Origin: Thermoplasmata archaeon
Lineage (GTDB): Archaea > Thermoplasmatota > E2 > JACPAO01 > JAHFTW01
NCBI GenBank assembly: GCA_023269235.1
Contig: JAHFTW010000003.1
Location: 165,999 to 229,998 of the forward strand
DNA length: 64,000 bases
Direction: 5' to 3'
Shown: positions 1 through 64,000 of the stretch, piece by piece
Position numbering within the stretch: position 1 is the stretch's first letter
Layout of the letters: each line of letters starts with the position of its first letter
Notes under the pieces: generated by a model
Told to the model about the DNA's origin: nothing
The model's input: only the letters and a program-made list of their open reading frames with translations
The model's database searches: none
Translations under genes and position numbers: made by a program

Positions 1-765
1 GCCTCGCTCGTCGGCCAGGACGGCTTGCACGAGGTCGTCCTCGTGGACGCCGCGAGCACGGACGGCACCGTCGCGCAGGCGCGCGCCTTCGAAGGGCGGC
101 TCCCCTTGCGCATCGTCGTGGAGCCGTGCAGTCGCGGCGCCGGCCGCAACCGCGGCGCGGCGCTCGCGACGGGGGACCTTCTCGCGTTCATCGACGCCGA
201 CTGCGAGGCCGCGCCCGGCTGGGTTGCGGCGCTCGCGGCCGCGTGGGGCGGCGACGCGCAACGCGCCGTCGCAGGCCGCACCACGGTGGTGGGGCCGCGC
301 CGCTACGCCCGCCTGCACCGCGTCGAGCTTCCCCACCGCGGACAGGACACGACGTGGCCGAGCTGCAACCTCGCCTACCCAAAGGCCGTCTTCGACGGGC
401 TGGGCGGGTTCGACCCCGCCTTCGTCACCGCGGAGGACATCGACCTCAACTACCGCGCCGTCGAGGCCGGGGTCACCCTCGCGCAGGCCCCGGAGGCATG
501 CGTCACCGCGCAGTCTCGCGCCGCCCTCGGGGGCTTCCTGCGGCAGGCCTACTGGAACGGCTACGGCCGCAAGCAGCTCACCTTGAAGCATGGCGACCTG
601 TGGCACGAGTACAGCCTGCGTCGTCTCCTCAGCCTCGACGCCCTCTCGCCGTGGGCCGTGCTACGCCTCGCCTCGGGCCTGGTCGGCTACCTGGACGCGA
701 AACTCGGCCGCCCCGCGCCAGGCGCGCAACCTTCAACAACGCCCTCGCCTGCCGTCGTGTCGTGA
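1..765 (+). CDS. Family 2 glycosyltransferase (GT2), 5'-truncated at the window edge
   Basis: Translation 'VLVDAASTDGTVAQARAF...AFIDADCEAAPGW' carries the GT-A 'DAASTDGT' and 'DAD' motifs typical of GT2 enzymes. The frame is open from base 1, so the true start lies upstream. Confidence 0.75.
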   Translation, partial: ASLVGQDGLHEVVLVDAASTDGTVAQARAFEGRLPLRIVVEPCSRGAGRNRGAALATGDLLAFIDADCEAAPGWVAALAAAWGGDAQRAVAGRTTVVGPRRYARLHRVELPHRGQDTTWPSCNLAYPKAVFDGLGGFDPAFVTAEDIDLNYRAVEAGVTLAQAPEACVTAQSRAALGGFLRQAYWNGYGRKQLTLKHGDLWHEYSLRRLLSLDALSPWAVLRLASGLVGYLDAKLGRPAPGAQPSTTPSPAVVS

Positions 766-1457
766 AGGTCACCATCGTCATCCCCACCCTCAACGAGGAG
801 GGCGGCATCGGCCCCACGCTCGACGCCGTGGACCGCAAAGCGTTCGCCGACGCAGGTTGGGACCTGGAGTTCCTCGTCGTGGACGGCAACTCCAAGGACC
901 GCACCCGCGCCATCGCGGAGTCCAAGGGCGCCCGAGTCCTCACCGAGCCGCGCCGCGGTTACGGCCGCGCCTACAAGGAGGGCTTCAAGGCCGCGACGGG
1001 CGACATCCTTGTGACCGGCGACGCGGACGGCACCTACCCCTTCGAGCGCGCTCACGAGTATGTCAAACTCCTCCTCGACGAGGGCCTCGACTTCGTCAAC
1101 TGCGACCGCTACGGCAAGCTCGAGGCCGGCGCCATGAGCACGAAGCACCTCTTCGGCAACTGGGTCCTCTCCACGACGGCGCGCCTCCTCTTCGGCATCC
1201 GCGTGCACGACTCGCAGAGCGGCATGTGGGTCATCCGCCGCGCCGCGCTGGCCGGGCTCGACATCGAATCACTTGGCGAGGGCATGGCCTTCAGCCAGGA
1301 GGTCAAGATCGAGTTCTGGAAGAGCAAAGGCCTCAAGGCGAAGGAGGTCCCGGCCAGCCTGCGCCCGCGCATCGGCACGCCCGTGCTGGCGAGTTGGCGC
1401 GACGGCATCGGGAACCTGAAGGCGCTCTACCGCATGCGCCTCGACCGCGCCTGGTGA
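762..1457 (+). CDS. GT2 glycosyltransferase, dolichyl/polyprenyl-phosphate sugar synthase-like
   Basis: 'VKVTIVIPTLNEEGGI...LVVDGNSKDRT...GDADGTYP' fits the DPM1-like GT2 pattern. The in-frame GTG at 762 overlaps the upstream TGA (GTGA). The track's longer 126..1457 ORF is an R/P-rich upstream extension that overlaps gene 1 and is not credible. Confidence 0.75.
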   Translation: MKVTIVIPTLNEEGGIGPTLDAVDRKAFADAGWDLEFLVVDGNSKDRTRAIAESKGARVLTEPRRGYGRAYKEGFKAATGDILVTGDADGTYPFERAHEYVKLLLDEGLDFVNCDRYGKLEAGAMSTKHLFGNWVLSTTARLLFGIRVHDSQSGMWVIRRAALAGLDIESLGEGMAFSQEVKIEFWKSKGLKAKEVPASLRPRIGTPVLASWRDGIGNLKALYRMRLDRAW

Positions 1458-1461
1458 CCGT

Positions 1462-2019
1462 TCAGGCGGGAAGGTCGAGCGGCACCGGCGCCACTTGCTC
1501 CGGGTCCACGGCCAGCTCGGCGGCGAGGGCGTCATGCAGCGCGCGAATCTTGCGCCACGCCTCGGGCAGCCCCTTGGAACGATACTTCTCCTCGACCTGC
1601 CGAAGCGTCATCCGCTTGTCGCCGGAGTAGAGGTTGTCGGCGTGGCAGACGATGCGCTCCTCCAACGAGACGGGCGTGTAGTCCTTCACGGGGAGTCCCA
1701 GTCTCGAGGCCTCCAAGGCGTCAATGCCGCCGCCCGTGTGCCGCTCGACGATGAGGACGACCGCGGGGTCCCACTCCTCCGTCCGCAGCAGTTCCGCGCC
1801 AAGCCCCGCGTGACGGACGTCCTGCGTGACGCTCCGGCCGATGTCGTGCAGGAGGGCCCCGGCGGCCACCCGCTCGCGGTCCACCGCGAGGCCGTTGCGT
1901 TCGGCCGCGTCGGCAAGGGCCACGGCGAGGCAGGCGACGCAGCGGCAGTGGCGCGGCACCCAAGCGGGCGGATTGGCCGCGAGCAGGCGGCGCCAACCGG
2001 CGTGGGCGAGCTCAGCCAT
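1462..2019 (-). CDS. HD-domain phosphohydrolase
   Basis: 'LLHDIGRSVT...HTGGG...VCHADNL' supplies the HD-superfamily His/Asp motifs. The start was taken at 'MAELAHAGW' (ATG 2019, in frame); the longer track ORF extends into an R/S-rich frame artefact. Confidence 0.7.
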   Translation of the reverse strand: MAELAHAGWRRLLAANPPAWVPRHCRCVACLAVALADAAERNGLAVDRERVAAGALLHDIGRSVTQDVRHAGLGAELLRTEEWDPAVVLIVERHTGGGIDALEASRLGLPVKDYTPVSLEERIVCHADNLYSGDKRMTLRQVEEKYRSKGLPEAWRKIRALHDALAAELAVDPEQVAPVPLDLPA

Positions 2020-2545
2020 GGCGCAAGGCGGGCTCGAGCTCGACGCGGCGCGCCTCGAGCGCCTGCCGCACCTCCGCGCCGTCGAGCGGCTCCATCGGCT
2101 TGTGGCAGACGGGGCACTTGAACTGGATGTCGATGGCGTCCTCGAAGAGGATGCGGCGGTGCCGGTCGGGGCACGCGTAGAACTCGTGGTCCTCCTCGAA
2201 CTTGAGCTGCTTCTCGATGTGCAGCAGCTCATCCGCCCAGCGGCGGCGCAGGATGTGGCGGATCTCCTCGAGGTCGAGGTCCCAGTAGAAGGTCTCCCAG
2301 CCCTTGGAGTCGGTGTCCTTCTCGTACTCGGCGGCGTGGGCTTCCATGAGGCGGTAGAGCGCCTTGCGGACCGCGCTCGCCTTGCGCTCCTTGAACGAGT
2401 CGAGGATGTCCACGCCGGAGACGTGCGGGTGGTCGCGCAGGTGGCGCGCGAGCTCAAGGCCCTCCTCGCCGGCCTCCTCAATGATGTAGCCGCGGACCTC
2501 GGGGTCGTCCAGGGAGGGCTTCCAGTCGGGGCCGCGGACGTGCAT
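2012..2545 (-). CDS. tfe: Transcription factor E (TFE, TFIIE-alpha homolog)
   Basis: An N-terminal winged helix ('VRGYIIEEAGEEGLELARHL...SFKERKASAVRKALYRLME') is followed by a 'CP..C..CPVC' zinc ribbon, the archaeal TFE architecture. Confidence 0.85.
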   Translation of the reverse strand: MHVRGPDWKPSLDDPEVRGYIIEEAGEEGLELARHLRDHPHVSGVDILDSFKERKASAVRKALYRLMEAHAAEYEKDTDSKGWETFYWDLDLEEIRHILRRRWADELLHIEKQLKFEEDHEFYACPDRHRRILFEDAIDIQFKCPVCHKPMEPLDGAEVRQALEARRVELEPALRHG

Positions 2546-2589
2546 GCCCTCCCGATGGCGGCGGTGGTTTCAACCCTTCGTGCGCCGGG

Positions 2590-3156
2590 CTATTCCTCGT
2601 CGTCGGGGGACAAGTCGGCTTCCTCGGCCGCGTCAAGGCCTTCGACCCGCTTGCCGCGCGCGGTCGGGATGACGCGCAGGGCGGCCCCCGCGAAGGCGTC
2701 GGCCTCCCAGGCCCCGCCGCGCAGGCGGTCGAGCAGGAGGGCGAGCGCCGCGACCTCGGAGTGCGGCTGCGAGCCGACGGCGACGTTCCAGTCCGCCAGG
2801 TCGTACAACTCGCTCGGGACCTTCTCGGCGCCGACGACGACGAGGGTGTCGCGCCCGCTCGCGCGGATGGCGGGCGTGGCCTCCCCAAGCGGGAGGCCAT
2901 ACATCGTGAGGTGGACCACTTGGCCGCCGGCCTTCTTCCAGGCGTTGATGGGGCCCTTCCACCCCGTGCCGGAGGCGACGGTGAAGCCGCCGCCGAAGCG
3001 GTCGGCGACGGAGCGGACGGTGCGCTCGACCCCGGTGTCCTCCTCCGCGATGGAGGCCGCGGCGGCGCCAAGGGCGCGGGCCGTCAAGCAGACGTGCGTC
3101 GTGATGCGCTTGTCGCGTGCCGGGCGGTGGCCGAGGCGGAGCACCTCGATGCGCAC
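2590..3156 (-). CDS. trm56: tRNA (cytidine56-2'-O)-methyltransferase aTrm56
   Basis: 'MRIEVLRLGHRPARDKRITTHVCLTARALGA' is the hallmark SPOUT N-terminus of aTrm56, and the ~188 aa length matches. Confidence 0.85.
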   Translation of the reverse strand: MRIEVLRLGHRPARDKRITTHVCLTARALGAAAASIAEEDTGVERTVRSVADRFGGGFTVASGTGWKGPINAWKKAGGQVVHLTMYGLPLGEATPAIRASGRDTLVVVGAEKVPSELYDLADWNVAVGSQPHSEVAALALLLDRLRGGAWEADAFAGAALRVIPTARGKRVEGLDAAEEADLSPDDEE

Positions 3157-3157
3157 C

Positions 3158-3826
3158 TCACGGCCTCCGCAGGTCCACCGTGACGGAGAGGCGCTGGCCG
3201 TCCTGGCAGGGGAGGGCGTCGCGCAGGCGGACCGGCGCGATAAGCTCGAGCGTGGTGGTGTAGTGGCTGCGGTGCGGCAGGATGGCGGCAGCCGACTGGC
3301 CCCCCACGCTGGCGGGCAGGCAGGAGACGGCGCCGAACGTGCGCCCCTCGGCGGTGAACGCCTCGATGGTGTGCGTCGCGTTGCGGCGCATCATCTCTAG
3401 CTTCGCGGCCCCCGACTCGCCGACGTCGAGGTTGAGCGTCCCGGGGAACGGCTCCCACCCAAGCTTCGCCTTGAACTGGGCCACGTACCCGGGGCGGGAG
3501 ATGTAGTAGCGCCCCTCGCCGAGGCCGGCCTTGACGGCGCCCACGAGCGTCACCTGCGCGGGGGCGCCGAAGAGACGCTGGTACACGAGATGCTCCGCCT
3601 CGAGGACGCCGCGGCCCTTGGGCGTGATGCGCAGGCGCTGTTTGCGCACGCTCATCTCGCGCCCGACGAGGCCCGCCTCGGCGAGCTCGATGAGGCGGCG
3701 GCTCGCGCTCTGCTGCGACAGTTCCAGGAGGCCGGCGAACTGCGCGCTCGCGAGCTCGACGGGCCCGTCCAACGCCCCGAGCAAGGCCAATTGTTTCAGC
3801 GCCTCCACGTCGAGCGGCCGGGTCAC
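3158..3826 (-). CDS. ribK: CTP-dependent riboflavin kinase with N-terminal HTH domain
   Basis: An N-terminal wHTH ('ASRRLIELAEAGLV') is followed by the archaeal riboflavin kinase core ('GTLNLDV...PHRSHYTTTLEL'). The start overlaps the stop of the upstream gene. Confidence 0.8.
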   Translation of the reverse strand: MTRPLDVEALKQLALLGALDGPVELASAQFAGLLELSQQSASRRLIELAEAGLVGREMSVRKQRLRITPKGRGVLEAEHLVYQRLFGAPAQVTLVGAVKAGLGEGRYYISRPGYVAQFKAKLGWEPFPGTLNLDVGESGAAKLEMMRRNATHTIEAFTAEGRTFGAVSCLPASVGGQSAAAILPHRSHYTTTLELIAPVRLRDALPCQDGQRLSVTVDLRRP

Positions 3827-5775
3827 GGCCGCGCCGACGCGGGAGGGCCCCTTAACCTGCGCGGCGCCGTGCCTGGCGCGGACGGGTCGGCCCGGAACAC
3901 CGCGAGCAACTCGTCGTACAGGGCCTTGTCCGCCCCTTTCGCGGTGGCGGCGAGACGCTGCACGATGAACTCGGGCGTGCTCCGGGCAAGGTGCCCGATG
4001 CGCGGCATGCGGTCCACGACGAGCCGGTTGTGCTCGTCCAGTCCCGACGCCTCGATGCCGTCCACGCGGACGGGGGCCGTCGTGTGGCGAAGGATGTGCG
4101 GCGCCATGTGGGTGACGACGATGGCGAGGCTGTCGGTGCGCGCCAGGCGGTCGAGGAAGAAGCCGAGGATGCGGCCGGCGGCCTCCAGCTCCGTGACCGA
4201 TTCCACTTCGTCGGCGAGGACGAGGCGGCGGACGCGGCCCTGCGCGAGCGGGAGGAAGGTGCGCAGGAACGACTCGAAGGCGCCGGCGTCGAGGCTACGG
4301 CGCGAGGTGAGGAAATGAATCTCTTCGACCCAGGGGACCTGCGCCCCGGCGCCGACCACGGGGAGCCCGAGGCGCGCCATGAGGGTGAGCTGGGCGACAT
4401 GCTCGAGCAGGGTGGTCTTGCCGCCGGAGTTGGCGCCCGTGAGGAGGGCGACGGTCTCGGTGCCTCCGAGATGGTACGCGATGCGCTGGGCGTCGGCGCG
4501 CTCCGCGAGGTCGAGGTGGACCGACGCATCGAAGGCCAGGGTCTCGGACCAGCCGAAGGGGCGAAGGTCGCAGGCGAGCGCGAAGCAGCCGAGCGCGAAC
4601 GGAGCGTCGAAGGCCTGCCACTCGGCGACGTCGGCCTCGACGGCGGGCCGCAACATCGCGAGGCGCTTGGCGAGCTTGGCGAGGGCAAGGTAATGGTCCT
4701 GCGCGGCCCGGGCGGAACCGTCGCGCTCGACGCGTTCCAGCTCCTCCTCGTCGAGGGCCAGCGGAATCGTGGAGGTGAACGGTTGGATGGCGAGGCCGGT
4801 GCGCTCCCGGGCCAAGGTCTTGGATTCGGCGAGCGTCTGGTCGAGCGCGGCCTTGACGCCGGCGGGGAGTTTGCGGCCGAGGCTCTCCAGAAGCTCCTGC
4901 CCCGTGATGGAGAGGGAGGCAACGCGTTCCTGGAGCCGGGCCTGCGACTCCTTCAGGAGCGCCTCGAGGGCCTTGCGCGCAGCGAGCGGGTTCACAGGCG
5001 GCGTCGGGCGTTGGGCAAGCACGGAGAGCGCCTGCGCGCTGGGGGAGGCCTTGCCAAGCGTGTCTGCGAGGCCGGCGCACGACTCGAGGACGGGGCGGTT
5101 CGTCTCGAACCACGCAAGCACCGATTCGGGGGCGGCCTGGTCGAGTAGCGGGCGGGGCCCGATCTCGAGAACGTTGGGCAGGTTGCCGGCCTCGTTCTCG
5201 CCATCGCAGGAGAGGAGGACCAACTCCATGTCGCTGGACTGGTGGAGGTCGCTCCCGCCTCCGACTTGGGCCCAGCGGTTGACGCCGAGCTTGACGAGCC
5301 GGTCCTGGCCCTCGCCGTCGAGGGCGACCACGAGGCGGGTCGGGTCGAAGCGGGCGGTGGGCTCGGCGAGCGGGCGGATGGCGCGCAGCAGGCGGCGGAT
5401 GCGGTCGCGGTCGAGCCCGGCGACCCGTGCCTTCTGCTCAAGGACCCAGGCCACGTGGCGCGTGGCGGCCTCGGGCGTCGGCTGGGGGACGAGGAGCTTG
5501 ATGCGGCTGCGGCCGGACGCCGTCGCGGCGAAGCCTGCGGCCTTCTCCAGGACCGCGTCCAGGATGGCGCGGGCCTGCGGCGTGGCCGCGAACGCGTCGG
5601 CGTCGTCGCCGCGCGCCTTGCGCACGAGCTCCATCGCCTTGCGTTCGCTGAGCCCCTCGACTTTGGCGAGGCTCGCGAGGTCGCCTTGGTCGATGGCGGC
5701 CTGGGCGCGGGCCTCGTCCTTGAAATGGCGCACGAGGGCGTCGCGCAGCTTGGGCGGGGCAAGGAGGGCGCTCAC
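3823..5775 (-). CDS. mutS2: MutS2-family ATPase (archaeal type, no Smr domain seen)
   Basis: The C-terminal ABC ATPase reads 'LLTGANSGGKTTLLEHV...LVLADE...VVTHM' (Walker A, Walker B and signature) in the MutS domain V pattern. The start was taken at GTG 5775, which overlaps the TGA of the upstream gene (GTGA). The track's extra 190 aa N-terminus is an R/P-rich overlap artefact. No Smr domain is visible at the C-terminus. Confidence 0.75.
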   Translation of the reverse strand: MSALLAPPKLRDALVRHFKDEARAQAAIDQGDLASLAKVEGLSERKAMELVRKARGDDADAFAATPQARAILDAVLEKAAGFAATASGRSRIKLLVPQPTPEAATRHVAWVLEQKARVAGLDRDRIRRLLRAIRPLAEPTARFDPTRLVVALDGEGQDRLVKLGVNRWAQVGGGSDLHQSSDMELVLLSCDGENEAGNLPNVLEIGPRPLLDQAAPESVLAWFETNRPVLESCAGLADTLGKASPSAQALSVLAQRPTPPVNPLAARKALEALLKESQARLQERVASLSITGQELLESLGRKLPAGVKAALDQTLAESKTLARERTGLAIQPFTSTIPLALDEEELERVERDGSARAAQDHYLALAKLAKRLAMLRPAVEADVAEWQAFDAPFALGCFALACDLRPFGWSETLAFDASVHLDLAERADAQRIAYHLGGTETVALLTGANSGGKTTLLEHVAQLTLMARLGLPVVGAGAQVPWVEEIHFLTSRRSLDAGAFESFLRTFLPLAQGRVRRLVLADEVESVTELEAAGRILGFFLDRLARTDSLAIVVTHMAPHILRHTTAPVRVDGIEASGLDEHNRLVVDRMPRIGHLARSTPEFIVQRLAATAKGADKALYDELLAVFRADPSAPGTAPRRLRGPPASARP

Positions 5776-6344
5776 GCGGCCACTTCCCAAAGCGAACGAT
5801 TGTCGGGGTCCTGGGCAAGCGTGTCGTTGCCGGGGTCCACGGCGATGCGGCGCTCGGGCTTGAGGGCGTAGCCGTCGTCCAAGTGGTAGACCTGGAAGTA
5901 CTGGCGTTCGAGGACGCGGCCGGTGGCCTTGTGCTTGCGTGACTGGCCGCCGACCCAGCGCCAGATCTCGACGGAGTCGTAGAGCGGGTCCCACGGCACT
6001 TCGTCCATTTCTTTCCGCTTTCGTCCGATGCCGGAATCGGCGGTGACCTGGATCCAGCGGGTGCGCTGGGCGCGTTTCTTGGCGACGAGGTCGATGCAGC
6101 CGAAGACGTCGTTGGACTGGCTGACCCAGAACGGTCCCCGTTTGGCGCCGGTGCGGACGCAGCGGTGCACCTTGTAGCCCTCGGCCTCGAGCAGCTTGAT
6201 GGCCATCAGCTCGACATGGGCCCCCTTCGTGCTGGTGTTGATGCGGCGCTTGCGTTTTGCGGGGCCCGCCGTCGCGGCGGGGGCGTCGGGAGGGGGGACG
6301 ACGACCGTCTTCGGGGGCAGGGGATAGGTCGGGTCGAGCGGCAC
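5772..6344 (-). CDS. PD-(D/E)XK-fold, Hjc-like nuclease-domain protein with a Pro/Lys-rich N-terminal tail
   Basis: 'HVELMAIKLLEAEGYKVHRCVRTG...FGCIDLVAKKR...WIQVT' aligns to the Hjc resolvase core (E...D...E-x-K). The final E-x-K position appears to read Q-V-T. It is translationally coupled to mutS2 through the GTGA overlap. Confidence 0.55.
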   Translation of the reverse strand: MPLDPTYPLPPKTVVVPPPDAPAATAGPAKRKRRINTSTKGAHVELMAIKLLEAEGYKVHRCVRTGAKRGPFWVSQSNDVFGCIDLVAKKRAQRTRWIQVTADSGIGRKRKEMDEVPWDPLYDSVEIWRWVGGQSRKHKATGRVLERQYFQVYHLDDGYALKPERRIAVDPGNDTLAQDPDNRSLWEVAA

Positions 6345-6634
6345 GCTCCGTCATGGGAGGGCCTGCGGAAGGGCTCTTCCAGGGGTTGAGTAAAACTACG
6401 CAGAAACGTCCCTTGATGACGCAATCGGGAAGCCTCTAAATCCTCAGCCCGCCATAGTATGGACGCGTGCCTGACGCACTCCGTCGCGCACTCACGGCCC
6501 GGACGGACCACCCCTCCCGGCCGCCGTTGTCTGGAGCAGGGAGCATGCCTCTGGTGCACAAGCCTCCCTCCCTGCCCCTCCCCGCGCGCAAGCGCCCCTT
6601 GACCCCCTTGGCCCACATCCTGTGAGGCAAACCC

Positions 6635-7414
6635 ATGAACGTCCGAGATGTCATGACCACGGTGCTCGTCACCGTCGGCAAGGACCGCAACCTGAAGGAA
6701 GTCCTGCACCTGATGGAGCAGAACCGCATCACCAAGCTCCCCGTCGTGGACGACTCCGGCAACCTGCTGGGCATCGTCACAGATGGCTGCATCGCCGACA
6801 AGCTCGGCCGGGAGCACAACAAGGGCATCCAGACCTCGACGCTGCATGCGTCGTCCGTCATGGAGAAGGATTTCCTCGTCGCCCATCCTGACGAGCCCCT
6901 CGCGGCGCTCCTCAAGGACGTCGGCAAGCCCGGGCTCACGATGGTCCCGGTCTGCCAGGGCAAGCGCCTGGTGGGCATCCTCACCAAGGCGGACCTGCTC
7001 AAGTTCGTCAAGTCCGACGCCGCGCTCTCCTCCTTCATGAAGAAGGAGCTGCGCTCGGTCTCCGCGGAAGAGCGGCTCATCCATGCGCGGCGCCTGCTCA
7101 TCGACCACGACATCGCGCGCCTTCCCGTGCTGCGCAACGGCAAGCTCGAGGGCATCATCGCCGAGCACGAGATCGCCGGCGCCTTCGCCGACCTGAAGCA
7201 GGCCGACGCCCACGTCCAGCGCGTCAACCTGCGCGACCTGCAAGTGGGCCCCTACATGCGCCGCAAGGTCGTCACGGGACGCCCCGAGATGTCGGCCAAG
7301 GAGGCTGCCGCCGTCATGCTGAAGGAGCACGTCGGCGCGCTCCCCATCGTGGATGGTTCTGGCACCATCCAGGGCATCGTCACGCGCACCGACCTGATTC
7401 GCACCTTCGCCTAG
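6635..7414 (+). CDS. CBS-domain protein (four tandem CBS repeats)
   Basis: Repeated 'VMT..LVTV...ITKLPVVDD.GNLLGIVT' and '...IARLPVL..GKLEGIIAEH' units; no other domain is present. Confidence 0.8.
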   Translation: MNVRDVMTTVLVTVGKDRNLKEVLHLMEQNRITKLPVVDDSGNLLGIVTDGCIADKLGREHNKGIQTSTLHASSVMEKDFLVAHPDEPLAALLKDVGKPGLTMVPVCQGKRLVGILTKADLLKFVKSDAALSSFMKKELRSVSAEERLIHARRLLIDHDIARLPVLRNGKLEGIIAEHEIAGAFADLKQADAHVQRVNLRDLQVGPYMRRKVVTGRPEMSAKEAAAVMLKEHVGALPIVDGSGTIQGIVTRTDLIRTFA

Positions 7415-7507
7415 GGGGGGCAAGGCGAGCCCCGCGAGGGCGTCGGGACCCCTGGTTTCAACGTCCTCGCGGCAAGGCTTATCCCCGGTGATGGGGCTGC
7501 CACGAGC

Positions 7508-8869
7508 GTGGCTTGGTCTCGCGTCGTGCTCCTGTCCGTGGTCGCCCTCTTGACGCTCTCCGCGTCGCCCGTGAACGCGCAAACGCACCATTGCGGCGAC
7601 ATCCAGCTCGTCTTCCGCAACCCCGACCTCCAGCCGGGCGGCGACGGCAAGATCCACGCGCAGGGCCAGTTCTTCGCGCAGTTCCAGGCCATCGGCGCCG
7701 GCGCCGACAAGATCGCCGTCTTCGGCTTCAGCTTCAGTCCGCTCCCCGTGCAGACCGACGAGTCCACGACCTGCGCCGCCCCGGTCTGGGTCTCGGGAGC
7801 CTACATCCCGAACTACCGCGCCGACTTGAACCCGGACGACGGCTTCTTCATCCCGCTCATCACGCCGCTCGTCCCTGACGGCGAGTACAATGCCGCCGTG
7901 CACGCCTACGACGCCAACAACAACGAGCTGGCGCGGTTCTGGACCCTCGCCGTCGTGGACAACTGCGACGACTCCGCCCCCGGCGGCCGTTGCGACGGCG
8001 ACGCGGCGCAGAACCTCAAGCACGACAAGACCGCGCCCTGGCCGATGATCCTCCCCGGCGATGGCAAACCGCTCGAGGGCCACAAGCTCACCATCGAGTT
8101 CGGCGAGGCGCTCGCGAGCTTCAGCGTCCACCTCAACGGCAAGGACGTCACCGCGCAGATGAAGGAGTGGCCCGGCCGCGTCTGGGACGCCGACTTGACC
8201 CCGGACTATGGCCCCAACGGCCTCGGCGGCAAGCTGCCCCAATGCACCGCGCCTGCCCCGGTCCAAAGCTGCATCAAGTACGGCCCCGCCTACGAGTTCA
8301 CGGACCGCGACCTCACCTCCGCCGACACCATCCACGTCGAGGCCGTGGACCTGGCAGGCAACAAGGCCGTCAAGGACATCCACATCGGCTCCAGCGTGGA
8401 CGGTGGCGCCATCACGCAGGGCATCCCCATCCTCGTGGACAGCGTCGAGACGCTTGAGCAGCAGGCCGAGCCCGGCCACAGCGCGGTGTTCAAGTTCACC
8501 ATCACGAACCAGGGCGCGGGCGACGGCCACCCCTTCGCCGACGCCACGGTGCCCGGCGGCTGGACCTTTGAGTGGCAGCCCACGCACGTCGTCGTCGGCC
8601 CCGGGGAGACGAAGAAGCAGGAGCTCGTCGTCAACGTCCCTGCGGGCGCCGCGCACGGACTCTACAAGGTCAACGCGACGCTCAACTACCGCGCCGGCAG
8701 CGAGGACAAGGTCCTGACGCAGCAGCTCACGGTCGGCGTCGGTGCCTCGACGGCCGGCGAGGCCGCGAAGGCGTCTGCCCAAGCCGCGTCAGGAGCGAAG
8801 GCGTCGCCCTTGCCCCTGCCGTTCGTGGCGCTCGCCTTCGCCTTGCTGGCGCGCCGCCGCCGCGCGTAA
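7508..8869 (+). CDS. Secreted cell-surface protein with a C-terminal TM/ARRRRA sorting-signal-like tail
   Basis: A Sec signal peptide ('MAWSRVVLLSVVALLTLSASPVNA|Q') begins at a GTG start. The body is Cys-containing with Ig/adhesin-like composition. The C-terminus reads '...ASPLPLPFVALAFALLARRRRA*', resembling a PGF-CTERM/archaeosortase signal. Confidence 0.75.
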   Translation: MAWSRVVLLSVVALLTLSASPVNAQTHHCGDIQLVFRNPDLQPGGDGKIHAQGQFFAQFQAIGAGADKIAVFGFSFSPLPVQTDESTTCAAPVWVSGAYIPNYRADLNPDDGFFIPLITPLVPDGEYNAAVHAYDANNNELARFWTLAVVDNCDDSAPGGRCDGDAAQNLKHDKTAPWPMILPGDGKPLEGHKLTIEFGEALASFSVHLNGKDVTAQMKEWPGRVWDADLTPDYGPNGLGGKLPQCTAPAPVQSCIKYGPAYEFTDRDLTSADTIHVEAVDLAGNKAVKDIHIGSSVDGGAITQGIPILVDSVETLEQQAEPGHSAVFKFTITNQGAGDGHPFADATVPGGWTFEWQPTHVVVGPGETKKQELVVNVPAGAAHGLYKVNATLNYRAGSEDKVLTQQLTVGVGASTAGEAAKASAQAASGAKASPLPLPFVALAFALLARRRRA

Positions 8870-9019
8870 GCCGGTCCCGGTGCGGGCGCGCGTCAGGCAG
8901 GTTCACTTCCGTTCCATGAGGCACGTCGCGCCCTGAACAGCGTTCAGTCTCGTCCGGGGCTTCGCCAACAGGAGAGGCGGCGCGGCCCGTTCCGCAGCAC
9001 GACGTCCAAACTCGGGTTT

Positions 9020-9037
9020 TTCCTGAACAGCTTTATA
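9020..9037 (+). promoter_or_regulatory. Putative BRE/TATA promoter of korAB ('CCTGAACAGCTTTATAGC')
   Basis: A 'TTTATAG' TATA-like box lies about 55 nt upstream of the korA start, with a GGAGG SD-like 'CAGGAGGG' in between. It overlaps a copy of the CCTGAACAGC motif. Confidence 0.45.
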
Positions 9038-9090
9038 GCTGGCCCAAGTCGCCGGCGACAAGGCCTTCTTCAGGAGGGCCCCACCAGGTT

Positions 9091-10866
9091 TTGGGCATGG
9101 CCAGCACCACCTTCCGTTTCGCCGGCGAGTCCGGAGAGGGCGTCATCTCCGCGGGCGAGATCGCCTGCCTCGCGCTCAGCGACATCGGCTTCAACGTCTT
9201 CACGTTCGAGTCGTACCCCGCCGAGATCAAGGGCGGCCACTGCTGGTACCAGGTCCGCTCCTCCGACGACGAGCTGGCCTCCGCCGGTGTCGGCGTTGAC
9301 CTGCTCTGCGCTTTCAACCAGGAGGCCATTGACCTCCACGCCAAGGTCGTCAGCCCCGGCGGCGTCATCGTGTACGACCCCGGCCAGGTCACGGTCCCCC
9401 CGACGCGCACCGACGTCCGCCTCCTCGCCATCCCCTTCGACGAGCTCGTCAAGACCCAGGTCCAGTCGGCCAAGTCGAAGAACGTCTTCGCCGTCGCCAC
9501 CGTCGCGGCCCTGAGCGGCATCCCCGCCGCCGAGGTCAAGAAGACGATGCAGAAGAAGTACAAGGGCAAGAAGGCCGAGCTGCTCGCGCTCAACGACAAG
9601 GCCATCGACGCCGCGTACGCGCACATCGTCACCAACAACATCCCGCCCCTCACCACGATGAAGATCGGCCACCACGCCGAGGAGCGCACCCTCATCAACG
9701 GCAACGACGCGATCGCGCTCGGCGCCCTCGCCGCCGGCTGCGACTTCTTCGCCGGCTACCCCATCACCCCCGCCTCCAGCATCCTCGAGGGGCTCTCCGT
9801 CGAGATGCCCAAGCTCGGCCACGTCTGCATGCAGGCCGAGGACGAGATGTCCTCCCTCGCCCACTGCCTAGGCGCGAGCTACGCCGGCAAGAAGTCCGCG
9901 ACGGCGACGAGCGGCCCCGGCTTCAGCCTCATGCAGGAGCTGCTCGGCCTCGCCTCCACCGCGGAGTTGCCCGTCGTCATCATCAACTGCATGCGCGGCG
10001 GCCCCAGCACCGGCCTGCCCACGAAGCCCGAGCAGTCGGACCTCAACGAGATGGTGTACGGCTCGCACGGCGAGGCGTCCCGCATCGTCATGGCCCCCGC
10101 CGGCGTGCGCGACAGCATCATCCAGACCGTCTGGGCGTTCAACCTGGCCGAGAAGTACCAGGTCCCGGTCATCATCGCCACGGACCACTCGCTCAGCAAC
10201 CGCACCGAGAACATCATCCTCCCCAGCCTCAAGGGCACCCCCATCGTCCGTCGCAAGCTCGCCACCGAGGCCGACCTCGTGGACTACAAGCGCTACAAGT
10301 TCACCCCCGACGGCGTCTCGCCCCAGGCCATCCCCGGCATGGTCGGCGGCACGCACACCGCGGAGGGCCTCGAGCACAACGAGTACGGCAACCCGAACTA
10401 CACGGGCTCGAACCATGAGGCGATGATCAAGAAGCGCCTGCACAAGATCGATGACGCTTGGAAGTACCCGGCCGCGCTCGAGACGTTCGGCGACCAGAAC
10501 CCCGACGTCCTCGTCGTCACCTGGGGCAGCACCAAGGGCCCCGTCAAGGAAGCCGTCCTCGCCGCTCTCCAGGAGGGCAAGAAGGTCGGCTACGTCGTCC
10601 CCAAGATCCTCAACCCGCTCCCCGAGACGGGCTTCCTGGACCTCATCCAGAAGGCGCCGCAGGTCATCGTCGCCGAGATGAACCACACCGGCCAGCTCGA
10701 GGGCCTGCTGCGCAAGCGCGTCACGCGCGACTTCATCCGCCTCAACAAGGTGCATGGCACGCCGCTCACCTGGCTCGAGATCAAGGAGAAGATCGACGGC
10801 GCGCTCGCCGGCAAGATCAAGGCCACCGCCACGCACTCGTCCCTCAAGCAGGAGATGACCGCATGA
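9091..10866 (+). CDS. korA: 2-oxoacid:ferredoxin oxidoreductase, fused gamma-alpha subunit
   Basis: An N-terminal gamma domain ('ESGEGVISAGEIACLALSDIGFNVFT') is followed by an alpha domain ('GYPITPASSILE...'). The start may instead be ATG 9097 ('MASTTFRFAG'). Confidence 0.85.
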   Translation: MGMASTTFRFAGESGEGVISAGEIACLALSDIGFNVFTFESYPAEIKGGHCWYQVRSSDDELASAGVGVDLLCAFNQEAIDLHAKVVSPGGVIVYDPGQVTVPPTRTDVRLLAIPFDELVKTQVQSAKSKNVFAVATVAALSGIPAAEVKKTMQKKYKGKKAELLALNDKAIDAAYAHIVTNNIPPLTTMKIGHHAEERTLINGNDAIALGALAAGCDFFAGYPITPASSILEGLSVEMPKLGHVCMQAEDEMSSLAHCLGASYAGKKSATATSGPGFSLMQELLGLASTAELPVVIINCMRGGPSTGLPTKPEQSDLNEMVYGSHGEASRIVMAPAGVRDSIIQTVWAFNLAEKYQVPVIIATDHSLSNRTENIILPSLKGTPIVRRKLATEADLVDYKRYKFTPDGVSPQAIPGMVGGTHTAEGLEHNEYGNPNYTGSNHEAMIKKRLHKIDDAWKYPAALETFGDQNPDVLVVTWGSTKGPVKEAVLAALQEGKKVGYVVPKILNPLPETGFLDLIQKAPQVIVAEMNHTGQLEGLLRKRVTRDFIRLNKVHGTPLTWLEIKEKIDGALAGKIKATATHSSLKQEMTA

Positions 10867-11834
10867 GCACCAACCCGGCTGCCAAGCCAGCCCTCGCCTC
10901 CGCCGGCCACGCCCTCCCCGAGGCCGACATGGTCAAGCCGGTCGCGCGCCCCGCCATCCCCATGGCCGGCGTCCCGCTGGCCGCCAAGGACTACAAGGGC
11001 ACCCTGCCCCCGGTCTGGTGCCCCGGATGCGGCGACTTCGCCGTGCTCGCCGCGATGCAGAAGGCGCTCGCCGACCTCCAGCTCGCCCCGCACGACGTCA
11101 CCTTCGTGAGCGGCATCGGCTGCAGCAGCCGCTTCCCCCACTTCATGAACGCGTACGGCTTCCACGCCGTGCACGGCCGCAGCCTCCCGGTCGCGGTCGG
11201 CGTCAAGCTCGCCATGCCCGAGAGGACCGTCATCGCGGTCGGCGGCGACGGCGACGGCATGGCCATCGGCGCCGGGCACTTCGTGCACACCGCGCGCCGC
11301 AACCCCAAGATCGCCTACGTCATGATGGACAACGAGATCTACGGCCTCACGAAGGGCCAGGCATCGCCCACGTCCGCCATCGGCCTCAAGACAAAGTCTA
11401 CGCCGTTCGCGGGCGAGGGCAAGTCCGCGGACCAGCCCATCAACCCGCTGGCGCTCGCCATCATCTCGGGCGCCACCTGGGTCGCGCGCGGCTACTCCGG
11501 GAAGGTCAAGGAGCTCACCGAGCTCATCAAGCAGGCCATCAACCACGACGGCTACGCCTTCCTCCAGGTCATCAGCCCCTGCGTGACCTTCCACGACATC
11601 TACGAGGCCGCGAAGGCGAACCAGCGCCAACTCGAGCCGACGCACGATGCCAAGGACAAGTTCGCCGCCATGAAGGCCGCCATGACCGACCACTGGGTCA
11701 CTGGCGTCTTCTACGAGGAGCACCGCCAGCATTTCGGCGCCGCCCTCGACGCGCAGAAGAAGGACGCAACCGCCAAGGGCGTCACCGGCCTCGCCGCGCT
11801 CTCGCAGAAGCTCGCCGCCACCTCGACGGCCTAA
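10863..11834 (+). CDS. korB: 2-oxoacid:ferredoxin oxidoreductase beta subunit (TPP-binding)
   Basis: 'WCPGCGDFAVL...GIGCSSRFP...GGDGDGMAIGAGHF' is the TPP-binding beta-subunit pattern. The ATG overlaps the korA stop (ATGA). Confidence 0.85.
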   Translation: MSTNPAAKPALASAGHALPEADMVKPVARPAIPMAGVPLAAKDYKGTLPPVWCPGCGDFAVLAAMQKALADLQLAPHDVTFVSGIGCSSRFPHFMNAYGFHAVHGRSLPVAVGVKLAMPERTVIAVGGDGDGMAIGAGHFVHTARRNPKIAYVMMDNEIYGLTKGQASPTSAIGLKTKSTPFAGEGKSADQPINPLALAIISGATWVARGYSGKVKELTELIKQAINHDGYAFLQVISPCVTFHDIYEAAKANQRQLEPTHDAKDKFAAMKAAMTDHWVTGVFYEEHRQHFGAALDAQKKDATAKGVTGLAALSQKLAATSTA

Positions 11835-11871
11835 ACGCTCCGCCTCCCCTGGACACAGATTCAACAGAAGC

Positions 11872-11910
11872 TTCGGGCATCATGCCCGAATCGACTCTGC
11901 TTCATTTTGG
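11872..11910. terminator. Bidirectional terminator-like hairpin plus T-tract between convergent korB and the downstream minus-strand gene
   Basis: Inverted repeat 'TTCGGGC atcat GCCCGAA' (11872-11890) is followed by 'TTCATTTTGG' (about 11901-11910). Confidence 0.4.
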
Positions 11911-11976
11911 CGTCCGCCGCGGGACTGAATCAATTTCCGTCTTCAAGACGCAACGGGCATCTGCTCAATCTGTGGC

Positions 11977-13458
11977 TTAGGCCAGAAGCGAGACCGTCTC
12001 GCCGGTGCCGGACTCGCGCAGGTAGTCGCCGAGCGCCGCCGCGTAGTCGGCCCCGGTTGCATCCAGCACGCGCCTGGCGAGGGGCGCAAGCGTTCGTCCG
12101 GCTTCTTTGGCGTCGTGCGCGAGGTAGCGTTCGCCCTCGTGCGCCAGCCCGAGCGCGACGAGGGCCGCGAAGAAGTGGGCCGGATGCTGCGCGTGCGCCG
12201 CCTCCTTGCGCAGGCGTTGGAGGAACTGCGTGCGCTCCATCGTGCGCTGGTCGCGCACCAGCCCGTCAAACCAGGCGCCGACCGAGCCGAGGCCCGTGAG
12301 CGTGGGGAGGTCCCCCAAGCGGCGGCGGCGCTGCGCCTCGTCGCGGGCAAGCCGGAGCAGTGTGCGCGCTTCGGTGCCGGCATGCTGCGCGAGGAACGAT
12401 GCGTCGGACTCCCCGAGAAGGGAGGCGACGGCGTCGGGGAGCCGGTCGCGGTGCGCCGCCAGGACGTCGGCGACTTGGCGCGACGGCCCCTTGTGGCCGC
12501 CCGCGGTGAGGATGCGGACCGGCTCGCGCTCCCAGTCGGCAAGTCCGAGCGCGTCGAGGAAGGCGTCCTGGCTCGCGTAGCCGTGGCCGGCCAAGTCGAA
12601 GAGGGCGTCGCTGACCGAGCCTTGCGTCGTCGCGTCGAGCAGGCCGACCTCGTCGAGGCGGCCGAAACGGTAGAGCTCGGCGCGCGAGTCGAGGATGGCG
12701 AGGCGGCGGCCGTCCGGCATGGCGACCTGCAGGTCGGCGGGGCGAGATGGGGCGTCGCCGCGCAGGACGCGGGTCGTGAGGTGGCCGTTCAGATTGCCGG
12801 TGCGTTTGCCGCAGGGGCCGCAGACCAGAAGCGCGGGGCCGCCAGGGAAGCGGAACTCCAGGCGCGGCCGGTCGGCGTGCGGGCAGGAGCGGTCGCCGTC
12901 GGCGGTCGCGGCGAGGGAGAGGCCGGCGCGCTCGGCGAGGTCGTCCCACCACGCTTGAGATGGCGCCGGGATCGTGCCCGTGCTCCACAGGTCGCGGCCG
13001 GCGAAGAACCAGAGGTCGTGCTTGGCGGCGAGCGGCCCGTAGGCAAGCAGGAGGGCGAGCGGGTCGTCCCAGTTCTGCACGCCGAGGTGGACCAGCCGGA
13101 CGACGTGGCCGCGCGCGAGGAAGAAGCGGCGGTTGCCGTCCACGCGGGCATCCAGGAGGACTGGGGCCGTTTCCTGGTCGGCGAGCTCCTGCGCGATGCG
13201 GAGGGCACCGAGCAAGCCTTTGTCGAACCGGGCCGCGAACCCGAGCGAGCCGGACTCCAGCCGCTTGCGCAGGGCAGCGACCGGGCGGGCCTCAGTGCCA
13301 ACCGACGTGGGCAAGACGAGGGTGGGGTCCTTCGCGACGGCGCGGACGTGCTCCAGGAACTGCTCCTGAACGGTCCCGGAGGCGGTGCGCAAGGCCGAGC
13401 GGCGCTTCATCTGCGGCATGCCCGAATCCTGGACCGAGAGCGGTTTCGGCAGCGCCAT
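11977..13458 (-). CDS. Hypothetical protein with a CPH...CGPC zinc-binding-like motif, co-transcribed downstream of RNase R
   Basis: A 494 aa product of ordinary composition ('...RSCPHADRPRLEFRFPGGPALLVCGPCGKRTGNLNGH...') shows no recognisable catalytic motif. Its ATG at 13458 lies 1 nt after the RNase R stop (13460). The R-rich N-terminus of the longer track ORF was rejected. Confidence 0.55.
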   Translation of the reverse strand: MALPKPLSVQDSGMPQMKRRSALRTASGTVQEQFLEHVRAVAKDPTLVLPTSVGTEARPVAALRKRLESGSLGFAARFDKGLLGALRIAQELADQETAPVLLDARVDGNRRFFLARGHVVRLVHLGVQNWDDPLALLLAYGPLAAKHDLWFFAGRDLWSTGTIPAPSQAWWDDLAERAGLSLAATADGDRSCPHADRPRLEFRFPGGPALLVCGPCGKRTGNLNGHLTTRVLRGDAPSRPADLQVAMPDGRRLAILDSRAELYRFGRLDEVGLLDATTQGSVSDALFDLAGHGYASQDAFLDALGLADWEREPVRILTAGGHKGPSRQVADVLAAHRDRLPDAVASLLGESDASFLAQHAGTEARTLLRLARDEAQRRRRLGDLPTLTGLGSVGAWFDGLVRDQRTMERTQFLQRLRKEAAHAQHPAHFFAALVALGLAHEGERYLAHDAKEAGRTLAPLARRVLDATGADYAAALGDYLRESGTGETVSLLA

Positions 13459-13459
13459 C

Positions 13460-16078
13460 CTAGCCACCCACTTCGCTCGGGGGTTTAGCCGCTGTCGTCG
13501 TCCACGAGACCAGCTCCGCCCCGGTGCGGCCGGCGGCGACGTCGCGCGCCACGAGGCGGACGGCGACCCGTTGGCCCAGCCGCGCGACCGTCTCGGGCGC
13601 GTCAAGCGTGCGCGCCGTGTCCACGAGCTGGGCACGCGACAGGCGGCTTGTGTCCGTGGCGCGGCCGAGCGTGCTCTCCCATTCATCCACGTTGAACGGG
13701 CCGCCGGGCACGTCGCGCAGCGCGATGCGGGCCTCCATGCCGTCGGAGCGGACGACGAAGAGGCTAGCAGGCGTGATGCCGGTGATGCGCGCGGGGCCCG
13801 AGCCGGCGTCGGTGGCGAGGACGAGGCAGCTCGCCTTGATGCGGCGCTCCAGGTCGGCGGCCTGGCGTTCCTGGTTGGAGCAGTGGTCGCACAGCGCGCG
13901 CAGGGATACTTGGCCGTGCGGGACCGGTCCCTTGCGGCCTCCGATGAGCCAGGCGAGGTTGCGGTGGACGACGAGGTCGGGGTAGCGGCGAATGGGGCTG
14001 GTGAAGTGGCAGTAGTGCGTCGAGGCGAGGCCGAAGTGGCCTTCGTTGTCGGGCGTGTAGAAGGCGCGCCCCATGCATCCGAGCAGTTTCAGCGTCGCGA
14101 CCTCGGCGAGCTCTTCGTCGCGGTGGCCGGAGAGCAGCTCGACGACGCGGCGGAACGGTTCCAGCCACTTGGGCCGCTCGTCCGGGGAGAGCTGCGCGAA
14201 GCCAGGGAGCCGGGTCGGCTCCGTCGGAGCGGCAGGCACGGGATCGTCGTCGTCCGAGTCCAAACTGGCGCCCCCGCCGAACAGGTTGAGCTTGCCGCCG
14301 CCCGCCTTCAGCTTGTCCAGCATACTCTCGAGGCGCGCAGGTGCCGTCGTCGCCGCGGGCCGACGGGGAAGGGAGAGGTCGGCTTCCATGCCCATCGCCT
14401 CCAGTTGGTGCTGGAAACGCTGCGCCTTCTCGGGCTCCGGGAGTGGGTGGCAGCGGTACAGGACAGGGACGCCGGACTGCGCGAGGTGCTCTGCGACCGC
14501 CTCGTTGGCGGCCACCATGAACGTCTCGATCATGCGCGTCGCGTCGTCGGCGCGCTTCTCCAGGAACGAGAAGCCGGCGTCGCCAAGCAGGACCTTCAGC
14601 TCGCCCGTCTCCAACTCCAGTCCGTTGCGGTGGCTGCGCATCAGCTTGGCGGCGGCCAGCAGGTCGGCGAACGGCGCGGCGCCGGCGTTGGCGCGCTCGA
14701 GGGCGATGCCGTAGCTCAGGTTCTCGGTGACGCGGATGATGGAGTGGTAGTGCGCGCGGCCGACGATGCGGCCGGCGGGGTCGAGGTCGAGGGAGACGGA
14801 GAGGGCGTAGCGGTCGCCATCCGCGCGCAGACTGCAGAGATGGTCGGACAGTCGGTGCGGCAGCATCGGCAGGACACGGCCGGGGAGGTAGACGCTCGTG
14901 GCGCGTTTCTTGGCGTGGCGGTCGAGCAAGGAATCCTGCGTGACGTAGGCGCTGACGTCGGCGACGTGGACCCAGAGCCGCCACCCGTCATCGCGCCGCT
15001 CGAGGCCGACGGCGTCGTCGAAGTCCCGTGCATCGGGCGGGTCGATGGTCCAGCACGGAATCGCGCGCAGGTCGGTGCGCCACGGCTGCGCGGCGAGTGT
15101 CGGGTCCGCGAACTTCGCCGCGGCGTCCTCCGCCTTCGCGTCCTCCTGGTGCTCGAAGAACTCCTCCTGGTTGACGTGGCGCCGCGTCAGGCTCGCCACC
15201 GCGTCCTCGGGCGACCACAAACCGACGCCGAGCAGGAACTGGACGTAGTCACTGGAGCGGCTGGTGGCCCCTCCGACCCAATCGGCGGCGAGGAACGCGA
15301 GTTGCCGGTGCAGGTCCATGCCGAACACTTGGACGGCGCCGAGGCCCGCGATGCCGGCGACCGGCTCGCCGCCGTCGGGGACGCCGTCCCATTCGATGAA
15401 CTGCCGCATCGCCGGCTTCGCCCAGGCCAACGTCGCCGTGTCGCGCGCGTCGAGCTTCGCCTCCGCGACGGAGACGCCCGTGTACACGATGCCGTCTTCG
15501 CCTTCGGTCGCCCGAACAAGCTTGGACTTCAGGAGAGCCAGGTCGGACCAGGCGCGCTCCATCGTCTCGCGCTCCAAGCGGGCCCAAGGTCGCCAGCGGT
15601 CGCCGCGGCCCGCAACAGTCTGGAAGCGGCCAGTCCCCGCGCGGCGGCAGCGGTCCAGCGTCTCGCGCACGTCGCGCAGTTGCTGTGGGGAGGCGGCGCC
15701 CTTGGCCCAGGCTGCCGCAATCTCGGAGTCGCTCCAGTCGTCGCGGCCCGCGTCGCAGGTCGCCTGCCAGAGCTCTTCTTCGAGCTTGCCAAGGTCCTCC
15801 TCCGCCTGCTCGGCGAGCGCGTCGGGGCCCTTCGCGATGAGGAGCTGGAGGCGCGCGGCGGCGCCCTTCTCGTCGTCGGGTCGGCCTTCCCAGCGGGCCT
15901 TGAACGCGCGCCGCTTGAGGTGGTCGGCCTTCACTTCTTTGGGGCCGGCGACCGTGAGGAGGCGCGCCCAGTTCTCGCCTTTGACGCGGCGTCGGTCCAC
16001 GAAGAACGCGAGGTTGCGCGGGGCGTCGAGGCCGTGCAGGCCCGCGGTGAACTCGACGAGGTCGCCGGGCTTCGCCAT
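13460..16078 (-). CDS. rnr: RNB-family exoribonuclease (RNase R / RNase II-like)
   Basis: RNB catalytic motifs are present ('DDAV', 'TSVYLPGRVLPMLP', 'HFGLASTHYCHFTSPIRRYPDLVVHR'); the 872 aa product has N- and C-terminal extensions. Confidence 0.8.
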   Translation of the reverse strand: MAKPGDLVEFTAGLHGLDAPRNLAFFVDRRRVKGENWARLLTVAGPKEVKADHLKRRAFKARWEGRPDDEKGAAARLQLLIAKGPDALAEQAEEDLGKLEEELWQATCDAGRDDWSDSEIAAAWAKGAASPQQLRDVRETLDRCRRAGTGRFQTVAGRGDRWRPWARLERETMERAWSDLALLKSKLVRATEGEDGIVYTGVSVAEAKLDARDTATLAWAKPAMRQFIEWDGVPDGGEPVAGIAGLGAVQVFGMDLHRQLAFLAADWVGGATSRSSDYVQFLLGVGLWSPEDAVASLTRRHVNQEEFFEHQEDAKAEDAAAKFADPTLAAQPWRTDLRAIPCWTIDPPDARDFDDAVGLERRDDGWRLWVHVADVSAYVTQDSLLDRHAKKRATSVYLPGRVLPMLPHRLSDHLCSLRADGDRYALSVSLDLDPAGRIVGRAHYHSIIRVTENLSYGIALERANAGAAPFADLLAAAKLMRSHRNGLELETGELKVLLGDAGFSFLEKRADDATRMIETFMVAANEAVAEHLAQSGVPVLYRCHPLPEPEKAQRFQHQLEAMGMEADLSLPRRPAATTAPARLESMLDKLKAGGGKLNLFGGGASLDSDDDDPVPAAPTEPTRLPGFAQLSPDERPKWLEPFRRVVELLSGHRDEELAEVATLKLLGCMGRAFYTPDNEGHFGLASTHYCHFTSPIRRYPDLVVHRNLAWLIGGRKGPVPHGQVSLRALCDHCSNQERQAADLERRIKASCLVLATDAGSGPARITGITPASLFVVRSDGMEARIALRDVPGGPFNVDEWESTLGRATDTSRLSRAQLVDTARTLDAPETVARLGQRVAVRLVARDVAAGRTGAELVSWTTTAAKPPSEVGG

Positions 16079-16257
16079 TCAAACCGCCCCTTTCGACACC
16101 GGAGACGCAGAGTGAGCAGATTTCCAGTGGGGCTTTGACAGTCGAACCTGCGACATTGCTGGAGTGGACGCCAGAATGGAACCGATTCCACGCCAGCACG
16201 ATGCCAAAAGCATCTGCGGAATCTGTGTCCAGGCAGGCGTCACGAGGCCGCCCCGAG

Positions 16258-16917
16258 CTAGAGCAATCCCGAGGCCAGGTCGCGCAGGGCCGCGGCGGGG
16301 TCCTTCGCCTTCACGACGCCGGAGGCCAGGAGGACGCCATGGGCGCCGAGCTTGCGGGCAGCGCGCACATCGCGCCCGGTCTTGACGCCGGCGCCGCACA
16401 GGACGAGGATGTCGGAGTCCAGGTCGCGCACGGCGGCCACGGCGTCGGAGACGATGGCGGGGTCCGCGGAGGTGACGCTGACCTTGCCGCCGATGAGCTC
16501 CGGGGGTTCCACAGCGATGGCGGTGGGGGCGAGCTTGGCGAGGCGGCGGGCCTCGGCGAGGGAGTCGGCGCAGAGCAGGGTCCACAGGCCGGCGGCCTTC
16601 GCGGCGGCGAGGCTCGCCTTCAGGTCGACGGGCTTGAGCTTGTGCTCGGCATGGTTGAGCAGGGTGCCCGACGCGCCAGCGGCCTTCGCCATGGCGGCGG
16701 TGATGAAGCCGGTCCCGACGCCGGCGGGGAGGGCGTCCACGTGCTGAGCGAAGAGCGGGGCGGAGCGACCGAAGCGCGCCATGTTGCCGAGCTCGGTGAG
16801 GGGCGGGGCGAGTCCAGTGCGGCCCGCGGCGGCGCAAGCGTCGAGGAGAGCGCGGGCGCCCGGCCCGGTCGCCTCGGTGTACACCTTGGCGTTGACGACG
16901 ATGCGGGGGAACTCCAC
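16258..16917 (-). CDS. tpiA: Triosephosphate isomerase (archaeal short form)
   Basis: 'IVVNAKVYTEATG...LLNHAEHKL...VEPPELIGG...LCGAGV' gives the archaeal TIM motifs (NHxEH, the catalytic E in EPPEL, the GAG phosphate loop), and the ~220 aa length matches. Confidence 0.85.
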   Translation of the reverse strand: MEFPRIVVNAKVYTEATGPGARALLDACAAAGRTGLAPPLTELGNMARFGRSAPLFAQHVDALPAGVGTGFITAAMAKAAGASGTLLNHAEHKLKPVDLKASLAAAKAAGLWTLLCADSLAEARRLAKLAPTAIAVEPPELIGGKVSVTSADPAIVSDAVAAVRDLDSDILVLCGAGVKTGRDVRAARKLGAHGVLLASGVVKAKDPAAALRDLASGLL

Positions 16918-16976
16918 GGCGAAGCGAGGGCCGTCCTCTCCATCAAGGCTTTGACGCGCCCCCGTGTGGGAAACCC

Positions 16977-17732
16977 GTGGTCTCGGCGAACCTGGTGGCC
17001 TCCGTCCTCACGCTCCTGCCGGCCATGGGCATCCTGTTCTGGATCCTGCACCGCTACGAGGGATACTTCGAGCAGAACCGCCTCTTCTTCGCCCTGACGC
17101 TGGGCATCTTCAGCGGTCTCCTGCTGCGCTTCCTGGAAGTCTACATGTTCCAGTTCGAGAGCCAGTTCACCGTCGCCGCCACGGGCCTCTTCTTCTCGTT
17201 TCTCTACACGGCCGTCGGCTACTCTCTCCTGGAGGCGCTCGCCAACCAGGCCGTGCTCGGCTTCCGCAAGTTCCGCACCCGGAAAGACACACCCTACTAC
17301 GGCGCGAGCCTCGGCGTCGGCTTCGGCGCGATGTGGAGCCTGCAGGTCGTCACCGTCCTCATCCAGCCCGTCACCGAGCCGGCCCTGGTCCTCTCCGGCC
17401 TCGGCGCGGCCAAGCTCCTGGAGGGCATCCTGCTCGGCGCCGGCCTCGTCTTGGCCCACGCGGGCGCCGCCATCTGGGTCGGCCAAGGCTCCGGCGAGGG
17501 CAAGCTCTGGCGCGGCACCATGGTCGGGGCGCTCTGGCTCGTCCCCGCGCTCGGCATCTACTGGTACGTCGTGGCCGGCAGCCCCGGCCTCCTCCCTGCC
17601 CTCGCAATGGCGGCCTACGGTCTTCTTGCGCTGACGCAGGCGCAGAAGCGCGTCCTCGACACCATCGTCCCGCCTGAGATCCGGGACATGGTGCGCAAAG
17701 AGCGCCGCCGCGCCGCTCGCAAAAGTGAATAG
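16977..17732 (+). CDS. Polytopic membrane protein (possibly PrsW-like protease family)
   Basis: Six to seven hydrophobic helices. 'HRYEGYFEQNRLFF' near TM1 weakly resembles the PrsW E-E-x-x-K region. Function is not established. Confidence 0.6.
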   Translation: MVSANLVASVLTLLPAMGILFWILHRYEGYFEQNRLFFALTLGIFSGLLLRFLEVYMFQFESQFTVAATGLFFSFLYTAVGYSLLEALANQAVLGFRKFRTRKDTPYYGASLGVGFGAMWSLQVVTVLIQPVTEPALVLSGLGAAKLLEGILLGAGLVLAHAGAAIWVGQGSGEGKLWRGTMVGALWLVPALGIYWYVVAGSPGLLPALAMAAYGLLALTQAQKRVLDTIVPPEIRDMVRKERRRAARKSE

Positions 17733-18212
17733 CTACGCGACGAGCCGGTACGTCCGTGACTTCGGTTCCATCAAGAAATCCATGGCCAGCATGCGTGTGA
17801 TCTCCGCTTCGGCACGCTCCAGGTAGATGCCAGAGCGCACCAAGGCGTCGGCGAGTTGACGGTGCGGCATCGGGCCAGAAAGCCGTTCGAGCCAACGGGC
17901 GACCTCCTCGGCGCGCGCGGACTTGTTGATGATGGTGCGGCCCTTCGCCGCGGCGGCGTCCACGGGGGAGTCGTGCCGAGGTTGTGGCTGAAGAAGGACC
18001 GACACGGTCCGGTCGCCTTGCCGGGCCTGGGCGGCCGCGGCCTGGGCGTCTCGGGCGTCGTCGCCTTCCCAGAGCGGCTTGCGGGCAGCCAGCTCCACGG
18101 TGGAGCGGCAGCGGGGGCAGGTCGAGGTGGCGTTGCGCAACTCGACCGCCCAGGGCGCCTTGCATCCGGGGCAGGCAACGACGGCGAAGAGGGCGCCGGC
18201 GGTCGAGGTCAC
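17733..18212 (-). CDS. Zinc-ribbon plus C-terminal wHTH-like small protein
   Basis: 'CPGCKAPW...CPRCRST' is a four-Cys ribbon, followed by 'SGPMPHRQLADALVRSGIYLERAEAEITRMLAMDFL'. The start was taken at the in-frame GTG 18212 preceded by GGTGG; the track's longer R-rich N-terminus was rejected. Confidence 0.45.
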   Translation of the reverse strand: MTSTAGALFAVVACPGCKAPWAVELRNATSTCPRCRSTVELAARKPLWEGDDARDAQAAAAQARQGDRTVSVLLQPQPRHDSPVDAAAAKGRTIINKSARAEEVARWLERLSGPMPHRQLADALVRSGIYLERAEAEITRMLAMDFLMEPKSRTYRLVA

Positions 18213-18448
18213 AGGACCACCACCGTGCCGAAGCCAGAGCCGGAGATGCGGTAAGCCATCCGCTCGGCGCAGGCATCGCAGCGCAGGAGGCCGGCGTGCG
18301 ACTCGGCATCGAAGGGGGACAGGCAGGCGTTGCAACGCACCAGGAGGACCATGGGGATGGCGCGAGGGCGCAGGGGTGGGATGGCCTTGCCGCGGAGGCG
18401 GGTGAAAGCACCGGTTGGGCCAAGACGGGCGCCGTCGTCTCTGGGGCG

Positions 18449-19102
18449 TTGCCCGCGCCTCGGTTCACTCCGTCAGAGCAGCGCCTCATCGCCCGGCTGC
18501 GGACGCCGGAGCAGGTCCAGGCGTGGCTCCTGCGCATGCCCTACAACTGGGAACGGGCGGGCGAGACGAACCGCACCTTGCGCGGTGTCCTGCGTCACAA
18601 GAAGGCGCACTGCCTGGAGGCCGCACTGTGCGCCGCTGCCATCCTGGAACAGCACGGGTTCCCACCACTTCTGATGGACCTCGAGTCGGTGGACCTCCTC
18701 GACCACGTCATCTACGTCTTCCAACGCGGCGGAAAATGGGGCAGCATCGCACGCAGCCGGTGCGCGGGCCTCCATGGCCGCAAGCCGGTCTTCGCGAGCC
18801 TGGCCGCATTGGCAGATTCGTACCGCGCCCCGTTCATCGACACGACCGGCCGCATGAAGGGGTTCGGTGTCCTCGACCTGCGCACCCTGAAAGGAAACCC
18901 GTGGCGCACCTCGACGCGCAACGTCCCCTCCATCTCCGACGCCCTCAACGCCAACCGCCACACGCCGTCCCCGACGCCCGAGCCGGAGTTCCGGACATGG
19001 AAGGTCCGCTTCGATGCCTGGTGGGAGGCCAACGGACGCCCCGCGCACGACTGGCCCGTGTTCGAGGACTATCCGAGGCGCGAGACTTGGCTTTGGCCGT
19101 GA
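18449..19102 (+). CDS. Transglutaminase-like (TGc, papain-fold) domain protein
   Basis: 'KAHCLEAALCAAAILEQHGFP...LLDHVIYVF...GKWGSI' matches the TGc Cys...His...Asp arrangement. There is no in-frame ATG, so TTG 18449 was used as the start. The start is uncertain by tens of codons. Confidence 0.45.
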   Translation: MPAPRFTPSEQRLIARLRTPEQVQAWLLRMPYNWERAGETNRTLRGVLRHKKAHCLEAALCAAAILEQHGFPPLLMDLESVDLLDHVIYVFQRGGKWGSIARSRCAGLHGRKPVFASLAALADSYRAPFIDTTGRMKGFGVLDLRTLKGNPWRTSTRNVPSISDALNANRHTPSPTPEPEFRTWKVRFDAWWEANGRPAHDWPVFEDYPRRETWLWP

Positions 19103-19130
19103 CGTGGCCAAACCCTTGGAATCTCTGCCC

Positions 19131-19529
19131 CTAGAATGGCTCGACGTCAATCTTGTGACGCCGTGCGACCTTGGCCAGAGCCTTGTCCTGGGTGACCAAG
19201 CGCGCGCCGGTCTGCTTGCAGTGGATTAGAAGGAGGGCGTCGCGCGTTCCAATGGCAGGCCGTTCAGCAAGAACGAGAGGCGCGGCCTCGCGCAACGCCC
19301 CCTCGTCCATTGCCTGGCGCAATCCCGGTTGGTCGAAGAACTGGTCCAGCAACGGCTGCGCGTTCACGCCGTAGCGGGACAGGTAATGGGCGACTTCCAT
19401 CTGGACGACGGCGGGAAGAAGAAGGTCGTCGGCCGCGACGGCTTGCGCGAGCCGGCGCTTGGCTTCAGCGTGCTCTGGTCGAAGGTCGTCGACGGCGAAA
19501 ATCCAGACGTTGGAGTCGAAGACAATCAC
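19131..19529 (-). CDS. vapC: PIN-domain toxin VapC
   Basis: 'MIVFDSNVWIFAVDD...IGTRDALLL...LVTQDKAL' shows the PIN acidic residues. The ATG overlaps the vapB stop (ATGA). Confidence 0.8.
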   Translation of the reverse strand: MIVFDSNVWIFAVDDLRPEHAEAKRRLAQAVAADDLLLPAVVQMEVAHYLSRYGVNAQPLLDQFFDQPGLRQAMDEGALREAAPLVLAERPAIGTRDALLLIHCKQTGARLVTQDKALAKVARRHKIDVEPF

Positions 19530-19780
19530 AGCCGTGGCTCCCAGATTTTCTTCAAGTCGAGCGGGTCCATCGGGGAGACGTCCGTCCTCCGGGTCTTGGA
19601 GTTCAGCATGCCGACGAGTTTCCGGAAATGCTCGACCTGGGCCTTGCGCCGGTCCACGACGATCTGCATGTGGCCGTCATGCTCCTCGACGTCAACAACG
19701 CTCCCCGGGGCGAGGTGAAACTTGTCGCGCAGCTTCTTCGGGATGAGGATGCGGCCTCGCTCGTCGACGGTGGCTTCCAT
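19526..19780 (-). CDS. vapB: AbrB/MazE-type antitoxin VapB
   Basis: 'MEATVDERGRILIPKKLRDKFHLAPGSVVDVEE' is the SpoVT/AbrB swapped-hairpin motif (84 aa). The track's longer ORF extends into the antisense of the neighbouring gene. Confidence 0.75.
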   Translation of the reverse strand: MEATVDERGRILIPKKLRDKFHLAPGSVVDVEEHDGHMQIVVDRRKAQVEHFRKLVGMLNSKTRRTDVSPMDPLDLKKIWEPRL

Positions 19781-19924
19781 GGATTCCCATTGGGCTTCCC
19801 AGGATTTGAGGGTTGTGGGAATCAAAATGGGAAAAAATGGTATTTCCACCTGTGCGACCACGGCAGGGTCGGCCAACCAAACATCTTCAAGCCCGGGGAA
19901 AATCCGCGACCGAGCAGTGAACTC

Positions 19925-21100
19925 GTGCGGCGTCTTCTTGGTCCAGCCTTCGCCGTTCTGTTCGTCGCCGGCTGCCTCTCCCCAGCCGTCCCCCACCACG
20001 ACACCGCCGCCGAACCATTGCTTCCGTCGTCGCTCGACGTGGACCTCCACAAATCGTTGCTGAACGTCAGCATGCCCGCAGGACCTTCGACAGCCGTGGT
20101 CGTGCTGAACGTCAGCGATGACATGTGGGTGAAGCGGGTCGTTTCCAACGCCGAGGCGCCGCGTCTCGAAGACCCCGAGTACTACGGTGTTTGCGTCTTG
20201 CTCGAAACGCATGGACTGGGCGATCGAGGCCGACTGAACTTCGTGGTCCTCAAGCTTGAAGGTTCCCGGCTCTCGCCCCTTGGCCCAGAATTTGGCATCG
20301 GCACGCTCAGCGACCGCGGCACCCTCCAAGGTTGGCCTCCTTACTGCGTGACGTCCGTGTACGTCGAAAACCCCGCGGGCCTGTCCTCACGTGTGCCATA
20401 TGGCGTATCGTTGGTCGTTTTCCTTTCTTCCGACGAGAAGGCCATGGGAGCCGAATTCGGTGAGCCGGAGCCCGCGGAAGCACCGATTGAGCCGTTTTCG
20501 GCAACGATCGGCATTGGAACGGTCCCTTGCGTCGTGCAACCAACCGTTCCCCCGCCTCTGGGCAATCCAATCTACAGCTACTGCGGCCCCAAGCAGACCC
20601 AAGCCGTCGAGCCAAGCGTTCGTTCCACTGGCGCGGGCGCAAGCGCCTTCTTCGAATCCGACTTGCCTTGCCTCGATTGCGGCTTCCAGATTGCCGATCA
20701 GCGAACTCCAACCGGCCCTTTGGCAACCGGCCACCTCACGCTAGACCGCACCGAGACTGGACCGAGGATGACCTACTACTCGGCCGGCCTGGTGTTACCG
20801 GTCCTAGGCCGCGGCGCCCTCAGCGTCGACGATGTGGCTCTCGCCGTGACTATCGACGGGAATACCACCAGTGCGCGCTGCACTGGCGTGGCCTTTGCCA
20901 TGATTGGGATGGGCTTCGTGAAGGCGACGTTGAACCTGACCGTGCAATGGAATTCCCGCAGTAACGGCGTCTTTTTCGCAATCTCCCGGTCAATCCCGGT
21001 GGACATGGAGCCGCTCGGCTGGGAACTAAGCACAGGAGCTAGCGTCCATGGACCGTTGCCTACCGGACGCGTCGCTGAACCCCCGCCCTGTTTCAGGTAG
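19925..21100 (+). CDS. Cys-rich lipoprotein of unknown function (Tat-like RR signal plus lipobox)
   Basis: The start was taken at the in-frame GTG 19925, giving 'MRRLLGPAFAVLFVAGC|LSP' (RR motif plus 'VAGC' lipobox). The body has several Cys pairs ('YCGPKQ', 'LPCLDCGF'). The track's N-terminal 200 aa overlap vapBC antisense and were rejected. Confidence 0.55.
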   Translation: MRRLLGPAFAVLFVAGCLSPAVPHHDTAAEPLLPSSLDVDLHKSLLNVSMPAGPSTAVVVLNVSDDMWVKRVVSNAEAPRLEDPEYYGVCVLLETHGLGDRGRLNFVVLKLEGSRLSPLGPEFGIGTLSDRGTLQGWPPYCVTSVYVENPAGLSSRVPYGVSLVVFLSSDEKAMGAEFGEPEPAEAPIEPFSATIGIGTVPCVVQPTVPPPLGNPIYSYCGPKQTQAVEPSVRSTGAGASAFFESDLPCLDCGFQIADQRTPTGPLATGHLTLDRTETGPRMTYYSAGLVLPVLGRGALSVDDVALAVTIDGNTTSARCTGVAFAMIGMGFVKATLNLTVQWNSRSNGVFFAISRSIPVDMEPLGWELSTGASVHGPLPTGRVAEPPPCFR

Positions 21101-21352
21101 TCTCGCCGTCGATTTCGGTTCCCATTTCGGCTTACGACGAACGACCCGGGGGTGTCCGCACGAGGGTTGGGCGCGGATTGTCGCATCGCTGGTGCCTTGG
21201 CGGGCAGCACGGATTTCCCAGCCAACGGTTGTCCGCGACTCGGACTGAGTACGCGTGGCCGGAGGAAGACTTGGAATCATCCTGGAGCATCGTCCTCGTC
21301 GGTGGCCGCTTCGCCCCGCCACCCCTTTAACCACCCCCGAAGTCGGACGCTT

Positions 21353-22810
21353 GTGCAGTTCGACAGCGTCGCCGACATCCTCGCCGGCAAGAAGACGGGC
21401 CAGACGGTCCATCTGCGCGGCTGGGTGCACCGTCACCGCGCCTCCGGCGGCAAGCTCGCCTTCGTCGTCCTGCGCGATGGGTCCGGCACTGTTCAGTGCA
21501 CCGTGAAGGGCGGCGTCGCGGACCCCGATAGCCTCGCGATGGCCGTCCGCGCCAAACTGGAGGCCTCTGTCTCTTCGCTCGAGGGCACCGTCGCCGCCGA
21601 CGAACGCGCTCCCGGCGGTTTCGAGGTCAAGGTCGCCAGGTTCACCCTCCACGAGCCCAACGGCCCGACCGGCGACTTCCCGCTTCGGGGCGAGCAGGGC
21701 ACCGAGTTCGAGCTCGACATGCGCCACCTCTGGCTTCGCTCGACGGAGCTGTCGGCCATCTTGCGCATCAAGCACCGCCTGTACAAGGCCGTCCACGACT
21801 TCTACGACCGCGAGGGCTTCACGCAAGTGGACCCCAGCGTCATCACTACTAACGCCTGCGAGGGCGGCAGCACGCTGTTCACGTTCGACTACTTCGGCCA
21901 GACCGCGTACCTCTCCCAGTCGGCGCAGATGTACCTGGAGGGCTGCATCTTCGGCCTCCCCAAGGTCTACTCCATCACGCCGAGCTTCCGCGCCGAGAAA
22001 TCGCGCACCACGAAGCACCTCACCGAGTTCCACCACCTCGAGGCCGAGTACGCCTGGTGGAACGCCGAGGACTCCCGCGTCCACCAGGAAAAACTGGTGA
22101 CGTACATGGCGCAGACAATCGCCCGTGAGTGCGCCGCCGACCTCATCCTCCTCAAACAGGACCCGGCCCGCCTCGCCAAGATCGGCACCTTTCAGCCCGG
22201 CGAGGGCGGCGAGGACATTGACGGCAAGCGCTTCCCCCGCATCGACTACTCCCAAGCCGTGGACCGGCTCAAGCAGCTCGGCTTCCACGTCAACTACGGC
22301 GACGACTTCGGCGTGCCCCACGAGAAGGCCCTGACGGAGGGCAAGGTCAACCCGCTTTTCATCTGCGACTGGCCCGCCAACATCAAGGCGTTCTACATGG
22401 CCGAGAAGCCCGGAACCGACCGCGTCCTGTGCAGCGACATGATGGGCCCCGACGGATTCGGCGAGCTCATCGGCGGCTCGCAGCGCAGCGAGGACGTCGT
22501 GTCGATGGAGCGCCGCCTCCTCGCGCAGTGGAAGGCCATGGCGCAGTCGAAGGATTTCGACGACCGTCGTCAGTTCAAGCACGAGTGGGAGGCCATCGCC
22601 GCCCGCCTCGGCGAGAACGCCACCGACGAGGCCATCGAGCAGGCGTACCTCAAGCCGTACCAGTGGTACTTCGACCTGCGCCGCTACGGCTCCGTGCCTC
22701 ACTCCGGCTTCGGCCTCGGCATCGAGCGCGTCCTTCGGTGGTTCACTGGCCAGGAGCACATCCGCGACATGCTGCCCTACCCGCGCACGCCGGCGAGGGC
22801 GTACCCTTGA
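21353..22810 (+). CDS. asnS: Asparaginyl-tRNA synthetase (class IIb; AsnRS-like rather than AspRS)
   Basis: An N-terminal OB anticodon-binding domain ('VHLRGWVHRHR..KLAFVVLRDGSG') is followed by class II motifs. 'YLSQSAQMYLE', 'FRAEKSRTTKHLTEFHHLEAE' and 'GGSQRSED...GFGLGIERV' favour AsnRS. The start was taken at in-frame GTG 21353 ('VQFDSVADIL'); no ATG is available. Confidence 0.75.
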   Translation: MQFDSVADILAGKKTGQTVHLRGWVHRHRASGGKLAFVVLRDGSGTVQCTVKGGVADPDSLAMAVRAKLEASVSSLEGTVAADERAPGGFEVKVARFTLHEPNGPTGDFPLRGEQGTEFELDMRHLWLRSTELSAILRIKHRLYKAVHDFYDREGFTQVDPSVITTNACEGGSTLFTFDYFGQTAYLSQSAQMYLEGCIFGLPKVYSITPSFRAEKSRTTKHLTEFHHLEAEYAWWNAEDSRVHQEKLVTYMAQTIARECAADLILLKQDPARLAKIGTFQPGEGGEDIDGKRFPRIDYSQAVDRLKQLGFHVNYGDDFGVPHEKALTEGKVNPLFICDWPANIKAFYMAEKPGTDRVLCSDMMGPDGFGELIGGSQRSEDVVSMERRLLAQWKAMAQSKDFDDRRQFKHEWEAIAARLGENATDEAIEQAYLKPYQWYFDLRRYGSVPHSGFGLGIERVLRWFTGQEHIRDMLPYPRTPARAYP

Positions 22811-23505
22811 GGACGAGCCGTCAAAAGGTCTTGCTCGGCTTGGAGCTTGCCGCATTTACCCTGTTCGCAGGATGTATCGACCCGGCACAGCCGTCCACGG
22901 GAGGTTTTGATTTTCAACTTCCAGATTGGGCCCATACGGGGATTCAGTTCGAAGGGGACAATTTGACTATCGAGGCAACACCGCTCGGCGGAGCAAACAT
23001 GATTGCGCCCCAGGATTATGTGTGGGCATGTTCGTTCGACTGCACCGGCCGTGGGCGCCAGATTTCCTTCGTCCTCCAGGGTGCCCAAACGAACGCTTGG
23101 GTTCAGGTTTCCGCTTCATTGAGCGAGCGACTTATCACCAATCGCTACAACTTCTCATTCGGTCCTGCACCACGAATCAGTGTCAACTACACGGGGGCAG
23201 GTGAGATGTGGCTCGAATTCGACGATTTCGATCACGGCGGAGTACTGTTCCGCGAACCAGCGGGTCCAGAATATCCCGAATCTTGGCGGATTGTAGCGCC
23301 GGGGGTGCCTCATCGCCTGATTGTTCGTACTTTCCCTTGCGCCTATGGATGGTCGGCCTGCTCAGTTCTCGGAACGTATTCGCAAGGAGATGACTTTCAT
23401 GCTTCCGATTATCGCCAATACCCGAGTATTGGATTTGGTTACCACGTCTACGTGAATATTGAAACTTCTGGCGACGTGTCCTACAAGGTGATTCCACCTG
23501 GTTAG
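22807..23505 (+). CDS. Lipoprotein of unknown function
   Basis: The start was taken at TTG 22807, overlapping the asnS TGA (TTGA), giving 'MRTSRQKVLLGLELAAFTLFAGC|IDP' (signal plus lipobox). The body is W/Y/G-rich and beta-like. Start confidence is moderate. Confidence 0.55.
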   Translation: MRTSRQKVLLGLELAAFTLFAGCIDPAQPSTGGFDFQLPDWAHTGIQFEGDNLTIEATPLGGANMIAPQDYVWACSFDCTGRGRQISFVLQGAQTNAWVQVSASLSERLITNRYNFSFGPAPRISVNYTGAGEMWLEFDDFDHGGVLFREPAGPEYPESWRIVAPGVPHRLIVRTFPCAYGWSACSVLGTYSQGDDFHASDYRQYPSIGFGYHVYVNIETSGDVSYKVIPPG

Positions 23506-23509
23506 TACT

Positions 23510-23890
23510 ATGCAGCGATCCCGCGAGGCTCAGCCCGTCACCGACGAGATGCGTGCCAACTACACCGCGGCCCGCGCGTTCCTGTTCGGCGAATGGTTCG
23601 GGGCCAGCCTGTGCGTCGCCTCGTTCACGCTCCTCTACCTCTTCGCCTTCGCCGCGCCCGGCCTCTCCGCGACGACGACACTCATCGTCTGCCTCGCGAT
23701 GCTCGTCGTCGGCGCCTTCGTGTTCCTGCGCAACCGCGCCTACTACGAGCGCCTGGAGTTCCCTTGGGCCAAGCGCTGGCACATCGGGGCCCTCGTCACT
23801 GCAGGCTCCGCAGGCGTCTTCTGGCTCCTCTTCGCCCTCCTCACCACGCTCGCCGCCTTCGGCGTGGACGTCGGCCCCCCAAGCAAGTAA
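23510..23890 (+). CDS. Small membrane protein (3-4 TM)
   Basis: Hydrophobic segments 'LCVASFTLLYLFAFAA', 'LIVCLAMLVVGAFVFL' and 'VFWLLFALLTTLAAF'; no motif. It ends with a TAATG overlap with kae1. Confidence 0.45.
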   Translation: MQRSREAQPVTDEMRANYTAARAFLFGEWFGASLCVASFTLLYLFAFAAPGLSATTTLIVCLAMLVVGAFVFLRNRAYYERLEFPWAKRWHIGALVTAGSAGVFWLLFALLTTLAAFGVDVGPPSK

Positions 23891-24933
23891 TGCGACAAGG
23901 CGCTGGACTTATCCCGGCACGCAATCCCGAGGCCGTGGCGGTCCTCGGCATTGAGTCAACCGCCCACACCTTCGCCGTCGGGGTCGTGGAGGAGGAGAAG
24001 CCGGGCCGCGTCCGCGTCCTCGCCAACCAGCGCGCCATGGTGAAACCCGACCAAGGCGGCATCCATCCCCGCGAGGCGGCGCACGAGCACGCCGAGAAGG
24101 CCCCGGGGGTCCTGGCCGCGGCCCTCAAAGAGGCCAACCTCCGCCCAGAGCAACTCGAAGCCATCGCGTTCAGCCAAGGCCCCGGCCTCGGCCCCTGCCT
24201 GCGCGTTGGTGCCACCGTGGCCCGATCCCTCGCCGTCCGCCACGCGTTGCCCCTCGTCGGCGTCAACCACTGCGTCGCCCACCTGGAGATTGGCCGCGGG
24301 CTCTCCGGAATGGTGGACCCACTCCTGCTCTACGCCTCCGGCGCCAACACCCAGGTCCTCGCCCTGTCGCGCGGCCGCTACCGCGTCTTCGGCGAGACGC
24401 TCGACGTCGGCCTCGGAAACGCCCTCGACAAGTTCGCGCGCGGCGCGGGCATCCCGTTCCCCGGCGGCCCCGAAGTGGAGCGGCTCGCCGCGCAGGCCGA
24501 CCGCGCCAAGCTCCTCGACCTGCCCTACGTTGTCAAGGGGATGGACATGAGCTTCAGCGGATGGCCCATCGCCGCTGAGCGCCTCGTCGCAGAAGGGCAC
24601 TCCCTTGCCGACGTCTGCCACGCCATCCAGGAACACCAGTTCGCCGCCCTCGTCGAGATCACGGAGCGTGCCCTCGCCGCGACCGGCAAGACCGAGCTCC
24701 TCCTCGGCGGCGGCGTCGCCTGCAACGCGCGGCTCCAGGAAATGGCACGGTCCATGGCCCTCGAGCGCGGCGTGGCGTTCTTCGCCCCGCCCCGCAGCCT
24801 TCTCGTGGACAACGGCGCGATGATTGCGTGGCTTGGCCACCTCAAGCTCCGGGCCGGCGGCGCCGTCGCCGTCGAGGACTCTGAGGTCCAGCCCTACGAG
24901 CGCACAGACACGGTCGAGGTGACCTGGCGATGA
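23890..24933 (+). CDS. kae1: tRNA N6-adenosine threonylcarbamoyltransferase Kae1 (KEOPS catalytic subunit)
   Basis: 'VLGIESTAHTFAVGVV...GPGLGPCLRVGATVAR...GVNHCVAHLE...LLGGGVACNARL' gives the Kae1/TsaD ASKHA motifs with the metal-binding H-x-x-x-H (the 'HCVAH' segment). Confidence 0.85.
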   Translation: MRQGAGLIPARNPEAVAVLGIESTAHTFAVGVVEEEKPGRVRVLANQRAMVKPDQGGIHPREAAHEHAEKAPGVLAAALKEANLRPEQLEAIAFSQGPGLGPCLRVGATVARSLAVRHALPLVGVNHCVAHLEIGRGLSGMVDPLLLYASGANTQVLALSRGRYRVFGETLDVGLGNALDKFARGAGIPFPGGPEVERLAAQADRAKLLDLPYVVKGMDMSFSGWPIAAERLVAEGHSLADVCHAIQEHQFAALVEITERALAATGKTELLLGGGVACNARLQEMARSMALERGVAFFAPPRSLLVDNGAMIAWLGHLKLRAGGAVAVEDSEVQPYERTDTVEVTWR

Positions 24934-25559
24934 GCCTGCGCCTCGGCATCGCGGCCAGCGCGGAAGGCATCCTCGAACCCGTCGACCTGCTCGGCCGCGC
25001 AGCCCTCGCAAAGCGCCGTCTGGTCAAGCCGTACCGGCACCCGAGCCTCGACGCCCGCCTGCGCGCCGAGCGGACGCGCGACGAAGCGCGTCTCCTTCTC
25101 GCCGCCCGTCGTGCTGGCATCCCCGTCCCGATCCTGTACGACGCCGACCGCGGCGACGCGACCCTCGTGCTCGAGCGCATGGCCGGAGCGACGCTGCAGG
25201 AGCAGCTCGCCCACGACGCGGAGCCCGTCCGGACCGCGCGCATGGCTGCGTTCGGCGCAATCGCCGCGCGCCTCCACTCCGCGGGCCTCGTGCATGGCGA
25301 CCTGACCCTGCGCAACCTGCTCGTCCCGGAACCCGCCCGCGCCGACTCCCTCGTCCTCGTGGACTTCGGCCTCGGCGGCTTCACGCAGGAGTCCGAGCCG
25401 CGGGGCGTGGACCTGCACATCCTCGAAGAGGCGCTGGAGGCCGTGCGCCCCGACGCGGCCGTCCTCTTCGCCGCGTTCCTCACCGGCTACGCTTGGCCTG
25501 GGGCCGCCGCCGCGCTCAAGCGCCTCGACGAGATCCGCGAACGGGGGCGCTACCGATGA
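24930..25559 (+). CDS. bud32: KEOPS kinase Bud32 (RIO-type atypical protein kinase)
   Basis: A ~209 aa minimal kinase ('GDATLVLERMAG..L', 'LHSAGLVHGDLTLRNLLV', 'LVDFGLG'). Its ATG overlaps the kae1 stop (ATGA), so the two genes are separate and not fused. Confidence 0.8.
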   Translation: MSLRLGIAASAEGILEPVDLLGRAALAKRRLVKPYRHPSLDARLRAERTRDEARLLLAARRAGIPVPILYDADRGDATLVLERMAGATLQEQLAHDAEPVRTARMAAFGAIAARLHSAGLVHGDLTLRNLLVPEPARADSLVLVDFGLGGFTQESEPRGVDLHILEEALEAVRPDAAVLFAAFLTGYAWPGAAAALKRLDEIRERGRYR

Positions 25560-26143
25560 CAACGCCGTCGCCCCCGCTGACGTTCTTCACGACCAACAAG
25601 GGCAAGGTCGCCGAGCTCGCCTCGCAGCTCGCGCCCTTCGGCCTCACGGTGCGCCAGGACGCCCGCGGCTACCCCGAGGTCCAGGCGGACACGCTCGCCG
25701 AAGTCGCCGAGGCGGGCGCGGACTGGCTGCTCGCCAACGGCGCCACGCCCCCGTTCTTGCTCGAGGACTCCGGGCTCTTCGTGGCGGCGCTCAAAGGGTT
25801 CCCCGGGGTCTATTCGCGCCACACGCTCGACACCATCGGCCTGCCCGGGCTGCTCGCCCTTCTGCGCGACGCCCCCCCGGCGCGGCGCGAGGCCTGGTTC
25901 GAGACGGCGCTCCTGCTGGTCGAGGCCGACGGCACGCGCCGCCTCTTCACCGGCCGCTGCGATGGGCGCATCGCGGACACACCGTCGGGGACTGGCGGTT
26001 TCGGGTTCGACCCCCTGTTCATCCCCGCTGGCGCCACCCAGACGTTCGCCGCCATGCCCCCCGCCGCGAAGGCGGCCCTCAGCCACCGCGGGAAGGCGGT
26101 CGCGGCCTTCCTGGAGCACCGGAAGCGAACTGGAAAGCCCTAA
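25556..26143 (+). CDS. rdgB: Non-canonical purine NTP pyrophosphatase (Ham1/RdgB/ITPase)
   Basis: 'FFTTNKGKVAEL...LLEDSGLFVAAL.GFPGVYS...TGGFGFDPLF' is the Maf/Ham1 pattern. The ATG overlaps the bud32 stop. Confidence 0.8.
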   Translation: MTTPSPPLTFFTTNKGKVAELASQLAPFGLTVRQDARGYPEVQADTLAEVAEAGADWLLANGATPPFLLEDSGLFVAALKGFPGVYSRHTLDTIGLPGLLALLRDAPPARREAWFETALLLVEADGTRRLFTGRCDGRIADTPSGTGGFGFDPLFIPAGATQTFAAMPPAAKAALSHRGKAVAAFLEHRKRTGKP

Positions 26144-26171
26144 AGCCATCCGCGCAGGTGGCCAAGACGAC

Positions 26172-27341
26172 ATGGCCTCTGGACGTCGCATCGCCGGCAC
26201 CATCCTGATCATCCTCGCGGTGCTCCTCACCGTCGGCTTCGGCGCCCTCGTGTACGACCAGACCGGCGGCTCGAACGTGCTCGGCCTGGACGCCGACCTC
26301 GCGGGCTACATCATGGCTGGCGTCCTGGGCGCAATCGTCGTCGTCCTCTTCCTGCTCATCGTCGTCCACCACCGCGCCCGTCGGGCCCGTCGCATCGCCG
26401 CCCAGACCGTCGCCGCCGAGCCCCTGCCCGAGGCCGAGGTGGAGTTCACCGAGGTCGCGCCCAGCACCCCGCTCGCCAAGGCGGCCGCCTCGGAGCCCGA
26501 CGCGGGCGAGCCGAGCGGCCCCGAGGTCGTCGTGTACGACCTGCCGCAGGTGCAAGCCGCCTACCGTTCCTTCGAGCGCGCGGACGGCGCGGCCACCTTC
26601 ACCTACCCGCGCACCGTCGCTTCCGCGGTCTACACCAACGACCACCTCGATGTCGGCAACCAGCACGTCAAGGTCCGCACCCTGCTCGCCGGCCCAGCCG
26701 ACGTCGGGCCCATCCCGGACGACCAGGCGGCCCCGGTGCCGCTCTCCCTCGGCCCCGACGACGTGCCCGAACCCTACCGCTCGAGGCTGTTCCGCGCTCC
26801 GAAGGCCTCCAAGATCTCCCCGACGGGCAAGGCCGCCGACGGCGACGCCTTCGTGGCCAAGCTCGCGGAGGCCCGCACCGCCGCCAAGCCCAAGCCCCGC
26901 GCCGGCCCCTCCTACTACGGCTACTCCGGCGACGTCCACCCGGTCGAGGACATCGAAGGCATCGGCGCCATCTACGGCGACAAGCTGCGCAAGGCCGGCG
27001 TGTACACGACCGACCGCCTCTGCTACGAGAAGCCGCAAACACTCGCCGACAAGGTGGGCGTCCCCCGCAAGACCGCCGAGACCTGGCAGCACATGGCCGA
27101 GCTCGTCAAGATCAAGGGCGTCGGCCCCCAGTACGCCGAGGCCATGGCGCGCGCTGGCATCCGCGGCATCGCCGACCTCAAGCGCCGCAGCGCGGCCGGC
27201 ATCGCCGACCAGGTCACCGGCTACCTCGACTCCCTGAACGCCACCGTCGTCGGCACCGCCGTCACGGAGGCCCGCGTCGCCAACTGGCAGAAGGCCGCGG
27301 CGCGCATGAAGCGCGTCCGTCTCAAGGTCCCCGAGCAATAG
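26172..27341 (+). CDS. Membrane-anchored protein with C-terminal DUF4332-like tandem helix-hairpin-helix
   Basis: Two N-terminal TM helices are followed by an A/P-rich linker and then 'VEDIEGIGAIYGDKLRKAGVYTTDRL...IKGVGPQYAEAMARAGIRGIADL'. Confidence 0.65.
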   Translation: MASGRRIAGTILIILAVLLTVGFGALVYDQTGGSNVLGLDADLAGYIMAGVLGAIVVVLFLLIVVHHRARRARRIAAQTVAAEPLPEAEVEFTEVAPSTPLAKAAASEPDAGEPSGPEVVVYDLPQVQAAYRSFERADGAATFTYPRTVASAVYTNDHLDVGNQHVKVRTLLAGPADVGPIPDDQAAPVPLSLGPDDVPEPYRSRLFRAPKASKISPTGKAADGDAFVAKLAEARTAAKPKPRAGPSYYGYSGDVHPVEDIEGIGAIYGDKLRKAGVYTTDRLCYEKPQTLADKVGVPRKTAETWQHMAELVKIKGVGPQYAEAMARAGIRGIADLKRRSAAGIADQVTGYLDSLNATVVGTAVTEARVANWQKAAARMKRVRLKVPEQ

Positions 27342-28434
27342 GCGGAAGCCCAACGCGGCGCACGGGTGCGGCCGGTTGCGGCGCCCGTCGCGGCGGCACG
27401 GTCGCCGGCATCGCCATGGGCAGGATGGGCAGCTCGCCGAGCGTGAGCTGGCGCGTCGGCTCCGGCAACGGCGCCGTCACCCACTCGAAGGGCGGGTTGA
27501 AGAACGGCCGGCTCAGGACGAGGCCGAGCTTTCGGAAGGCGGTGTCCAGCTCGGCACGCCAGGCTGCCTGCCGGTCGTTGGAGGCGAAGAACTTCGTGAG
27601 GTCCTCCCACGGTCCGCCGCGCAGGCGTTCCCAGAGTGGCGCGAGGACGGTCTGCTTGCGGTCGAGCCCCTTCGAGTTGACCCACTGCGCTCCGGCGTCC
27701 AGGAAAGTGCGCGCCACCGCGTCGGCGTCGTGCGTCGTCGGCGGGCAGGCGGGCGTGTAGTTGGCGAACGTGCTGATGCCCGAGTCGGAGAGCTTGCGAA
27801 GGGCGCGTAGGCGGGCGGGGATCGCGGGCGCGGCGGGCTCGAGGACGCGGCGCACTTGGTCGTCGAGCGTCGGGACGCTCAGGCCCACGCGGATCTGGCT
27901 GAACTGCGTGAAGAGGTCCAAGTCCCGAAGCACGAGGGGGCTGCGGGTGAGGACCTCGACGGGCCAGTCGCGGCGGGCGAGGATCTCTAGGCACTTGCGC
28001 GTGATGCGGTGCTCGGCCTCCGCGGGCTGGTACGGGTCGGTCGCCGTGGAGAGGTAGGTCGTGTGCTTGAGGCCGGCCTTCTCCGCCTTCGCGACGGCGC
28101 GGGCAAGGCGCGTCGGCAGGTCGCGTTTCACCACGACGTAGCTGCCCCAGCGTTTGCGTTCCGCATGGATGGTGTCGGGGACGTAGCAGTAGGCGCAGGC
28201 GTGCAGGCAGCCCGCGTACGGGTTCAGCGACCACGCCTCCTTTGTGATGTGGCCGCCCATCGTGAAGTCGGTGAGGCCGCCGGCGCCGTCGGACTCGAGC
28301 ACCTTGCAGAGGCCGTACGAATCGCGCCCCAGGCCGTCAGCGCCCCTCTGGGCGTCGTCGAGGGACAGCTGGGACAGGTCGTGCGCCCGGCGGAGCATCG
28401 GGTGGACCGTGTCGTTGCGGTAGTCCATCGGCAT
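27322..28434 (-). CDS. Radical SAM enzyme, spore-photoproduct-lyase-like (COG1533 / SplB 'DNA repair photolyase' family)
   Basis: 'NPYAGCLHACAYCYVPD' is the atypical CxxxCxxC cluster of the SPL/COG1533 family; the 370 aa length fits. Confidence 0.75.
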   Translation of the reverse strand: MPMDYRNDTVHPMLRRAHDLSQLSLDDAQRGADGLGRDSYGLCKVLESDGAGGLTDFTMGGHITKEAWSLNPYAGCLHACAYCYVPDTIHAERKRWGSYVVVKRDLPTRLARAVAKAEKAGLKHTTYLSTATDPYQPAEAEHRITRKCLEILARRDWPVEVLTRSPLVLRDLDLFTQFSQIRVGLSVPTLDDQVRRVLEPAAPAIPARLRALRKLSDSGISTFANYTPACPPTTHDADAVARTFLDAGAQWVNSKGLDRKQTVLAPLWERLRGGPWEDLTKFFASNDRQAAWRAELDTAFRKLGLVLSRPFFNPPFEWVTAPLPEPTRQLTLGELPILPMAMPATVPPRRAPQPAAPVRRVGLPPIARGP

Positions 28435-28544
28435 ACCGTCGCATGGGGCCGCAGCAGGTTTTACGGCTTGGAGGGGGTCGGCGAAGATGCCGAATCCGTT
28501 ACCGGATCCGGCACCGCTTTCAACGATGGGGTGTGTGGGCCCGC

Positions 28545-29225
28545 GTGGCCGGCGTCATCGGTCTGCGGGGCCCCGACATCGAGAAACGCGATGCCCTTCG
28601 CGGGTACCAGGTCGTGTTCAAGGACGCGGACCGCCCCATCATCCGGCCTCACACGGGTCTGCCGGTTCTCTTCGTCGACGACGGCAAGGCGAAGGTCGAC
28701 CGTCACGTGTTCGGGTTCAGCCGCCGCTTCAGCAGCTTCAACGCCCGCGACGACAAACTGGAGGAAGGCAAACTCTGGATGGGCATGTTCGGCAAGGCGG
28801 GCCACCACGGCGTCGCTCCCGTGTCCTACATCCTGGAATGGTCGGAGTTCTCGGGTGAGAAACTGCCGTACCGCATCGAGCGCGCCGACGGCGCCGCCAT
28901 GTGCGTCCCCTCCCTCGTCGGCCGTTACTGGGAGGCCAAGGACACGCGTGCGGTGGCGCTCGTCACGATCACGCCCAACCCGTTCGTCGCCCGCTTCCAC
29001 GACCGCATGATCGGTCAGCTCGACGACCAGCACGTCGACGTCTGGCTCCACCCCGAAGACCACACTAAGGCCGAGCTTCGCGCCTGCCTCAAGGCGCCGT
29101 CGAACGATGACCTTGTCGCCATCCCGATCCAGGCCGACGTCGGCTCCGCCAAGTTCAGCGACACGTCCGCCCTCGAGGCCACCGGCAAGCCCCTCACGTG
29201 GAAGGACATCAAGGGGGCAAGTTGA
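28545..29225 (+). CDS. SRAP (SOS-response-associated peptidase, DUF159/YedK/HMCES) homolog, paralog 1, with Cys2 replaced by Ala
   Basis: 'FNARDDKLEEGKLW', 'ALVTITPNP' and 'FHDRMIGQL...VWLHPED' match the YedK 'INARVETA', 'LIVTAAA' and 'IHDRRPLVL' motifs. The start was taken at in-frame GTG 28545 by alignment with paralog 2 ('MAGVIGL' against 'MAGLIGL'). No Cys occurs near the N-terminus. Confidence 0.6.
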   Translation: MAGVIGLRGPDIEKRDALRGYQVVFKDADRPIIRPHTGLPVLFVDDGKAKVDRHVFGFSRRFSSFNARDDKLEEGKLWMGMFGKAGHHGVAPVSYILEWSEFSGEKLPYRIERADGAAMCVPSLVGRYWEAKDTRAVALVTITPNPFVARFHDRMIGQLDDQHVDVWLHPEDHTKAELRACLKAPSNDDLVAIPIQADVGSAKFSDTSALEATGKPLTWKDIKGAS

Positions 29226-29884
29226 TGGCCGGCTTGATCGGGCTCAAGAGCTCCGACATCGAGATCCAGGACGCGCTCCAGGTGACCAAGTTCGACTACG
29301 AAGGCAACTGGATTCCGCACCCCGTCGTCCGCCTCACCACGACGCTCCCCGTCGCCATCAACCGGGATGGCGAGCGCGTCGCGGTCCGCGCCCGCTGGGG
29401 CTTCCCCATCGGCGGAGGCCGCCCCGTCGGCAACTCGCGCGACGACAAGCTCGAAGTGAGCCCGATGTGGAAGAGCATGCTCGCGAAGAGCCCCTGCCTG
29501 GTCGCGGCGACTGGGGTCTATGAGCAGGCCGTCGTGGATGGCGAGAAACGGAATCTCTGGTTCCGCCGGCGCGATGGCAAGCCCATCGTCATGCCCGGCT
29601 TCGCGGCCCCGCGCACCTTCGACGGCGAGGCGCGGCTTTGCTGCAGCATCATCACGACGGAGCCGAACAAGTACTTCGGACGCTTTCACCCCCGGCAGGT
29701 CTGCGTCGTCAACCGCAAGGAGGCCGATGCCTGGATGGGCGCCACCACGCCGAAGGAGGCATTGGCCGTCCTGCACGCCCCGGCGGAGACGGAATGGGAA
29801 GCGGTCCCCGTCGATGGACGCATCTTCAAACCAGGACGCGTCGAGATGGAGCACCTCGTCCAGCTCGGACCCCCGATTCCGTAG
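29225..29884 (+). CDS. SRAP (DUF159/YedK) homolog, paralog 2, N-terminus 'MAGL' instead of 'MCGR'
   Basis: 'MAGLIGLKSSDIEIQDA...NSRDDKLEVSPMWKSM...FHPRQVCVV'. The ATG overlaps the paralog 1 stop (TGATG). The 3' end overlaps the convergent polB-like gene by about 59 nt. Confidence 0.65.
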   Translation: MAGLIGLKSSDIEIQDALQVTKFDYEGNWIPHPVVRLTTTLPVAINRDGERVAVRARWGFPIGGGRPVGNSRDDKLEVSPMWKSMLAKSPCLVAATGVYEQAVVDGEKRNLWFRRRDGKPIVMPGFAAPRTFDGEARLCCSIITTEPNKYFGRFHPRQVCVVNRKEADAWMGATTPKEALAVLHAPAETEWEAVPVDGRIFKPGRVEMEHLVQLGPPIP

Positions 29885-32198
29885 CCTGTTCGGGCCGTCT
29901 CGTGCGACCCATGAGCCACGCGACCAGGCCCTCCTCGGTGTATCCAAGAGGCGAGAACAGCGTCTCCGTCATGCGCGCGACGAGGCGGATGTAGGCGTCC
30001 ACGTCGTAGGTCTCCTGGGGCGACCCGAACCACGGCGAGCCTTGGCCCAGAAGCTCGACGGGGGTGACGCGGCCACGCCACGGGCCTTCGGTGCGGGTGA
30101 TGACGTACTTCACGTACTCCCCGGGGCGCCGCTCGGTGCCCGCGTTGCGCAGCGCCCACAGCGCGGCCTTGGTGCCCGTGTTGGAGGTGTACTCCTCGAC
30201 GGCCATGCGTGCTTGCACCATGAGGCCCAGGTCCTCGGCGCGCACTTCGCGGCGGCGCAGACGGTCGACGGCGCGCTTGGCGACCCGTAGCGCCAGCGGC
30301 ACCCGGGTTCGGAAGCCGGCCGCATCGTCGGCCTCCTGCAGGATGTCGAGCATGCCCTGCTGCACGTCGTAGAGGAACGGCGGCGTGTTGTGGCGCTGCA
30401 CCTCGATGCCGCGCACCTTGAGCTTGCCGTCCTCGAACTTGCCATAGTACCGGTTTGGGACGCCCACCTCGCTCTCCGTCGAGTGCGTCTTGGAGGGCAA
30501 GAGGACGAGCCACTTGTAGACGCCCTCGACGTCCATCGGGACGCCGACCTCCTTGGTGATTTTGCGGGCAATGGCGGCTGCGTCGTCGCGCGTCACGCCG
30601 GGTTTGTGCAGGAAGGCGCAATCGGTGAGCGCGTGGACCATCGTGTACCCCTCGGCCTGGGCGACTTCGCGGGCACGCGTCATGCCGGCGCGGCCATAGC
30701 ATTGGATGCTCTGGTGGACCTCGGCGCACCCGAAGCGCGCGTTGCGGTAACGGAAGTATCCGAAGCAGACGACGCCGAGCGCCTTGTGCTCCGACTTGAT
30801 GGCCTTGGCCTTCGCGCGCCGGTCCGCGTCGAGGTCGGCGCGCTTGAGGACGGCCTTCGCCCAGCGTCGGTGCGACCAGAGACGACGCAGGATCTCTGCC
30901 TGGTGGCCGTAGTGTTTCGTGCAGGTGTGGTAGCCGAGCTCGGGGATGACGGGCCCGTCGGGGCAGCAGCTGCAATTCATGGAGTCGCTGCTAAGGTTGT
31001 GCGCCACGACAAGGCTCGGGTAGTAGCCGGAGAAATCGCAGGCGGCCACGTCGTCGTAGAGGCCGGGCTCGGGGACCATGATCTGGCCGCCGCGGTCCAC
31101 GGCGCACAAGGTGGCGGCGGTCTTCCAGTCCTCCGTGAGGTTGCGCTTCCACGGCAGGGCCACGCCCCAGTCCGTGGCGAGGTCGACCTGCATCTGTTGC
31201 AGTGCGAAGCCCGCGCCGTTGCGGTTCACGTCCTGGGCGCGCCGGTTGGCGACGCGGGCAAGGTAGAGGATGCCGTGGAGGTCCTTGCGGTCGTCCTCGG
31301 AGTCGAGCGTCTTCTTCGCGAGGTCGATGTGCCAACGGCCGCGCAGATAGTAGGCGTGCGTCTTGTAGAGCCAGCGCCCGTAGGTGTGGATGCTCTTGCC
31401 CGCCTGGTCCGGCCGGTCCGGGGCCGGGTCGGGGGCGCGCCCGAGCCAGACTCCCTCGCGCAGTCCGAGCGCCTGGATGCGCGTCAGCAGGAACGGGATG
31501 TCGAAGCGATCGCCGTGCCGCGTGACCAGGACATCGGGGTCGTTCTGGCGGAGGAACCGGTCCAAGCCCAGGAGGGTGGCGCGTTCGGCGTCGGGGTCGC
31601 CGGGTTTAGGGCAGACGAGTTCTTGGTCGCCGAGCGTGATGGATTCCAAGGGGTCCGTGAAGGCGGGCGCGTGGCCGACTTGCCGGGCATGGACTTCCAG
31701 GCGCACGACGCGAAGGTCGGGGTCGGGATAATCGACGGTCCAGCGATCGTCCTCGGGATGCGGCTTCAGCTCCGGCCCGTCGGGGCCGACCACAAGGCGG
31801 CACATGCTCCACAAGCCCTGTTCGTGCATCCAACGGCACTCTTGGCTATGATCCACGTCGAAGAAGAGGAAGCCCTTCGTGTGCGTGCGGCGTCGCAGGT
31901 CGGTGGCGATGCTCCAGGTGTCCTGGAAGCGCTTGGGCTTGACCCGCAGAACCTCCTGGGCCGGGCCGCGCAACCAGAGGCTCGCCGTGTCGCGCCACAC
32001 CGCCTCGACGCGCTTGTCCTCCGCGAGGAGCCGTTGGGCGGCCTCCAGCGGCTCTTGGTCGCTGGCGACGCAGAAGCTAGGCTGGTACGGGACGTAGCGC
32101 TTCGTGGTCTGCAAGCCGTGTTTGACCCAGACGACCAAGCAGGAGCGGGTCGGGTGGGTGGACACGTCGAGCAACCAGGCCTGCGTTGGCGAGGGCAT
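29826..32198 (-). CDS. Family B DNA polymerase paralog with degenerate polymerase motifs (likely inactivated or divergent PolB)
   Basis: It aligns along its length with archaeal PolB (reference residues recalled from memory of Pfu Pol). The N-terminal domain ('AWLLDVSTH..CLVVWVK..YQPSFCVA') and motif A ('DFSGYYPSLVVAHNLSSDS') are clear. Motif B reads 'HKALGVVCFGY' where KxxxNSxYG is expected (the NS positions are VV). Motif C reads 'VHALTDCAF' where YGDTDS/YADTDG is expected (first Asp is Leu). The KKRY position reads 'SKTHS'. The Exo I position reads 'FFDVDHSQE' for 'FDIET'. The start was taken at ATG 32198 ('MPSPTQAWLLDV'); the upstream S/T/P-rich extension was rejected. Confidence 0.7.
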   Translation of the reverse strand: MPSPTQAWLLDVSTHPTRSCLVVWVKHGLQTTKRYVPYQPSFCVASDQEPLEAAQRLLAEDKRVEAVWRDTASLWLRGPAQEVLRVKPKRFQDTWSIATDLRRRTHTKGFLFFDVDHSQECRWMHEQGLWSMCRLVVGPDGPELKPHPEDDRWTVDYPDPDLRVVRLEVHARQVGHAPAFTDPLESITLGDQELVCPKPGDPDAERATLLGLDRFLRQNDPDVLVTRHGDRFDIPFLLTRIQALGLREGVWLGRAPDPAPDRPDQAGKSIHTYGRWLYKTHAYYLRGRWHIDLAKKTLDSEDDRKDLHGILYLARVANRRAQDVNRNGAGFALQQMQVDLATDWGVALPWKRNLTEDWKTAATLCAVDRGGQIMVPEPGLYDDVAACDFSGYYPSLVVAHNLSSDSMNCSCCPDGPVIPELGYHTCTKHYGHQAEILRRLWSHRRWAKAVLKRADLDADRRAKAKAIKSEHKALGVVCFGYFRYRNARFGCAEVHQSIQCYGRAGMTRAREVAQAEGYTMVHALTDCAFLHKPGVTRDDAAAIARKITKEVGVPMDVEGVYKWLVLLPSKTHSTESEVGVPNRYYGKFEDGKLKVRGIEVQRHNTPPFLYDVQQGMLDILQEADDAAGFRTRVPLALRVAKRAVDRLRRREVRAEDLGLMVQARMAVEEYTSNTGTKAALWALRNAGTERRPGEYVKYVITRTEGPWRGRVTPVELLGQGSPWFGSPQETYDVDAYIRLVARMTETLFSPLGYTEEGLVAWLMGRTRRPEQATESGVRAGRGAPSRRVLV

Positions 32199-32469
32199 CG
32201 AGGGCCTCCTGGAGGTCTTTCTTGAGCAGGTCCAGCTCCCGGCCTTGGTCGTCCATGAGGCGCATGCCTTCGAGGAGCATGGCGAGCATGACGGGCCGTT
32301 CGAAGTCCATGTGGGGGCGGCGGTTGATGGCGTTGGAGTGGCGGCGGGCGCGGCAGACGAGCTCGTCGAACCACGCCTGCTCCCGGGGTTGGAGTTCGCT
32401 GCGGAACTGCGCGTAGCGTTGCGTGAACGTGTCAAGGGCAATGGTGGTGGTGGGAGTGCTTTGGCCCAT
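32077..32469 (-). CDS. Hypothetical small protein (130 aa) immediately upstream of the polB-like gene
   Basis: Protein-like composition ('FDELVCRARRHSN...ELDLLKKDLQEALDALANAGL'), while the antisense frame is G/A/V-rich junk. The 3' end overlaps the proposed polB-like start by 122 nt, so either its end or the polB start is uncertain. Confidence 0.4.
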   Translation of the reverse strand: MGQSTPTTTIALDTFTQRYAQFRSELQPREQAWFDELVCRARRHSNAINRRPHMDFERPVMLAMLLEGMRLMDDQGRELDLLKKDLQEALDALANAGLVARRVHPPDPLLLGRLGQTRLADHEALRPVPA

Positions 32470-32490
32470 GGGGCACCTTAGGAGAAAGGC

Positions 32491-33195
32491 CTAGGCGGCG
32501 AGGGGTTTTGGGAGTCTGCGTGGGGGCAGTGAAACCACGAGCTCCGGCTCCTCCGGGACGAAGTCGAGCAGGGTCACGCGGCGGCGCAGGCTGGGGTCGA
32601 GGATGACGCCGGCGTCACTCGTCGCCCTCCACCGGTCCGCGACCGGCTGCGCGACCCAGCGGGCGTCCACGCCGTCGTGCGTCGCCTGCGCGAGAGCGGG
32701 GTGGCTCTTCCACCACCGTGGCATGTCCACGCCGAGCAGGATGGGAACGTGGAAGCGGCGTGCCGTCTTGGCGAGGTGGGCGAGGCTGAAGCGCGTGTAG
32801 TCCTCCTGCTCCCAGTCCTGGATCTCCTCGTGGCTCCACAACCGGTCGAAAGGATTGACGACGACGAGACCCGTTTCGCCCTCGCCCAGCTTGAGGTCCA
32901 GGTGGCGCGTGAGGACGGTGTCCCATTGGAACGGCGTCATGCAACGCTTGACGAGGAGCCGGTCGGCGCCATCGTCGGCGGCGTGGCCCCGCGTCATTTG
33001 CAACTCGGCCTGGTCGTAGGGGTTGAAGCTGTGGTCGCCGTCGCACCACAGGACATTTCCGGGCCGTTCACGCAGCGCGGTGTACGCGATCTCTTGGAAG
33101 AACTGCGCGAGGTGGCGGCCCTTCGCGCTCACCAGGGTGAGGCGGTCGGGCTCCAGGAACGTCGACCACACAACGTCCCGTGGTCGGCGGAGCAT
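32491..33195 (-). CDS. Hypothetical protein (234 aa), first gene of the polB-like cluster
   Basis: 'MLRRPRDVVWSTFLEPDRLTLVSAKGRHL...LWCDGDHSFNPYDQ...LVVVNPFDRLWSHEE...' has ordinary composition, strong GC3 bias and no recognisable motif. Its ATG at 33195 lies 21 nt upstream of the next ORF. Confidence 0.55.
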   Translation of the reverse strand: MLRRPRDVVWSTFLEPDRLTLVSAKGRHLAQFFQEIAYTALRERPGNVLWCDGDHSFNPYDQAELQMTRGHAADDGADRLLVKRCMTPFQWDTVLTRHLDLKLGEGETGLVVVNPFDRLWSHEEIQDWEQEDYTRFSLAHLAKTARRFHVPILLGVDMPRWWKSHPALAQATHDGVDARWVAQPVADRWRATSDAGVILDPSLRRRVTLLDFVPEEPELVVSLPPRRLPKPLAA

Positions 33196-33283
33196 GGAAA
33201 CCCTGGCTTGGGGTGAGTGAAGATGCCGAAACTGGTAGCAGACAGGCGACCTCGCGGCGACCCCGCACCCCTTAAATCCCAGC

Positions 33284-33769
33284 ATGGGAAGCAGGCCTTT
33301 GGCGATGACGGAAAGTGCCCTGCGACCCATGGGGGAGAGGGCGGCGCTCTCCTTCCACGAGGCCATCCGGCGCATCGTCGCTCCCGGCGCCCCGGCCGGC
33401 CTCCACCCCGACCTGGAGCTCGCCCTCGCCATCCCACTCAACGCGGTGTGCGAGCGCCTCAAGGGACAGCCCGGGCTGACCCGGGACCGCCTCGTCGAGG
33501 AGGCCCGCCAGCCGTACGTCGAGCAGCTGCTCGCCGCGACCGGGGCAGCACCCGCCGGCCTCCTCCTGGCCGCCGACAGCCTCGCCGTCGGCTTCGGCGC
33601 CGGCCGCGTCGTGCGCGACCTCGCGCGCCCCGGCCGCCTAGTCCTCCTCCCGGCGGCCCCGTCCCCTCCGGGTGCCTTCGTCCGTCTCCTGAACGCCATC
33701 CTTGACGGCCTGCCCGACCTGCCTGACATGCCGGCGAAGGCCGCCCGCGACGACCCCAGTTACGCTTAA
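33284..33769 (+). CDS. Hypothetical protein (161 aa), divergent from the polB-like cluster
   Basis: Strong GC3 codon bias; 'MGSRPLAMTESALRPMGERAALSFHEAIRRIV...'; no motif. Overlapping minus-strand ORFs look like junk. Confidence 0.45.
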   Translation: MGSRPLAMTESALRPMGERAALSFHEAIRRIVAPGAPAGLHPDLELALAIPLNAVCERLKGQPGLTRDRLVEEARQPYVEQLLAATGAAPAGLLLAADSLAVGFGAGRVVRDLARPGRLVLLPAAPSPPGAFVRLLNAILDGLPDLPDMPAKAARDDPSYA

Positions 33770-33793
33770 TCCCAAGACCCGATGTGAACCCCT

Positions 33794-34327
33794 ATGAGCA
33801 CCCGCTTGATCCTGACCGCCACCCTCGTCCTTGCCTTCGCGGTCATGCCCTCCGCGTCCGCCTTGCCGGGGGACCTGAGCCCGGTTGAGAACCTCGCCGT
33901 CGTCACCAAGGCGAAGGGCAACGTCTTGAGCTGGAGCTACCCCGCCGACGTCAAGGCCAGGGACGTCGCGAGCATCGAGATCTGGCGCTTCGACGGCCTG
34001 AGCACCGGCACCTTCGTCGCGCAGGCGCACGGCAAGCACACCACCTACACGGACACCGCCTCCACGAACCCCGACGCGCTCTACACAATGCGCTACGTCA
34101 CGAAGGACGGCGACCAGAGCAGCTTCAGCGACGCCCGCAGTGCCCACTACCCGTACTGTGACGTCTTCGTCGTCGGTCTCCGGGCACCGTACATCGTCGG
34201 CCCCTACGATGACTGCCTCGTCCCGCTCCCGGTGCCCATCGTCGGCCCAATCCTGGACCCGACCGCCCAGCCAACGATTTACTCCGTCCAGAAGATCATC
34301 GCGAGCATCGTGAACAGCAACGAGTAG
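33794..34327 (+). CDS. Secreted protein with fibronectin-III/Ig-like fold
   Basis: A signal peptide ('MSTRLILTATLVLAFAVMPSASA|LPG') is followed by the 'LSWSYPAD...IEIWRFDG...YTMRYVTKDGDQS' beta-sandwich pattern. Confidence 0.65.
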   Translation: MSTRLILTATLVLAFAVMPSASALPGDLSPVENLAVVTKAKGNVLSWSYPADVKARDVASIEIWRFDGLSTGTFVAQAHGKHTTYTDTASTNPDALYTMRYVTKDGDQSSFSDARSAHYPYCDVFVVGLRAPYIVGPYDDCLVPLPVPIVGPILDPTAQPTIYSVQKIIASIVNSNE

Positions 34328-34331
34328 ACGC

Positions 34332-35465
34332 ATGGGTCGCACGCCTAGCCTCATCTTCCTGGCCCTCCTCGGCTCCGTCCTCCTGGCGGGCGCGGGGGCG
34401 CAAGCCGCGCCGACCCTCACCGCTGACCGCCTCGACCTGCGTGGTTCGTTCACGGTCGCCGGCCCGGCCGCCTACTTCCTCGATGACCCCAAGATGGACG
34501 CCTCCAAGCTCAACTTCCAGATGACGGCGGCCCGCATGGACGTCGAGGTGGACACCGCCGCCGCCAGCGCAAGCCTGCTGCACATCGTCGCGACCCCGGG
34601 GGATCAGACCACCGCGTCGTGGAGCCGCTCCAACGTGGAGCTCACAAGTCGGGGCAATGACGCCTACAGCGAGTTCGCGGTTCTGGCCAACGACGGCGCC
34701 CGCGTAGAGGGAGAGGCCTCATGCCTGGGCGTCGTCGCCGGGTCCACGGTCCGCGCCATCCACGAACGGGCCAACATGGGGCGCCCCGACGTCGTCCTGC
34801 CAAACACCCCGCTCCTTTCGCTGGGCGGCTGCGCGCAGACGCTGACCCTCCACGGCGACTTCCGCTTCGTGTTCTGGGGCTGGAAGCTGCACAGCCAGGA
34901 CGCCTCAGGCCAGGCCGATGACATCACGACCGGCGTCGAGACCACCGCCGGCTCCGAGGACACCATTGCCCTGCAGACCAAGCAGCAGGCCTACATCACC
35001 GCGCACGACGCCACTCTCACCCTCCGCCTCCCTGCCTCGCCGCGCTGGTCCCTTGCCTCGGCAAGTCTAGACCTGTTGGGCGACGGTTTGCTTGCTCTCC
35101 GCGACGCGAAAGGCGACATCACCCTCGACGGCCAGAGTAGCCCCCTCCCGGCCGGGGACACCACGATGACCCTCACCCAGGGCGCGCTCCTGCTCGCCCC
35201 GCACGATGGCCGCGTGGGCGGCGCGGTTCGCGGCACGTCCATGGCGCAGTCGCAGGCCGTCTCGTCCCTCACGGACCTGATGGGCACGGGGGTCGGCGCC
35301 GTGGGCTTGGTGCTCTGCGCGGCCGTCGTCGTCTACCTCGTCCGCGTGGTCAGGTCCCTTCGCAACTCCGAGGAGCCGGCCCTTGCGTCCGGCCCTTTTG
35401 AGGCCGCGAAGGCAGAGTTCGCCTCCCTGTTCGACGCCCTCCCGGACGCCAAGGGCCGCGCCTAA
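34332..35465 (+). CDS. Secreted, C-terminally membrane-anchored surface protein
   Basis: A signal peptide ('MGRTPSLIFLALLGSVLLAGAGAQA|AP') and a C-terminal TM ('VGAVGLVLCAAVVVYLVRVVRSLRNSEE'). It starts 4 nt after the previous gene. Confidence 0.65.
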   Translation: MGRTPSLIFLALLGSVLLAGAGAQAAPTLTADRLDLRGSFTVAGPAAYFLDDPKMDASKLNFQMTAARMDVEVDTAAASASLLHIVATPGDQTTASWSRSNVELTSRGNDAYSEFAVLANDGARVEGEASCLGVVAGSTVRAIHERANMGRPDVVLPNTPLLSLGGCAQTLTLHGDFRFVFWGWKLHSQDASGQADDITTGVETTAGSEDTIALQTKQQAYITAHDATLTLRLPASPRWSLASASLDLLGDGLLALRDAKGDITLDGQSSPLPAGDTTMTLTQGALLLAPHDGRVGGAVRGTSMAQSQAVSSLTDLMGTGVGAVGLVLCAAVVVYLVRVVRSLRNSEEPALASGPFEAAKAEFASLFDALPDAKGRA

Positions 35466-35479
35466 GGCCATCCCGGCCC

Positions 35480-35495
35480 GGGCGCTTTTATACAA
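35480..35495 (+). promoter_or_regulatory. TATA box/BRE for rps15 ('GGCGCTTTTATACAAC')
   Basis: A canonical archaeal 'TTTTATA' lies about 90 nt upstream of the S15 ATG, with a GGAGG SD-like 'AAGAGGAAC' 8 nt before the ATG. Confidence 0.5.
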
Positions 35496-35579
35496 CCTCC
35501 TTGTCCGAAGGCTTGGCCACGTCTCCTGCCGCTCGTCACGGACGGCACCGGGCGCGACCAGATTCCAAGAGGAACTACA

Positions 35580-36011
35580 ATGTCCCGCCACGCCAGCAGC
35601 AAGCCCGTCCGCGACGCCGCCCCCACCTGGGTCCCGCTTCGCCCCCGCGAGGTCGAGCAGAAGGTCGTCGAGCTCGCCAAGGAGGGCAAGCAGCCCGCCG
35701 TCATCGGCCTCATCCTGCGCGACTCCTACGGCATCCCGTCCGTCCAGGAGCTGTGCGGCAAGAAGATCGTCCAGATCATGAACGAGGGCGGCGTCACCAC
35801 GAAGCTGCCCCAGGACCTGCAGAACCTGGTCCGCCGCAGCATCCACCTCCAGGAGCACCTCGCCGCCAACAGCCGCGACCTGCACAACCTGCGCGGCCTC
35901 GAGCTGATGGAGTCCCGCATCCGCAGCCTCGCCAAGTACCACACCGGCCGCGGCGAGCTGCCCGAGGGCTGGAACTACACCCGCGCCGGCGCCCGCCTGC
36001 TCGTCGAGTAA
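35580..36011 (+). CDS. rps15: 30S ribosomal protein S15 (uS15)
   Basis: '...KQPAVIGLILRDSYGIPSVQEL...LQEHLAANSRDLHNLRGLELMESRIRSLAKYH' is the archaeal S15/S13e pattern (143 aa). Confidence 0.85.
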   Translation: MSRHASSKPVRDAAPTWVPLRPREVEQKVVELAKEGKQPAVIGLILRDSYGIPSVQELCGKKIVQIMNEGGVTTKLPQDLQNLVRRSIHLQEHLAANSRDLHNLRGLELMESRIRSLAKYHTGRGELPEGWNYTRAGARLLVE

Positions 36012-36019
36012 TCGAGCGC

Positions 36020-37426
36020 ATGGACGCCCCGCCCGCGCGGGGAGTCGCGTCTCCCGGCGACGTCTCGCGTCTCGTGCTGAGCGCGCGCCAGGCCGCGGCC
36101 GCCATCCGCGCGCGGCCGCCCGGCACGCGCTGGCTTCTCGATTGCGACAACGACGCCGACGGCCTGTGCGCCGCCGCCGTCACCGCGCTTGCCCTGCTGC
36201 GCGCCGGCCACCGGTTCACCATCCGCCCGAGCCGGGACAAGCAGGAGGCGCACTACCGCGCCCTGCTGGCCGAGCCGGTGGATGGCTTCCTCACGCTCGA
36301 CAAGGGCACGAGCCACGCGGCCCAGCTTGCCGCCGACCCGCAGCGCAAGGGCCGCCCCGTCGTCGTCGTGGACCACCACAATGTCCCCGCCGCGGCGCAT
36401 GACGGCGTCGTGATGCTCAACCCGCGCACGGTGGGCCTCGACGGCTCCCGCGACGCTTCCGGCGCCACCACGGCGCTCGCGCTCGCCCTTGAGCTCGCTG
36501 GCCCCACGGCCTGGACCTGGGCCCCCATCGCCCTCTCCGGCGCCGTCGGCGACTGGCAGCACATGGGTGGCTGGCAGGGCTGGAACCTCGCCGTCGTCCA
36601 AGAGGCTACGAAGCAAGGCCACCTGCGCATGGTCGCGATGCCGCGCTTCATCGGCGTCAGCCTCGCGGAGGCCCTCAGCCACGCCCGCCCCGCCATCCCC
36701 GGGCTCCAAGGCGACCCCCAGGCGTCTGCCCAGTTTCTCGCTTCGATTCAAGTGGATGCCGACGCGGAGGTCGAGGAGCTGGACGTGGAGGCGCGCACCC
36801 GGCTCGTCTCGGCGGTCGTCGCGCGCCACCTCGCGCACGGCGCGTCGGGCGCCGGGCTCGACCGCCTCGTCGGCCCGCTCGAATGGAACGTGCGCCTGGA
36901 CGCCTCGCTGCGGCAGGTCTTCCGCCTCGTGGACGCCTGCGGCCGCGAGGGCAACCCGCAGGCGGCGCTCGCGTGGCTCATGGGCGACGCGGCCGCGAAG
37001 GCCGAGGTCACGGCCTGTTTCCAGAGCTACCGGCAGGCCCTGTCGGCCGGCGTGCGCGCGCTCCGCGACGGCGGCGTGGCCAAGCGGCAGGCCCTCCAGG
37101 TCGCCTGGACCGAGCGCGCCGACTACACGGGCATGGTGGCGGGCATCGGCATGACGCATATCGTCGCCGACCGGTCCCGCCCGCTCGCCGTGCTCGCGCC
37201 CCGGCCGGACGGGAAGGTCCAGGCTTCGACGCGCGGCACGCACGAGCAGGTCGCCGCCGGCCTCGACCTGGGCGCCGCCTGCTCGGTCGCCGCCCAGGCG
37301 GCTGGCTCCGAGGGCGGCGGCCACCCCGTCGCCGCGGGGGCCGTCATCGCGAAGGAGACGGTCGAGCCGTTCCTCGCGGCCCTGGACGCCGCGCTCATCG
37401 CGCAGAAGTTCCTCGGCGGTGCCTGA
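36020..37426 (+). CDS. recJ: DHH-family RecJ/GAN-like single-strand nuclease
   Basis: 'LLDCDNDADGLCAAA' gives the DHH motif I, and 'VVVDHHNVP' gives DHH. A DHHA1-like C-terminus follows. S15 adjacent to a RecJ-like gene is a conserved archaeal neighbourhood. Confidence 0.8.
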   Translation: MDAPPARGVASPGDVSRLVLSARQAAAAIRARPPGTRWLLDCDNDADGLCAAAVTALALLRAGHRFTIRPSRDKQEAHYRALLAEPVDGFLTLDKGTSHAAQLAADPQRKGRPVVVVDHHNVPAAAHDGVVMLNPRTVGLDGSRDASGATTALALALELAGPTAWTWAPIALSGAVGDWQHMGGWQGWNLAVVQEATKQGHLRMVAMPRFIGVSLAEALSHARPAIPGLQGDPQASAQFLASIQVDADAEVEELDVEARTRLVSAVVARHLAHGASGAGLDRLVGPLEWNVRLDASLRQVFRLVDACGREGNPQAALAWLMGDAAAKAEVTACFQSYRQALSAGVRALRDGGVAKRQALQVAWTERADYTGMVAGIGMTHIVADRSRPLAVLAPRPDGKVQASTRGTHEQVAAGLDLGAACSVAAQAAGSEGGGHPVAAGAVIAKETVEPFLAALDAALIAQKFLGGA

Positions 37427-37635
37427 TGCATCGCCTCACGGTGCGCCTGGAGGCCGTCTCCGCGCCCGCGGCGGCCACGGCGGTCGCGGCGCTCGCACCG
37501 GACAATGGAGGCTTCCTCACGGCGCGGGCCGATGGCTCCGTCGTCGTGTTGGAAGCGTCGGGGACTTCGCCGCGCGCGCTCCTGCGCACGCTCGAGGACG
37601 CGCTCGACTGCCTCTACGCGACCGGACTGCGCTGA
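37426..37635 (+). CDS. pcc1: KEOPS subunit Pcc1-like small protein
   Basis: A 69 aa product: 'LTVRLEAVSAPAAATAVAALAPDNGGF...ASGTSPRALLRTLEDALDCLYA' fits the Pcc1 beta-beta-alpha pattern ('..ADS.ALRA.LNS.LRW'). The ATG overlaps the recJ-like stop (TGATG). Confidence 0.5.
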   Translation: MHRLTVRLEAVSAPAAATAVAALAPDNGGFLTARADGSVVVLEASGTSPRALLRTLEDALDCLYATGLR

Positions 37636-37638
37636 GCC

Positions 37639-38358
37639 TTAGTCGTGGTTGTGGCCTTCGTGGCCGGGCTGCTTGGAGCCGCCCTCGGGGGGCGCCGGGA
37701 AGGACTCGACGAGCTTGATGGCGCGCTTGCCGGCGACGGAGCGGATCTGGTTGACGACGGTGAACTTCGCCATCGTCCAGGAGTTGTCGAACTTGGCCGC
37801 GTCGGGGACGTCGAAGACGACCTCGTCGCTGGTGACGGCGACCTTGTAGCTGCCGGGCTGGAACAGGTTGGCGAGGACCGCCTCGACCTTCTTGGCGTCG
37901 TCCGCGATGACCTCGGTGATGGTGTACTCGTAGGTGAGCGGCTTGCCGGCGAGGTCGTGGTTCAAGTCGACGCGGACGCGGCCGCCGGCGACACGGGTCA
38001 CGATGCCGCGCTCGTTGCTGAGGTTGACGGACATGCCGACTTGGGGCTGGACCTTCTGGGACTTGAACTGGGCCATGGGGACATCCTTGATTTTGTCGGC
38101 CTTGCGCTCGCCGTAGGCGTCGGCGGCGGCGATGTCCACCTTGAGGGGCTTGCCGGCCTGGCCGTGGCTGCGGATGTGCGACTCGAGGCCGGGGATGATC
38201 TGGTGCGCGCCGAGGGCGACGACGAGGGGCTGGTAGCGCTTGCCCTCGCGCAGGATGTCGTTCTTCTTGGCGACCTCCTCGGAGTTCGTCTCGACGAGCT
38301 TGCCGTCGACGAAGAGGGTGTAGTCCAGGCGGATGACGTCGCCGTCCTTGAGGGCCAT
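37639..38358 (-). CDS. FKBP-type peptidyl-prolyl cis-trans isomerase (archaeal long FKBP with IF insert)
   Basis: 'MALKDGDVIRLDYTLFVDGKLVETN...PLVVALGAHQIIPGLE' is the FKBP core; the 239 aa length reflects a C-terminal extension. Confidence 0.85.
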   Translation of the reverse strand: MALKDGDVIRLDYTLFVDGKLVETNSEEVAKKNDILREGKRYQPLVVALGAHQIIPGLESHIRSHGQAGKPLKVDIAAADAYGERKADKIKDVPMAQFKSQKVQPQVGMSVNLSNERGIVTRVAGGRVRVDLNHDLAGKPLTYEYTITEVIADDAKKVEAVLANLFQPGSYKVAVTSDEVVFDVPDAAKFDNSWTMAKFTVVNQIRSVAGKRAIKLVESFPAPPEGGSKQPGHEGHNHD

Positions 38359-38413
38359 GGCGCCGCCGACTCGGGGGACCTACATAATGCGCACGGCGGC
38401 GCCCAGGAGGGGC

Positions 38414-38725
38414 CTACCAGCGGCCTTGGAACTTCAGGTAGCCGACGGCGATGAGGAGCAGGCCCAGCACGGCGTTGGCGACGATGGCGAGGGCGATGAA
38501 GAGGAAGTGGAACGCCAGCACGGCGACGCCGAGGGCGACGAGCGTGATGCCGTAGGCGCTCGAGCCCGAGGACTTGCCCGCGAGGACGAGGACGCCGAGG
38601 ACGAGGGCGGCCACGGCGCCGACGAGCACGAGCGCGCCGCCGAAGCCGAGGAAGCCGAGCGCGACGAGGGCGCCCAGCACGATGAGGACGACGCCGATGG
38701 TCTGGTCCGTGGATTTGGCGTCCAT
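38414..38725 (-). CDS. Small membrane protein (3 TM)
   Basis: Start taken at ATG 38725 ('MDAKSTDQTIGVVLIVLGALVALGF...'), a TAATG overlap with the upstream gene. Confidence 0.45.
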   Translation of the reverse strand: MDAKSTDQTIGVVLIVLGALVALGFLGFGGALVLVGAVAALVLGVLVLAGKSSGSSAYGITLVALGVAVLAFHFLFIALAIVANAVLGLLLIAVGYLKFQGRW

Positions 38726-39141
38726 TAGCACAGCGCCCCGGTGGAGTCGTAGCGGCAGGCGCCGCCATCGCGGTCGTACACCACCGTGCGGCCCGTCCGG
38801 ATGTGGTATTGCACGAACATCCCGGGCTGGATGGCGCCGCAGGCGACCGCGTCCACGTCCTGCACCGTGTAGTGGATGCCGAACAGCTTCGTCGAGACCG
38901 TGACGCCGCCGGCCTGGCCGCCGCTGTGGAACGGTCCGGAGGCCGGGATGCAGGACTTCTCGACGACGGTTGCCTCGACCGCGTAGTCGTTGAGGAACAG
39001 CGAGCCCGCCACGAGGAGAAGGATGCCCACGGCGCCCCCGAGCGCCAAGGAGACAATGGACGCGGTGTTCACGTCAGCGCCCACGCGGCCGTGGTTGTTG
39101 GCCTTTCCGCTGCGAGGCCCGCCCGGGACCCAAGTTTCCAT
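38725..39141 (-). CDS. Membrane-anchored Cys-containing small protein
   Basis: An N-terminal TM ('IVSLALGGAVGILLLVAGSLF') is followed by an extracytoplasmic domain with four Cys. Confidence 0.45.
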   Translation of the reverse strand: METWVPGGPRSGKANNHGRVGADVNTASIVSLALGGAVGILLLVAGSLFLNDYAVEATVVEKSCIPASGPFHSGGQAGGVTVSTKLFGIHYTVQDVDAVACGAIQPGMFVQYHIRTGRTVVYDRDGGACRYDSTGALC

Positions 39142-39176
39142 GGAGCCATCACTAAGCTGAAGTAGCGTGGCAGGTC

Positions 39177-40085
39177 GTGAAGCATGTGCAGATTCATCCT
39201 GTGGTGGTCGTCGGCCTGCTCGGGGCCCTGTTCCTCGCCGGGTGCGCCCAGTCCGGCGACGGGACGGCCTCCAGCTCGTCGCCCGACTCGTTCCGCAACG
39301 TCCAGACCGCCCCCGACACGGGCATCATCAAGGGCGTCGTCGTGTCCGAGTCCATCACGCCCATCCCGGGCGCCAACGTCCAGCTCGCAGGCCAGAAGCT
39401 CAACAAGACGACCGACAAGGATGGCGCGTTCGTCTTCACCGACCTCAAGGCCGGCACCTACTTCCTCAAGGTGACGAAGGCCGGCCACCTCGCGCAGCAG
39501 ACCTCCACCACCGTCGTCGAGGGCGAGACCGACGTCAAGACCCTCAAGGTCATCCTGCCCGTGGACCGCGCCTCGCTGCCGTTCGCCCAACTCTACAAAT
39601 GGGACGGCTTCCTCGAGTGCGGCGTCGGTCTTCCGTTGCCGGACAACCCGGTCTCGCACGGCGGCGTGAACCCGTGCGCCGTCGACGGCGCGAACTCGCA
39701 CAACACGCAGGCCGTCGAGGTGTCCGTCCCGCTCACGATGGCCCAGCTTGAGCTGCGCTGGGACGGCTCCCAGGCGCTCGGCAATTCGCTCTCCATCGGC
39801 ATCCTCGACCCCAACCAGGTGACCCCGGCCGACTTCGCCCACGTGGCGGGTCAGAGCCCGGTCATCCTCCCCGTGGACGGCAAGCTCATCCAGCAGTTCG
39901 AGGGCAACGCCACCAGCATGCTGGAGCGCGTCTTCCCTGCCGCCAACGGCCAAACCCCCGTGCTGATCCTCAACCAGCGCTTCACCGTGTACACGACTGA
40001 GTTCCACGGCTTCGTCCCCCGCGCGGGCTGGGCGTTCGTGACGGACGGCGAATGCACGGGCCCGGCGGACTGTGGGGCGAAGTAG
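39177..40085 (+). CDS. Lipoprotein with carboxypeptidase-regulatory-like (CarboxypepD_reg) domain, copy A
   Basis: GTG start. 'VVVGLLGALFLAGC|AQSGDG' supplies the lipobox, and 'GVVVSESITPIPGANVQLAGQKLNKTTDKDGAFVFTDLKAGTYFLKVTKAGH' the CarboxypepD_reg beta-sandwich. Confidence 0.7.
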   Translation: MKHVQIHPVVVVGLLGALFLAGCAQSGDGTASSSSPDSFRNVQTAPDTGIIKGVVVSESITPIPGANVQLAGQKLNKTTDKDGAFVFTDLKAGTYFLKVTKAGHLAQQTSTTVVEGETDVKTLKVILPVDRASLPFAQLYKWDGFLECGVGLPLPDNPVSHGGVNPCAVDGANSHNTQAVEVSVPLTMAQLELRWDGSQALGNSLSIGILDPNQVTPADFAHVAGQSPVILPVDGKLIQQFEGNATSMLERVFPAANGQTPVLILNQRFTVYTTEFHGFVPRAGWAFVTDGECTGPADCGAK

Positions 40086-40145
40086 GCGTCCCGGCCTCCT
40101 GGCCGTCAGCATTAAGTTGAAGTAGCGCGACGGCTCGTCACGAGC

Positions 40146-41030
40146 GTGGAGACCAAACCCCTCCTGGTGGCCGGTTTGCTGGGGGCCCTGCTTCTTGCCG
40201 GGTGCGCCCAGTCCAATGACGGCACGTCCAGCGACACCTCGACGCCCGACTCCTTCAAGGACATCCAGACCGCGCCCGACACCGGCGTCATCAAGGGCAT
40301 CGTCGTCTCCGAGTCCATCACGCCCATCGCCGGCGCGAATGTCCAGCTCACAGGCCAGAAGCTCAACAAGACCACGGACAAGGATGGCGCGTTCGTCTTC
40401 ACCGACCTCAAGGCCGGCACCTACTTCCTCAAGGTCAGCAAGCTCGGCTTCTTCACCCAGCAGACCTCCACGACCGTCGTCGAGGGCGAGACCGACGTCA
40501 AGACCCTCAAGGTCATCCTGCCCGTGGACCGCACCAGCACGCCGTTCGCCCAGCTCTACAAGTGGGATGGCTTCCTGGAGTGCGGCTTCGGCGTCGGCGT
40601 GGCCGGCGGCGTGGGCGTGAACCCCTGCGCCGTGGACAGCGCCAACTCCCACAACACGCAGGAGGTCGAGGTCATCCAGCCGATCTCCTTCATCCAGATC
40701 GAGATGGTCTGGGAGGGCACCCAGCAGCTCGGCAGCATCCTCAACGTCGGCATCTACGCGAGCGGCACCGCGAACTTCGTGGACAAGAGCGGCGAGTCCC
40801 CCCTCACGCTCCCCGTCACGAAGGAGATCTTCGACAAGAACAAGCCCAACGTGACCTCGATGATCCAGCGCGTCTTCACCGGCACGACCGATTCCAGCGC
40901 TTTCGTCACGACGCTCAACCAGCGCTTCACCGTGTACACCACCGAGTTCCACGGCTTCCTCCCCCGCGAGGACTGGACCTTCGTCAAGAACGGCGACTGC
41001 CGCAGCCCCGCCGAGTGCGGCAAGAAGTAG
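40146..41030 (+). CDS. Lipoprotein with CarboxypepD_reg domain, copy B (tandem paralog)
   Basis: GTG start. 'LLVAGLLGALLLAGC|AQSNDG', and the N-terminal ~130 aa are near-identical to copy A. Confidence 0.7.
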   Translation: METKPLLVAGLLGALLLAGCAQSNDGTSSDTSTPDSFKDIQTAPDTGVIKGIVVSESITPIAGANVQLTGQKLNKTTDKDGAFVFTDLKAGTYFLKVSKLGFFTQQTSTTVVEGETDVKTLKVILPVDRTSTPFAQLYKWDGFLECGFGVGVAGGVGVNPCAVDSANSHNTQEVEVIQPISFIQIEMVWEGTQQLGSILNVGIYASGTANFVDKSGESPLTLPVTKEIFDKNKPNVTSMIQRVFTGTTDSSAFVTTLNQRFTVYTTEFHGFLPREDWTFVKNGDCRSPAECGKK

Positions 41031-41080
41031 TCCGGTCGCGCTGGCGGCGGGCTTATCCGCACCAGCGGGAATGCGGCAGC

Positions 41081-41350
41081 ATGGCTGACAAGGACGACTC
41101 TCGGGCGCTTCTCTACGTGGGCATCGGCGCCGTCGCCGCCGTGGGCGCCGGCTACCTGCTGTGGCGCTTCGCCCTCGACGACAAGCAGCGCCGCCAGGTC
41201 AAGGACGCCGCGAGCGAGATGCTCGAGCGCGGCAGGGGCGTCGCGGTGCAGGGCGTCCAGGCCGCCCGCGACCTCGGCGCCGTCGGCGCGTCCAAGGCCC
41301 GCGAAGCCGCCGACTCGGTCGGCTCCCGCGTCCGCCACATGCGCGACTGA
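41081..41350 (+). CDS. YtxH/DUF948-like small membrane-anchored protein
   Basis: An 89 aa product with one TM ('LLYVGIGAVAAVGAGYLLW') and then a charged helical tail. Confidence 0.45.
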   Translation: MADKDDSRALLYVGIGAVAAVGAGYLLWRFALDDKQRRQVKDAASEMLERGRGVAVQGVQAARDLGAVGASKAREAADSVGSRVRHMRD

Positions 41351-41396
41351 CCGCGCATCACCGAGCGGCAACGGTTAGAACCGCCCCCGCGGTCCG

Positions 41397-43061
<1,665 letters not shown>

Positions 43062-43091
43062 GTTCTTGTCCCGGCGGCCGCTTGCGCCGCC

Positions 43092-43358
43092 ATGGCCCGC
43101 CTGCGCTTCGACGCCACCCCCAACCCCAACGCCCTCAAGGTGACGGGGCCGAGCAAGTTCTGCAACGGCTCGAAGATCATCAGCAAGCCCGAGCAGGCGA
43201 CGATGCCGCTCCCCAAGGCGCTCCTCGCCATCCCAGGCGTCGTCTCGCTGTTCTTCCTCAACGACTTCGTTACCATCACGAAGGCCCCCGACGCCGAGTG
43301 GGACGCGTTGACGCCGTCCATCCAACAGGCGCTCGAGCAGCACCCCCACGCGGCATAG
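43092..43358 (+). CDS. Nfu_N-like (NifU N-terminal scaffold-type) small protein
   Basis: 'RFDATPNPNALKVTGPSKF' matches the Nfu_N 'TPNPnalKF' motif (88 aa). Confidence 0.55.
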   Translation: MARLRFDATPNPNALKVTGPSKFCNGSKIISKPEQATMPLPKALLAIPGVVSLFFLNDFVTITKAPDAEWDALTPSIQQALEQHPHAA

Positions 43359-44040
43359 CGCACGAGGTTCGATTCTCCAGGCGGCGCTTCGCGCCGCCCC
43401 CAACGATTCACTCTGGCATCCAGCCGTTGAAGGGGACGACGCCGTCGGAGGACGTCGGGGATGCCTCGGAGGGTTTGGCGAACCGACGCATCGAATCGTT
43501 CGATGACGAAGCGATGCCCAGGGTGGAAGTCGAATCTGCGTCATTCTGGCGGGGCCTTGGCTGGACTGTTCGATGTCGCCAGAATCGAGCACGAAGACAT
43601 CTGCTGAATCTGAGTTCCTGGTCGTCGGAGTCCGTCGGCCTCGCTTTTCGCAATCGCGCCGCACGTTTCTGCGCAATCCGTGGCGATTCTCCGCCAACTT
43701 CATGAACCACTGCTTGTCATGGTTCGTCCCGTGAGCACCTTGCTCTACCATCCCATGCCGATGCGCATGTGGGGCGGTAGCAAGATGCTCCCCATTTTTG
43801 TCGGCAAGTGCACGTAGGTTCCCTTCGTTGCCCTTGCTGGCGTCGAAGGTGAGCCCTGATGATGTACCAGCCCAAGCTATCCAACACCCCGCACGGCCTT
43901 CCCGCCGCCCCCTCGTTCCAGAGCCAGCTCCGTCAGGTCCGCGTCGTGCGGCCCGTGGCGGTCGTGAGCGTCCTCGGCGTCGCCGACGCGGACGTGGTCC
44001 CGTTGGGGGCGGAGGATTGAGCGACGAGCCCACCCGGCAG

Positions 44041-44589
44041 GACGTTCCTGCCCAAAGCACCCGACGGCGCCCCGAGCGCCCCGAGGTCATCCGGGAGATT
44101 CGCCTCCCGGCCGCCGCCGCCGACGGCGCCAACGGCGTCGCCACGCCGGCGCGGCGCAGGCTCGGCACGCTGTATCTGCTGACGTTGCTTTCGACGGTGG
44201 ACGGCTCGCTTCTGCTGCTGTCCGCGAGCGGCCAGCTCGACTCCTTGGGCGGCGCGCTCGCTGTCGGCCTCACGGTCATCGCGGGCGCCGGCTCCTGGCT
44301 CGCGGCGCGGCAGGCCTTCCAGGGCTGCCGCGGCGTTGGCGACTGGGCCGCGCTCGGTGTTCTGGGCCTGCTGACTCTTGCGGCCACGGCCGCGGCGGTC
44401 TGGCTCGGATCCACGCTTGGCTCGGCGCTGACGCTGCACGTGCTGCCGAAGGCGACCGGGGTCGTCCTGCTGCTCGTGGCGGCCGACATCGGCGGCCTGC
44501 GCGTCCCACGCCTGCGCGGCGTCCCGCTGCCCGTCGCGGTCGTGGCCTGCGCGGGCGTCCTCGAGGCGGTGGCGCAGTGGATTCGTTGA
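44041..44589 (+). CDS. Membrane protein (start uncertain)
   Basis: Hydrophobic helices 'LGTLYLLTLLSTVDGSLLLL', 'ALAVGLTVIAGAGSWLAA' and 'LGVLGLLTLAATAAAVWLG'. No ATG is available and the start was placed arbitrarily within the ORF 43798..44589. Confidence 0.3.
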   Translation, partial: DVPAQSTRRRPERPEVIREIRLPAAAADGANGVATPARRRLGTLYLLTLLSTVDGSLLLLSASGQLDSLGGALAVGLTVIAGAGSWLAARQAFQGCRGVGDWAALGVLGLLTLAATAAAVWLGSTLGSALTLHVLPKATGVVLLLVAADIGGLRVPRLRGVPLPVAVVACAGVLEAVAQWIR

Positions 44590-44834
44590 TCGGCGCCCTC
44601 GTCGCGGCCGCGGTGGCGTGGCTCAGCATCGTCGCGGCCGCGGTCTTCCCCGTGCCGCTCGACCTCGGCTGGCTGCGCCGCCTGGGCGCCGTGAGCCTCG
44701 CGCTCCTCGGCATCCTCGCGCTCGGCGCCCCGGTCCCCGGCTGGCTCCCGCTCGCCGTATTGGGCCTCGGCCTCGCGGCGGCGATGGTGAGTCCGTTCCT
44801 GCGCCGGCCCGACGGCCGGGGCATGGTGCCTTGA
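44577..44834 (+). CDS. Small membrane protein (2-3 TM)
   Basis: GTG start with a 13 nt overlap with the previous ORF; 'LIGALVAAAVAWLSIVAAAVFPV...LLGILALGAPV'. It could instead be a C-terminal piece of the upstream protein. Confidence 0.3.
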   Translation: MDSLIGALVAAAVAWLSIVAAAVFPVPLDLGWLRRLGAVSLALLGILALGAPVPGWLPLAVLGLGLAAAMVSPFLRRPDGRGMVP

Positions 44835-44910
44835 CCGAGCGCTGCCCCAGTAGGGCCCTGGTGAAAGGCGGCCGCGACACCCCTAAGTAGGGGGCACCCA
44901 AGTTGCGGCC

Positions 44911-46242
44911 GTGGGGCTTCCGACCGTCGTGCTGGGCTTCGTCGAAGGCGGCGCCTATCTGGCGCTCTCCGCCTGGATCGTCTGGCTCGGACCCGGCCGC
45001 GGCCTGCACCGCGCCCTCTTCCTTCTCCTCTTCTTCCTCGGCCTGAATGCCATCCTCCACGCGGTCACGCTCGTGGATTTCGCGTCCAAGGGGACCGCCG
45101 TGGGACTGGCCGACCGCTTGCAGACCTACGTCAAGTTGGCCCTCCCGTTCGCGGCCGCGGCGACGGGGGTCGAGTTTCTGCACGGCCACGGCCGGCCCCT
45201 GCGCGCCTCCGTCCGCGCGGGCATCCACCTTGCGTTGACGCTCGCCGCCAGCGCCCTCCTGGCCGCCAACCTCCTTGACCGCTCCCTGGTCCACGACGGC
45301 GCCTTCACCACCGGGCCGTTCGGGCCCCTTCTGTTCGCGGATCGGCTCGCCATGGCGGGCATCGCGGTGCTGCTGCTTGCCACGCCGCGCGGCGAGGACG
45401 CACGCACCATCCGGGTCGCGGCGGCCGCCTTCCTGATGGAGGCGGTCTACGCGTCGGCGCTTCTTCTCCGCAGCGGCGTCGCCATCTACGGCGTCCCGGG
45501 CTGGAACGGCTACGACACCTTGTCCTACCTCGTGGTGCCCGGCCTCGTCCTGGCCGCCGCCGCCCTCGCGGTCGTGTTCGCCTGGAGGCAGGACGCCACC
45601 CTCGGTCACCGCTACCTCGCCCTGGTCCTGTGCGCAGCGGGAACCTCGGTCCTCCTCGACGGCCTTCAGCGCCTCGCCGCGTTGTCGGGCACAGGCGGGT
45701 TCGCGGCCGCCCTCGGCGACCAGGCCTGGCCCGGCACCACGCTGGCCTTCCTGTGGGGCCTGGCGGGCGCCATCACGCTGGCCTACGCCGTCTTGCGCTG
45801 CCGTTTCCTGCGCGCCGAACTCACCGCGCGCAGCGTGTTCCGCGGCGGCGTCGCGGCGGCGGCCCTGACGGTCCTCTTCTTCGTTGCCGGCCAGGTCCTG
45901 GAGAGCCTGTTCAACGCCAACAGCCTCGTCCTCAACGTGGCGGCCGGCGCCGCCATCGCGATCGCCTTGTGGCCGGTGCAGCGCGGCACGGCCTACCTGG
46001 CGCATCGTCTCCTCGACCACGTCCAGGACACGCCAGAGTATCGTCGTGAACGGGGGCACGACATCTACCAGCACGCCGCCCGGGTCGCGTGGCGCGACGG
46101 ACGTGTCTCGGCCCAGGAACAGAGGGCGCTGGCGCGGCTGGGGGAGAGCCTTGAGATCTCTCCAAGCGAGATGAAGCGGCTGGAATCACGGGTTCGGGCA
46201 TTGCCCGGAAGCCAGTCGGCTGCCGTGGCGCAAGGCGCCTGA
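44911..46242 (+). CDS. Polytopic membrane protein with cytoplasmic C-terminal domain
   Basis: GTG start; about 9 TM helices. The C-terminal ~90 aa are hydrophilic ('YRRERGHDIYQHAARVAWRDGRVSAQEQRALARLGESL'). Confidence 0.55.
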   Translation: MGLPTVVLGFVEGGAYLALSAWIVWLGPGRGLHRALFLLLFFLGLNAILHAVTLVDFASKGTAVGLADRLQTYVKLALPFAAAATGVEFLHGHGRPLRASVRAGIHLALTLAASALLAANLLDRSLVHDGAFTTGPFGPLLFADRLAMAGIAVLLLATPRGEDARTIRVAAAAFLMEAVYASALLLRSGVAIYGVPGWNGYDTLSYLVVPGLVLAAAALAVVFAWRQDATLGHRYLALVLCAAGTSVLLDGLQRLAALSGTGGFAAALGDQAWPGTTLAFLWGLAGAITLAYAVLRCRFLRAELTARSVFRGGVAAAALTVLFFVAGQVLESLFNANSLVLNVAAGAAIAIALWPVQRGTAYLAHRLLDHVQDTPEYRRERGHDIYQHAARVAWRDGRVSAQEQRALARLGESLEISPSEMKRLESRVRALPGSQSAAVAQGA

Positions 46243-46277
46243 GGCCCAGGTGGGCGCGCGGCAGCTCTGCCCCGCCT

Positions 46278-46805
46278 TCAGCCCGCGACGAACGTGCGCG
46301 AGTGAGGCTTGAAGCGCTTGATGGCCAACCTGGCTTTGCCGTCGCAGAGGATGATGGTCAGTTCGCGCTCCGGGCCGAGAGCGGCGACGCGCGACTTCGC
46401 CTTGGTCCAGGCGGCCTGGAGGTCCGCGTGGGCGGCCTGGACGAGCTGGTTCGAGACCGTATCGGCGCCGTGGTCGAGCCACGCGATCTCGCTCACCAGG
46501 CCCGGGACGCAGTTGCATTTTCCCTGCACACAAGTGACCTGGTATCCGGCCGCCACTTTCTCGACGCTGCCCACGCAGAGGCCGATGGAGCCCAAGTACG
46601 CCTGGAACATCCGCGCGTCCAGGGCCAGTTCGGGCATGGTCGCCTGGAGCTCGTTGTAGAGCGCCCCGACGGCCTTGCGCATCGTCGGCGGGAGCCGGCC
46701 CGTCTTGGCGGTCCGCTTGGGAAGGGCCTTCGGGGCGGCCTTGCGTCGGGGGGGCGAGGCGTTTGCGGTCGTCTTCCGTTTGGTCGAGGTGGACTTGCGC
46801 GCCAT
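46278..46805 (-). CDS. Hypothetical protein with Lys/Arg-rich N-terminal tail and a Cys-cluster domain
   Basis: Start at ATG 46805 ('MARKSTSTKRKTTANASPPRRKAAPKALPKRTAKTGR...'), followed by '...CVGSVEKVAAGYQVTCVQGKCNCVPG...ILCDGK'. Confidence 0.5.
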   Translation of the reverse strand: MARKSTSTKRKTTANASPPRRKAAPKALPKRTAKTGRLPPTMRKAVGALYNELQATMPELALDARMFQAYLGSIGLCVGSVEKVAAGYQVTCVQGKCNCVPGLVSEIAWLDHGADTVSNQLVQAAHADLQAAWTKAKSRVAALGPERELTIILCDGKARLAIKRFKPHSRTFVAG

Positions 46806-46897
46806 GAAGACCACGCCGGCATCGGCGCCCGGGCTCAAAGGGCTGTCGGGAGGCGCCGCAGCGCCCGGTTTATGGCGTCCCACGGCGTCGCCGGCTC

Positions 46898-47350
46898 GTG
46901 GTCATCCTAGCCGTGGACCAGGTTTCCGTCGCCGTCGAGTCCTTGGACGACGCGAGCCGCATCTACGAGCGCATCCTCGGCTTGCGCGCCACGCATGACG
47001 AGACCGTCTCCGACCAGGGCGTGACGACGCGCTTCTTCCCCGTCGGCCGCACCGACTCCGTCGTCGAGGCGCTGCTCGCCACCGGCCCCGACACGCCCGT
47101 CGGCAAGTTCCTCGCGAAGCGCGGCCCCGGTGTCCACCACATCGCGTTCCGCACCGACGACTTGGACGCCGAACTGGCGCGCCTCAAGGCGCTTGGCGTG
47201 CGCCTCATCGACGAGACGCCCCGCAAGGGAGCGGAGGGCAAGCGCATCGCCTTCATCCACCCCAAAGAGACGGGCGGCGTGCTGATCGAGCTCTGCGAAG
47301 CGCCGCACGGCCACGCCGGGCCCGCCGGCTCGCACGGCGGCAAGCCATGA
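46898..47350 (+). CDS. mce: Methylmalonyl-CoA epimerase (VOC/glyoxalase fold)
   Basis: 'DQVSVAVESLDDASRIYERILGL...GVHHIAFRTDDLD...IAFIHPKETGGVLIEL' is the MCE pattern. GTG start. Confidence 0.8.
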   Translation: MVILAVDQVSVAVESLDDASRIYERILGLRATHDETVSDQGVTTRFFPVGRTDSVVEALLATGPDTPVGKFLAKRGPGVHHIAFRTDDLDAELARLKALGVRLIDETPRKGAEGKRIAFIHPKETGGVLIELCEAPHGHAGPAGSHGGKP

Positions 47351-48075
47351 TGGAGTCCTCCTGGACCGTCGAGCGCGTCGCGAGCGCCAGTTCCACGATG
47401 GACCTCGCCAAGGCGAAGGCGCGCGGCGGGGCGCCCGACCGATGGGCTGTCGTCGCCGAGACGATGACGGGCGGCCGAGGAACCCAAGGTCGGTCCTGGC
47501 ACGCACCTCCAGGCGGCCTCTACACGAGCTTCATCCTGCGCGGCCTGGACGACCCGCGCCTCCTCACGCTCGCCCTCGGCAACGCCGTCGCCGACGTCCT
47601 GGAAGTCGCCGGCGTGGAGCCCCGCCTCAAGTGGGTGAACGATGTCTGGGTCGGCGGCAAGAAGGTCGCCGGCATCCTGGTGGAGATGGAGTCCACCGGC
47701 GACCGCATCGACTTCGCCGTCTGCGGCATCGGCGTCAACCTCAACGGCGAGGCCGCGGCGTTCCCGGCCGACCTGCGCGGCAAGGCGACGACGCTGGAGG
47801 AAGAGTTGGGCTGCGACGTCTGCGTGCCCGACCTCGAAGGGTTCCTCTGGCAATCCATCGACCGCTGGCTCGGCTGGCTCAAGGAGAACCCGCAGCGCGT
47901 CCTGGAGAAGTTCCGCGAACGCGACGCGTTGATGGGCCGCCGCGTGGCCGCCGGCGTCGGGGGAAAGCGCGTCGAAGGGATTGCCGCCGGCATCGACGAA
48001 AAAGGCCGTCTTCTGCTCAAGGTGGACGCCCGCACGGAGCTGGTCCAGGGCGGGACTGTCGAGGTCCTAGGCTAG
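47347..48075 (+). CDS. birA: Biotin--protein ligase (BirA catalytic domain, no N-terminal HTH)
   Basis: 'ETMTGGRGTQGRSWHAPPGGLYTS' gives the GRGRxGRxW motif, followed by 'KWVNDVWVGGKKVAGILVE'. The ATG overlaps the mce stop. Confidence 0.8.
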   Translation: MMESSWTVERVASASSTMDLAKAKARGGAPDRWAVVAETMTGGRGTQGRSWHAPPGGLYTSFILRGLDDPRLLTLALGNAVADVLEVAGVEPRLKWVNDVWVGGKKVAGILVEMESTGDRIDFAVCGIGVNLNGEAAAFPADLRGKATTLEEELGCDVCVPDLEGFLWQSIDRWLGWLKENPQRVLEKFRERDALMGRRVAAGVGGKRVEGIAAGIDEKGRLLLKVDARTELVQGGTVEVLG

Positions 48076-48153
48076 CCGCCATCCTGGACTTTCGGCATCC
48101 GCCGAATCACCCTTCGCCACCCTTTTAAGGGTCCTCCTGGGGTCGAACCCGTC

Positions 48154-49212
48154 ATGCCAGTTGGGATCACCAGCTACGGTGCCTACGTCCCGCGCTACCG
48201 CATCAAGTCGGAGGAGATTGCCCGCGTCTGGGGCGACGACGCCAACGTAGGCAAGGGTCTCAACGTGCACGAGAAATCCGTGCCCGGGCTCGATGAGGAT
48301 GTCGCCACCATCAGCGTGGAAGCCGCCCGCCAGGCGATGCGCCGCGCGAAGACGACGCCCAACGACCTCGGCGCCATCTACGTCGGCTCCGAGTCCCACC
48401 CGTACGCCGTCAAGCCGACTGGCACCATCGTCCAGGCCGCGCTCGACGCGACGCCGTTCATGACGATGGCGGACTACGAGTTCGCCTGCAAGGCCGGCAC
48501 CGCCGCCGTGCAGACCGGCATGGGTCTAGTCAAGTCGGGCATGTGCAAGACCGTCCTCGCCATCGGCGCCGACACCAGCCAAGGCGCTCCCCGCAACGCC
48601 CTGGAGTACTCCGCCTCCGCCGGCGGAGCGGCCATTCTCATCGGAGCCGAGAAGAAGCACATCCTGGCCGAGATCCAGCACACCGTCTCCTTCACGACGG
48701 ACACGCCCGACTTCTGGCGCCGCGAGGGCCAGAAGTACCCGAGCCACGGCGAGCGCTTCACCGGAGAGCCTGCCTACTTCCGGCATGTCCGCGAGGCCTC
48801 GGAGCGCCTGTTCGCCGACACGCGCACGACGGCCAAAGACTACACGCACGCCGTCTTCCACCAGCCCAACGGCAAGTTCCCCGCCACCATCGCGGAGAAG
48901 CTCGGCTTCACGAAGGAGCAGTACGCCACGGGCCTCCTCGCACCGCGCATCGGGAACACCTACTCGGGCGCCGTCCTCCTCGGCCTCGCCGCCATCCTAG
49001 ACATCGCCGAGCCCGACGACTCCATCTTCATGTGCGGCTACGGCTCCGGCGCCGGCTCCGACGCGTTCCAACTCGAGGTCACGCGCAACATCGAGGACTA
49101 CGACCGCAGCCCGCGCGAACAGCTCGCGACCCAGCTCGCCTCCACGACGATGCTCGACTACGCCACCTACGCCAAGCACCGCGGGAAAATCATCCTCGGG
49201 GGGTCCGAATAA
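48154..49212 (+). CDS. hmgB: Hydroxymethylglutaryl-CoA synthase (archaeal type)
   Basis: '[17 protein letters not shown]' and '[10 protein letters not shown]' give the N-terminal and active-site Cys region, with 'GYGSGAG' near the C-terminus. Confidence 0.85.
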
Positions 49213-50423
49213 TGGCCCGCAAGCCCCACGTCCCGCGCAAGGTCCTCCCCGAGGCGTTCGTCCTCGGCGCGAGCCACACCCGATTCGGCGAGGCGTGGGA
49301 GAAGTCCTACCGCGACCTCATGACCGAGGCCGGCCTTGGCGCGCTCAAGGACGCCCGCATCGCGGGCGACGAGATCGATGCCGTCTTCGTCGGCACCATG
49401 AGCACCGGCAAGCTCGTCGGCCAGGAGCACGTCGCCCCGCTTCTCCTTGATGGCGCCGGCCTCGCGGACCGCCACATCCCCGCCACGCGCGTCGAGGCCG
49501 CCGGGGCCTCCGGCGCCGTCGCGTTCCGCCAGGGCGTCAACCTCATCCGCAGCGGCTCCGCCGACGTCGTCGTCGTGGGCGGCATCGAGAAGATGACCGA
49601 CGTCTCGGACGCCGACGCGCAGGCCATCGCCTCCGCCGGCATCGACCAGGAGTGGGAGCACTTCGTCGGCGCCACCGAGACCGCGCTCTGGGCCATGATG
49701 GCGAAGCGCCACATGGCCGCCTTCGGCACGACGCGCGAGCAGCTCGCCGCCGTCGCCGTGAAGAACCACGCGCATGGCGCCAAGAACCCGCTCGCGCAGT
49801 TCCGCCGCGCCATCGACGAGGCCGCCGTCCTGCGCGCCCCGCTCATCGCCGACCCGCTCGGGATGTTCGACTGCGCCCCCATCTCGGACGGCGCGGCCTG
49901 CGTCGTCCTCGCGAGCGCCAAGATTGCCGCCGGCCGCGCCGATGCGGTCCGCGTCTCGGGGTCCGGGATGGCCAGCGATTCTCTCGCGCTCCATTCGCGC
50001 CCCAGCCTCACCAGCCTCGCCGCCACAGAGCACGCGGCCCGGCGCGCCTACGCGGAGGCCGGCATCAGCCCTGCCGACGTCCAACTCGCGGAGGTCCACG
50101 ACGGCACCACGCTCGGAGAGCTCCTGGCCATCGAGGACCTCGGCTTCGTCAAGAAGGGCCAAGGCGGCCCCGCGACCGCGAAAGGCCGCACCACCTTCGG
50201 CGGCGACCTCGCGGTCATCAACCCCTCGGGCGGCCTCAAGGCGCGCGGCCACCCGGCCGGCGCCACCGGCATCGCGCAAGTGTGCGAGGTCGTCTGGCAC
50301 CTGCGTGGCCAGGCCGGCGAGCGCCAGGTCAAGGACGCCCGCATCGGCATCACGCACAACACCGGCGGCACCGGCGCGACCGCCGTCGTCCATGTCCTGG
50401 AGAAGACGGAGGTGCCGGAATGA
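49212..50423 (+). CDS. Acetyl-CoA C-acetyltransferase (thiolase, archaeal SCP-x-like)
   Basis: 'VFVGTMSTG', 'MFDCAPISDGAA' and 'GHPAGATGIAQV' are the thiolase motifs. TAATG overlap with the HMG-CoA synthase gene. Confidence 0.85.
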   Translation: MARKPHVPRKVLPEAFVLGASHTRFGEAWEKSYRDLMTEAGLGALKDARIAGDEIDAVFVGTMSTGKLVGQEHVAPLLLDGAGLADRHIPATRVEAAGASGAVAFRQGVNLIRSGSADVVVVGGIEKMTDVSDADAQAIASAGIDQEWEHFVGATETALWAMMAKRHMAAFGTTREQLAAVAVKNHAHGAKNPLAQFRRAIDEAAVLRAPLIADPLGMFDCAPISDGAACVVLASAKIAAGRADAVRVSGSGMASDSLALHSRPSLTSLAATEHAARRAYAEAGISPADVQLAEVHDGTTLGELLAIEDLGFVKKGQGGPATAKGRTTFGGDLAVINPSGGLKARGHPAGATGIAQVCEVVWHLRGQAGERQVKDARIGITHNTGGTGATAVVHVLEKTEVPE

Positions 50424-50929
50424 GCGTCCCCCGGTTTTGGCGCGAGATTCCCCAGCGCTACAACCTGCAGGCCGCCAAGTGCGGCGCCTGCGAGGGGGTC
50501 TACTTCCCCCCGCGGGAGGTATGCCCCGCCTGCCGACGTGCCTCCATCGGCAAGATGGCCCCAATGCGCCTCTCGGGCGTCGGCACCATCGTCGAGTGGA
50601 CGCGCGTGCACAAGCCGGCCCCAGGCTACGAGATGCAGGTCCCCTACACGGTCGCCCTCATCCAAGCTCCCGAAGGCCCGCTGCTGACCGGCCAGGTCGT
50701 GGACTCCGCCTCAGAGGCAATCCATGTCGGGGCCCACGTGCGCTCCGTCTTCCGCCGGGTCGGCCAGGACGGCGAGGCGGGAGTCATCCACTACGGCACC
50801 AAGTGGGTCGTCGAGGCGAGGGGCGCCGAGGCCCGCTCCGACGCCGTGCCGACGGGCAAGGCGACGGACGGCAAACGCCGCAAGGGCCGGAACAAGGCCT
50901 TATTTCAACCTCCTGTCCGCTCTCCTTGA
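50420..50929 (+). CDS. DUF35 OB-fold/zinc-ribbon protein (HMGCS-thiolase complex partner)
   Basis: 'CGACEGVYFPPREVCPACRR' is a 4-Cys ribbon, followed by an OB fold. ATGA overlap with the thiolase gene. This three-gene arrangement is the conserved archaeal one. Confidence 0.8.
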   Translation: MSVPRFWREIPQRYNLQAAKCGACEGVYFPPREVCPACRRASIGKMAPMRLSGVGTIVEWTRVHKPAPGYEMQVPYTVALIQAPEGPLLTGQVVDSASEAIHVGAHVRSVFRRVGQDGEAGVIHYGTKWVVEARGAEARSDAVPTGKATDGKRRKGRNKALFQPPVRSP

Positions 50930-50956
50930 ATACTCCCGTCCCACTGCAACGGTGTC

Positions 50957-53602
50957 ATGGGGGTGCGAAGCGTCGCGGCGGTGGCCATCCTGGCCGTGGG
51001 CCTGCTGGGGCTCACCATCGCGATTCCCCAGGACACCCACCTGGGGGGAGGCGTCCCCTTCTCAAGTGTGTTCGGGGGCGGCGCGAACATCGCCGGCGCC
51101 GACACCGTCGGTCCGCATGACCCGGACCTGGGAAAGCTGCTGGACCACCTCGACCCGCGCATCCTGGACCCGGCCCTGCTGAAGAACCTCGACCCCGCCG
51201 CCCTTGCGGACATGCTGGAGCGGCTCTCGCCCGAGCAGCTCGCGGCCCTCGGGCTCGACCGCGAGCAGGCGCTCGCCGAGGCGGCCCTTCTGCGCGATCC
51301 CGCCCTCAACAACGCGGCCTTCATCGCCCTCCTCGCTGTCCTTGCCGGCAACGGCCTCGGCTTCACGAACACCCACGGGTTCGGCAACCTCTCCGCGGCG
51401 TACGCCGACCTGGACGGCGACGGCGTGGTGTCGGAAGGGGACGTTCGCCTCGGCGCTGTGGCCCTGTACGCGACCCGCGACGCGGGGTTGAACGACCGGG
51501 CGCGCGCCCTCCTCACGGCCTACAACGCGGCCGGCGCCGTCGGCTTGGACCCGCCTGCCTCGGCCGCGACGCGCACCAACGCGACCGCCGCCACTGCGCC
51601 CCTCCCGGTGCTTGGCTACCCGAGCGACCGCGGCGGGGGGCCGCTCCAGCCGGTCTGCGTCCAGCGCTACTCCCTCGACCTGACCTGTCATCAGCGGACG
51701 TTCGTGCAAGGCCGCGTCTCCGCCGTGGACGACTACTATCTGTTCGGCCTCGACACGACCCGCACCGGAGTTCCCCTCGAGCCCAACGCGCCGGGCGTCC
51801 GCTCCGTGGCCACGCTTCGCCTCACGCTCGACCCCAAGGCCTGGACGCCGGTGCCCACACTGACTCCTGGCGACCGCCTCGTCGGGCTCCTCGGCCCGTC
51901 CATCGAGCTCGCCCGCGACGGCAACGGCATGGTCTGGGCGCGCGGCGCTTCTGGCAACACGACGCTGGACATCACCTGGGCCGTGGACGCCGGCTACTTC
52001 GACCTCAGCGTCCCGGAGGATGTTGGCTTCAGCGACGTCCCGGCCGCGAGCCGCCCGCGCCTTGACTCCGCGACCGCCGCCGTCGGGCTGCGCATCGCCG
52101 ATCTGGCCGGCGCCCAGGACCAGGGCTACCGTGGCGCTGTGGACGCGCTCGTGGCCTACTTCCGCGCGTTCCGGAGCGGCCTTCTCCCGGACCGCTCGCA
52201 GCGCGCCGACGACCTGCTCGCCGTCGCCCAGGCCCAGGTCGGCTGCGCCCGCCAGCGCGCCGAGGCCTTCACGCTCGCCGCCCAGGCGCTCGGCGTCCCC
52301 GCCCGCCTGGTCCTCAACGAGGCGCACGCCTTCTCCGAGGTCTTCGTGCCCCGCGCCGGGTGGCGCATGGTGGACCTCGGAGGCTGCGGCGAGTACCAGG
52401 TCGCGATCCTAGGGTCCCACGTGGAGGTCTTGGCCCGCCAGCAGCTCCCCTACGCCCGCAACCAGGCGCCCGCGAGCGTGGCCGACCCGGCCGCGGCTCC
52501 CGTCACGACCGCCGTGAGTCTCACCCAGAGCCTGCTCAGCGCGCGCCGCGGCAACGATATCACCGTGGACGGGAAGGCCTCCGGTCCCGCGTCATCCGTG
52601 CCCGATGGCGTCCCCGTCGTCCTCTCCTACAACCGGACCCGCGACGCCCCCGGGACCGTGTTCTGCGCCACCTTCACCTCCGGCGGCACCTTCCGCGCGA
52701 CCTGCCGTGTCCCGTCGGACGCCCCGGTCGGCAACCTGCGGCTCGTCGCCCGCCTCGCCCCGTCCGTCCTGGACGACGCACCGTCCCTTGCCTCTTACGC
52801 CGACACTGCGTTCATTGTCCAGAGCCCCGCGCCGGCCCCGCGGCCAGGCCCGACGCGAAGGCCCCGGGTGCGGCGCCCCCTCCGGCAGCCATCCTGTGTG
52901 GCCCAAGGCGCTTCGGCCCCGGCCGCCATCGTTCTTGCGGGCGCCGGAGGCGTTCCCCCGGTCCTCCCCGTCGCCCTCCTGGCCGTCGTGGCACTCCTCG
53001 TCCTCACTCTCCTCGCGTTGGCCCTCCTCCGCCTCGACCGACGCCGTCGCGCCCGCCGCAACCGGTTCCTCCCTCAGCTCCCGCCCTTCCCCGTCGGCAT
53101 CGTGCAGCCCGACCTGCCAAGCCGGGTCCCGCGCGTCTTCGACCCGGACCTCGACCGCGCCCTCACGTTTCGCATGCCCCGGTCCGGCGCGTGGGAGGTC
53201 CGCGACGAGAAGGGCCGCCCGATCCCCGCGCGGGCGCAGGGGCGAGACCTGACGCTCGACCTGCGCGCCCTCGCCGTCGGTCGTCACACCCTTCGCCTAG
53301 GGCGCGTGGGCCAGCCGGCAGAGGACCAGATCGCGGTCGTTCTCAGCGTGAACGACTTGCGGCAGGCTCTCGACGGCGCCACGCGCGCCCTCCTCGCGCG
53401 CCTGGGCCAGCCCACGCCGGGGCCGGCCCTGCTCCAAGCCATCGAGGACGGCCTGCGCAAGGGTGGCGCGCACGGCGAGGACGCGCTCGCGGTGCGTCGG
53501 CTCGCCGAAGGCGCGCTCTACGACGCGCAGGGCTGCGACCGCGCCCGGTTCCACGACTACTTCCTTGCGCTCGACCGAGCGCAGGCACGGAGGCCCGCAT
53601 GA
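50957..53602 (+). CDS. Large secreted, membrane-anchored transglutaminase-like (TGc) protein
   Basis: A signal peptide ('MGVRSVAAVAILAVGLLGLTIA') begins a long extracellular region. The TGc core reads 'QVGCARQRAEAFTLAAQALGVPARLV...HAFSEVFVPRAGWRMVDLGG' (Cys-His-Asp). A TM ('VLPVALLAVVALLVLTLLALALL') precedes a basic cytoplasmic tail. Confidence 0.7.
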   Translation: MGVRSVAAVAILAVGLLGLTIAIPQDTHLGGGVPFSSVFGGGANIAGADTVGPHDPDLGKLLDHLDPRILDPALLKNLDPAALADMLERLSPEQLAALGLDREQALAEAALLRDPALNNAAFIALLAVLAGNGLGFTNTHGFGNLSAAYADLDGDGVVSEGDVRLGAVALYATRDAGLNDRARALLTAYNAAGAVGLDPPASAATRTNATAATAPLPVLGYPSDRGGGPLQPVCVQRYSLDLTCHQRTFVQGRVSAVDDYYLFGLDTTRTGVPLEPNAPGVRSVATLRLTLDPKAWTPVPTLTPGDRLVGLLGPSIELARDGNGMVWARGASGNTTLDITWAVDAGYFDLSVPEDVGFSDVPAASRPRLDSATAAVGLRIADLAGAQDQGYRGAVDALVAYFRAFRSGLLPDRSQRADDLLAVAQAQVGCARQRAEAFTLAAQALGVPARLVLNEAHAFSEVFVPRAGWRMVDLGGCGEYQVAILGSHVEVLARQQLPYARNQAPASVADPAAAPVTTAVSLTQSLLSARRGNDITVDGKASGPASSVPDGVPVVLSYNRTRDAPGTVFCATFTSGGTFRATCRVPSDAPVGNLRLVARLAPSVLDDAPSLASYADTAFIVQSPAPAPRPGPTRRPRVRRPLRQPSCVAQGASAPAAIVLAGAGGVPPVLPVALLAVVALLVLTLLALALLRLDRRRRARRNRFLPQLPPFPVGIVQPDLPSRVPRVFDPDLDRALTFRMPRSGAWEVRDEKGRPIPARAQGRDLTLDLRALAVGRHTLRLGRVGQPAEDQIAVVLSVNDLRQALDGATRALLARLGQPTPGPALLQAIEDGLRKGGAHGEDALAVRRLAEGALYDAQGCDRARFHDYFLALDRAQARRPA

Positions 53603-55074
53603 ACCCAGCGCCGCGCGGCCCGGCGGCGGCCCTCGCCGCGGTCATCCTCCTTGCCCTCGTTGGCGCAGGCCTGTCCTGGCTTTTCGTGGAGCACGTCCTC
53701 GCCCGCGGCGACAAGATCGTGGACGAACCAATTCAGTCCCCCGCGGCGGCGACGCCGCTCTGGGCGGCCGGTGGCGGGGTCGCGTGCCTGGCCGTCTCGG
53801 GCACCATCGGGCTGTGGGCGCCCAGCCTGCGAGGCCGTCGTTGGGCGCCGCTCGTCGCGCTGGGGGCCCCGTGGGCTTTCGCGGCCGGCCTGGGAGTCCT
53901 GGCGTTCACGGTCGGCCCGCCCGCCTTCGCGGTGAGCATCGCCTTCGCGGTCCCCACGCTCGTGGCGGCCCTGCTCGCGGTCGTCCTGCCGCCACCACGC
54001 GACCCAGGGTTCGGGAGGTTCCTCCTCTCATCCTGGATGGCCTTGGGGACCCTCGCAGGCCTGGTCGTGGTGGCTTGGGCGACGCTTGGGGCCCTGGAGG
54101 AGCAGAAGCCGAGCGTCCCATGGTCTTCGGTCCTCGCCGGCCTTGGGCTCGCGACCTTGCTGCAGACAACGGCACGGTACGCGGCGCGGCATGGCGGCGA
54201 ATTGCGCACCGCGCCCCGTCTTCACCAGCAGGTCCGCACCGTCCACGAGACACCCACGGCCCAGGCCGTCGCCGCCCGGCTGCACGCCTACGTCGAGGAG
54301 GGTGTCGGCTCCAAACCGTACCACCAGTTGACGGCCGAGCTGGCGCAGGCCGCAGGGTCGGTCCAGACAACCGTTGGTCCTGCCCCGGGCGAAGCGGGCC
54401 GGCAGCCCCTTCCCGCGTGGGCGGCCGGGTCGGCGGCCCTTCTTCGCGCTCTCGCCTTCGCCCTCCCCTTCCCTGCCTTGCTGCCTGACGCATGGGGTCT
54501 CGGGTTGGGCCTCCTCGCCGCGGGGCTTCTACTTCCGCTCCAAGGCGCGGCCCTCGCCCCACGCAAGGAGCCGTTGCGTCCTATCCCCTGGACCTTGGGC
54601 GGCCTTCTGGCGGCCGGCGGCGGGTATCTTCTCGGCCCGCTCCTGCTGGACGGCGCGCCCTCGGCGCAGTGGATGGGGTCGGGCATCGGGCTCCCGCTTC
54701 TCTTCGTCGCCGCCATCGCCCTGCGCCGCCGCGCTCCCGAGGGGCTCGCGACCATGCGGCTGGCGCACGCGGAGCAGCTGGCCGGGCGATCGCGGACACA
54801 GGTGGCGCGCGGCGCCATCGTCGCCCTGCTCGCGCTCGGACTACCCGTCCTCCTCGGGTCGGTGGCGTTCCTCCTCGGCATCGAGGTCCAGGACGTCCCG
54901 GTCCAGGTCCCCTTGGCCGGGTTCGCGGCCGGGGCACTGTGGAGCCTCGCGGGCTTGGTCACGGGTCCGGCCGCGGGCCCTCACCGGGAGGCGATGCGGG
55001 CCGCGCAGGCGGCGCGCGTCGAAGAGCGCCGCGCGGCGCACAGGAGCATCGTGGAGTCTCTGGAGTCAATCTGA
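53599..55074 (+). CDS. Polytopic membrane protein of the MoxR/DUF58/TGase operon
   Basis: ATGA overlap with the upstream gene. About 10 predicted TM helices rich in A/L/G; no motif. Confidence 0.6.
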   Translation: MNPAPRGPAAALAAVILLALVGAGLSWLFVEHVLARGDKIVDEPIQSPAAATPLWAAGGGVACLAVSGTIGLWAPSLRGRRWAPLVALGAPWAFAAGLGVLAFTVGPPAFAVSIAFAVPTLVAALLAVVLPPPRDPGFGRFLLSSWMALGTLAGLVVVAWATLGALEEQKPSVPWSSVLAGLGLATLLQTTARYAARHGGELRTAPRLHQQVRTVHETPTAQAVAARLHAYVEEGVGSKPYHQLTAELAQAAGSVQTTVGPAPGEAGRQPLPAWAAGSAALLRALAFALPFPALLPDAWGLGLGLLAAGLLLPLQGAALAPRKEPLRPIPWTLGGLLAAGGGYLLGPLLLDGAPSAQWMGSGIGLPLLFVAAIALRRRAPEGLATMRLAHAEQLAGRSRTQVARGAIVALLALGLPVLLGSVAFLLGIEVQDVPVQVPLAGFAAGALWSLAGLVTGPAAGPHREAMRAAQAARVEERRAAHRSIVESLESI

Positions 55075-56039
55075 TGTCACGAAATGGTGTTGAGCAGGTG
55101 TTGGACACGGTGGCCCGTTATTTTGTGGGCCAACGCAAGACGCTCGAGAAGGTGCTGGCAGGCGCGCTCGCCAACGGCCACATCTTGTTCGAGGATTACC
55201 CGGGCCTGGGCAAGACCCTCCTGGTGAAGGTGTTCAGCCGCGCGCTCGGGCTCGACGCGCGGCGCATCCAGTTCACGCCCGACATGCTCCCTGCCGACAT
55301 CATGGGCAGCAAGATCTGGAACCCGACGACGCGCACGTTCGACCTGTTCAAAGGGCCCATCTTCACCTCCGTCGTCCTCGCGGACGAGATCAACCGCGCG
55401 CCCCCCAAGACGCAGTCCGCGCTCCTCGAGGCGATGGAGGAGCGTCAGGTCACCATCGAGGGCGAGACCATCCGCATCCCGGCGCCCTTCTTCGTGCTCG
55501 CGACGCAGAACCCCATCGAGCAGGAGGGCACCTACCCACTGCCCGAGGCCCAGATGGACCGCTTCCTCATGCGCCTCGCCACCGGCTACCCCACCGACGC
55601 CGCCGCGGAGAAGGAGATCCTGCGCCGACGCATCGCGTGGCAGGCCGAGGACCCGACGCAGACCGTCCCCGCCGTCTGCGACGCCAAGACCTTCCGCGCC
55701 TGGCAGCACACCGTCGAACGGGACGTCTTCGTGCACGAGAGCCTGCTCGACTACATGACGAGCCTCGTGCGCCGCCTGCGCGAGCACCCCAAGGTTGAGG
55801 TTGGTCCGTCTCCGCGCGGCGCGCTCGCTCTTCTGCGCGTCAGCCGCGCCCTCGCCTTCGTGCGCGGCCGCGCCTACGTCATCCCCGACGACGTCGCCGA
55901 GGTCGTCGTGGACGTCCTGGCGCACCGCACCATCATCGAAGTGGACCAGGCGCTCGAGGGCGTCACCGGCGAACAGGTCGTCATCGAGGTCCTGCGCTCC
56001 ATCACCCCGCCTGCCCGTCAGGTCGTGGTGGCGCGGTGA
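55074..56039 (+). CDS. moxR: MoxR-family AAA+ ATPase
   Basis: 'GHILFEDYPGLGKTLL' gives Walker A, 'VVLADEINRAPPKTQSALLEAMEE' gives Walker B/sensor 1, and 'VLATQNPIEQEGTYPLPEAQMDRF' completes the MoxR pattern. TGATG overlap with the upstream gene. Confidence 0.85.
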   Translation: MSRNGVEQVLDTVARYFVGQRKTLEKVLAGALANGHILFEDYPGLGKTLLVKVFSRALGLDARRIQFTPDMLPADIMGSKIWNPTTRTFDLFKGPIFTSVVLADEINRAPPKTQSALLEAMEERQVTIEGETIRIPAPFFVLATQNPIEQEGTYPLPEAQMDRFLMRLATGYPTDAAAEKEILRRRIAWQAEDPTQTVPAVCDAKTFRAWQHTVERDVFVHESLLDYMTSLVRRLREHPKVEVGPSPRGALALLRVSRALAFVRGRAYVIPDDVAEVVVDVLAHRTIIEVDQALEGVTGEQVVIEVLRSITPPARQVVVAR

Positions 56040-56064
56040 CGGGGACGCGAGACGGAGCAACCTG

Positions 56065-57351
56065 ATGGGCGTCGGACGCTCGGCCTGGCCGCTCCTCTGG
56101 CTGGGCGGCGCGCTCGCCGCCTCGGCGGTCGCCGCCGGCAACCTGGCGGTCCTCGGCCTCGCGCTTCTGCCGCTCGGGCTCGTCGTCGCGGGGGCTCTCG
56201 CGCCGCGGGCCCGGCTCGACGCGGCGGAGGTCACCCTCGTCCCCGAGCGCGTCGTCGTCGGCCAGGAGGTCGAGGTCACCGTCCGCCTACGGATGTCGGG
56301 CCGGGGCCCGCTGCATCTCCACGCGGTCCTCCCTGAGGCGTTCCGGGTCACCGGCGGCAGCAACGCCCTGCACGCCTGGGCGCGCGGCCGCGGCGAGGCG
56401 ACGCTCCGCTTCACGGCCGCCTGCGGCCGCCGCGGCGTCGTCGCCGTCGGGCCGGTCCAATCCGAGGCGCCCTCGCCATGGTTGCTCGGGGGCCCGACCT
56501 CCTCGGAGACCGGGACGACCGTTCTGCTGCGCGTGGACCCCGTGGCATCGCGGCTGCGGCGCTGGCCCAACCTGCGCTCCGGCGCGCGCAGCCCGCTCGC
56601 GGACATGGACCTCAGCCCGAGCGGCATCCTCACGACGCGGTTCCAGGACATCCGGCCCTACGTGCGTGGCGACCCGCACCGCAGCATCAACTGGAAGGCC
56701 TCCGCACGCCGCGGTGAGCTCGCGCCCAACAGCGGCCTCATGGTGAACGACTACGAGCGTGAGGGCCGCCGCCAGGTGTGGATCTTCCTGGACGCGCGCC
56801 CGGAGCTCGCCGGCACAAGCTTGGACAACGCCCTCGACCGGCGCATCGAGGCCGCGCTCGCGCTGGCCTCGGCCTACTTGCGGCGCGGCTTCAGCCTCGG
56901 CCTCACGCTCTACAACCAGGAGGTCGAGGGGACGCCCTACCCGGACGGTTCTGGCCGTCAGACGCGCCGCATCCTCGAACTCGTCACCGCGCTCCCCCAT
57001 CCTCCCGGGCGCGCCGCCAGTCTTGGCGAGGCGGTGCAGTCGGTGCGCGGCCATCTCCACCATGCCCGCACCGTCGCCCTCGTGGTCACCACGCTCGTCG
57101 GGGGCGAGGAGGAGGACGTGCGCCTGCTGCGTCGCCTGCTTGCCCGTCGGCGCGGCCCCATCCCCGTCGCCGTCGTCCACGTGGACCCGTCCGGCCTGCT
57201 GCCCGACGCCGGGCGCAACGACCTGGCGCGCACCATCGCCCTCCTGGAACGGCCGCGCCTTGAGGCGGTCCGCCGCCTCGGCGTGCGCGCCGTGCGTTGG
57301 GACCCAAGCCAGCAGGGCCTGCCCGCTCTTGTCCGGAGGCTCAGCGCATGA
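56065..57351 (+). CDS. DUF58 (VWA-like) protein, MoxR partner
   Basis: 'FQDIRPYVRGDPHRSINWKASARRGEL' is the DUF58 signature. Two N-terminal TM helices are present. Confidence 0.8.
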   Translation: MGVGRSAWPLLWLGGALAASAVAAGNLAVLGLALLPLGLVVAGALAPRARLDAAEVTLVPERVVVGQEVEVTVRLRMSGRGPLHLHAVLPEAFRVTGGSNALHAWARGRGEATLRFTAACGRRGVVAVGPVQSEAPSPWLLGGPTSSETGTTVLLRVDPVASRLRRWPNLRSGARSPLADMDLSPSGILTTRFQDIRPYVRGDPHRSINWKASARRGELAPNSGLMVNDYEREGRRQVWIFLDARPELAGTSLDNALDRRIEAALALASAYLRRGFSLGLTLYNQEVEGTPYPDGSGRQTRRILELVTALPHPPGRAASLGEAVQSVRGHLHHARTVALVVTTLVGGEEEDVRLLRRLLARRRGPIPVAVVHVDPSGLLPDAGRNDLARTIALLERPRLEAVRRLGVRAVRWDPSQQGLPALVRRLSA

Positions 57352-58052
57352 GGCCCGCCCCGGGATCCTCGTTGCGTCTTGTCCTGCTCGCAACCGCCGG
57401 CGCCGTCGAGGGCGTGCTGCTCGCGCATGGACCCCTGCTCGACCAGTACGCCGCCGTCCGGCTCGGGCCGCGCGGCGTCTTCGTGGACATCACACTGCTC
57501 TCCGCCCTCCTCCTTGGCGCACTCGGCGCGCTGGCTGCCCTTTCCGCGCGGGTCCAGGCCGTCTTCCTTACCCTGCTCGCCGGGACCATCACCTGGAGCC
57601 TCGCCAACGCGAGCCTCCACCCCTGGTGGGTGCTGGACGAGGACCACGAGTGGATTCCCGAGGCGGCGTCCTTCGCACTCCTGGCGGTCCACGTGGCCGT
57701 CCTTCTCGCCGTCGCCTCGGCGGTCCTCCTTGCAGCCCTGGACCGGTATCGCGAGGCCGCCCGCGCGCAAGGGGTTCCGCCCGCCCAACTCCGCCTTGAG
57801 GTCCGTCGCCTGGCTACGGCAGGCTTCACCATGCTCGCGCTTGCAAGCGTCCCGGCCCTCGTCCTTCCGCAGGCGCTCCAAGCCTTCGCCGGCGGCGTGC
57901 ATGGCGTCCTCGACGGCGCCACGGCGTTTGCCGTGCTGCTGGCGGCCATCCTGCTCCTGTTGGTCGGATTGGGCCTTCTTCTCAGCCAGGCAACCGCGCG
58001 ACAAAAAGAACGGCCCACCCGTGTTGTTGAAAGTGGGGACGGAGAGACTTGA
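57348..58052 (+). CDS. Membrane protein (last gene of the MoxR operon)
   Basis: ATGA overlap with the DUF58 gene; 6 TM helices. The 3' end overlaps the convergent tRNA-Met by about 19 nt. Confidence 0.55.
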   Translation: MRPAPGSSLRLVLLATAGAVEGVLLAHGPLLDQYAAVRLGPRGVFVDITLLSALLLGALGALAALSARVQAVFLTLLAGTITWSLANASLHPWWVLDEDHEWIPEAASFALLAVHVAVLLAVASAVLLAALDRYREAARAQGVPPAQLRLEVRRLATAGFTMLALASVPALVLPQALQAFAGGVHGVLDGATAFAVLLAAILLLLVGLGLLLSQATARQKERPTRVVESGDGET

Positions 58053-58107
58053 ACTCCCGACCTGGGCATTATGAGTGCCCCGCCCTAACCAGCTAGGCCA
58101 CGTCCCC
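58034..58107 (-). tRNA. tRNA-Met (anticodon CAU), elongator type; tRNA-Ile2 (CAU) is a possible alternative
   Basis: Folds by hand into a cloverleaf. Acceptor stem GGGGACG/CGTCCCC, D-stem GCCT/GGGC, anticodon stem GGGCA/TGCCC with loop CTCATAA, T-arm GGGAG-TTCAAGT-CTCTC, discriminator A. It has G1:C72 rather than the A1:U72 of an initiator. No CCA is encoded. Confidence 0.85.
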
Positions 58108-58158
58108 GTGGGGAAAGTCTGCGTGGGCTAGGCCCGAAGGCCACGCCGCGGCCGCGGG

Positions 58159-58231
58159 CTTTCCGAGTGGAGCGGCGGGGATTTGAACCCCGGGCCTCGT
58201 CCATGCCAAGGACGCGATCTTCCAGCTGATC
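58159..58231 (-). tRNA. tRNA-Ala (anticodon GGC)
   Basis: Cloverleaf: acceptor stem GGGGCGG/CCGCTCC with the G3:U70 Ala identity pair, D-stem GATC/GATC, anticodon stem CGTCC/GGACG with loop TTGGCAT, T-arm CGGGG-TTCAAAT-CCCCG, discriminator A. Confidence 0.85.
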
Positions 58232-58392
58232 TACCGCCCCGTCTGCTTCGCAGCCGGGGCGGTGAAAGGCCGGCGTCCGCTTCGCGGCTGCCTGCCATCT
58301 ACCGCCCCATTTGCGGTCGCGAGCGCCAGGAGGCGCACGCGGGCAACGCGGCGACATAGCGCGGGTATAAGAGGCCGTTGGACCGCCTTCGG

Positions 58393-59208
58393 TCACTTGA
58401 ACGGGTTCTTCGGGGGGCCGCGCAGCTGGTTGACGCTGCGCACGACGAAGAGCAGGCCCGCGAGGTTCAGCAGGGAGAGCACGACGAGGATGCCGTCGAG
58501 AAGGCGGAAGCCGGCGTCTTGGGCGGGGGCCAGGCGGCCGTCCGAGGCAGACGGGTCGCTCGGGTTCACGGACGAGGCGGGCGCTGCGAATCCGGCAGGG
58601 TGGAGACGAAGGTCACCGATCGTGGCGCGGCCTCCGCCCGATGTCAAAGAGTCCAGATCCACGTAGACCACGCCGAGGATGTCGCGCGGCCCGGAGCCGA
58701 CGAATCCGAGGCTGCCAACCTGCGCGGACGCTGGACGGGAAAGGGACTGGCCTAGGCCAGAGTCAGTGGAGCCGATGCGGGTGGGCGCGTCGCCGAACCG
58801 GATGTCGGGCGCACTGATCGTGCGCGAGCCGTCCACGTCGAGGATCCAGGTCGTGCCGGCGGTGGAGAACCATGCGTTGGGAAGGAGGTCCAGGGCGCGG
58901 CCGGCGTCGCTGTCGGTGACGCCGACGACCGTCCCGGAGGCAAGCGGGCCATAGCCGGTCAAGCGAAGGTCGCCGTAACTGACGCTGTTGGAGCCGTCCA
59001 GGTCAAGGTAGACGGGTTCGTCGGGCACGGAGGCGTCGGGCTTTCCGTTGCCGTTGGCGTCGAGGAAGGCGACGGCCCCATGGAGCGTCTGCAAGGACTG
59101 GTTGGAGTCAGGGTCACCGCTCTTCACTTCCGCGAGGAACGGGGTGGTGGCGGCCGTCACCTGAGTGGCGAGGGCAAAGAGAAGGAGGGCGGAACATGCA
59201 GCGCGCAT
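58393..59208 (-). CDS. Secreted, C-terminally membrane-anchored surface protein
   Basis: Start taken at ATG 59208, giving 'MRAACSALLLFALATQVTA|ATTPF', a clean Sec signal. The track's TTG start at 59241 adds 11 residues. The C-terminal TM reads 'GILVVLSLLNLAGLLFVVRSVNQLRG'. Confidence 0.65.
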   Translation of the reverse strand: MRAACSALLLFALATQVTAATTPFLAEVKSGDPDSNQSLQTLHGAVAFLDANGNGKPDASVPDEPVYLDLDGSNSVSYGDLRLTGYGPLASGTVVGVTDSDAGRALDLLPNAWFSTAGTTWILDVDGSRTISAPDIRFGDAPTRIGSTDSGLGQSLSRPASAQVGSLGFVGSGPRDILGVVYVDLDSLTSGGGRATIGDLRLHPAGFAAPASSVNPSDPSASDGRLAPAQDAGFRLLDGILVVLSLLNLAGLLFVVRSVNQLRGPPKNPFK

Positions 59209-59233
59209 GGCCGGCGCCACGAGAGGGCGGCGG

Positions 59234-59276
59234 AAAAACAACCCGGTTCGCTTCAGGGTCTGAGCGTGGGCTCAGA
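59234..59276 (-). terminator. Hairpin plus T-tract downstream of tbp
   Basis: Inverted repeat TCTGAGC-gtgg-GCTCAGA (59259-59276) spans the tbp stop codon. On the minus strand it is followed by 'TTGTTTTT' (59234-59241). Confidence 0.35.
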
Positions 59277-59820
59277 AGAGCAGGCCGAGCGAGCTGAGCT
59301 CGGCGGTGATCTTGTCGACGGCGTCCTCGGCGTCGCTCTTCTTGCGGGCGCCGGTGCAGACGAGCTTGCCGGAGCCGAAGATGAGGACGACGACCTTGGG
59401 GTCGCTGAGGCGGTAGACGAGGCCGGGGAACTGCTCGGGCTCGTACTCCACGTTCTCAAGGCCGAGGCCGATGGCGATGGCGTTGAGGTTCAGCTCGGCG
59501 CCGAGGTCGCTGGTGGCGACGATGTTCTGGATGGTGATCTCGGGCTCGTCGATGGTCTTGAAGCCGTGGGCGCGCAGCTGGTTGCACACGATGCCGACGG
59601 CGGTGTGGACCTCTTCGATGCTCTTGGCGCCGGTGCAGACGACCTTGCCGCTGCGGAAGATGAGGGCGGCCGTCTTGGGCTCGGGGACGCGGAAGACGAG
59701 GCCGGGGAACTGCTCGGGCTCGTACTCGGCGTTGCTGAACGTGGCGCTGATGGCGTTCAGGTCGAGCTCTTCGCCGATCGAGGTGCTCGCGACGACGTTC
59801 TGGATGTGGATGACAGCCAT
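59272..59820 (-). CDS. tbp: TATA-box binding protein
   Basis: Two direct repeats ('...[14 protein letters not shown]...' and '...[14 protein letters not shown]...') and the archaeal TBP N-terminus 'IQNVVAST'. The 182 aa length fits. Confidence 0.95.
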
Positions 59821-59851
59821 GATGGTCCTCCGGGTGTCGATGGCACAGTTC

Positions 59852-59868
59852 GGTCATATATAAAGGTC
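59852..59868 (-). promoter_or_regulatory. Canonical TATA box of tbp (minus-strand 'CCTTTATATATGA')
   Basis: 'TTTATATA' lies about 35 nt upstream of the tbp ATG on the coding strand. Confidence 0.6.
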
Positions 59869-60032
59869 GAAGGCCAAGGGAAAAGCGGTTTATCAGCCCC
59901 TTATGAGGCGGCCAACGACCTTATGAGGAGGATGAGGCGAGTGCATCGCAAGGGAGCTTCTCCGGCGTTGGACAGGGTGGTTTGCCTTTCCTCCCCCCGT
60001 CGCGTTTTTGTTGTGAACGGCTCTGGTAGCAA

Positions 60033-60770
60033 ATGCCTTCCATGCCTGAGGACCCCCCCACCGAGCTCCCGTCCGTGCCCGACGCGGCGGAGGCGGGGTC
60101 GGTGCCGCCGGGGCGCGAGCGGGGCAAGGAACTGAGCCGCGAGCCCATCCTGCGCGACCGCATCGTGGAGCACCTCAAACGTGGCCCCGACTCCATCTCC
60201 GGCCTGGCGCGCGCCCTCTCCGAAGGCCGCGAGGCGCCCATCCACCGCCTCACCGTCGCCGGCTACCTCCAGGCGCTCGCCGAGGCGGGCATGCTCCGGG
60301 AACTGGACCGCCCCCCGAGCAAGCTCTACCAGCTGGCCAACCCGGAGAGCCACTGGTCGCTGCACCAGCGCCTCCACCGCATCCTGCAGGAACAACCGCG
60401 CCCGGAACGCGAGAAAGTGCGTCTGGCGCTCGCGGTCCTCCAGCAGATGCTCGGGCGCCCCGTGTTCCAGGCCGAACTGCTGCACGCCGGCTTCACCTTC
60501 CTGCCGGACGACCTGGAGCGCATGGTTGTGGGCGACGCCGTCCGTCGTCACTACCGCGACCTCTTCGGCCGCCGCAGCAGCCCGCGCATCGAGGTGCCGC
60601 AGCGCGATCCCCTGCTCGCCCTCAAGGCGGACGACCCCGTGCTGAAGTCCGAGGCCGTCGCCGAGCTCGTGCGCCGCCTCGCCGTGCGCGCCACCGGCGC
60701 CGAGCATCTCGTCGCCGACCGCCTCGCCGCCGTCCACCAGGTCCAGCTCGACCTTGGAGCCGCGCCATGA
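60033..60770 (+). CDS. Winged-helix (wHTH) domain protein of unknown function, upstream of cca
   Basis: 'ILRDRIVEHLKRGPDSISGLARAL...IHRLTVAGYLQALAEAGMLREL' is an HTH. Its stop overlaps the cca ATG (ATGA). Confidence 0.55.
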   Translation: MPSMPEDPPTELPSVPDAAEAGSVPPGRERGKELSREPILRDRIVEHLKRGPDSISGLARALSEGREAPIHRLTVAGYLQALAEAGMLRELDRPPSKLYQLANPESHWSLHQRLHRILQEQPRPEREKVRLALAVLQQMLGRPVFQAELLHAGFTFLPDDLERMVVGDAVRRHYRDLFGRRSSPRIEVPQRDPLLALKADDPVLKSEAVAELVRRLAVRATGAEHLVADRLAAVHQVQLDLGAAP

Positions 60771-62146
60771 CCGCGGCAGGATCCGCGCTCACTCCCCTGG
60801 AGCAGGGCATCCTCGCTCGCATCACGCCGACCACTGCTGAGGAGGCCACCGTGGCGCGCGACGTCGGCGATCTCGTGGCTGCGGTCCACACCGTCCTCTC
60901 GGAGTCCGCGCTCCCCGGCCGCGCGACCGTTCAAGGCTCCATCGCGAAGGGCACCTGGCTCGCGGGCGGCGCCGACTTGGACCTCTTCCTCCTGCTCGAT
61001 CCCTCCCTCCCGCTGGAGCGCCTCGAGGCCGCCGCGCAGAAGGTCGGTCCCAAGGTCCTGCAGGACTGCCAGAAGCGCTACGCTCAGCATCCCTACCTCG
61101 TCGGCTCCTTCCGCGGCCGCGCCGTGGACCTCGTCCCCGCCTACGCGGTCGCCTCCGCCTCCGCGAAGATGTCCGCCGTGGACCGCACGCCGTTCCACAC
61201 CGACTGGGTGCGCAGCCGCCTCGACGCCGCCGGACGCGGCCAGGTCCGTCTCGCCAAGAAGTGGCTCAAGGGCGTCGGCGCGTATGGCGCGCAGACGGCC
61301 ATCGGCGGCTTCAGCGGCTACCTCGTCGAGGTCCTCGTCGCCCGTTTCGGCTCGTTCCACGGGCTCCTGGAGTGGCTTGCCGCCGACGCCCGGCCGCGTC
61401 GCGTCGCGCTCGGCCCTGACCAGGTGAAGGACGACGTCAGCCCGCTCGTCGTCGTGGACCCCGTGGACCCGGCCCGCAACTGCTCCGCCGCCGTCGCCGC
61501 GCCGACCCTGGAGCTCGCCTGCGATGCCGCACGCGCCTACCGCGCCGCGCCGACCGAGCGTTTCTTCTTCCCCAACCCGCCCCGGCCCGAGCCGGCGGCC
61601 GTCCTCGCCAAGCACCAGGAGAACGCCGGCGAATCGTGGCAAGCTCTCCTCCTGCGCCCGCGCACGGACCGGCTCGACATCGTCTTCCCGCAGTTCCAGA
61701 AAGCGGCCCGCTTCATCGCGGCCCACCTGGAGTCGGAGGGGTTCCCTCTCATCCGCCTGCGCACGCACGCCGACGAGGACGCCCCCGCCGTCCTGCTGGA
61801 GTGGGTCACGAAGGCCGTGACGCTGCCCGAGCGCCGCGTCCACGCCGGGCCGCCTGCGTCGGTTCCCGCCAACGCCGACCGCTTCCGCGCCAAGTACGGC
61901 TCCCACCCTGACGCTTTGGGCCCGGTGCGCACGGGCGCGGACGGCCGCGTCGAGGTGGAGCTCCGGGTCGCGCACCGCACAGCGGCCGACCGTCTCGCCG
62001 CCGACCTCGCGGGCCTCGCCTTGGGCCGCCACGTCACCGACGCTCTCGTCGACGCCAAGCACTGGACGGCGCCCGCGCAGGCCGACGCGCGCTGGGCCCC
62101 CGCCGTCGCCGACACCGTCCTCGACCGTCCTCCTTGGTCGCGGTGA
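60767..62146 (+). CDS. cca: CCA-adding enzyme (archaeal class I tRNA nucleotidyltransferase)
   Basis: 'GSIAKGTWLAGGADLDLFLLL' is the class I Pol-beta GS...D.D motif, followed by 'RTPFHTDWV', 'YGAQTAIGGFSGYLVEVLV' and 'SPLVVVDPVDPARNCSA'. The 459 aa length fits. Confidence 0.8.
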   Translation: MTAAGSALTPLEQGILARITPTTAEEATVARDVGDLVAAVHTVLSESALPGRATVQGSIAKGTWLAGGADLDLFLLLDPSLPLERLEAAAQKVGPKVLQDCQKRYAQHPYLVGSFRGRAVDLVPAYAVASASAKMSAVDRTPFHTDWVRSRLDAAGRGQVRLAKKWLKGVGAYGAQTAIGGFSGYLVEVLVARFGSFHGLLEWLAADARPRRVALGPDQVKDDVSPLVVVDPVDPARNCSAAVAAPTLELACDAARAYRAAPTERFFFPNPPRPEPAAVLAKHQENAGESWQALLLRPRTDRLDIVFPQFQKAARFIAAHLESEGFPLIRLRTHADEDAPAVLLEWVTKAVTLPERRVHAGPPASVPANADRFRAKYGSHPDALGPVRTGADGRVEVELRVAHRTAADRLAADLAGLALGRHVTDALVDAKHWTAPAQADARWAPAVADTVLDRPPWSR

Positions 62147-62150
62147 TTGC

Positions 62151-62987
62151 GTGGGCGAGCTCCATCTCGTCGGCTACTCCGAGCGCGGCGGCCCCCACCT
62201 CGTCGCCGTCGGCCCCGCGGGGCCGGAGCCGCTGCCCCTCGCAGGCCCTTTTTCCTGGCAAGTGTCGGGGGTTCGTTGGTGCACGGGCCGCTGGGAGAAC
62301 GGGGTCCACGTTCCTTGCCCCACGAGCGAAGTCGTCGGTGACCAAGGCCAGTGCCTCTCCTGCTCAGGCTTGGAGCACCCGGAGTGCGTCTTCGAGCCGC
62401 TCTGCATGGGCGACCCGGCGGCGTGCGCGTGCCTCGCCTCGTTCAAGGGCGTCGAGCACGTCGTCTATCTCGCCTTCCACGGCATCCTGCCCAAGGTCGG
62501 GATGACGCAGGCGTGGCGCGTCGCGCGCCGTCTTCGGGAGCAGGGCGCCGACGCCTACTTCGTGGTGCGCGGCGGCCTCGACCGCCCTGGCGCGCGCCTC
62601 TTCGAGAAGCAGCTGCACGCCCTGCACCGCGTGCCCGAGCACCGCAACCACCACGAGACGCTGCCGCAGATGGCGCGCCCCGTGCCGTGGCCTGTCGTCC
62701 TTGAGCGCGCCGCCGCGTGGCGGGAACGGCTCGCGGAGCATGCCCCCGGACCCATCATTACGATCGAGGACCACCCCATTGCGCAACCGCTCGCTGCCCG
62801 CCCCCGTCGCGTCGTCGCGTGGGGGCCACACGCCGGCACCTGGCTCGGCGCGAAGGGAAACCACCTGTTCTTCGAGGAGGCGGACCGACCGGGCCGCCTA
62901 GAGTTGGGCGTGCCGCGCGTGGCCGCGCTGAAGCGCGGAGACCTTCTCGGGCGCCGGGTCGTCGTCGAGCCGGCGCGGTCGGACTAG
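62151..62987 (+). CDS. Hypothetical protein with Cys-rich zinc-ribbon and GIY-YIG-like segment (DUF2797-like)
   Basis: 'CPTSEVVGDQGQCLSCSG...CVFEPLCMGDPAACAC' contains several Cys, followed by 'VVYLAFHGILPKVGMTQAWRVARRL' in a GIY-YIG-like pattern. The family assignment is tentative. Confidence 0.5.
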   Translation: MGELHLVGYSERGGPHLVAVGPAGPEPLPLAGPFSWQVSGVRWCTGRWENGVHVPCPTSEVVGDQGQCLSCSGLEHPECVFEPLCMGDPAACACLASFKGVEHVVYLAFHGILPKVGMTQAWRVARRLREQGADAYFVVRGGLDRPGARLFEKQLHALHRVPEHRNHHETLPQMARPVPWPVVLERAAAWRERLAEHAPGPIITIEDHPIAQPLAARPRRVVAWGPHAGTWLGAKGNHLFFEEADRPGRLELGVPRVAALKRGDLLGRRVVVEPARSD

Positions 62988-63766
62988 GCGCGGCGACGCG
63001 CGGCGGCCGCGAGGGCCAGCACGCCGAGGCCGGCGAGGAGGCCGCTTGACGGGGAGGTCTTGCCCGAGGAGGCGGGCGCCAGCAACGAGGAGGCGTCGAA
63101 GCGGAAGTCCTCGGTGCCGAAGCCTTCCTTGAAGTAGGCGCCGTTGGCGCCGGTCTTCGCCTTGACGAGCAGGATGGAGGTGCCGCCCTTCGCGGCCAGA
63201 CGGTCCATCTCGGCGGGCGTGGGGTCGCCGCTGTGCTTGAGGGTGATGGTGATGTCGCGTTCGAACCAGTAGTAGAGGACCGGGTTGGGGCCGCTCTGGT
63301 CGAGTTTCGTGTTGGTGGGGTTCACCAGGTCGGCGCTGGCGATGGCGAGGCTCTTGGGTTCCACGGAGAAGGTGAGCCACTTCGGGTTGCTCGCGACGCC
63401 GGAGAACGTGATGGGGATGGCCGTGTTGGGGTCGGCCAACGTCTGCTGGGCGTCGGGCGGGTAGGTGAGGTCTTCGGAGAGCTTCCAGTAGTACTGGAAC
63501 TTCGCCTTGAACTCCACGGATTGGCCCATGTCGGGGACCTTCATGCAGTCCGAGTGGTCGGCCTTGCGGCAGGGCTTCTTGTCCGCGACTTCGATGTTGA
63601 CGAAAGGCTGGATGTAGCCGCACGGGGGACCGTTCGCGGCGGCGGAAGCGCAAGCCATGGACGCGGGTTCCAGAGGGGAGGCCGTCGCAGGGGCGGGGGC
63701 GGCGGACGCCGCAAGAGGAGCCAGGAGCAGAGCCAGGCAGGCCACCAGGCCCGTCAGCCAACGCAT
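62984..63766 (-). CDS. Secreted surface protein with PGF-CTERM-like C-terminal sorting signal
   Basis: Start at ATG 63766, giving 'MRWLTGLVACLALLLAPLAASAA|PAPA'. Cys-containing globular body. The C-terminus reads '...SSGKTSPSSGLLAGLGVLALAAAARRRA*'. The track's upstream R/P-rich extension was rejected. Confidence 0.65.
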   Translation of the reverse strand: MRWLTGLVACLALLLAPLAASAAPAPATASPLEPASMACASAAANGPPCGYIQPFVNIEVADKKPCRKADHSDCMKVPDMGQSVEFKAKFQYYWKLSEDLTYPPDAQQTLADPNTAIPITFSGVASNPKWLTFSVEPKSLAIASADLVNPTNTKLDQSGPNPVLYYWFERDITITLKHSGDPTPAEMDRLAAKGGTSILLVKAKTGANGAYFKEGFGTEDFRFDASSLLAPASSGKTSPSSGLLAGLGVLALAAAARRRA

Positions 63767-63900
63767 GTTCGCCCATCTGGAGGCCTTCAGCTTAAGCGTT
63801 GTGGGGCGCGCCCCCAGTTTCCGCGTCGGGGGCTCGGCAGGCCGAGGCCGATGGCAAACCCTGAAGTGCGCGGGGCGGCCTCGTCCAGCCCGTGAAGGCA

Positions 63901-64000
63901 CGTGACCGAACTGACATTCCTGGGGACCGGCGGAGGCCGGTTCACCACCATCAGCCAGCTTAGGCAGACCGGCGGACTCTACCTGCGCGACCGCGGCCTG
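63901..64000 (+). CDS. Metallo-beta-lactamase-fold protein, 3'-truncated at the window edge
   Basis: GTG start; 'VTELTFLGTGGGRFTTISQLRQTGGLYL' is the N-terminal strand and loop of MBL-fold hydrolases. The coding sequence continues beyond the window. Confidence 0.4.

Follow-up and report, generated by a model that had tools for sequence, protein, structure and literature searches.

A Thermoplasmatota MAG of ~70% GC encodes a family-B DNA polymerase with substitutions in several of its active-site motifs, which raises the question of whether the protein is an inactivated paralog, as an earlier note on this DNA had proposed, or a working enzyme with a defined cellular role. The gene lies within a stretch of 64,000 nucleotides (hereafter, the window) and very probably codes for PolB2, the catalytic subunit of an archaeal DNA-damage-tolerance complex (the 'PolB2 mutasome') co-transcribed as iRadA-PPB2-PolB2. 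The observation is real and is largely explained already by the presence of PolB2 in the usual three-gene operon of its family.

Family assignment of the polymerase

29826..32198, minus strand: PolB2 (Dpo2-type family-B DNA polymerase), 790 amino acids, assigned from Pfam (DNA_pol_B and exo1), PDB and NCBIfam matches

The reading frame is intact, with a GC3 of 0.87, and shares 60-76% identity with many species-level relatives. The identical 790-aa protein appears among the gene calls of three public assemblies. The view that the protein is PolB-like from end to end is borne out by concordant matches to Pfam (DNA_pol_B, 1.8e-18; DNA_pol_B_exo1, 3.9e-06) and to the PDB, where P. abyssi/KOD PolB is the best match of the single sequence (~4e-37). 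A family profile brings the P. abyssi match to 1.1e-78, with positions 76-258 and 309-755 of the profile aligned. The best NCBIfam models ('type B DNA-directed DNA polymerase') are NF004418 (280 bits) and NF004416 (268 bits), and the canonical PolB models score at most 116 bits. This clade does not reach the curated cut-offs of the two best models (280 vs 692 bits for NF004418).

NF004418 gives 1053 bits to a haloarchaeal plasmid polymerase that is encoded in an equivalent three-gene arrangement. The profile of this clade gives that polymerase 473 bits, and no more than 268 bits to any canonical PolB in the PDB. A bacterial homolog (P0119, MBM4332619.1) with 34% identity to the ORF (E 9.6e-107) is catalogued as a PolB2 of operon type '1a (iRadA-PPB2-PolB2)' (PMC11791011, Supplementary data file 1). 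Furthermore, the catalogued PolB2 sequences carry the same 'LV[VT]CFGY...H[GA]x[TIV]D' signatures, the LTD variant included. Placement relative to PolB1, PolB3 and Pol II was by score comparison, and by these scores the ORF appears to be nearer to recognised PolB2 members than to any of those three groups. The conserved 'inactivated' archaeal PolB family to which the earlier note had assigned the protein was described by Rogozin et al. in 2008 (PMC2527604) and is presently named PolB2. Membership in this family holds; inactivity of the family does not, for the Sulfolobus member Dpo2 is active (PMC8764526).

Active-site motifs and residue mapping

31011..31037, minus strand: motif A 'DFSGYYPSL' (residues 388-396), aligned to 'DFRSLYPSI'
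30756..30785, minus strand: motif B 'KALGVVCFGY' (residues 472-481), aligned to 'KILANSYYGY'
30612..30638, minus strand: motif C 'VHALTDCAF' (residues 521-529), aligned to 'LYIDTDGLY'
30480..30494, minus strand: 'SKTHS' (residues 569-573), in an 11-residue PolB2-specific insertion before the KxY motif, a gap in P. abyssi PolB
30441..30458, minus strand: KxY-motif equivalent 'PNRYYG' (residues 581-586), from profile alignment to P. abyssi 'TKKKYA'
31845..31865, minus strand: 'FFDVDHS' (residues 112-118), N-terminal-domain motif, matching P. abyssi 'FEYDIPF'
31686..31703, minus strand: 'RLEVHA' (residues 166-171), likeliest Exo I position, from spacing to Exo II and strand pattern
31500..31517, minus strand: Exo II 'HGDRFD' (residues 228-233)

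Alignment to solved PolB structures, run by profile, upheld the Asn-Ser and first-Asp substitutions that had been reported in the catalytic motifs and refuted the reported loss of KKRY. Motif A aligns with its canonical PolB counterpart as claimed, and both its metal-ligand aspartate (D388) and Y393, which pairs with the tyrosine of the canonical 'SLYPS', are invariant. Motif B retains K472 and has Val-Val at the Asn-Ser positions and Phe479 in place of a tyrosine, within a signature (LV[VT]CFGY) common to the whole PolB2 family. In motif C ('HALTD') the tyrosine is replaced by histidine and the first carboxylate by leucine, and the second aspartate (D526) is present and invariant. The published description of PolB2 motif C (YxDTD) is the same, with the tyrosine and first aspartate replaced and the distal aspartate conserved (PMC2527604, PMC11791011).

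The 'SKTHS' segment that had been taken for the KKRY position falls in the 11-residue insertion. The profile alignment instead pairs the 'KKKY' of P. abyssi PolB with N582-R583-Y584-Y585 ('NRYY', 582-585), and the position is essentially conserved. With R583 and Y584 invariant across the family, the ORF retains an R-x-Y version of the KxY motif. The 'DVD' residues named as Exo I belong to the N-terminal domain, and 'FFDVDH' (112-117) was rejected as Exo I because it aligns to the N-terminal-domain 'FEYDIPF' of P. abyssi. On spacing from Exo II and strand pattern, Exo I most likely corresponds to 'RLEVHA' (166-171), in a region where the profile alignment is of low confidence; this segment has no DxE and its sequence varies across the PolB2 family. 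No placement of Exo I in the ORF, whether by spacing and strand pattern or by profile alignment, yields a DxE, and the claim of Exo I degeneracy therefore stands despite the wrong residues having been named.

The degenerate positions are all strongly conserved among 84 full-length homologs and represent selected features rather than decay. The residues for phosphoryl transfer and for primer and dNTP contacts (Asp388, Asp526, Lys472 and R583-Y584-Y585) are kept, and D388, D526, K472, Y393 and R583-Y584 are invariant in relatives down to 33% identity. PolB2 proteins have a conserved D(K/R) loop motif, 253-DK-254 in S. islandicus, at which the PPB2 arm makes contact. A low-confidence candidate for it in the ORF, 'DDRKD' (301-305), is conserved in the close clade and gapped in the haloarchaeal alignment.

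The iRadA and PPB2 partners

32491..33195, minus strand: iRadA, 234 amino acids, inactivated RadA/Rad51-like ATPase core, from profile search against the PDB, AF2 model and Foldseek
32557..32580, minus strand: 'RVTLLDFV' (iRadA tail residues 206-213), PIP-like (QxxLxxF) candidate, from conservation and analogy
32077..32469, minus strand: PPB2 (arCOG07300 / PF26485 DUF8156), 130 amino acids, from PF26485-bearing homologs, alignments and a three-helix model

The gene had been described as part of an operon with two unknown genes. The operon is confirmed, and the two genes are those of iRadA and PPB2, located directly upstream on the same strand and already described as PolB2 partners (PMC4104785, PMC11791011). 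Among 65 loci with enough upstream DNA, iRadA is present in 60, PPB2 in 58 and both in 55, and the gene order iRadA-PPB2-PolB2 is found in 54 of the 65 testable loci. The PolB2 gene is split in two in some relatives, and in a sister sub-clade the polymerase may work as two polypeptides, divided between motifs A and B.

The iRadA (inactivated RadA) proteins comprise arCOG07763, arCOG04294 and arCOG08101. RadA/Rad51 proteins were the only PDB matches to the profile built for the family of the iRadA described here. The AF2 model of iRadA (pLDDT 90.4) returned DMC1, RadA and RAD51 as its top Foldseek matches in the PDB (E 6e-10 to 8e-9, TM 0.59-0.66, probability 1.00). The protein is without the N-terminal HhH/oligomerisation domain, and the alignment spans only ATPase-core constructs of RadA. 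A GxxxxGK[ST] P-loop is absent from the whole iRadA sequence; by inspection, the expected Walker A strand-loop-helix reads 'LVSAKGRHLAQ'. The Walker B 'LLIVDS' of RadA pairs with 'LVVVNP' in iRadA, an Asp-to-Asn change at a position that is variable across the family. The tail has the family consensus RQVTLLDF, with conservation of 90% or more at T209, L210 and D212, and residues 210-213 form a short helix in the model. By analogy with published work (PMC11791011), the 'RVTLLDFV' tail is a candidate PCNA-binding motif.

The PPB2 gene sits between iRadA and PolB2, overlaps the start of PolB2 by 122 nt and is absent from the gene calls of the source assemblies (two contigs of the MAG examined). 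Its homologs, with identities of up to 81%, all bear PF26485, and the predicted structure has three helices. The N-terminal arm ('MGQSTPTTT') is invariant in the clade and departs from the published MGRT motif by changes of Arg3 to Gln, Thr4 to Ser and Arg9 to Thr. Both arginines proposed as DNA contacts in the published model (positions 3 and 9) are thus missing. The clade PPB2 profile aligns from residue 1 to proteins with the arm MGRTVPT[FY]R (at least 33 distant loci, plus Halorussus).

SRAP genes convergent with PolB2

28545..29225, plus strand: SRAP paralog A, 226 amino acids, GTG start, N-terminus (M)AGVIGL, Pfam SRAP 1.8e-20
29225..29884, plus strand: SRAP paralog B, 219 amino acids, Pfam SRAP 1.2e-24, its 3' end overlapping that of the convergent PolB2 gene by 59 nt

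Two tandem genes encode members of the SRAP family (PF02586, YedK/HMCES). The nucleophile for the SRAP crosslink to abasic sites is Cys2. This residue is absent in both paralogs, which start with (M)AG and have alanine at HMM position 2; in paralog B, HMM position 3 falls on the glycine of M-A-G. Other conserved residues are present (N70, the glutamate of 'VYEQ' and the histidine of 'FHPR', equivalent to YedK N75/E105/H160). SRAP N-termini in the clade read MAG[LV]IGL, and among the 150 best SRAP representatives 104 start with MC and eight with MA[GV]. The 2013 description of the family calls the second-residue cysteine 'absolutely conserved' (PMC3765255). Of the 26 closest PolB2 loci, 15 have an SRAP match in the DNA retrieved for them; SRAP enrichment near polB2 has already been published.

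The loss of the PPB2 arm arginines, together with tandem SRAPs that have the Asn/Glu/His pocket without Cys2, is the basis for a tentative reading, which we consider doubtful, that this high-GC Thermoplasmatota clade has a derived PolB2 mutasome, with the Cys-less SRAPs in an undescribed non-covalent abasic-site tolerance pathway. Such proteins could detect abasic lesions of single-stranded DNA with no covalent crosslink, or could use the N-terminal amine, and the lesion could then be passed to PolB2.

Function and proposed mechanism

The statement that the function of the family is unknown is outdated, as the Sulfolobus Dpo2 is a translesion extender (PMC7390963, PMC8764526). In S. islandicus, DNA damage induces the PolB2 Dpo2, and targeted mutagenesis depends on this polymerase alone (PMC7390963). 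Once purified, it polymerises DNA robustly, shows no exonuclease activity and elongates primers whose ends are mismatched or paired with a lesion (PMC8764526). Sulfolobus Dpo2 accounts for all PolB2 biochemistry so far, and its activity means that the PolB2 family is not inactivated.

By extrapolation from the Sulfolobus enzyme and from what is generally known about family-B polymerases, the PolB2 described here would be active, distributive and proofreading-free. Its altered nascent-base-pair pocket would permit extension of mismatched or lesion-paired termini after another polymerase inserts a nucleotide. The published model of the complex has a PolB2:iRadA:PPB2 stoichiometry of 1:1:3, with PPB2 as a homotrimer. 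If published AlphaFold models apply, iRadA would dock on a PolB2 loop in the manner of RadA subunits in a filament, one of the N-terminal arms of the PPB2 trimer would reach into the cleft between PolB2 and iRadA, close to the DNA, and the complex would be held to PCNA by the PIP-like motif in the iRadA tail. The presence of convergent SRAP genes suggests that the relevant lesions may include abasic sites in single-stranded DNA.

Alternative explanations

A catalytically dead structural paralog with a purely scaffolding or regulatory part in replication or repair, perhaps alongside iRadA and PPB2, would also account for a motif C without its first aspartate and tyrosine, a motif B without Asn-Ser and the absence of Exo I. 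It would be in keeping, too, with a partner (iRadA) that is itself an inactivated enzyme and with PolB2 activity data that are confined to Sulfolobus and include no euryarchaeal protein. A pure scaffold is not expected, however, to keep D388, D526, K472, Y393 and R583-Y584 invariant in relatives as distant as 33% identity. Furthermore, the Sulfolobus PolB2, whose 'IID' motif C is also found in 10 of the fetched loci, polymerises robustly in vitro and is needed for damage-induced mutagenesis in vivo. We consider a dead paralog unlikely for these reasons.

It is very improbable that the ORF encodes the main or only family-B replicative polymerase of the organism, with unusual motifs: the protein has all of the PolB2 signatures, a PolB2-specific operon and no proofreading motifs, and the family has a patchy distribution and has proved dispensable wherever this was tested (PMC4104785, PMC7390963). 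What speaks for such a replicase is that no second polymerase gene was seen among the large ORFs scanned within the 64-kb window. Haloarchaeal PolB2 operons are often carried on megaplasmids (103 plasmid records) and the gene is split in some relatives, which would fit a decaying pseudogene or a polymerase that travels on a mobile element (casposon, pipolin or plasmid). Yet the intact ORF, its GC3 and its identity to species-level relatives are at odds with both. The neighbouring genes have housekeeping roles (ribosomal protein S15, AspRS, Kae1/TsaD and a RecJ-like nuclease), Pfam matches of the called genes within ~10 kb include no Cas1, integrase or terminal-protein gene, and there is no island in GC content. 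We give an origin of this kind hardly any credence.

Comparison with known systems

As a PolB2 mutasome, the locus resembles, by published description, the Dpo2 system of Sulfolobus islandicus and S. solfataricus (PMC7390963, PMC8764526, PMC11791011). The likeness extends to a motif C with the distal aspartate only, the lack of Exo I, an inactivated RadA, a small helical protein with a conserved N-terminal arm and the enrichment of SRAP genes nearby. Decay of the exonuclease domain has gone much further in the crenarchaeal proteins, whereas the 790-aa PolB2 described here aligns with canonical PolB end to end. Motif C reads 'LTD' rather than the 'IID' of S. islandicus, and PPB2 has 130 rather than ~90 amino acids and an MGQS...T9 arm in place of MGRT. 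The PPB2-PolB2 overlap is a further difference, as is the absence of an orc1/cdc6 gene within ~10 kb of PolB2.

The Halorussus vallis plasmid NZ_CP100004.1 (haloarchaeal PolB2, NF004418) has the same gene order, with a 232-aa iRadA, a 96-aa PPB2 and then the polymerase, all recognised by the profiles of this clade. Its polymerase differs (~27% identity; motif C 'IVD', KxY 'TKYF') and its PPB2 arm is the canonical MGRTNPTYR. The closest solved structures are those of canonical euryarchaeal PolB3 (Pfu, KOD, Tgo and P. abyssi; PDB 4flt and 5vu5), which shares the domain order of the ORF (N-terminal, exonuclease, palm, fingers, thumb). PolB3 differs in having a DxE Exo I, an Asn-Ser motif B, a Y-x-DTD motif C and KKKY; it proofreads and has no iRadA or PPB2 partners.

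The combination of a damage-tolerance polymerase, a RecA-family protein and a small accessory protein follows the same logic as E. coli Pol V (UmuD'2C-RecA) and bacterial ImuA-ImuB-DnaE2, an analogy already drawn for the PolB2 mutasome (PMC11791011). The Pol V and DnaE2 polymerases (Y and C families) are unrelated to PolB2, and the RecA of Pol V is an active recombinase subunit given by a filament, unlike the dedicated inactivated paralog iRadA.

Eukaryotic Pol zeta (Rev3) is specialised in extension from mismatched or lesion-paired termini. As in PolB2, the exonuclease domain of this B-family polymerase is inactivated (PMC2527604). Pol zeta differs in its subunits (Rev7, Pol31/Pol32), keeps the canonical motif C aspartates and has no specific kinship to PolB2.

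Significance

The PolB2 operon, its partners and its translesion role are already published, and the finding as first stated is a rediscovery that matters little. Specific to the clade are the MGQS arm of PPB2, the 122-nt PPB2/PolB2 overlap and the adjacent SRAP pair without Cys2. The main value is corrective: the PolB2 family should not be called inactive or of unknown function, its mapping should use NRYY for KxY and not DVD for Exo I, and PPB2 had been overlooked when genes were called on the two MAG contigs examined. SRAP paralogs without the supposedly universal Cys2, genetically tied to a translesion polymerase, could be of specialist interest, and the naturally split PolB2 genes could help define domain boundaries and complex assembly. 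As PolB2 biochemistry all comes from Sulfolobus, the family would gain a useful second model in a euryarchaeal PolB2 whose exonuclease-domain scaffold looks intact.

Identification of the PolB2 operon

The polymerase gene lies downstream of two smaller genes and converges with a tandem SRAP pair:

28545..29225 (+), SRAP paralog A
29225..29884 (+), SRAP paralog B
29826..32198 (-), PolB2, 790 amino acids
32077..32469 (-), PPB2, 130 amino acids
32491..33195 (-), iRadA, 234 amino acids

The same PolB2 protein is called, identically, on the ENA, Logan and NCBI assembly contigs, and its gene, from an archaeon of ~70% GC, has a GC3 of 0.87. It matches the Pfam domains DNA_pol_B (1.8e-18) and DNA_pol_B_exo1 (3.9e-06). 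Among solved structures it is nearest to the canonical euryarchaeal PolBs from P. abyssi, KOD, Tgo and Pfu (~4e-37 with the single sequence, 1.1e-78 with a family profile); neither PolB2 nor Dpo2 appears as a name among the PDB matches listed. These matches bear out the earlier note, which had described the gene as PolB-like, and the observation it made is real.

Relatives of the window PolB2 are labelled Thermoplasmatota. A scan of species-representative genomes recovered at least 558 related loci. Of these, 80 were retained, with taxon labels such as Thermoplasmatota, Methanomassiliicoccales, Methanosarcinales and ANME-1. Upstream genes were counted only in the 65 loci with enough upstream DNA. 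iRadA is present in 60 of these and PPB2 in 58 (both in 55), and the order iRadA-PPB2-PolB2 is kept in 54. The operon proposed in the earlier note stands; the two genes it listed as unknown are the described partners iRadA and PPB2. On the basis of gene context and conservation, a pseudogene and a mobile-element reading were both rejected.

Assignment to the PolB2 family

A conserved clade of archaeal polymerases has two or more YGDTD residues replaced, keeps the distal Asp and shows no clear Exo I (Rogozin et al., 2008; PMC2527604). This clade was later named PolB2 and tied to arCOG07300 and inactivated RadA genes (Makarova et al., 2014; PMC4104785). Judged from its sequence, the window polymerase has the motif features that define the PolB2 group. 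We assessed membership by a catalogued relative, motif strings, NCBIfam scores and clade-profile scores. A homolog with 34% identity to the window protein (P0119, MBM4332619.1; E 9.6e-107) is catalogued in Supplementary data file 1 of Timinskas et al. (2025; PMC11791011) as PolB2 in operon '1a (iRadA-PPB2-PolB2)'. Motif strings in this catalogue (e.g., 'ALKWLLVVCFGYLGYRNARFG...HALTDALWI' and 'HGIIDSLWV') agree with the window PolB2 and the 80 fetched loci; the exact strings of the close clade were not found in the searched part of the supplements.

The top NCBIfam models for the window PolB2 were NF004418 (280 bits) and NF004416 (268 bits), both scores being under the curated cut-offs, and the remaining NCBIfam PolB models reached at most 116 bits. 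A Halorussus plasmid polymerase with the same three-gene arrangement scored 1053 bits on NF004418. Furthermore, a profile of the close clade gave 473 bits for the Halorussus polymerase versus 268 bits for the best canonical PDB PolB. The motifs, the catalogued relative and the profile scores indicate that the conserved inactivated archaeal PolB family named in the earlier note was the right one, and that the window protein is a somewhat divergent PolB2 member.

Catalytic and exonuclease motifs

Pairwise and profile alignments to P. abyssi and KOD PolB were used to map the motifs, and the two give the same assignments for the polymerase motifs. Motif A is intact ('DFSGYYPSL', 388-396). Motif B ('KALGVVCFGY', 472-481) aligns to 'KILANSYYGY' and retains the Lys, with the Asn-Ser pair replaced by Val-Val and the next Tyr by Phe. 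In motif C ('VHALTDCAF', 521-529, aligned to 'LYIDTDGLY'), Tyr is replaced by His and the first Asp by Leu, and the second Asp is retained. Both alignments therefore confirm the Val-Val and Leu replacements reported in the earlier note, the two of its four motif claims that were correct. VVCFGY and Hx[LM]TDC are themselves conserved in 84 full-length PolB2 homologs, as is NRYYG.

The other two claims concerned KKRY and Exo I, and the residues proposed for each are excluded by the alignments. 'SKTHS' (569-573), taken as KKRY, falls within an 11-residue insertion in the profile alignment, just upstream of 'PNRYY' (581-585), which aligns to P. abyssi 'TKKKY'. An alignment reaching down to 33% identity shows no variation at R583 or Y584, and KxY is thus preserved as R-x-Y. 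The 'DVD' proposed as a degenerate Exo I is part of 'FFDVDH' (112-117), whose aligned counterpart in P. abyssi PolB is 'FEYDIPF', a motif of the N-terminal domain. From its distance to Exo II ('HGDRFD', 228-233) and the strand pattern, Exo I should lie near 'RLEVHA' (166-171), a stretch that varies freely across the family. Exo I is nevertheless degenerate as claimed: its region, where the profile alignment is unreliable, has no DxE under any placement.

The partner genes iRadA and PPB2

Direct Pfam and NCBIfam scans of iRadA gave no match, and RadA/Rad51 proteins were the only PDB matches of a profile built from 37 homologs (best E 0.0046). The AlphaFold model (pLDDT 90.4) matches the ATPase cores of DMC1, RadA and RAD51 (E ~1e-9, probability 1.00, TM 0.59-0.66). 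The protein is without the N-terminal domain of RadA, its sequence has no GK[ST] P-loop, and the position of the RadA Walker B Asp is occupied by Asn. With its RadA fold and these losses, the 234-amino-acid protein fits the published description of iRadA (PMC11791011). In published AlphaFold models, PolB2, iRadA and PPB2 are proposed to assemble at 1:1:3, and iRadA often carries a PIP motif (PMC11791011). By analogy with these models, 'RVTLLDFV' in the iRadA tail (32557..32580 (-); family consensus RQVTLLDF) is a plausible candidate for a PIP-like PCNA-binding motif. Many iRadA homologs also have a conserved C-terminal tail, 'RTRIVH', which the window protein does not carry.

PPB2 is missing from the examined gene calls of two source contigs, ENA and Logan. 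Its homologs number more than 200; the 120 matches listed are 58-81% identical and all carry PF26485/DUF8156, as assigned by precomputed annotations only. Direct Pfam and NCBIfam scans, with a library seemingly without PF26485, gave no match. The model has three helices, the third of them long (57-95). The N-terminus 'MGQSTPTTT' (residues 1-9, 32443..32469 (-)) is invariant in the close clade. From residue 1, the clade profile aligns to small ORFs upstream of PolB2 at distant loci, which start with the published PPB2 arm 'MGRTVPT[FY]R' (PMC11791011), and also to the Halorussus protein 'MGRTNPTYR'. The 130-amino-acid gene is thus PPB2 with a derived arm (Arg3 to Gln, Thr4 to Ser and Arg9 to Thr). 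Arginines 3 and 9 are the DNA contacts proposed in the published model (PMC11791011), and both are replaced in the clade.

PPB2 and PolB2 share 122 nt at the PolB2 start, read in different frames, and the PPB2 ATG is preceded by a 21-nt spacer with 'AAGGTG'. In most members of the close clade PPB2 runs ~110 nt into conserved PolB2 coding sequence, compared with only 1-20 nt in distant relatives.

Split and enlarged PolB2 relatives

In many relatives PolB2 is split into two genes, and the break, at residue 454/456, separates motif A from motif B:

L016, L018, L021, L024 and L025, split PolB2 loci of a sister sub-clade
N-terminal-half clusters among the homologous proteins P0071-P0114, and P0116, further split forms

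Both halves are 64-81% identical to the intact protein. The N-terminal halves have roughly 455 amino acids, and 0.5-2.4 kb of DNA lies between the two genes. In three of the five loci (L018, L021 and L025) this interval holds a separate, unrelated gene for a membrane protein that, by sequence inspection, resembles hemolysin III. P0116 is a C-terminal half fused to iRadA. Inteins were rejected for the ~455-amino-acid halves and for the homolog P0030 (999 amino acids), as no intein domain was found and, in L018, L021 and L025, separate genes lie between the halves; P0030 reads through out-of-frame-looking sequence. L025 also has an in-frame insertion of ~97 amino acids (3981-4273) in the PolB2 N-terminal region, between window residues 139 and 144. 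Timinskas et al. (2025; PMC11791011) make no mention of split PolB2 genes.

SRAP paralogs and other neighbours

The nearer SRAP gene overlaps the polB2 3' end by 59 nt. SRAP enrichment near polB2 has already been published (PMC11791011). Both paralogs begin (M)AG[LV]IGL, as do orthologs beside PolB2 in at least 12 related genomes (loci L008-L027). Ala therefore occupies the position of Cys2, a residue described as 'absolutely conserved' when SRAP was discovered (PMC3765255); the Asn, Glu and His pocket residues are kept. The library comprises 1.84 billion representatives; of the 150 best, an MC start occurs in 104 and an MA[GV] start in only 8, and the Ala2 forms identified include four of the seven best library matches.

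Further neighbours (25493..28434 and 36020..37426) encode a PA0069-family radical SAM protein, an XTP/dITP pyrophosphatase (Ham1), a RecJ-family nuclease and an HhH/DUF4332 protein, the last of which also adjoins PolB2 in the related locus L003. They share a DNA-damage theme. The large ORFs that were scanned within the 64-kb window include no second polymerase.

Function and mechanism

Side observations such as SRAP Ala2, the PPB2 overlap and the split PolB2 genes are more novel than the PolB2 finding itself. The earlier interpretation had the right family, left the partner genes iRadA and PPB2 unrecognised, and was outdated in calling the function unknown. Dpo2 is the sole damage-inducible polymerase of S. 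islandicus and solely responsible for targeted mutagenesis (PMC7390963). Once purified, the Sulfolobus enzyme is a robust but distributive polymerase with undetectable exonuclease activity. It is poor at insertion opposite lesions but efficient at extending mismatched or lesion-paired termini (PMC8764526).

In the PolB2 alignment, Asp388 of motif A, Asp526 of motif C, Lys472, Tyr393 and R583-Y584 are invariant. B-family enzymes coordinate the catalytic metals through the motif A Asp and the second motif C Asp; in structures such as RB69 and KOD, the two principal metal ligands do not include the first Asp of motif C. Because the metal-binding pair and the other four residues are invariant, the window PolB2 looks more like an active enzyme than like a scaffold. 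The mechanism we propose for this active enzyme rests on the published experiments with the Sulfolobus polymerase. Since the Asn, Ser and Tyr of motif B line the nascent-base-pair pocket in the RB69 and KOD polymerases, Val-Val-Cys-Phe at this site would plausibly loosen the pocket and favour mismatch extension.

What the first reader, a model, noticed from the sequence alone, without database searches (positions are those of the whole stretch)
32077..33195. Two uncharacterised genes co-oriented and tightly linked upstream of the PolB paralog; the second overlaps the polB start by 122 nt
The 234 aa ORF (32491-33195) and the 130 aa ORF (32077-32469) both have protein-like composition and strong GC3 bias, whereas their antisense frames look like junk. 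The 130 aa ORF runs 122 nt into the conserved PolB N-terminal coding region ('AWLLDVSTH'). That implies either an unusually long out-of-frame overlap or a frameshift or sequencing issue. Either way these are candidate dedicated partners of the PolB paralog.
Basis: seen in the sequence. Interest (0 to 1): 0.55.

Follow-up and report, generated by a model that had tools for sequence, protein, structure and literature searches.

The report
PolB2 partner genes, dual-coded overlap
The two genes upstream of the polymerase are its already-described partners, iRadA and PPB2, of the archaeal damage-tolerance polymerase PolB2; the 122-base overlap is real and conserved, and it encodes a lineage-specific tail of PPB2 in a second reading frame of the polymerase's first 41 codons.

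Summary
ORF234 (33195-32491, minus strand), ORF130 (32469-32077) and a 790-aa family B polymerase (32198-29826) form one co-oriented cluster. ORF130 overlaps the polymerase start by exactly 122 nt, out of frame.

The genes are not unknown. This is the published iRadA-PPB2-PolB2 "PolB2 mutasome" operon (Makarova 2014; Timinskas 2025).
- ORF234 is an ATPase-dead Rad51/RadA core.
- ORF130 is the three-helix PPB2 (arCOG07300, Pfam DUF8156).
- The polymerase has the PolB2 hallmark DTD->LTD.

The overlap is not a sequencing error. Nine other Thermoplasmatota species genomes have the same 122- or 104-nt overlap in the same register.

What appears to be new is the PPB2 tail of about 35 aa (AGLVxRRV...LGRxGQxRL), which ordinary ~90-aa PPB2 lacks.
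- A tail-less relative has a 4-nt GTGA junction and differs by one net nucleotide, which fits birth of the tail by stop loss and run-on into polB2.
- In overlap genomes, polB2 Leu codons are fixed as rare TTG to keep tail residues.
- In 13 genomes, inserted genes or a short spacer separate the genes, yet the tail persists (pN/pS 0.58 in its own frame).

Verdict: a known system, with a new dual-coding variant of moderate interest.

The parts
32491..33195 (-). iRadA: catalytically dead Rad51/RadA-core protein, 234 aa
   Evidence: 145 homologues. AF2 model has pLDDT 90.7. Foldseek top hits are DMC1/RadA/RAD51 ATPase cores, TM 0.67, E 2e-10. A profile search against PDB sequences hits the RadA ATPase domain at E 0.008.
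33106..33129 (-). Degenerate Walker A position of iRadA (SAKGRHLA; family consensus GxxxxLRGF, no GKT/S)
   Evidence: Alignment A2; coordinates. The Walker B position (VVVNPFD, 32845-32865) has no conserved Asp.
32557..32580 (-). PIP-like clamp-binding motif of iRadA (RVTLLDFV here; family QVTLLD[FY])
   Evidence: The motif is found in 97 of 120 homologues, with Q at the first position in 68 of them. It lies in a low-pLDDT C-terminal region with a short helix at 209-212. This matches the iRadA PCNA motifs reported in PMC11791011.
32077..32469 (-). PPB2 (arCOG07300 / Pfam DUF8156), 130 aa including a lineage-specific C-terminal tail
   Evidence: 205 homologues carry a precomputed PF26485 hit, and PF26485 is named DUF8156. 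AF2 gives three helices at 7-24, 28-48 and 57-95. A profile search reaches 80-95 aa proteins that start MGRT..., and also iRadA-PPB2 fusions.
32449..32469 (-). Conserved N-terminal arm of PPB2 (MGQSTPT; a variant of the published MGRT motif)
   Evidence: 113 of 120 homologues start MGQS. M1, G2, Q3, S4, P6 and T7 are invariant in A1.
32077..32184 (-). PPB2 C-terminal tail (residues 96-130, AGLVARRV...LGRLGQTRL...VPA, plus stop); absent from ordinary PPB2
   Evidence: The tail motif GQx[RVMLQ][LI] is present in 116 of 120 homologues. The tail has low pLDDT (42-64) and is probably flexible. It is retained in loci without a long overlap, with pN/pS 0.58 in its own frame.
32077..32198 (-). 122-nt dual-coding segment: PPB2 residues 91-130 and PolB2 residues 1-41 in frames offset by one base
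   Evidence: Codon-level dual constraint is shown.
32205..32209 (-). Shine-Dalgarno-like GGAGG, 6 nt upstream of the PolB2 ATG and inside the PPB2 coding sequence
   Evidence: Read from the sequence. GGAGG/GGAGGA is conserved at the same place in the 10 overlap loci.
29826..32198 (-). PolB2-group family B DNA polymerase, 790 aa
   Evidence: Pfam DNA_pol_B and exo1. Best NCBIfam models are 'type B DNA-directed DNA polymerase' PRK05761.1-4 and PRK05761.1-2. 31% identity, E 2e-67, over the N-terminal 400 aa to a catalogued Thermoplasmata PolB2, PNX53386.1.
30621..30629 (-). Polymerase motif C: LTD in place of DTD (first catalytic Asp replaced)
   Evidence: Alignment to the P. abyssi PolB chain 4flt_A; coordinates. 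The motif A Asp (DFSGYYPS, 31014-31037) is kept.
28533..29884 (+). Two tandem SRAP (abasic-site shielding) genes, convergent with polB2. The second overlaps the polB2 3' end by 59 nt.
   Evidence: Pfam SRAP, E 1e-20 to 1e-24. Gene calls. SRAP genes flank PolB2 in 9 related loci. SRAP enrichment near polB2 is reported in PMC11791011.
27322..28434 (-). PA0069/Rv2578c-type radical SAM protein next to the SRAP genes (context only)

Best explanation
The cluster is a type 1a (iRadA-PPB2-PolB2) PolB2 'mutasome' operon of a high-GC Thermoplasmatota archaeon.

By homology with the published model, the proteins form a translesion-synthesis complex:
- PolB2, which extends primers past damage.
- One ATPase-dead RadA paralog, iRadA, which carries the PCNA-binding motif.
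- A trimer of the small coiled-coil protein PPB2, whose N-terminal arm reaches between PolB2 and iRadA.
Complex formation is inferred, not shown here.

What is specific to this clade is shown from sequence comparison. PPB2 has an extra tail of about 35 residues, encoded by the same nucleotides as PolB2 codons 1-41, one base out of register.

The most likely history (inferred) has three steps.
1. The ancestor had the usual 4-nt start/stop junction (GTGA).
2. A net 1-nt deletion removed the PPB2 stop, so translation ran on into polB2 until the next stop.
3. The new tail acquired a function and is now maintained. In overlap genomes this is done by forcing rare TTG Leu codons and a fixed GTC Val codon in polB2. 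In genomes where mobile genes later split the junction, a duplicated copy of the segment keeps the tail.

PolB2 is translated from its own Shine-Dalgarno sequence and ATG inside the PPB2 reading frame. Ribosomes finishing PPB2 therefore pass over the PolB2 start. This could lower PolB2 output relative to PPB2, whose predicted stoichiometry is 3:1 (speculative).
For: Identity:
- iRadA has the Rad51/RadA core fold without Walker A or B.
[quoted passage not shown] It carries DUF8156 hits and has profile links to MGRT-type 80-95 aa proteins and to iRadA-PPB2 fusions.
- PolB2 has LTD for DTD and its best match is a catalogued PolB2.
- Gene order is conserved in 20+ loci, with SRAP neighbours.
- The operon and complex are described in PMC4104785 and PMC11791011.

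The overlap is real:
- Ten species share the same register.

Dual coding:
- PolB2 Leu codon 2 of the AWL anchor is TTG in 10/10 overlap loci. In the 15 other loci it is CTC/CTT/CTG (Fisher 3e-7).
- Leu codon 14 is TTG/TTA in 10/10 overlap loci against 2/14 (7e-5).
- Val 18 is GTC in 10/10 overlap loci.
- Pro 33 is CCT in 8/10 overlap loci, and this codon supplies the PPB2 stop.

The tail is selected on its own:
- In loci without the long overlap, pN/pS is 0.58 in the PPB2 frame against 1.21 and 1.58 in the other frames. The +1 frame there acquires stop codons.

Origin:
- The tail-less 94-aa PPB2 in L030/L031 is followed by PolB2 through a GTGA junction.
- The distance from the PPB2 start to the PolB2 Trp codon is 293 nt there and 292 nt in all overlap loci, and the cores align without gaps.

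Resolution by duplication:
- L011 and L026 keep a relic PolB2 N-terminus in the +1 frame of the tail, with 78-82-nt direct repeats flanking the inserts.
- The inserts encode PIN/MazE, HicAB, Fic, glyoxalase, a DDE transposase and HxlR.
- Overlap and separated states are interleaved on the tree.
Against: - There are no expression, ribosome-profiling or proteomic data, so translation of the tail is inferred.
- The tail is predicted with low confidence and has no recognisable fold or known motif. Its function is unknown.
- Within overlap loci the PPB2 frame shows pN/pS 1.35, so the PolB2 constraint dominates there. The overall synonymous-rate reduction in the overlap is small: the ratio to downstream codons is 0.78, against 0.82 in loci without the long overlap.
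- The selection test uses only 24 codons, uncorrected distances and related sequences.
- The tree is a midpoint-rooted NJ tree built on about 180 aa.
- Complex formation and trimerisation were not modelled here.
- The window's own iRadA has R instead of Q at the first PIP position.
Confidence: 0.85

Rival explanations
1. The tail is a neutral run-on. In a 70% GC genome stop codons are rare out of frame, so PPB2 simply reads on into polB2. The extra residues would be translated but have no function, and their apparent conservation would be a by-product of PolB2 N-terminal conservation.
For: - GC3 of the PPB2 frame collapses in the overlap.
- pN/pS in the PPB2 frame is 1.35 in overlap loci.
- The tail has low pLDDT and no fold match.
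- The stop position varies, giving products of 124 and 130 aa.
Against: - The tail persists with the same motif in the 13 loci where it no longer overlaps polB2 and in two more (L024, L029) with only an 11-17-nt estimated overlap. There it shows pN/pS 0.58 in its own frame, while the relic PolB frame decays and picks up stops.
- Overlap loci fix rare TTG Leu codons that preserve V and LG of the tail. After separation these codons revert to CTC in several lineages.
- The GQxRL motif is present in 116 of 120 homologues.
Confidence: 0.2
2. An assembly or sequencing indel creates a false overlap. The true gene would either end before polB or be fused in frame to it.
For: None beyond the unusual length of the overlap. 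The three assemblies of this genome may share the same reads.
Against: - Nine other species-level genomes from different studies have the identical register, 292 nt from the PPB2 start to the PolB2 Trp codon.
- 48 of the 120 listed homologous proteins are exactly 130 aa.
Confidence: 0.02
3. A programmed +1 ribosomal frameshift in the overlap produces a PPB2-PolB2 fusion protein, so the separate tail is not the functional product.
For: - Both frames are open from 32441 to 32077.
- One PPB2-PolB2 fusion is reported elsewhere (PMC11791011).
- An internal SD precedes the region.
Against: - I saw no shift-prone or pause site when reading the sequence.
- PolB2 has its own conserved SD and start codon.
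- No PPB2-PolB2 fusion-length protein appears among 149 family representatives.
- The tail is kept in frame 0 after separation.
Confidence: 0.03
4. ORF130 is a winged-helix (HxlR/MarR-like) transcription regulator of the operon, with the tail forming the wing.
For: - A weak profile hit to the HxlR-type protein 4gcv over residues 65-113, E 0.25.
- One JGI record calls a homologue a MarR-family regulator.
Against: - AF2 gives one long helix at 57-95 and no beta-wing.
- Foldseek finds no wHTH match.
- The family links to PPB2, including iRadA-PPB2 fusions.
Confidence: 0.03

Closest known systems
PolB2 mutasome operon, type 1a iRadA-PPB2-PolB2 (Timinskas, Timinskas & Venclovas 2025, PMC11791011; Makarova et al. 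2014, PMC4104785)
   Same: - Same three genes in the same order.
- An ATPase-dead RadA core that lacks the N-terminal domain.
- A three-helix small protein with a conserved N-terminal arm.
- A polymerase whose first Asp of DxD is replaced.
- SRAP genes nearby.
- A PIP-like motif at the iRadA C-terminus.
- Thermoplasmata operons of this type are listed in their supplement.
   Different: - PPB2 here is 130 aa rather than ~90 aa, with an added C-terminal tail.
- The N-terminal motif is MGQS rather than MGRT.
- PPB2 and polB2 overlap by 122 nt instead of being adjacent.
- Neither paper's main text mentions an overlap, a tail or a split PolB2. The held part of the 2025 supplement also has no occurrence of 'overlap'.
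Sulfolobus/Saccharolobus islandicus Dpo2 (PolB2), a damage-induced TLS extender polymerase (PMC7390963, PMC8764526)
   Same: Same polymerase group, with a disrupted DxD motif (IID there, LTD here). The expected role is in damage tolerance.
   Different: It comes from a distant lineage and is a shorter enzyme. No biochemical or genetic data exist for the Thermoplasmatota enzyme. Activity here is inferred only.
E. coli Pol V mutasome (UmuD'2C-RecA) and bacterial ImuA-ImuB-DnaE2 cassettes (ImuA comparison from my own knowledge)
   Same: Same architectural logic: a TLS polymerase, a RecA-family protein (an inactive RecA-like protein in the case of ImuA) and a small accessory subunit, all encoded together.
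   Different: The polymerase families differ (Y or C rather than B) and the small subunits are unrelated. They are analogous, not homologous, apart from the RecA fold.
Overprinted (dual-coding) same-strand gene overlaps, well documented in viruses and rare in cellular genomes (general knowledge)
   Same: - One DNA segment is read in two frames.
- The younger frame has atypical composition.
- Codon choice in the older gene is constrained by the younger.
   Different: - Here the new frame adds only a C-terminal extension to an existing protein.
- The event can be polarised using a tail-less relative.
- The overlap has been undone repeatedly by duplication, which gives a natural control.

Membership tests
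PolB2 group of archaeal family B polymerases | Family B polymerase domains | tested here: met
   Pfam DNA_pol_B at E 1.8e-18 and DNA_pol_B_exo1. Aligns to archaeal PolB crystal structures at E 4e-37.
PolB2 group of archaeal family B polymerases | First Asp of the catalytic DxD (motif C) replaced | tested here: met
   LTD aligned to DTD of P. abyssi PolB. Residues 524-526.
PolB2 group of archaeal family B polymerases | Groups with catalogued PolB2 rather than with PolB1/PolB3 | tested here: inconclusive
   31% identity, E 2e-67, over the whole N-terminal 400 aa to the catalogued PolB2 PNX53386.1. PDB PolB3-type enzymes align well only from residue ~312 onwards. The best NCBIfam models are the unnamed 'type B' subfamilies. 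No phylogenetic tree was built.
PolB2 group of archaeal family B polymerases | Proofreading exonuclease active site lost | tested here: inconclusive
   Judged by eye from the sequence, as only the Exo II stretch is covered by an alignment. Exo I reads FFDVDH (D-x-D instead of D-x-E) and Exo II reads HGDRFDIPF (N->H, Asp kept). Exo III was not located.
PolB2 group of archaeal family B polymerases | Loop with a beta-alpha iRadA-binding motif followed by D(K/R) | not tested
   It could not be located reliably without a structural model of PolB2.
iRadA (inactivated RadA of PolB2 operons) | Rad51/RadA ATPase-core fold | tested here: met
   Foldseek hits DMC1/RadA/RAD51 at TM 0.65-0.68, E 2e-10, using a model with pLDDT 90.7.
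iRadA (inactivated RadA of PolB2 operons) | No N-terminal helical (HhH) domain | tested here: met
   The protein is 234 aa and the model starts directly with the core beta1 strand at residues 19-23. The best hits are isolated RadA C-terminal ATPase domains.
iRadA (inactivated RadA of PolB2 operons) | Walker A / Walker B residues missing | tested here: met
   There is no GxxxxGK[TS]; the consensus is GxxxxLRGF. The Walker B position is variable (N/A/T/H/S/V).
iRadA (inactivated RadA of PolB2 operons) | Encoded beside PPB2 and PolB2 | tested here: met
   In 18 of the 27 related loci iRadA lies upstream of PPB2.
PPB2 (arCOG07300, Pfam PF26485/DUF8156) | Small all-alpha protein of three helices | tested here: met
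   AF2 gives H7-24, H28-48 and H57-95.
PPB2 (arCOG07300, Pfam PF26485/DUF8156) | Highly conserved N-terminal arm (MGRT motif) | tested here: met
   The variant MGQS[TA]PT is invariant in this clade. The profile aligns from residue 1 to proteins beginning MGRTVPT/MGRTNPT.
PPB2 (arCOG07300, Pfam PF26485/DUF8156) | Sequence membership in the family model | tested here: met
   PF26485 (DUF8156) is precomputed for all 120 listed close homologues. The local Pfam copy lacks this model, so the window protein itself could not be scored.
PPB2 (arCOG07300, Pfam PF26485/DUF8156) | Length about 90 aa, ending after the coiled coil | tested here: not met
   130 aa. Residues 96-130 are an added tail, and distant members match only positions 1 to about 90. 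This is a typical property rather than a strict criterion.
PPB2 (arCOG07300, Pfam PF26485/DUF8156) | Forms a trimer, and a 1:1:3 complex with PolB2 and iRadA | not testable with these tools
   No multimer prediction was available.
Functional dual-coding (overprinted) overlap | The overlap is conserved in register across species | tested here: met
   Ten species, with 292 nt from the PPB2 start to the PolB2 Trp codon in all.
Functional dual-coding (overprinted) overlap | Codon usage of the older gene is constrained by the newer frame | tested here: met
   TTG against CTC at two Leu codons (Fisher 3e-7 and 7e-5), and a fixed GTC Val codon. The sequences are related, so the p-values are optimistic. 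Reversion after separation occurs in several clades.
Functional dual-coding (overprinted) overlap | The newer frame is under purifying selection | tested here: inconclusive
   pN/pS is 0.58 in the PPB2 frame where the long overlap is absent, but 1.35 inside overlap loci. The test uses 24 codons and uncorrected distances.
Functional dual-coding (overprinted) overlap | Both products are translated | not testable with these tools
   Needs Ribo-seq or proteomics.

The most novel reading that the evidence does not exclude
The C-terminal tail of PPB2 is a peptide born de novo. A 1-nt deletion at a 4-nt start/stop junction made PPB2 read on through the first ~40 codons of polB2. The new 35-residue tail became functional.

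It has since been kept in two ways. In some genomes it is dual-coded, which distorts polB2 codon usage. In at least five lineages the junction was duplicated when toxin-antitoxin and other mobile genes inserted, and the duplicated stand-alone copy now encodes the tail.

This would be a rare cellular, archaeal example in which the birth, fixation and later 'un-overlapping' of an overprinted coding segment can all be read from extant genomes. The overlap might also tune the PolB2:PPB2 ratio.
Probability: 0.5. Interest if true: 0.6.

Novelty: new variant of a known kind. Interest (0 to 1): 0.4.

Why it matters
- For annotation: in overlap genomes PPB2 is easily missed. It was not called in two public assemblies of this genome. 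Surveys of PolB2 operons that rely on called proteins would therefore score such genomes as lacking the third subunit.
- For the PolB2 mutasome: this clade shows that PPB2 can carry a conserved extra peptide at the far end of its coiled-coil pillar. This suggests a further, unidentified interaction that the published models do not include.
- For genome evolution: the locus offers a polarised and replicated case of overprinting in a cellular genome, with built-in controls (the same segment with and without overlap).

None of this changes the basic picture of the system, which is already described.

Tried and rejected
- Pfam and NCBIfam scans of both small proteins gave nothing useful. The local Pfam copy lacks PF26485.
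- A literature search for 'PF26485' found nothing.
- Foldseek of the PPB2 model gave only chance matches, with E > 2.
- The weak HxlR/wHTH lead was rejected on the AF2 topology.
- A global comparison of synonymous differences in the overlap versus downstream codons barely separated overlap loci from the others (0.78 vs 0.82). Only site-specific codon choices were informative.
- I first read the 0.5-2.4 kb interruptions of PolB2 orthologues near residue 455 as inteins. This was rejected. The frame contains stops, the inserts hold separate genes, and the two polymerase halves have their own stop and start.
- Look-up of P0256 found no record. L032 (P0246) was too short to show its polymerase neighbour.
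- No second PolB was found among ten other large ORFs of the window.

Full report
**Observation**

The window is about 70% GC. On the minus strand there are three co-oriented ORFs:
- a 234-aa ORF at 33195-32491
- a 130-aa ORF at 32469-32077
- a family B polymerase whose conserved N-terminus (MPSPTQAWLLDV...) starts at ATG 32198

The 130-aa ORF therefore runs 122 nt into the polymerase gene. The polymerase is in the +1 frame relative to it.

Third-position GC is 0.75-0.95 in the frame shared by the two small ORFs, down to about 32280. It then falls to about 0.5 while the polymerase frame rises to 0.93. Codon usage in the overlap is therefore set by the polymerase.

Two other public assemblies of this genome give identical protein-level matches. 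Their gene callers left the 130-aa ORF uncalled, presumably because of the overlap.

**What the genes are**

ORF234:
- It has 145 homologues, nearly all from Thermoplasmatota metagenomes, and no Pfam hit.
- Its family profile weakly matches the RadA ATPase domain.
- A confident AF2 model (pLDDT 90.7) superposes on DMC1/RadA/RAD51 cores at TM ~0.67 and E 2e-10.
- The Walker A lysine and the Walker B aspartate are absent across the family, and there is no N-terminal HhH domain.

ORF130:
- It has 205 homologues, each with a precomputed PF26485 hit. PF26485 is DUF8156, a model missing from the local Pfam copy.
- AF2 predicts three helices at 7-24, 28-48 and 57-95, followed by a low-confidence tail.
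- An exhaustive profile search reaches 149 cluster representatives. The distant ones are 80-95 aa, align from residue 1 to about 85 and begin MGRTVPT/MGRTNPT. A few are iRadA-PPB2 fusions.

The polymerase:
- It keeps the motif A aspartate but has LTD in place of DTD in motif C.
- It aligns over its whole N-terminal 400 residues to a Thermoplasmata PolB2 catalogued in the literature (31% identity, E 2e-67).

**Match to the literature**

These are the three components of the PolB2 operon.
- Makarova et al. 2014 (PMC4104785) described PolB2 together with an inactivated RadA and the ~90-aa helical arCOG07300 protein.
- Timinskas et al. 2025 (PMC11791011) named the partners iRadA and PPB2. They modelled a PolB2:iRadA:PPB2 complex at 1:1:3. 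They noted the conserved N-terminal MGRT arm of PPB2, PCNA-binding motifs at iRadA C-termini, and SRAP genes nearby.

All of these features recur here:
- The gene order is iRadA-PPB2-PolB2, their type 1a.
- PPB2 has an invariant N-terminal arm, in the variant MGQS.
- A QVTLLD[FY] motif sits near the iRadA C-terminus in 97 of 120 homologues, and reads RVTLLDF in the window.
- Two SRAP genes lie immediately downstream.

Their supplement lists Thermoplasmata operons of this type.

**The overlap is real**

A scan of species-representative genomes gave 27 Thermoplasmatota loci, and 25 loci including the window's own carry both PPB2 and PolB2.
- In ten of them, the window included, PPB2 overlaps polB2 by 122 nt (104 nt in two cases).
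- In all ten the distance from the PPB2 start to the PolB2 Trp codon is exactly 292 nt. A GGAGG-type Shine-Dalgarno sequence and a start codon for PolB2 sit inside the PPB2 frame.

A sequencing or assembly artefact is excluded.

**The tail is part of the protein**

Ordinary PPB2 stops after the third helix. In this clade an extra 25-40 residues follow (AGLVxRRV..P.P..LGRxGQxRL), and the GQxRL-type motif is present in 116 of 120 homologues.

In 13 of the 25 loci PPB2 and polB2 are separated by 9 nt to 3.4 kb, and in two more (L024, L029) the estimated overlap is only 11-17 nt. The tail is still there in all 15.
- In those loci the tail segment has pN/pS 0.58 in the PPB2 frame, against 1.21 and 1.58 in the other two frames. 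The former PolB frame accumulates stop codons.
- In overlap loci the PolB2 frame dominates (0.33, against 1.35 for the PPB2 frame).

Individual codons nonetheless betray the second frame:
- The Leu codons in AW-L and S-L-VVW are the rare TTG in 10/10 overlap loci. They are mostly CTC in the other loci (Fisher 3e-7 and 7e-5). TTG is what yields V and L-G in the tail.
- Val in W-V-K is always GTC, which gives G-Q in the tail. Loci without the long overlap often have Ile there.
- A rare CCT Pro codon supplies the PPB2 stop in 8/10 overlap loci.

On an NJ tree built without the overlap codons, the overlap and separated states are interleaved. The reversion to CTC has therefore happened several times.

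**Origin and later history (inferred)**

A more distant, tail-less PPB2 (94 aa, ending ...LQEARSAPA) is followed directly by PolB2 (VSVGWLLDVY...) through a GTGA start/stop overlap.
- Its core aligns without gaps to the window protein.
- The distance to the PolB2 Trp codon is 293 nt there instead of 292 nt.

A net 1-nt deletion at the junction would remove the stop and shift PPB2 into the frame seen here. This creates the tail by run-on into polB2. The PolB2 N-terminus is clearly the older reading, because it is conserved in PolB2 of other Thermoplasmata that are only 31% identical.

Later, the junction was pulled apart repeatedly.
- L011 and L026 still show a relic PolB2 N-terminus (MPSPTPAWLFDVYPHPRE...KHG) in the +1 frame of the tail. 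Direct repeats of 78-82 nt flank the inserted DNA, and L011 has a third partial copy.
- The inserts encode MazE/PIN and HicAB toxin-antitoxin pairs, Fic, a glyoxalase, a DDE transposase and an HxlR regulator.

**How it probably works**

By homology, the three proteins form a DNA-damage-tolerance polymerase complex that is recruited to PCNA through iRadA. The adjacent SRAP genes point to abasic-site handling. This is taken from the literature and was not tested here.

PolB2 is translated from its own SD and ATG inside PPB2. Ribosomes completing PPB2 pass over that site, which might limit PolB2 synthesis relative to the trimeric PPB2 (speculative).

The tail is likely a flexible peptide at the distal end of the PPB2 coiled coil. 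Its partner is unknown. It does not resemble a PIP box, and the weak wHTH lead is not supported by the model.

**Verdict**

The finding is correct as an observation, and its 'partner' interpretation is right. The system itself is already known. The conserved dual-coded PPB2 tail, its likely birth by stop loss, and its repeated uncoupling are not mentioned in the main text of the two papers that describe the operon. They amount to a new variant of moderate interest.

Noticed in passing
L006:7999-9503, L007:6190-6681, L009:7746-9494, L012:8502-9275, L013:5199-7580: In five related genomes PolB2 is split at the fingers tip (window residues ~446-462, KRADLDADRRAK) into two genes. The N-half ends ...WAKAVLKKAK(xx)*. 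The C-half restarts about 5-10 residues before AKAKAIKSEHK. Unrelated genes lie in between: a DsbA-like protein, a hemolysin-III-like membrane protein and a glyoxalase-like protein, all judged by eye. Both halves stay 68-81% identical to the window enzyme, so this looks like a functional two-piece PolB2 rather than an intein or a pseudogene. The main text of PMC11791011 does not mention it.
   Followed up: partly
L011:414-2577 and L026:6274-7395: The PPB2/polB2 junction segment occurs as direct repeats of 78-82 nt at 77-84% identity, flanking inserted toxin-antitoxin and regulator genes. L011 has three copies about 1 kb apart. The arrangement resembles an array of cassettes inserted one after another at the same site. 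The insertion mechanism is unknown.
   Followed up: partly
window 32199-32490 (equivalent to L001:10706-10997): The public ENA and Logan assemblies of this genome call no gene between iRadA and PolB2. PPB2 is therefore missing from their gene calls, presumably because of the 122-nt same-strand overlap.
   Followed up: yes
window 29826-29884: The 3' end of polB2 and the 3' end of the second SRAP gene overlap convergently by 59 nt.
   Followed up: no
window 28533-29884; L029:8758-11726: SRAP genes are tandemly duplicated next to polB2, and the two copies are only ~27% identical. One relative, L029, has four SRAP-like genes in a row.
   Followed up: no
iRadA homologues, alignment A2 columns ~255-275: Many iRadA homologues end with a further conserved C-terminal motif, (F/W)RTRIVHP. 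It lies after the PIP-like motif and is missing from the window's copy, which ends ...LPPRRLPKPLAA.
   Followed up: no
window 33284-33769 (+): A divergently transcribed 161-aa ORF lies upstream of iRadA. It has no Pfam or NCBIfam hit. Among the loci compared it was found only in this genome's own assemblies.
   Followed up: no
L032:132-907: A PPB2-like protein (P0246, 125 aa) starts MDASQPTT and has a different tail. It lies downstream of a 132-aa gene that is not iRadA-like. The contig is too short to show whether a polymerase follows.
   Followed up: no
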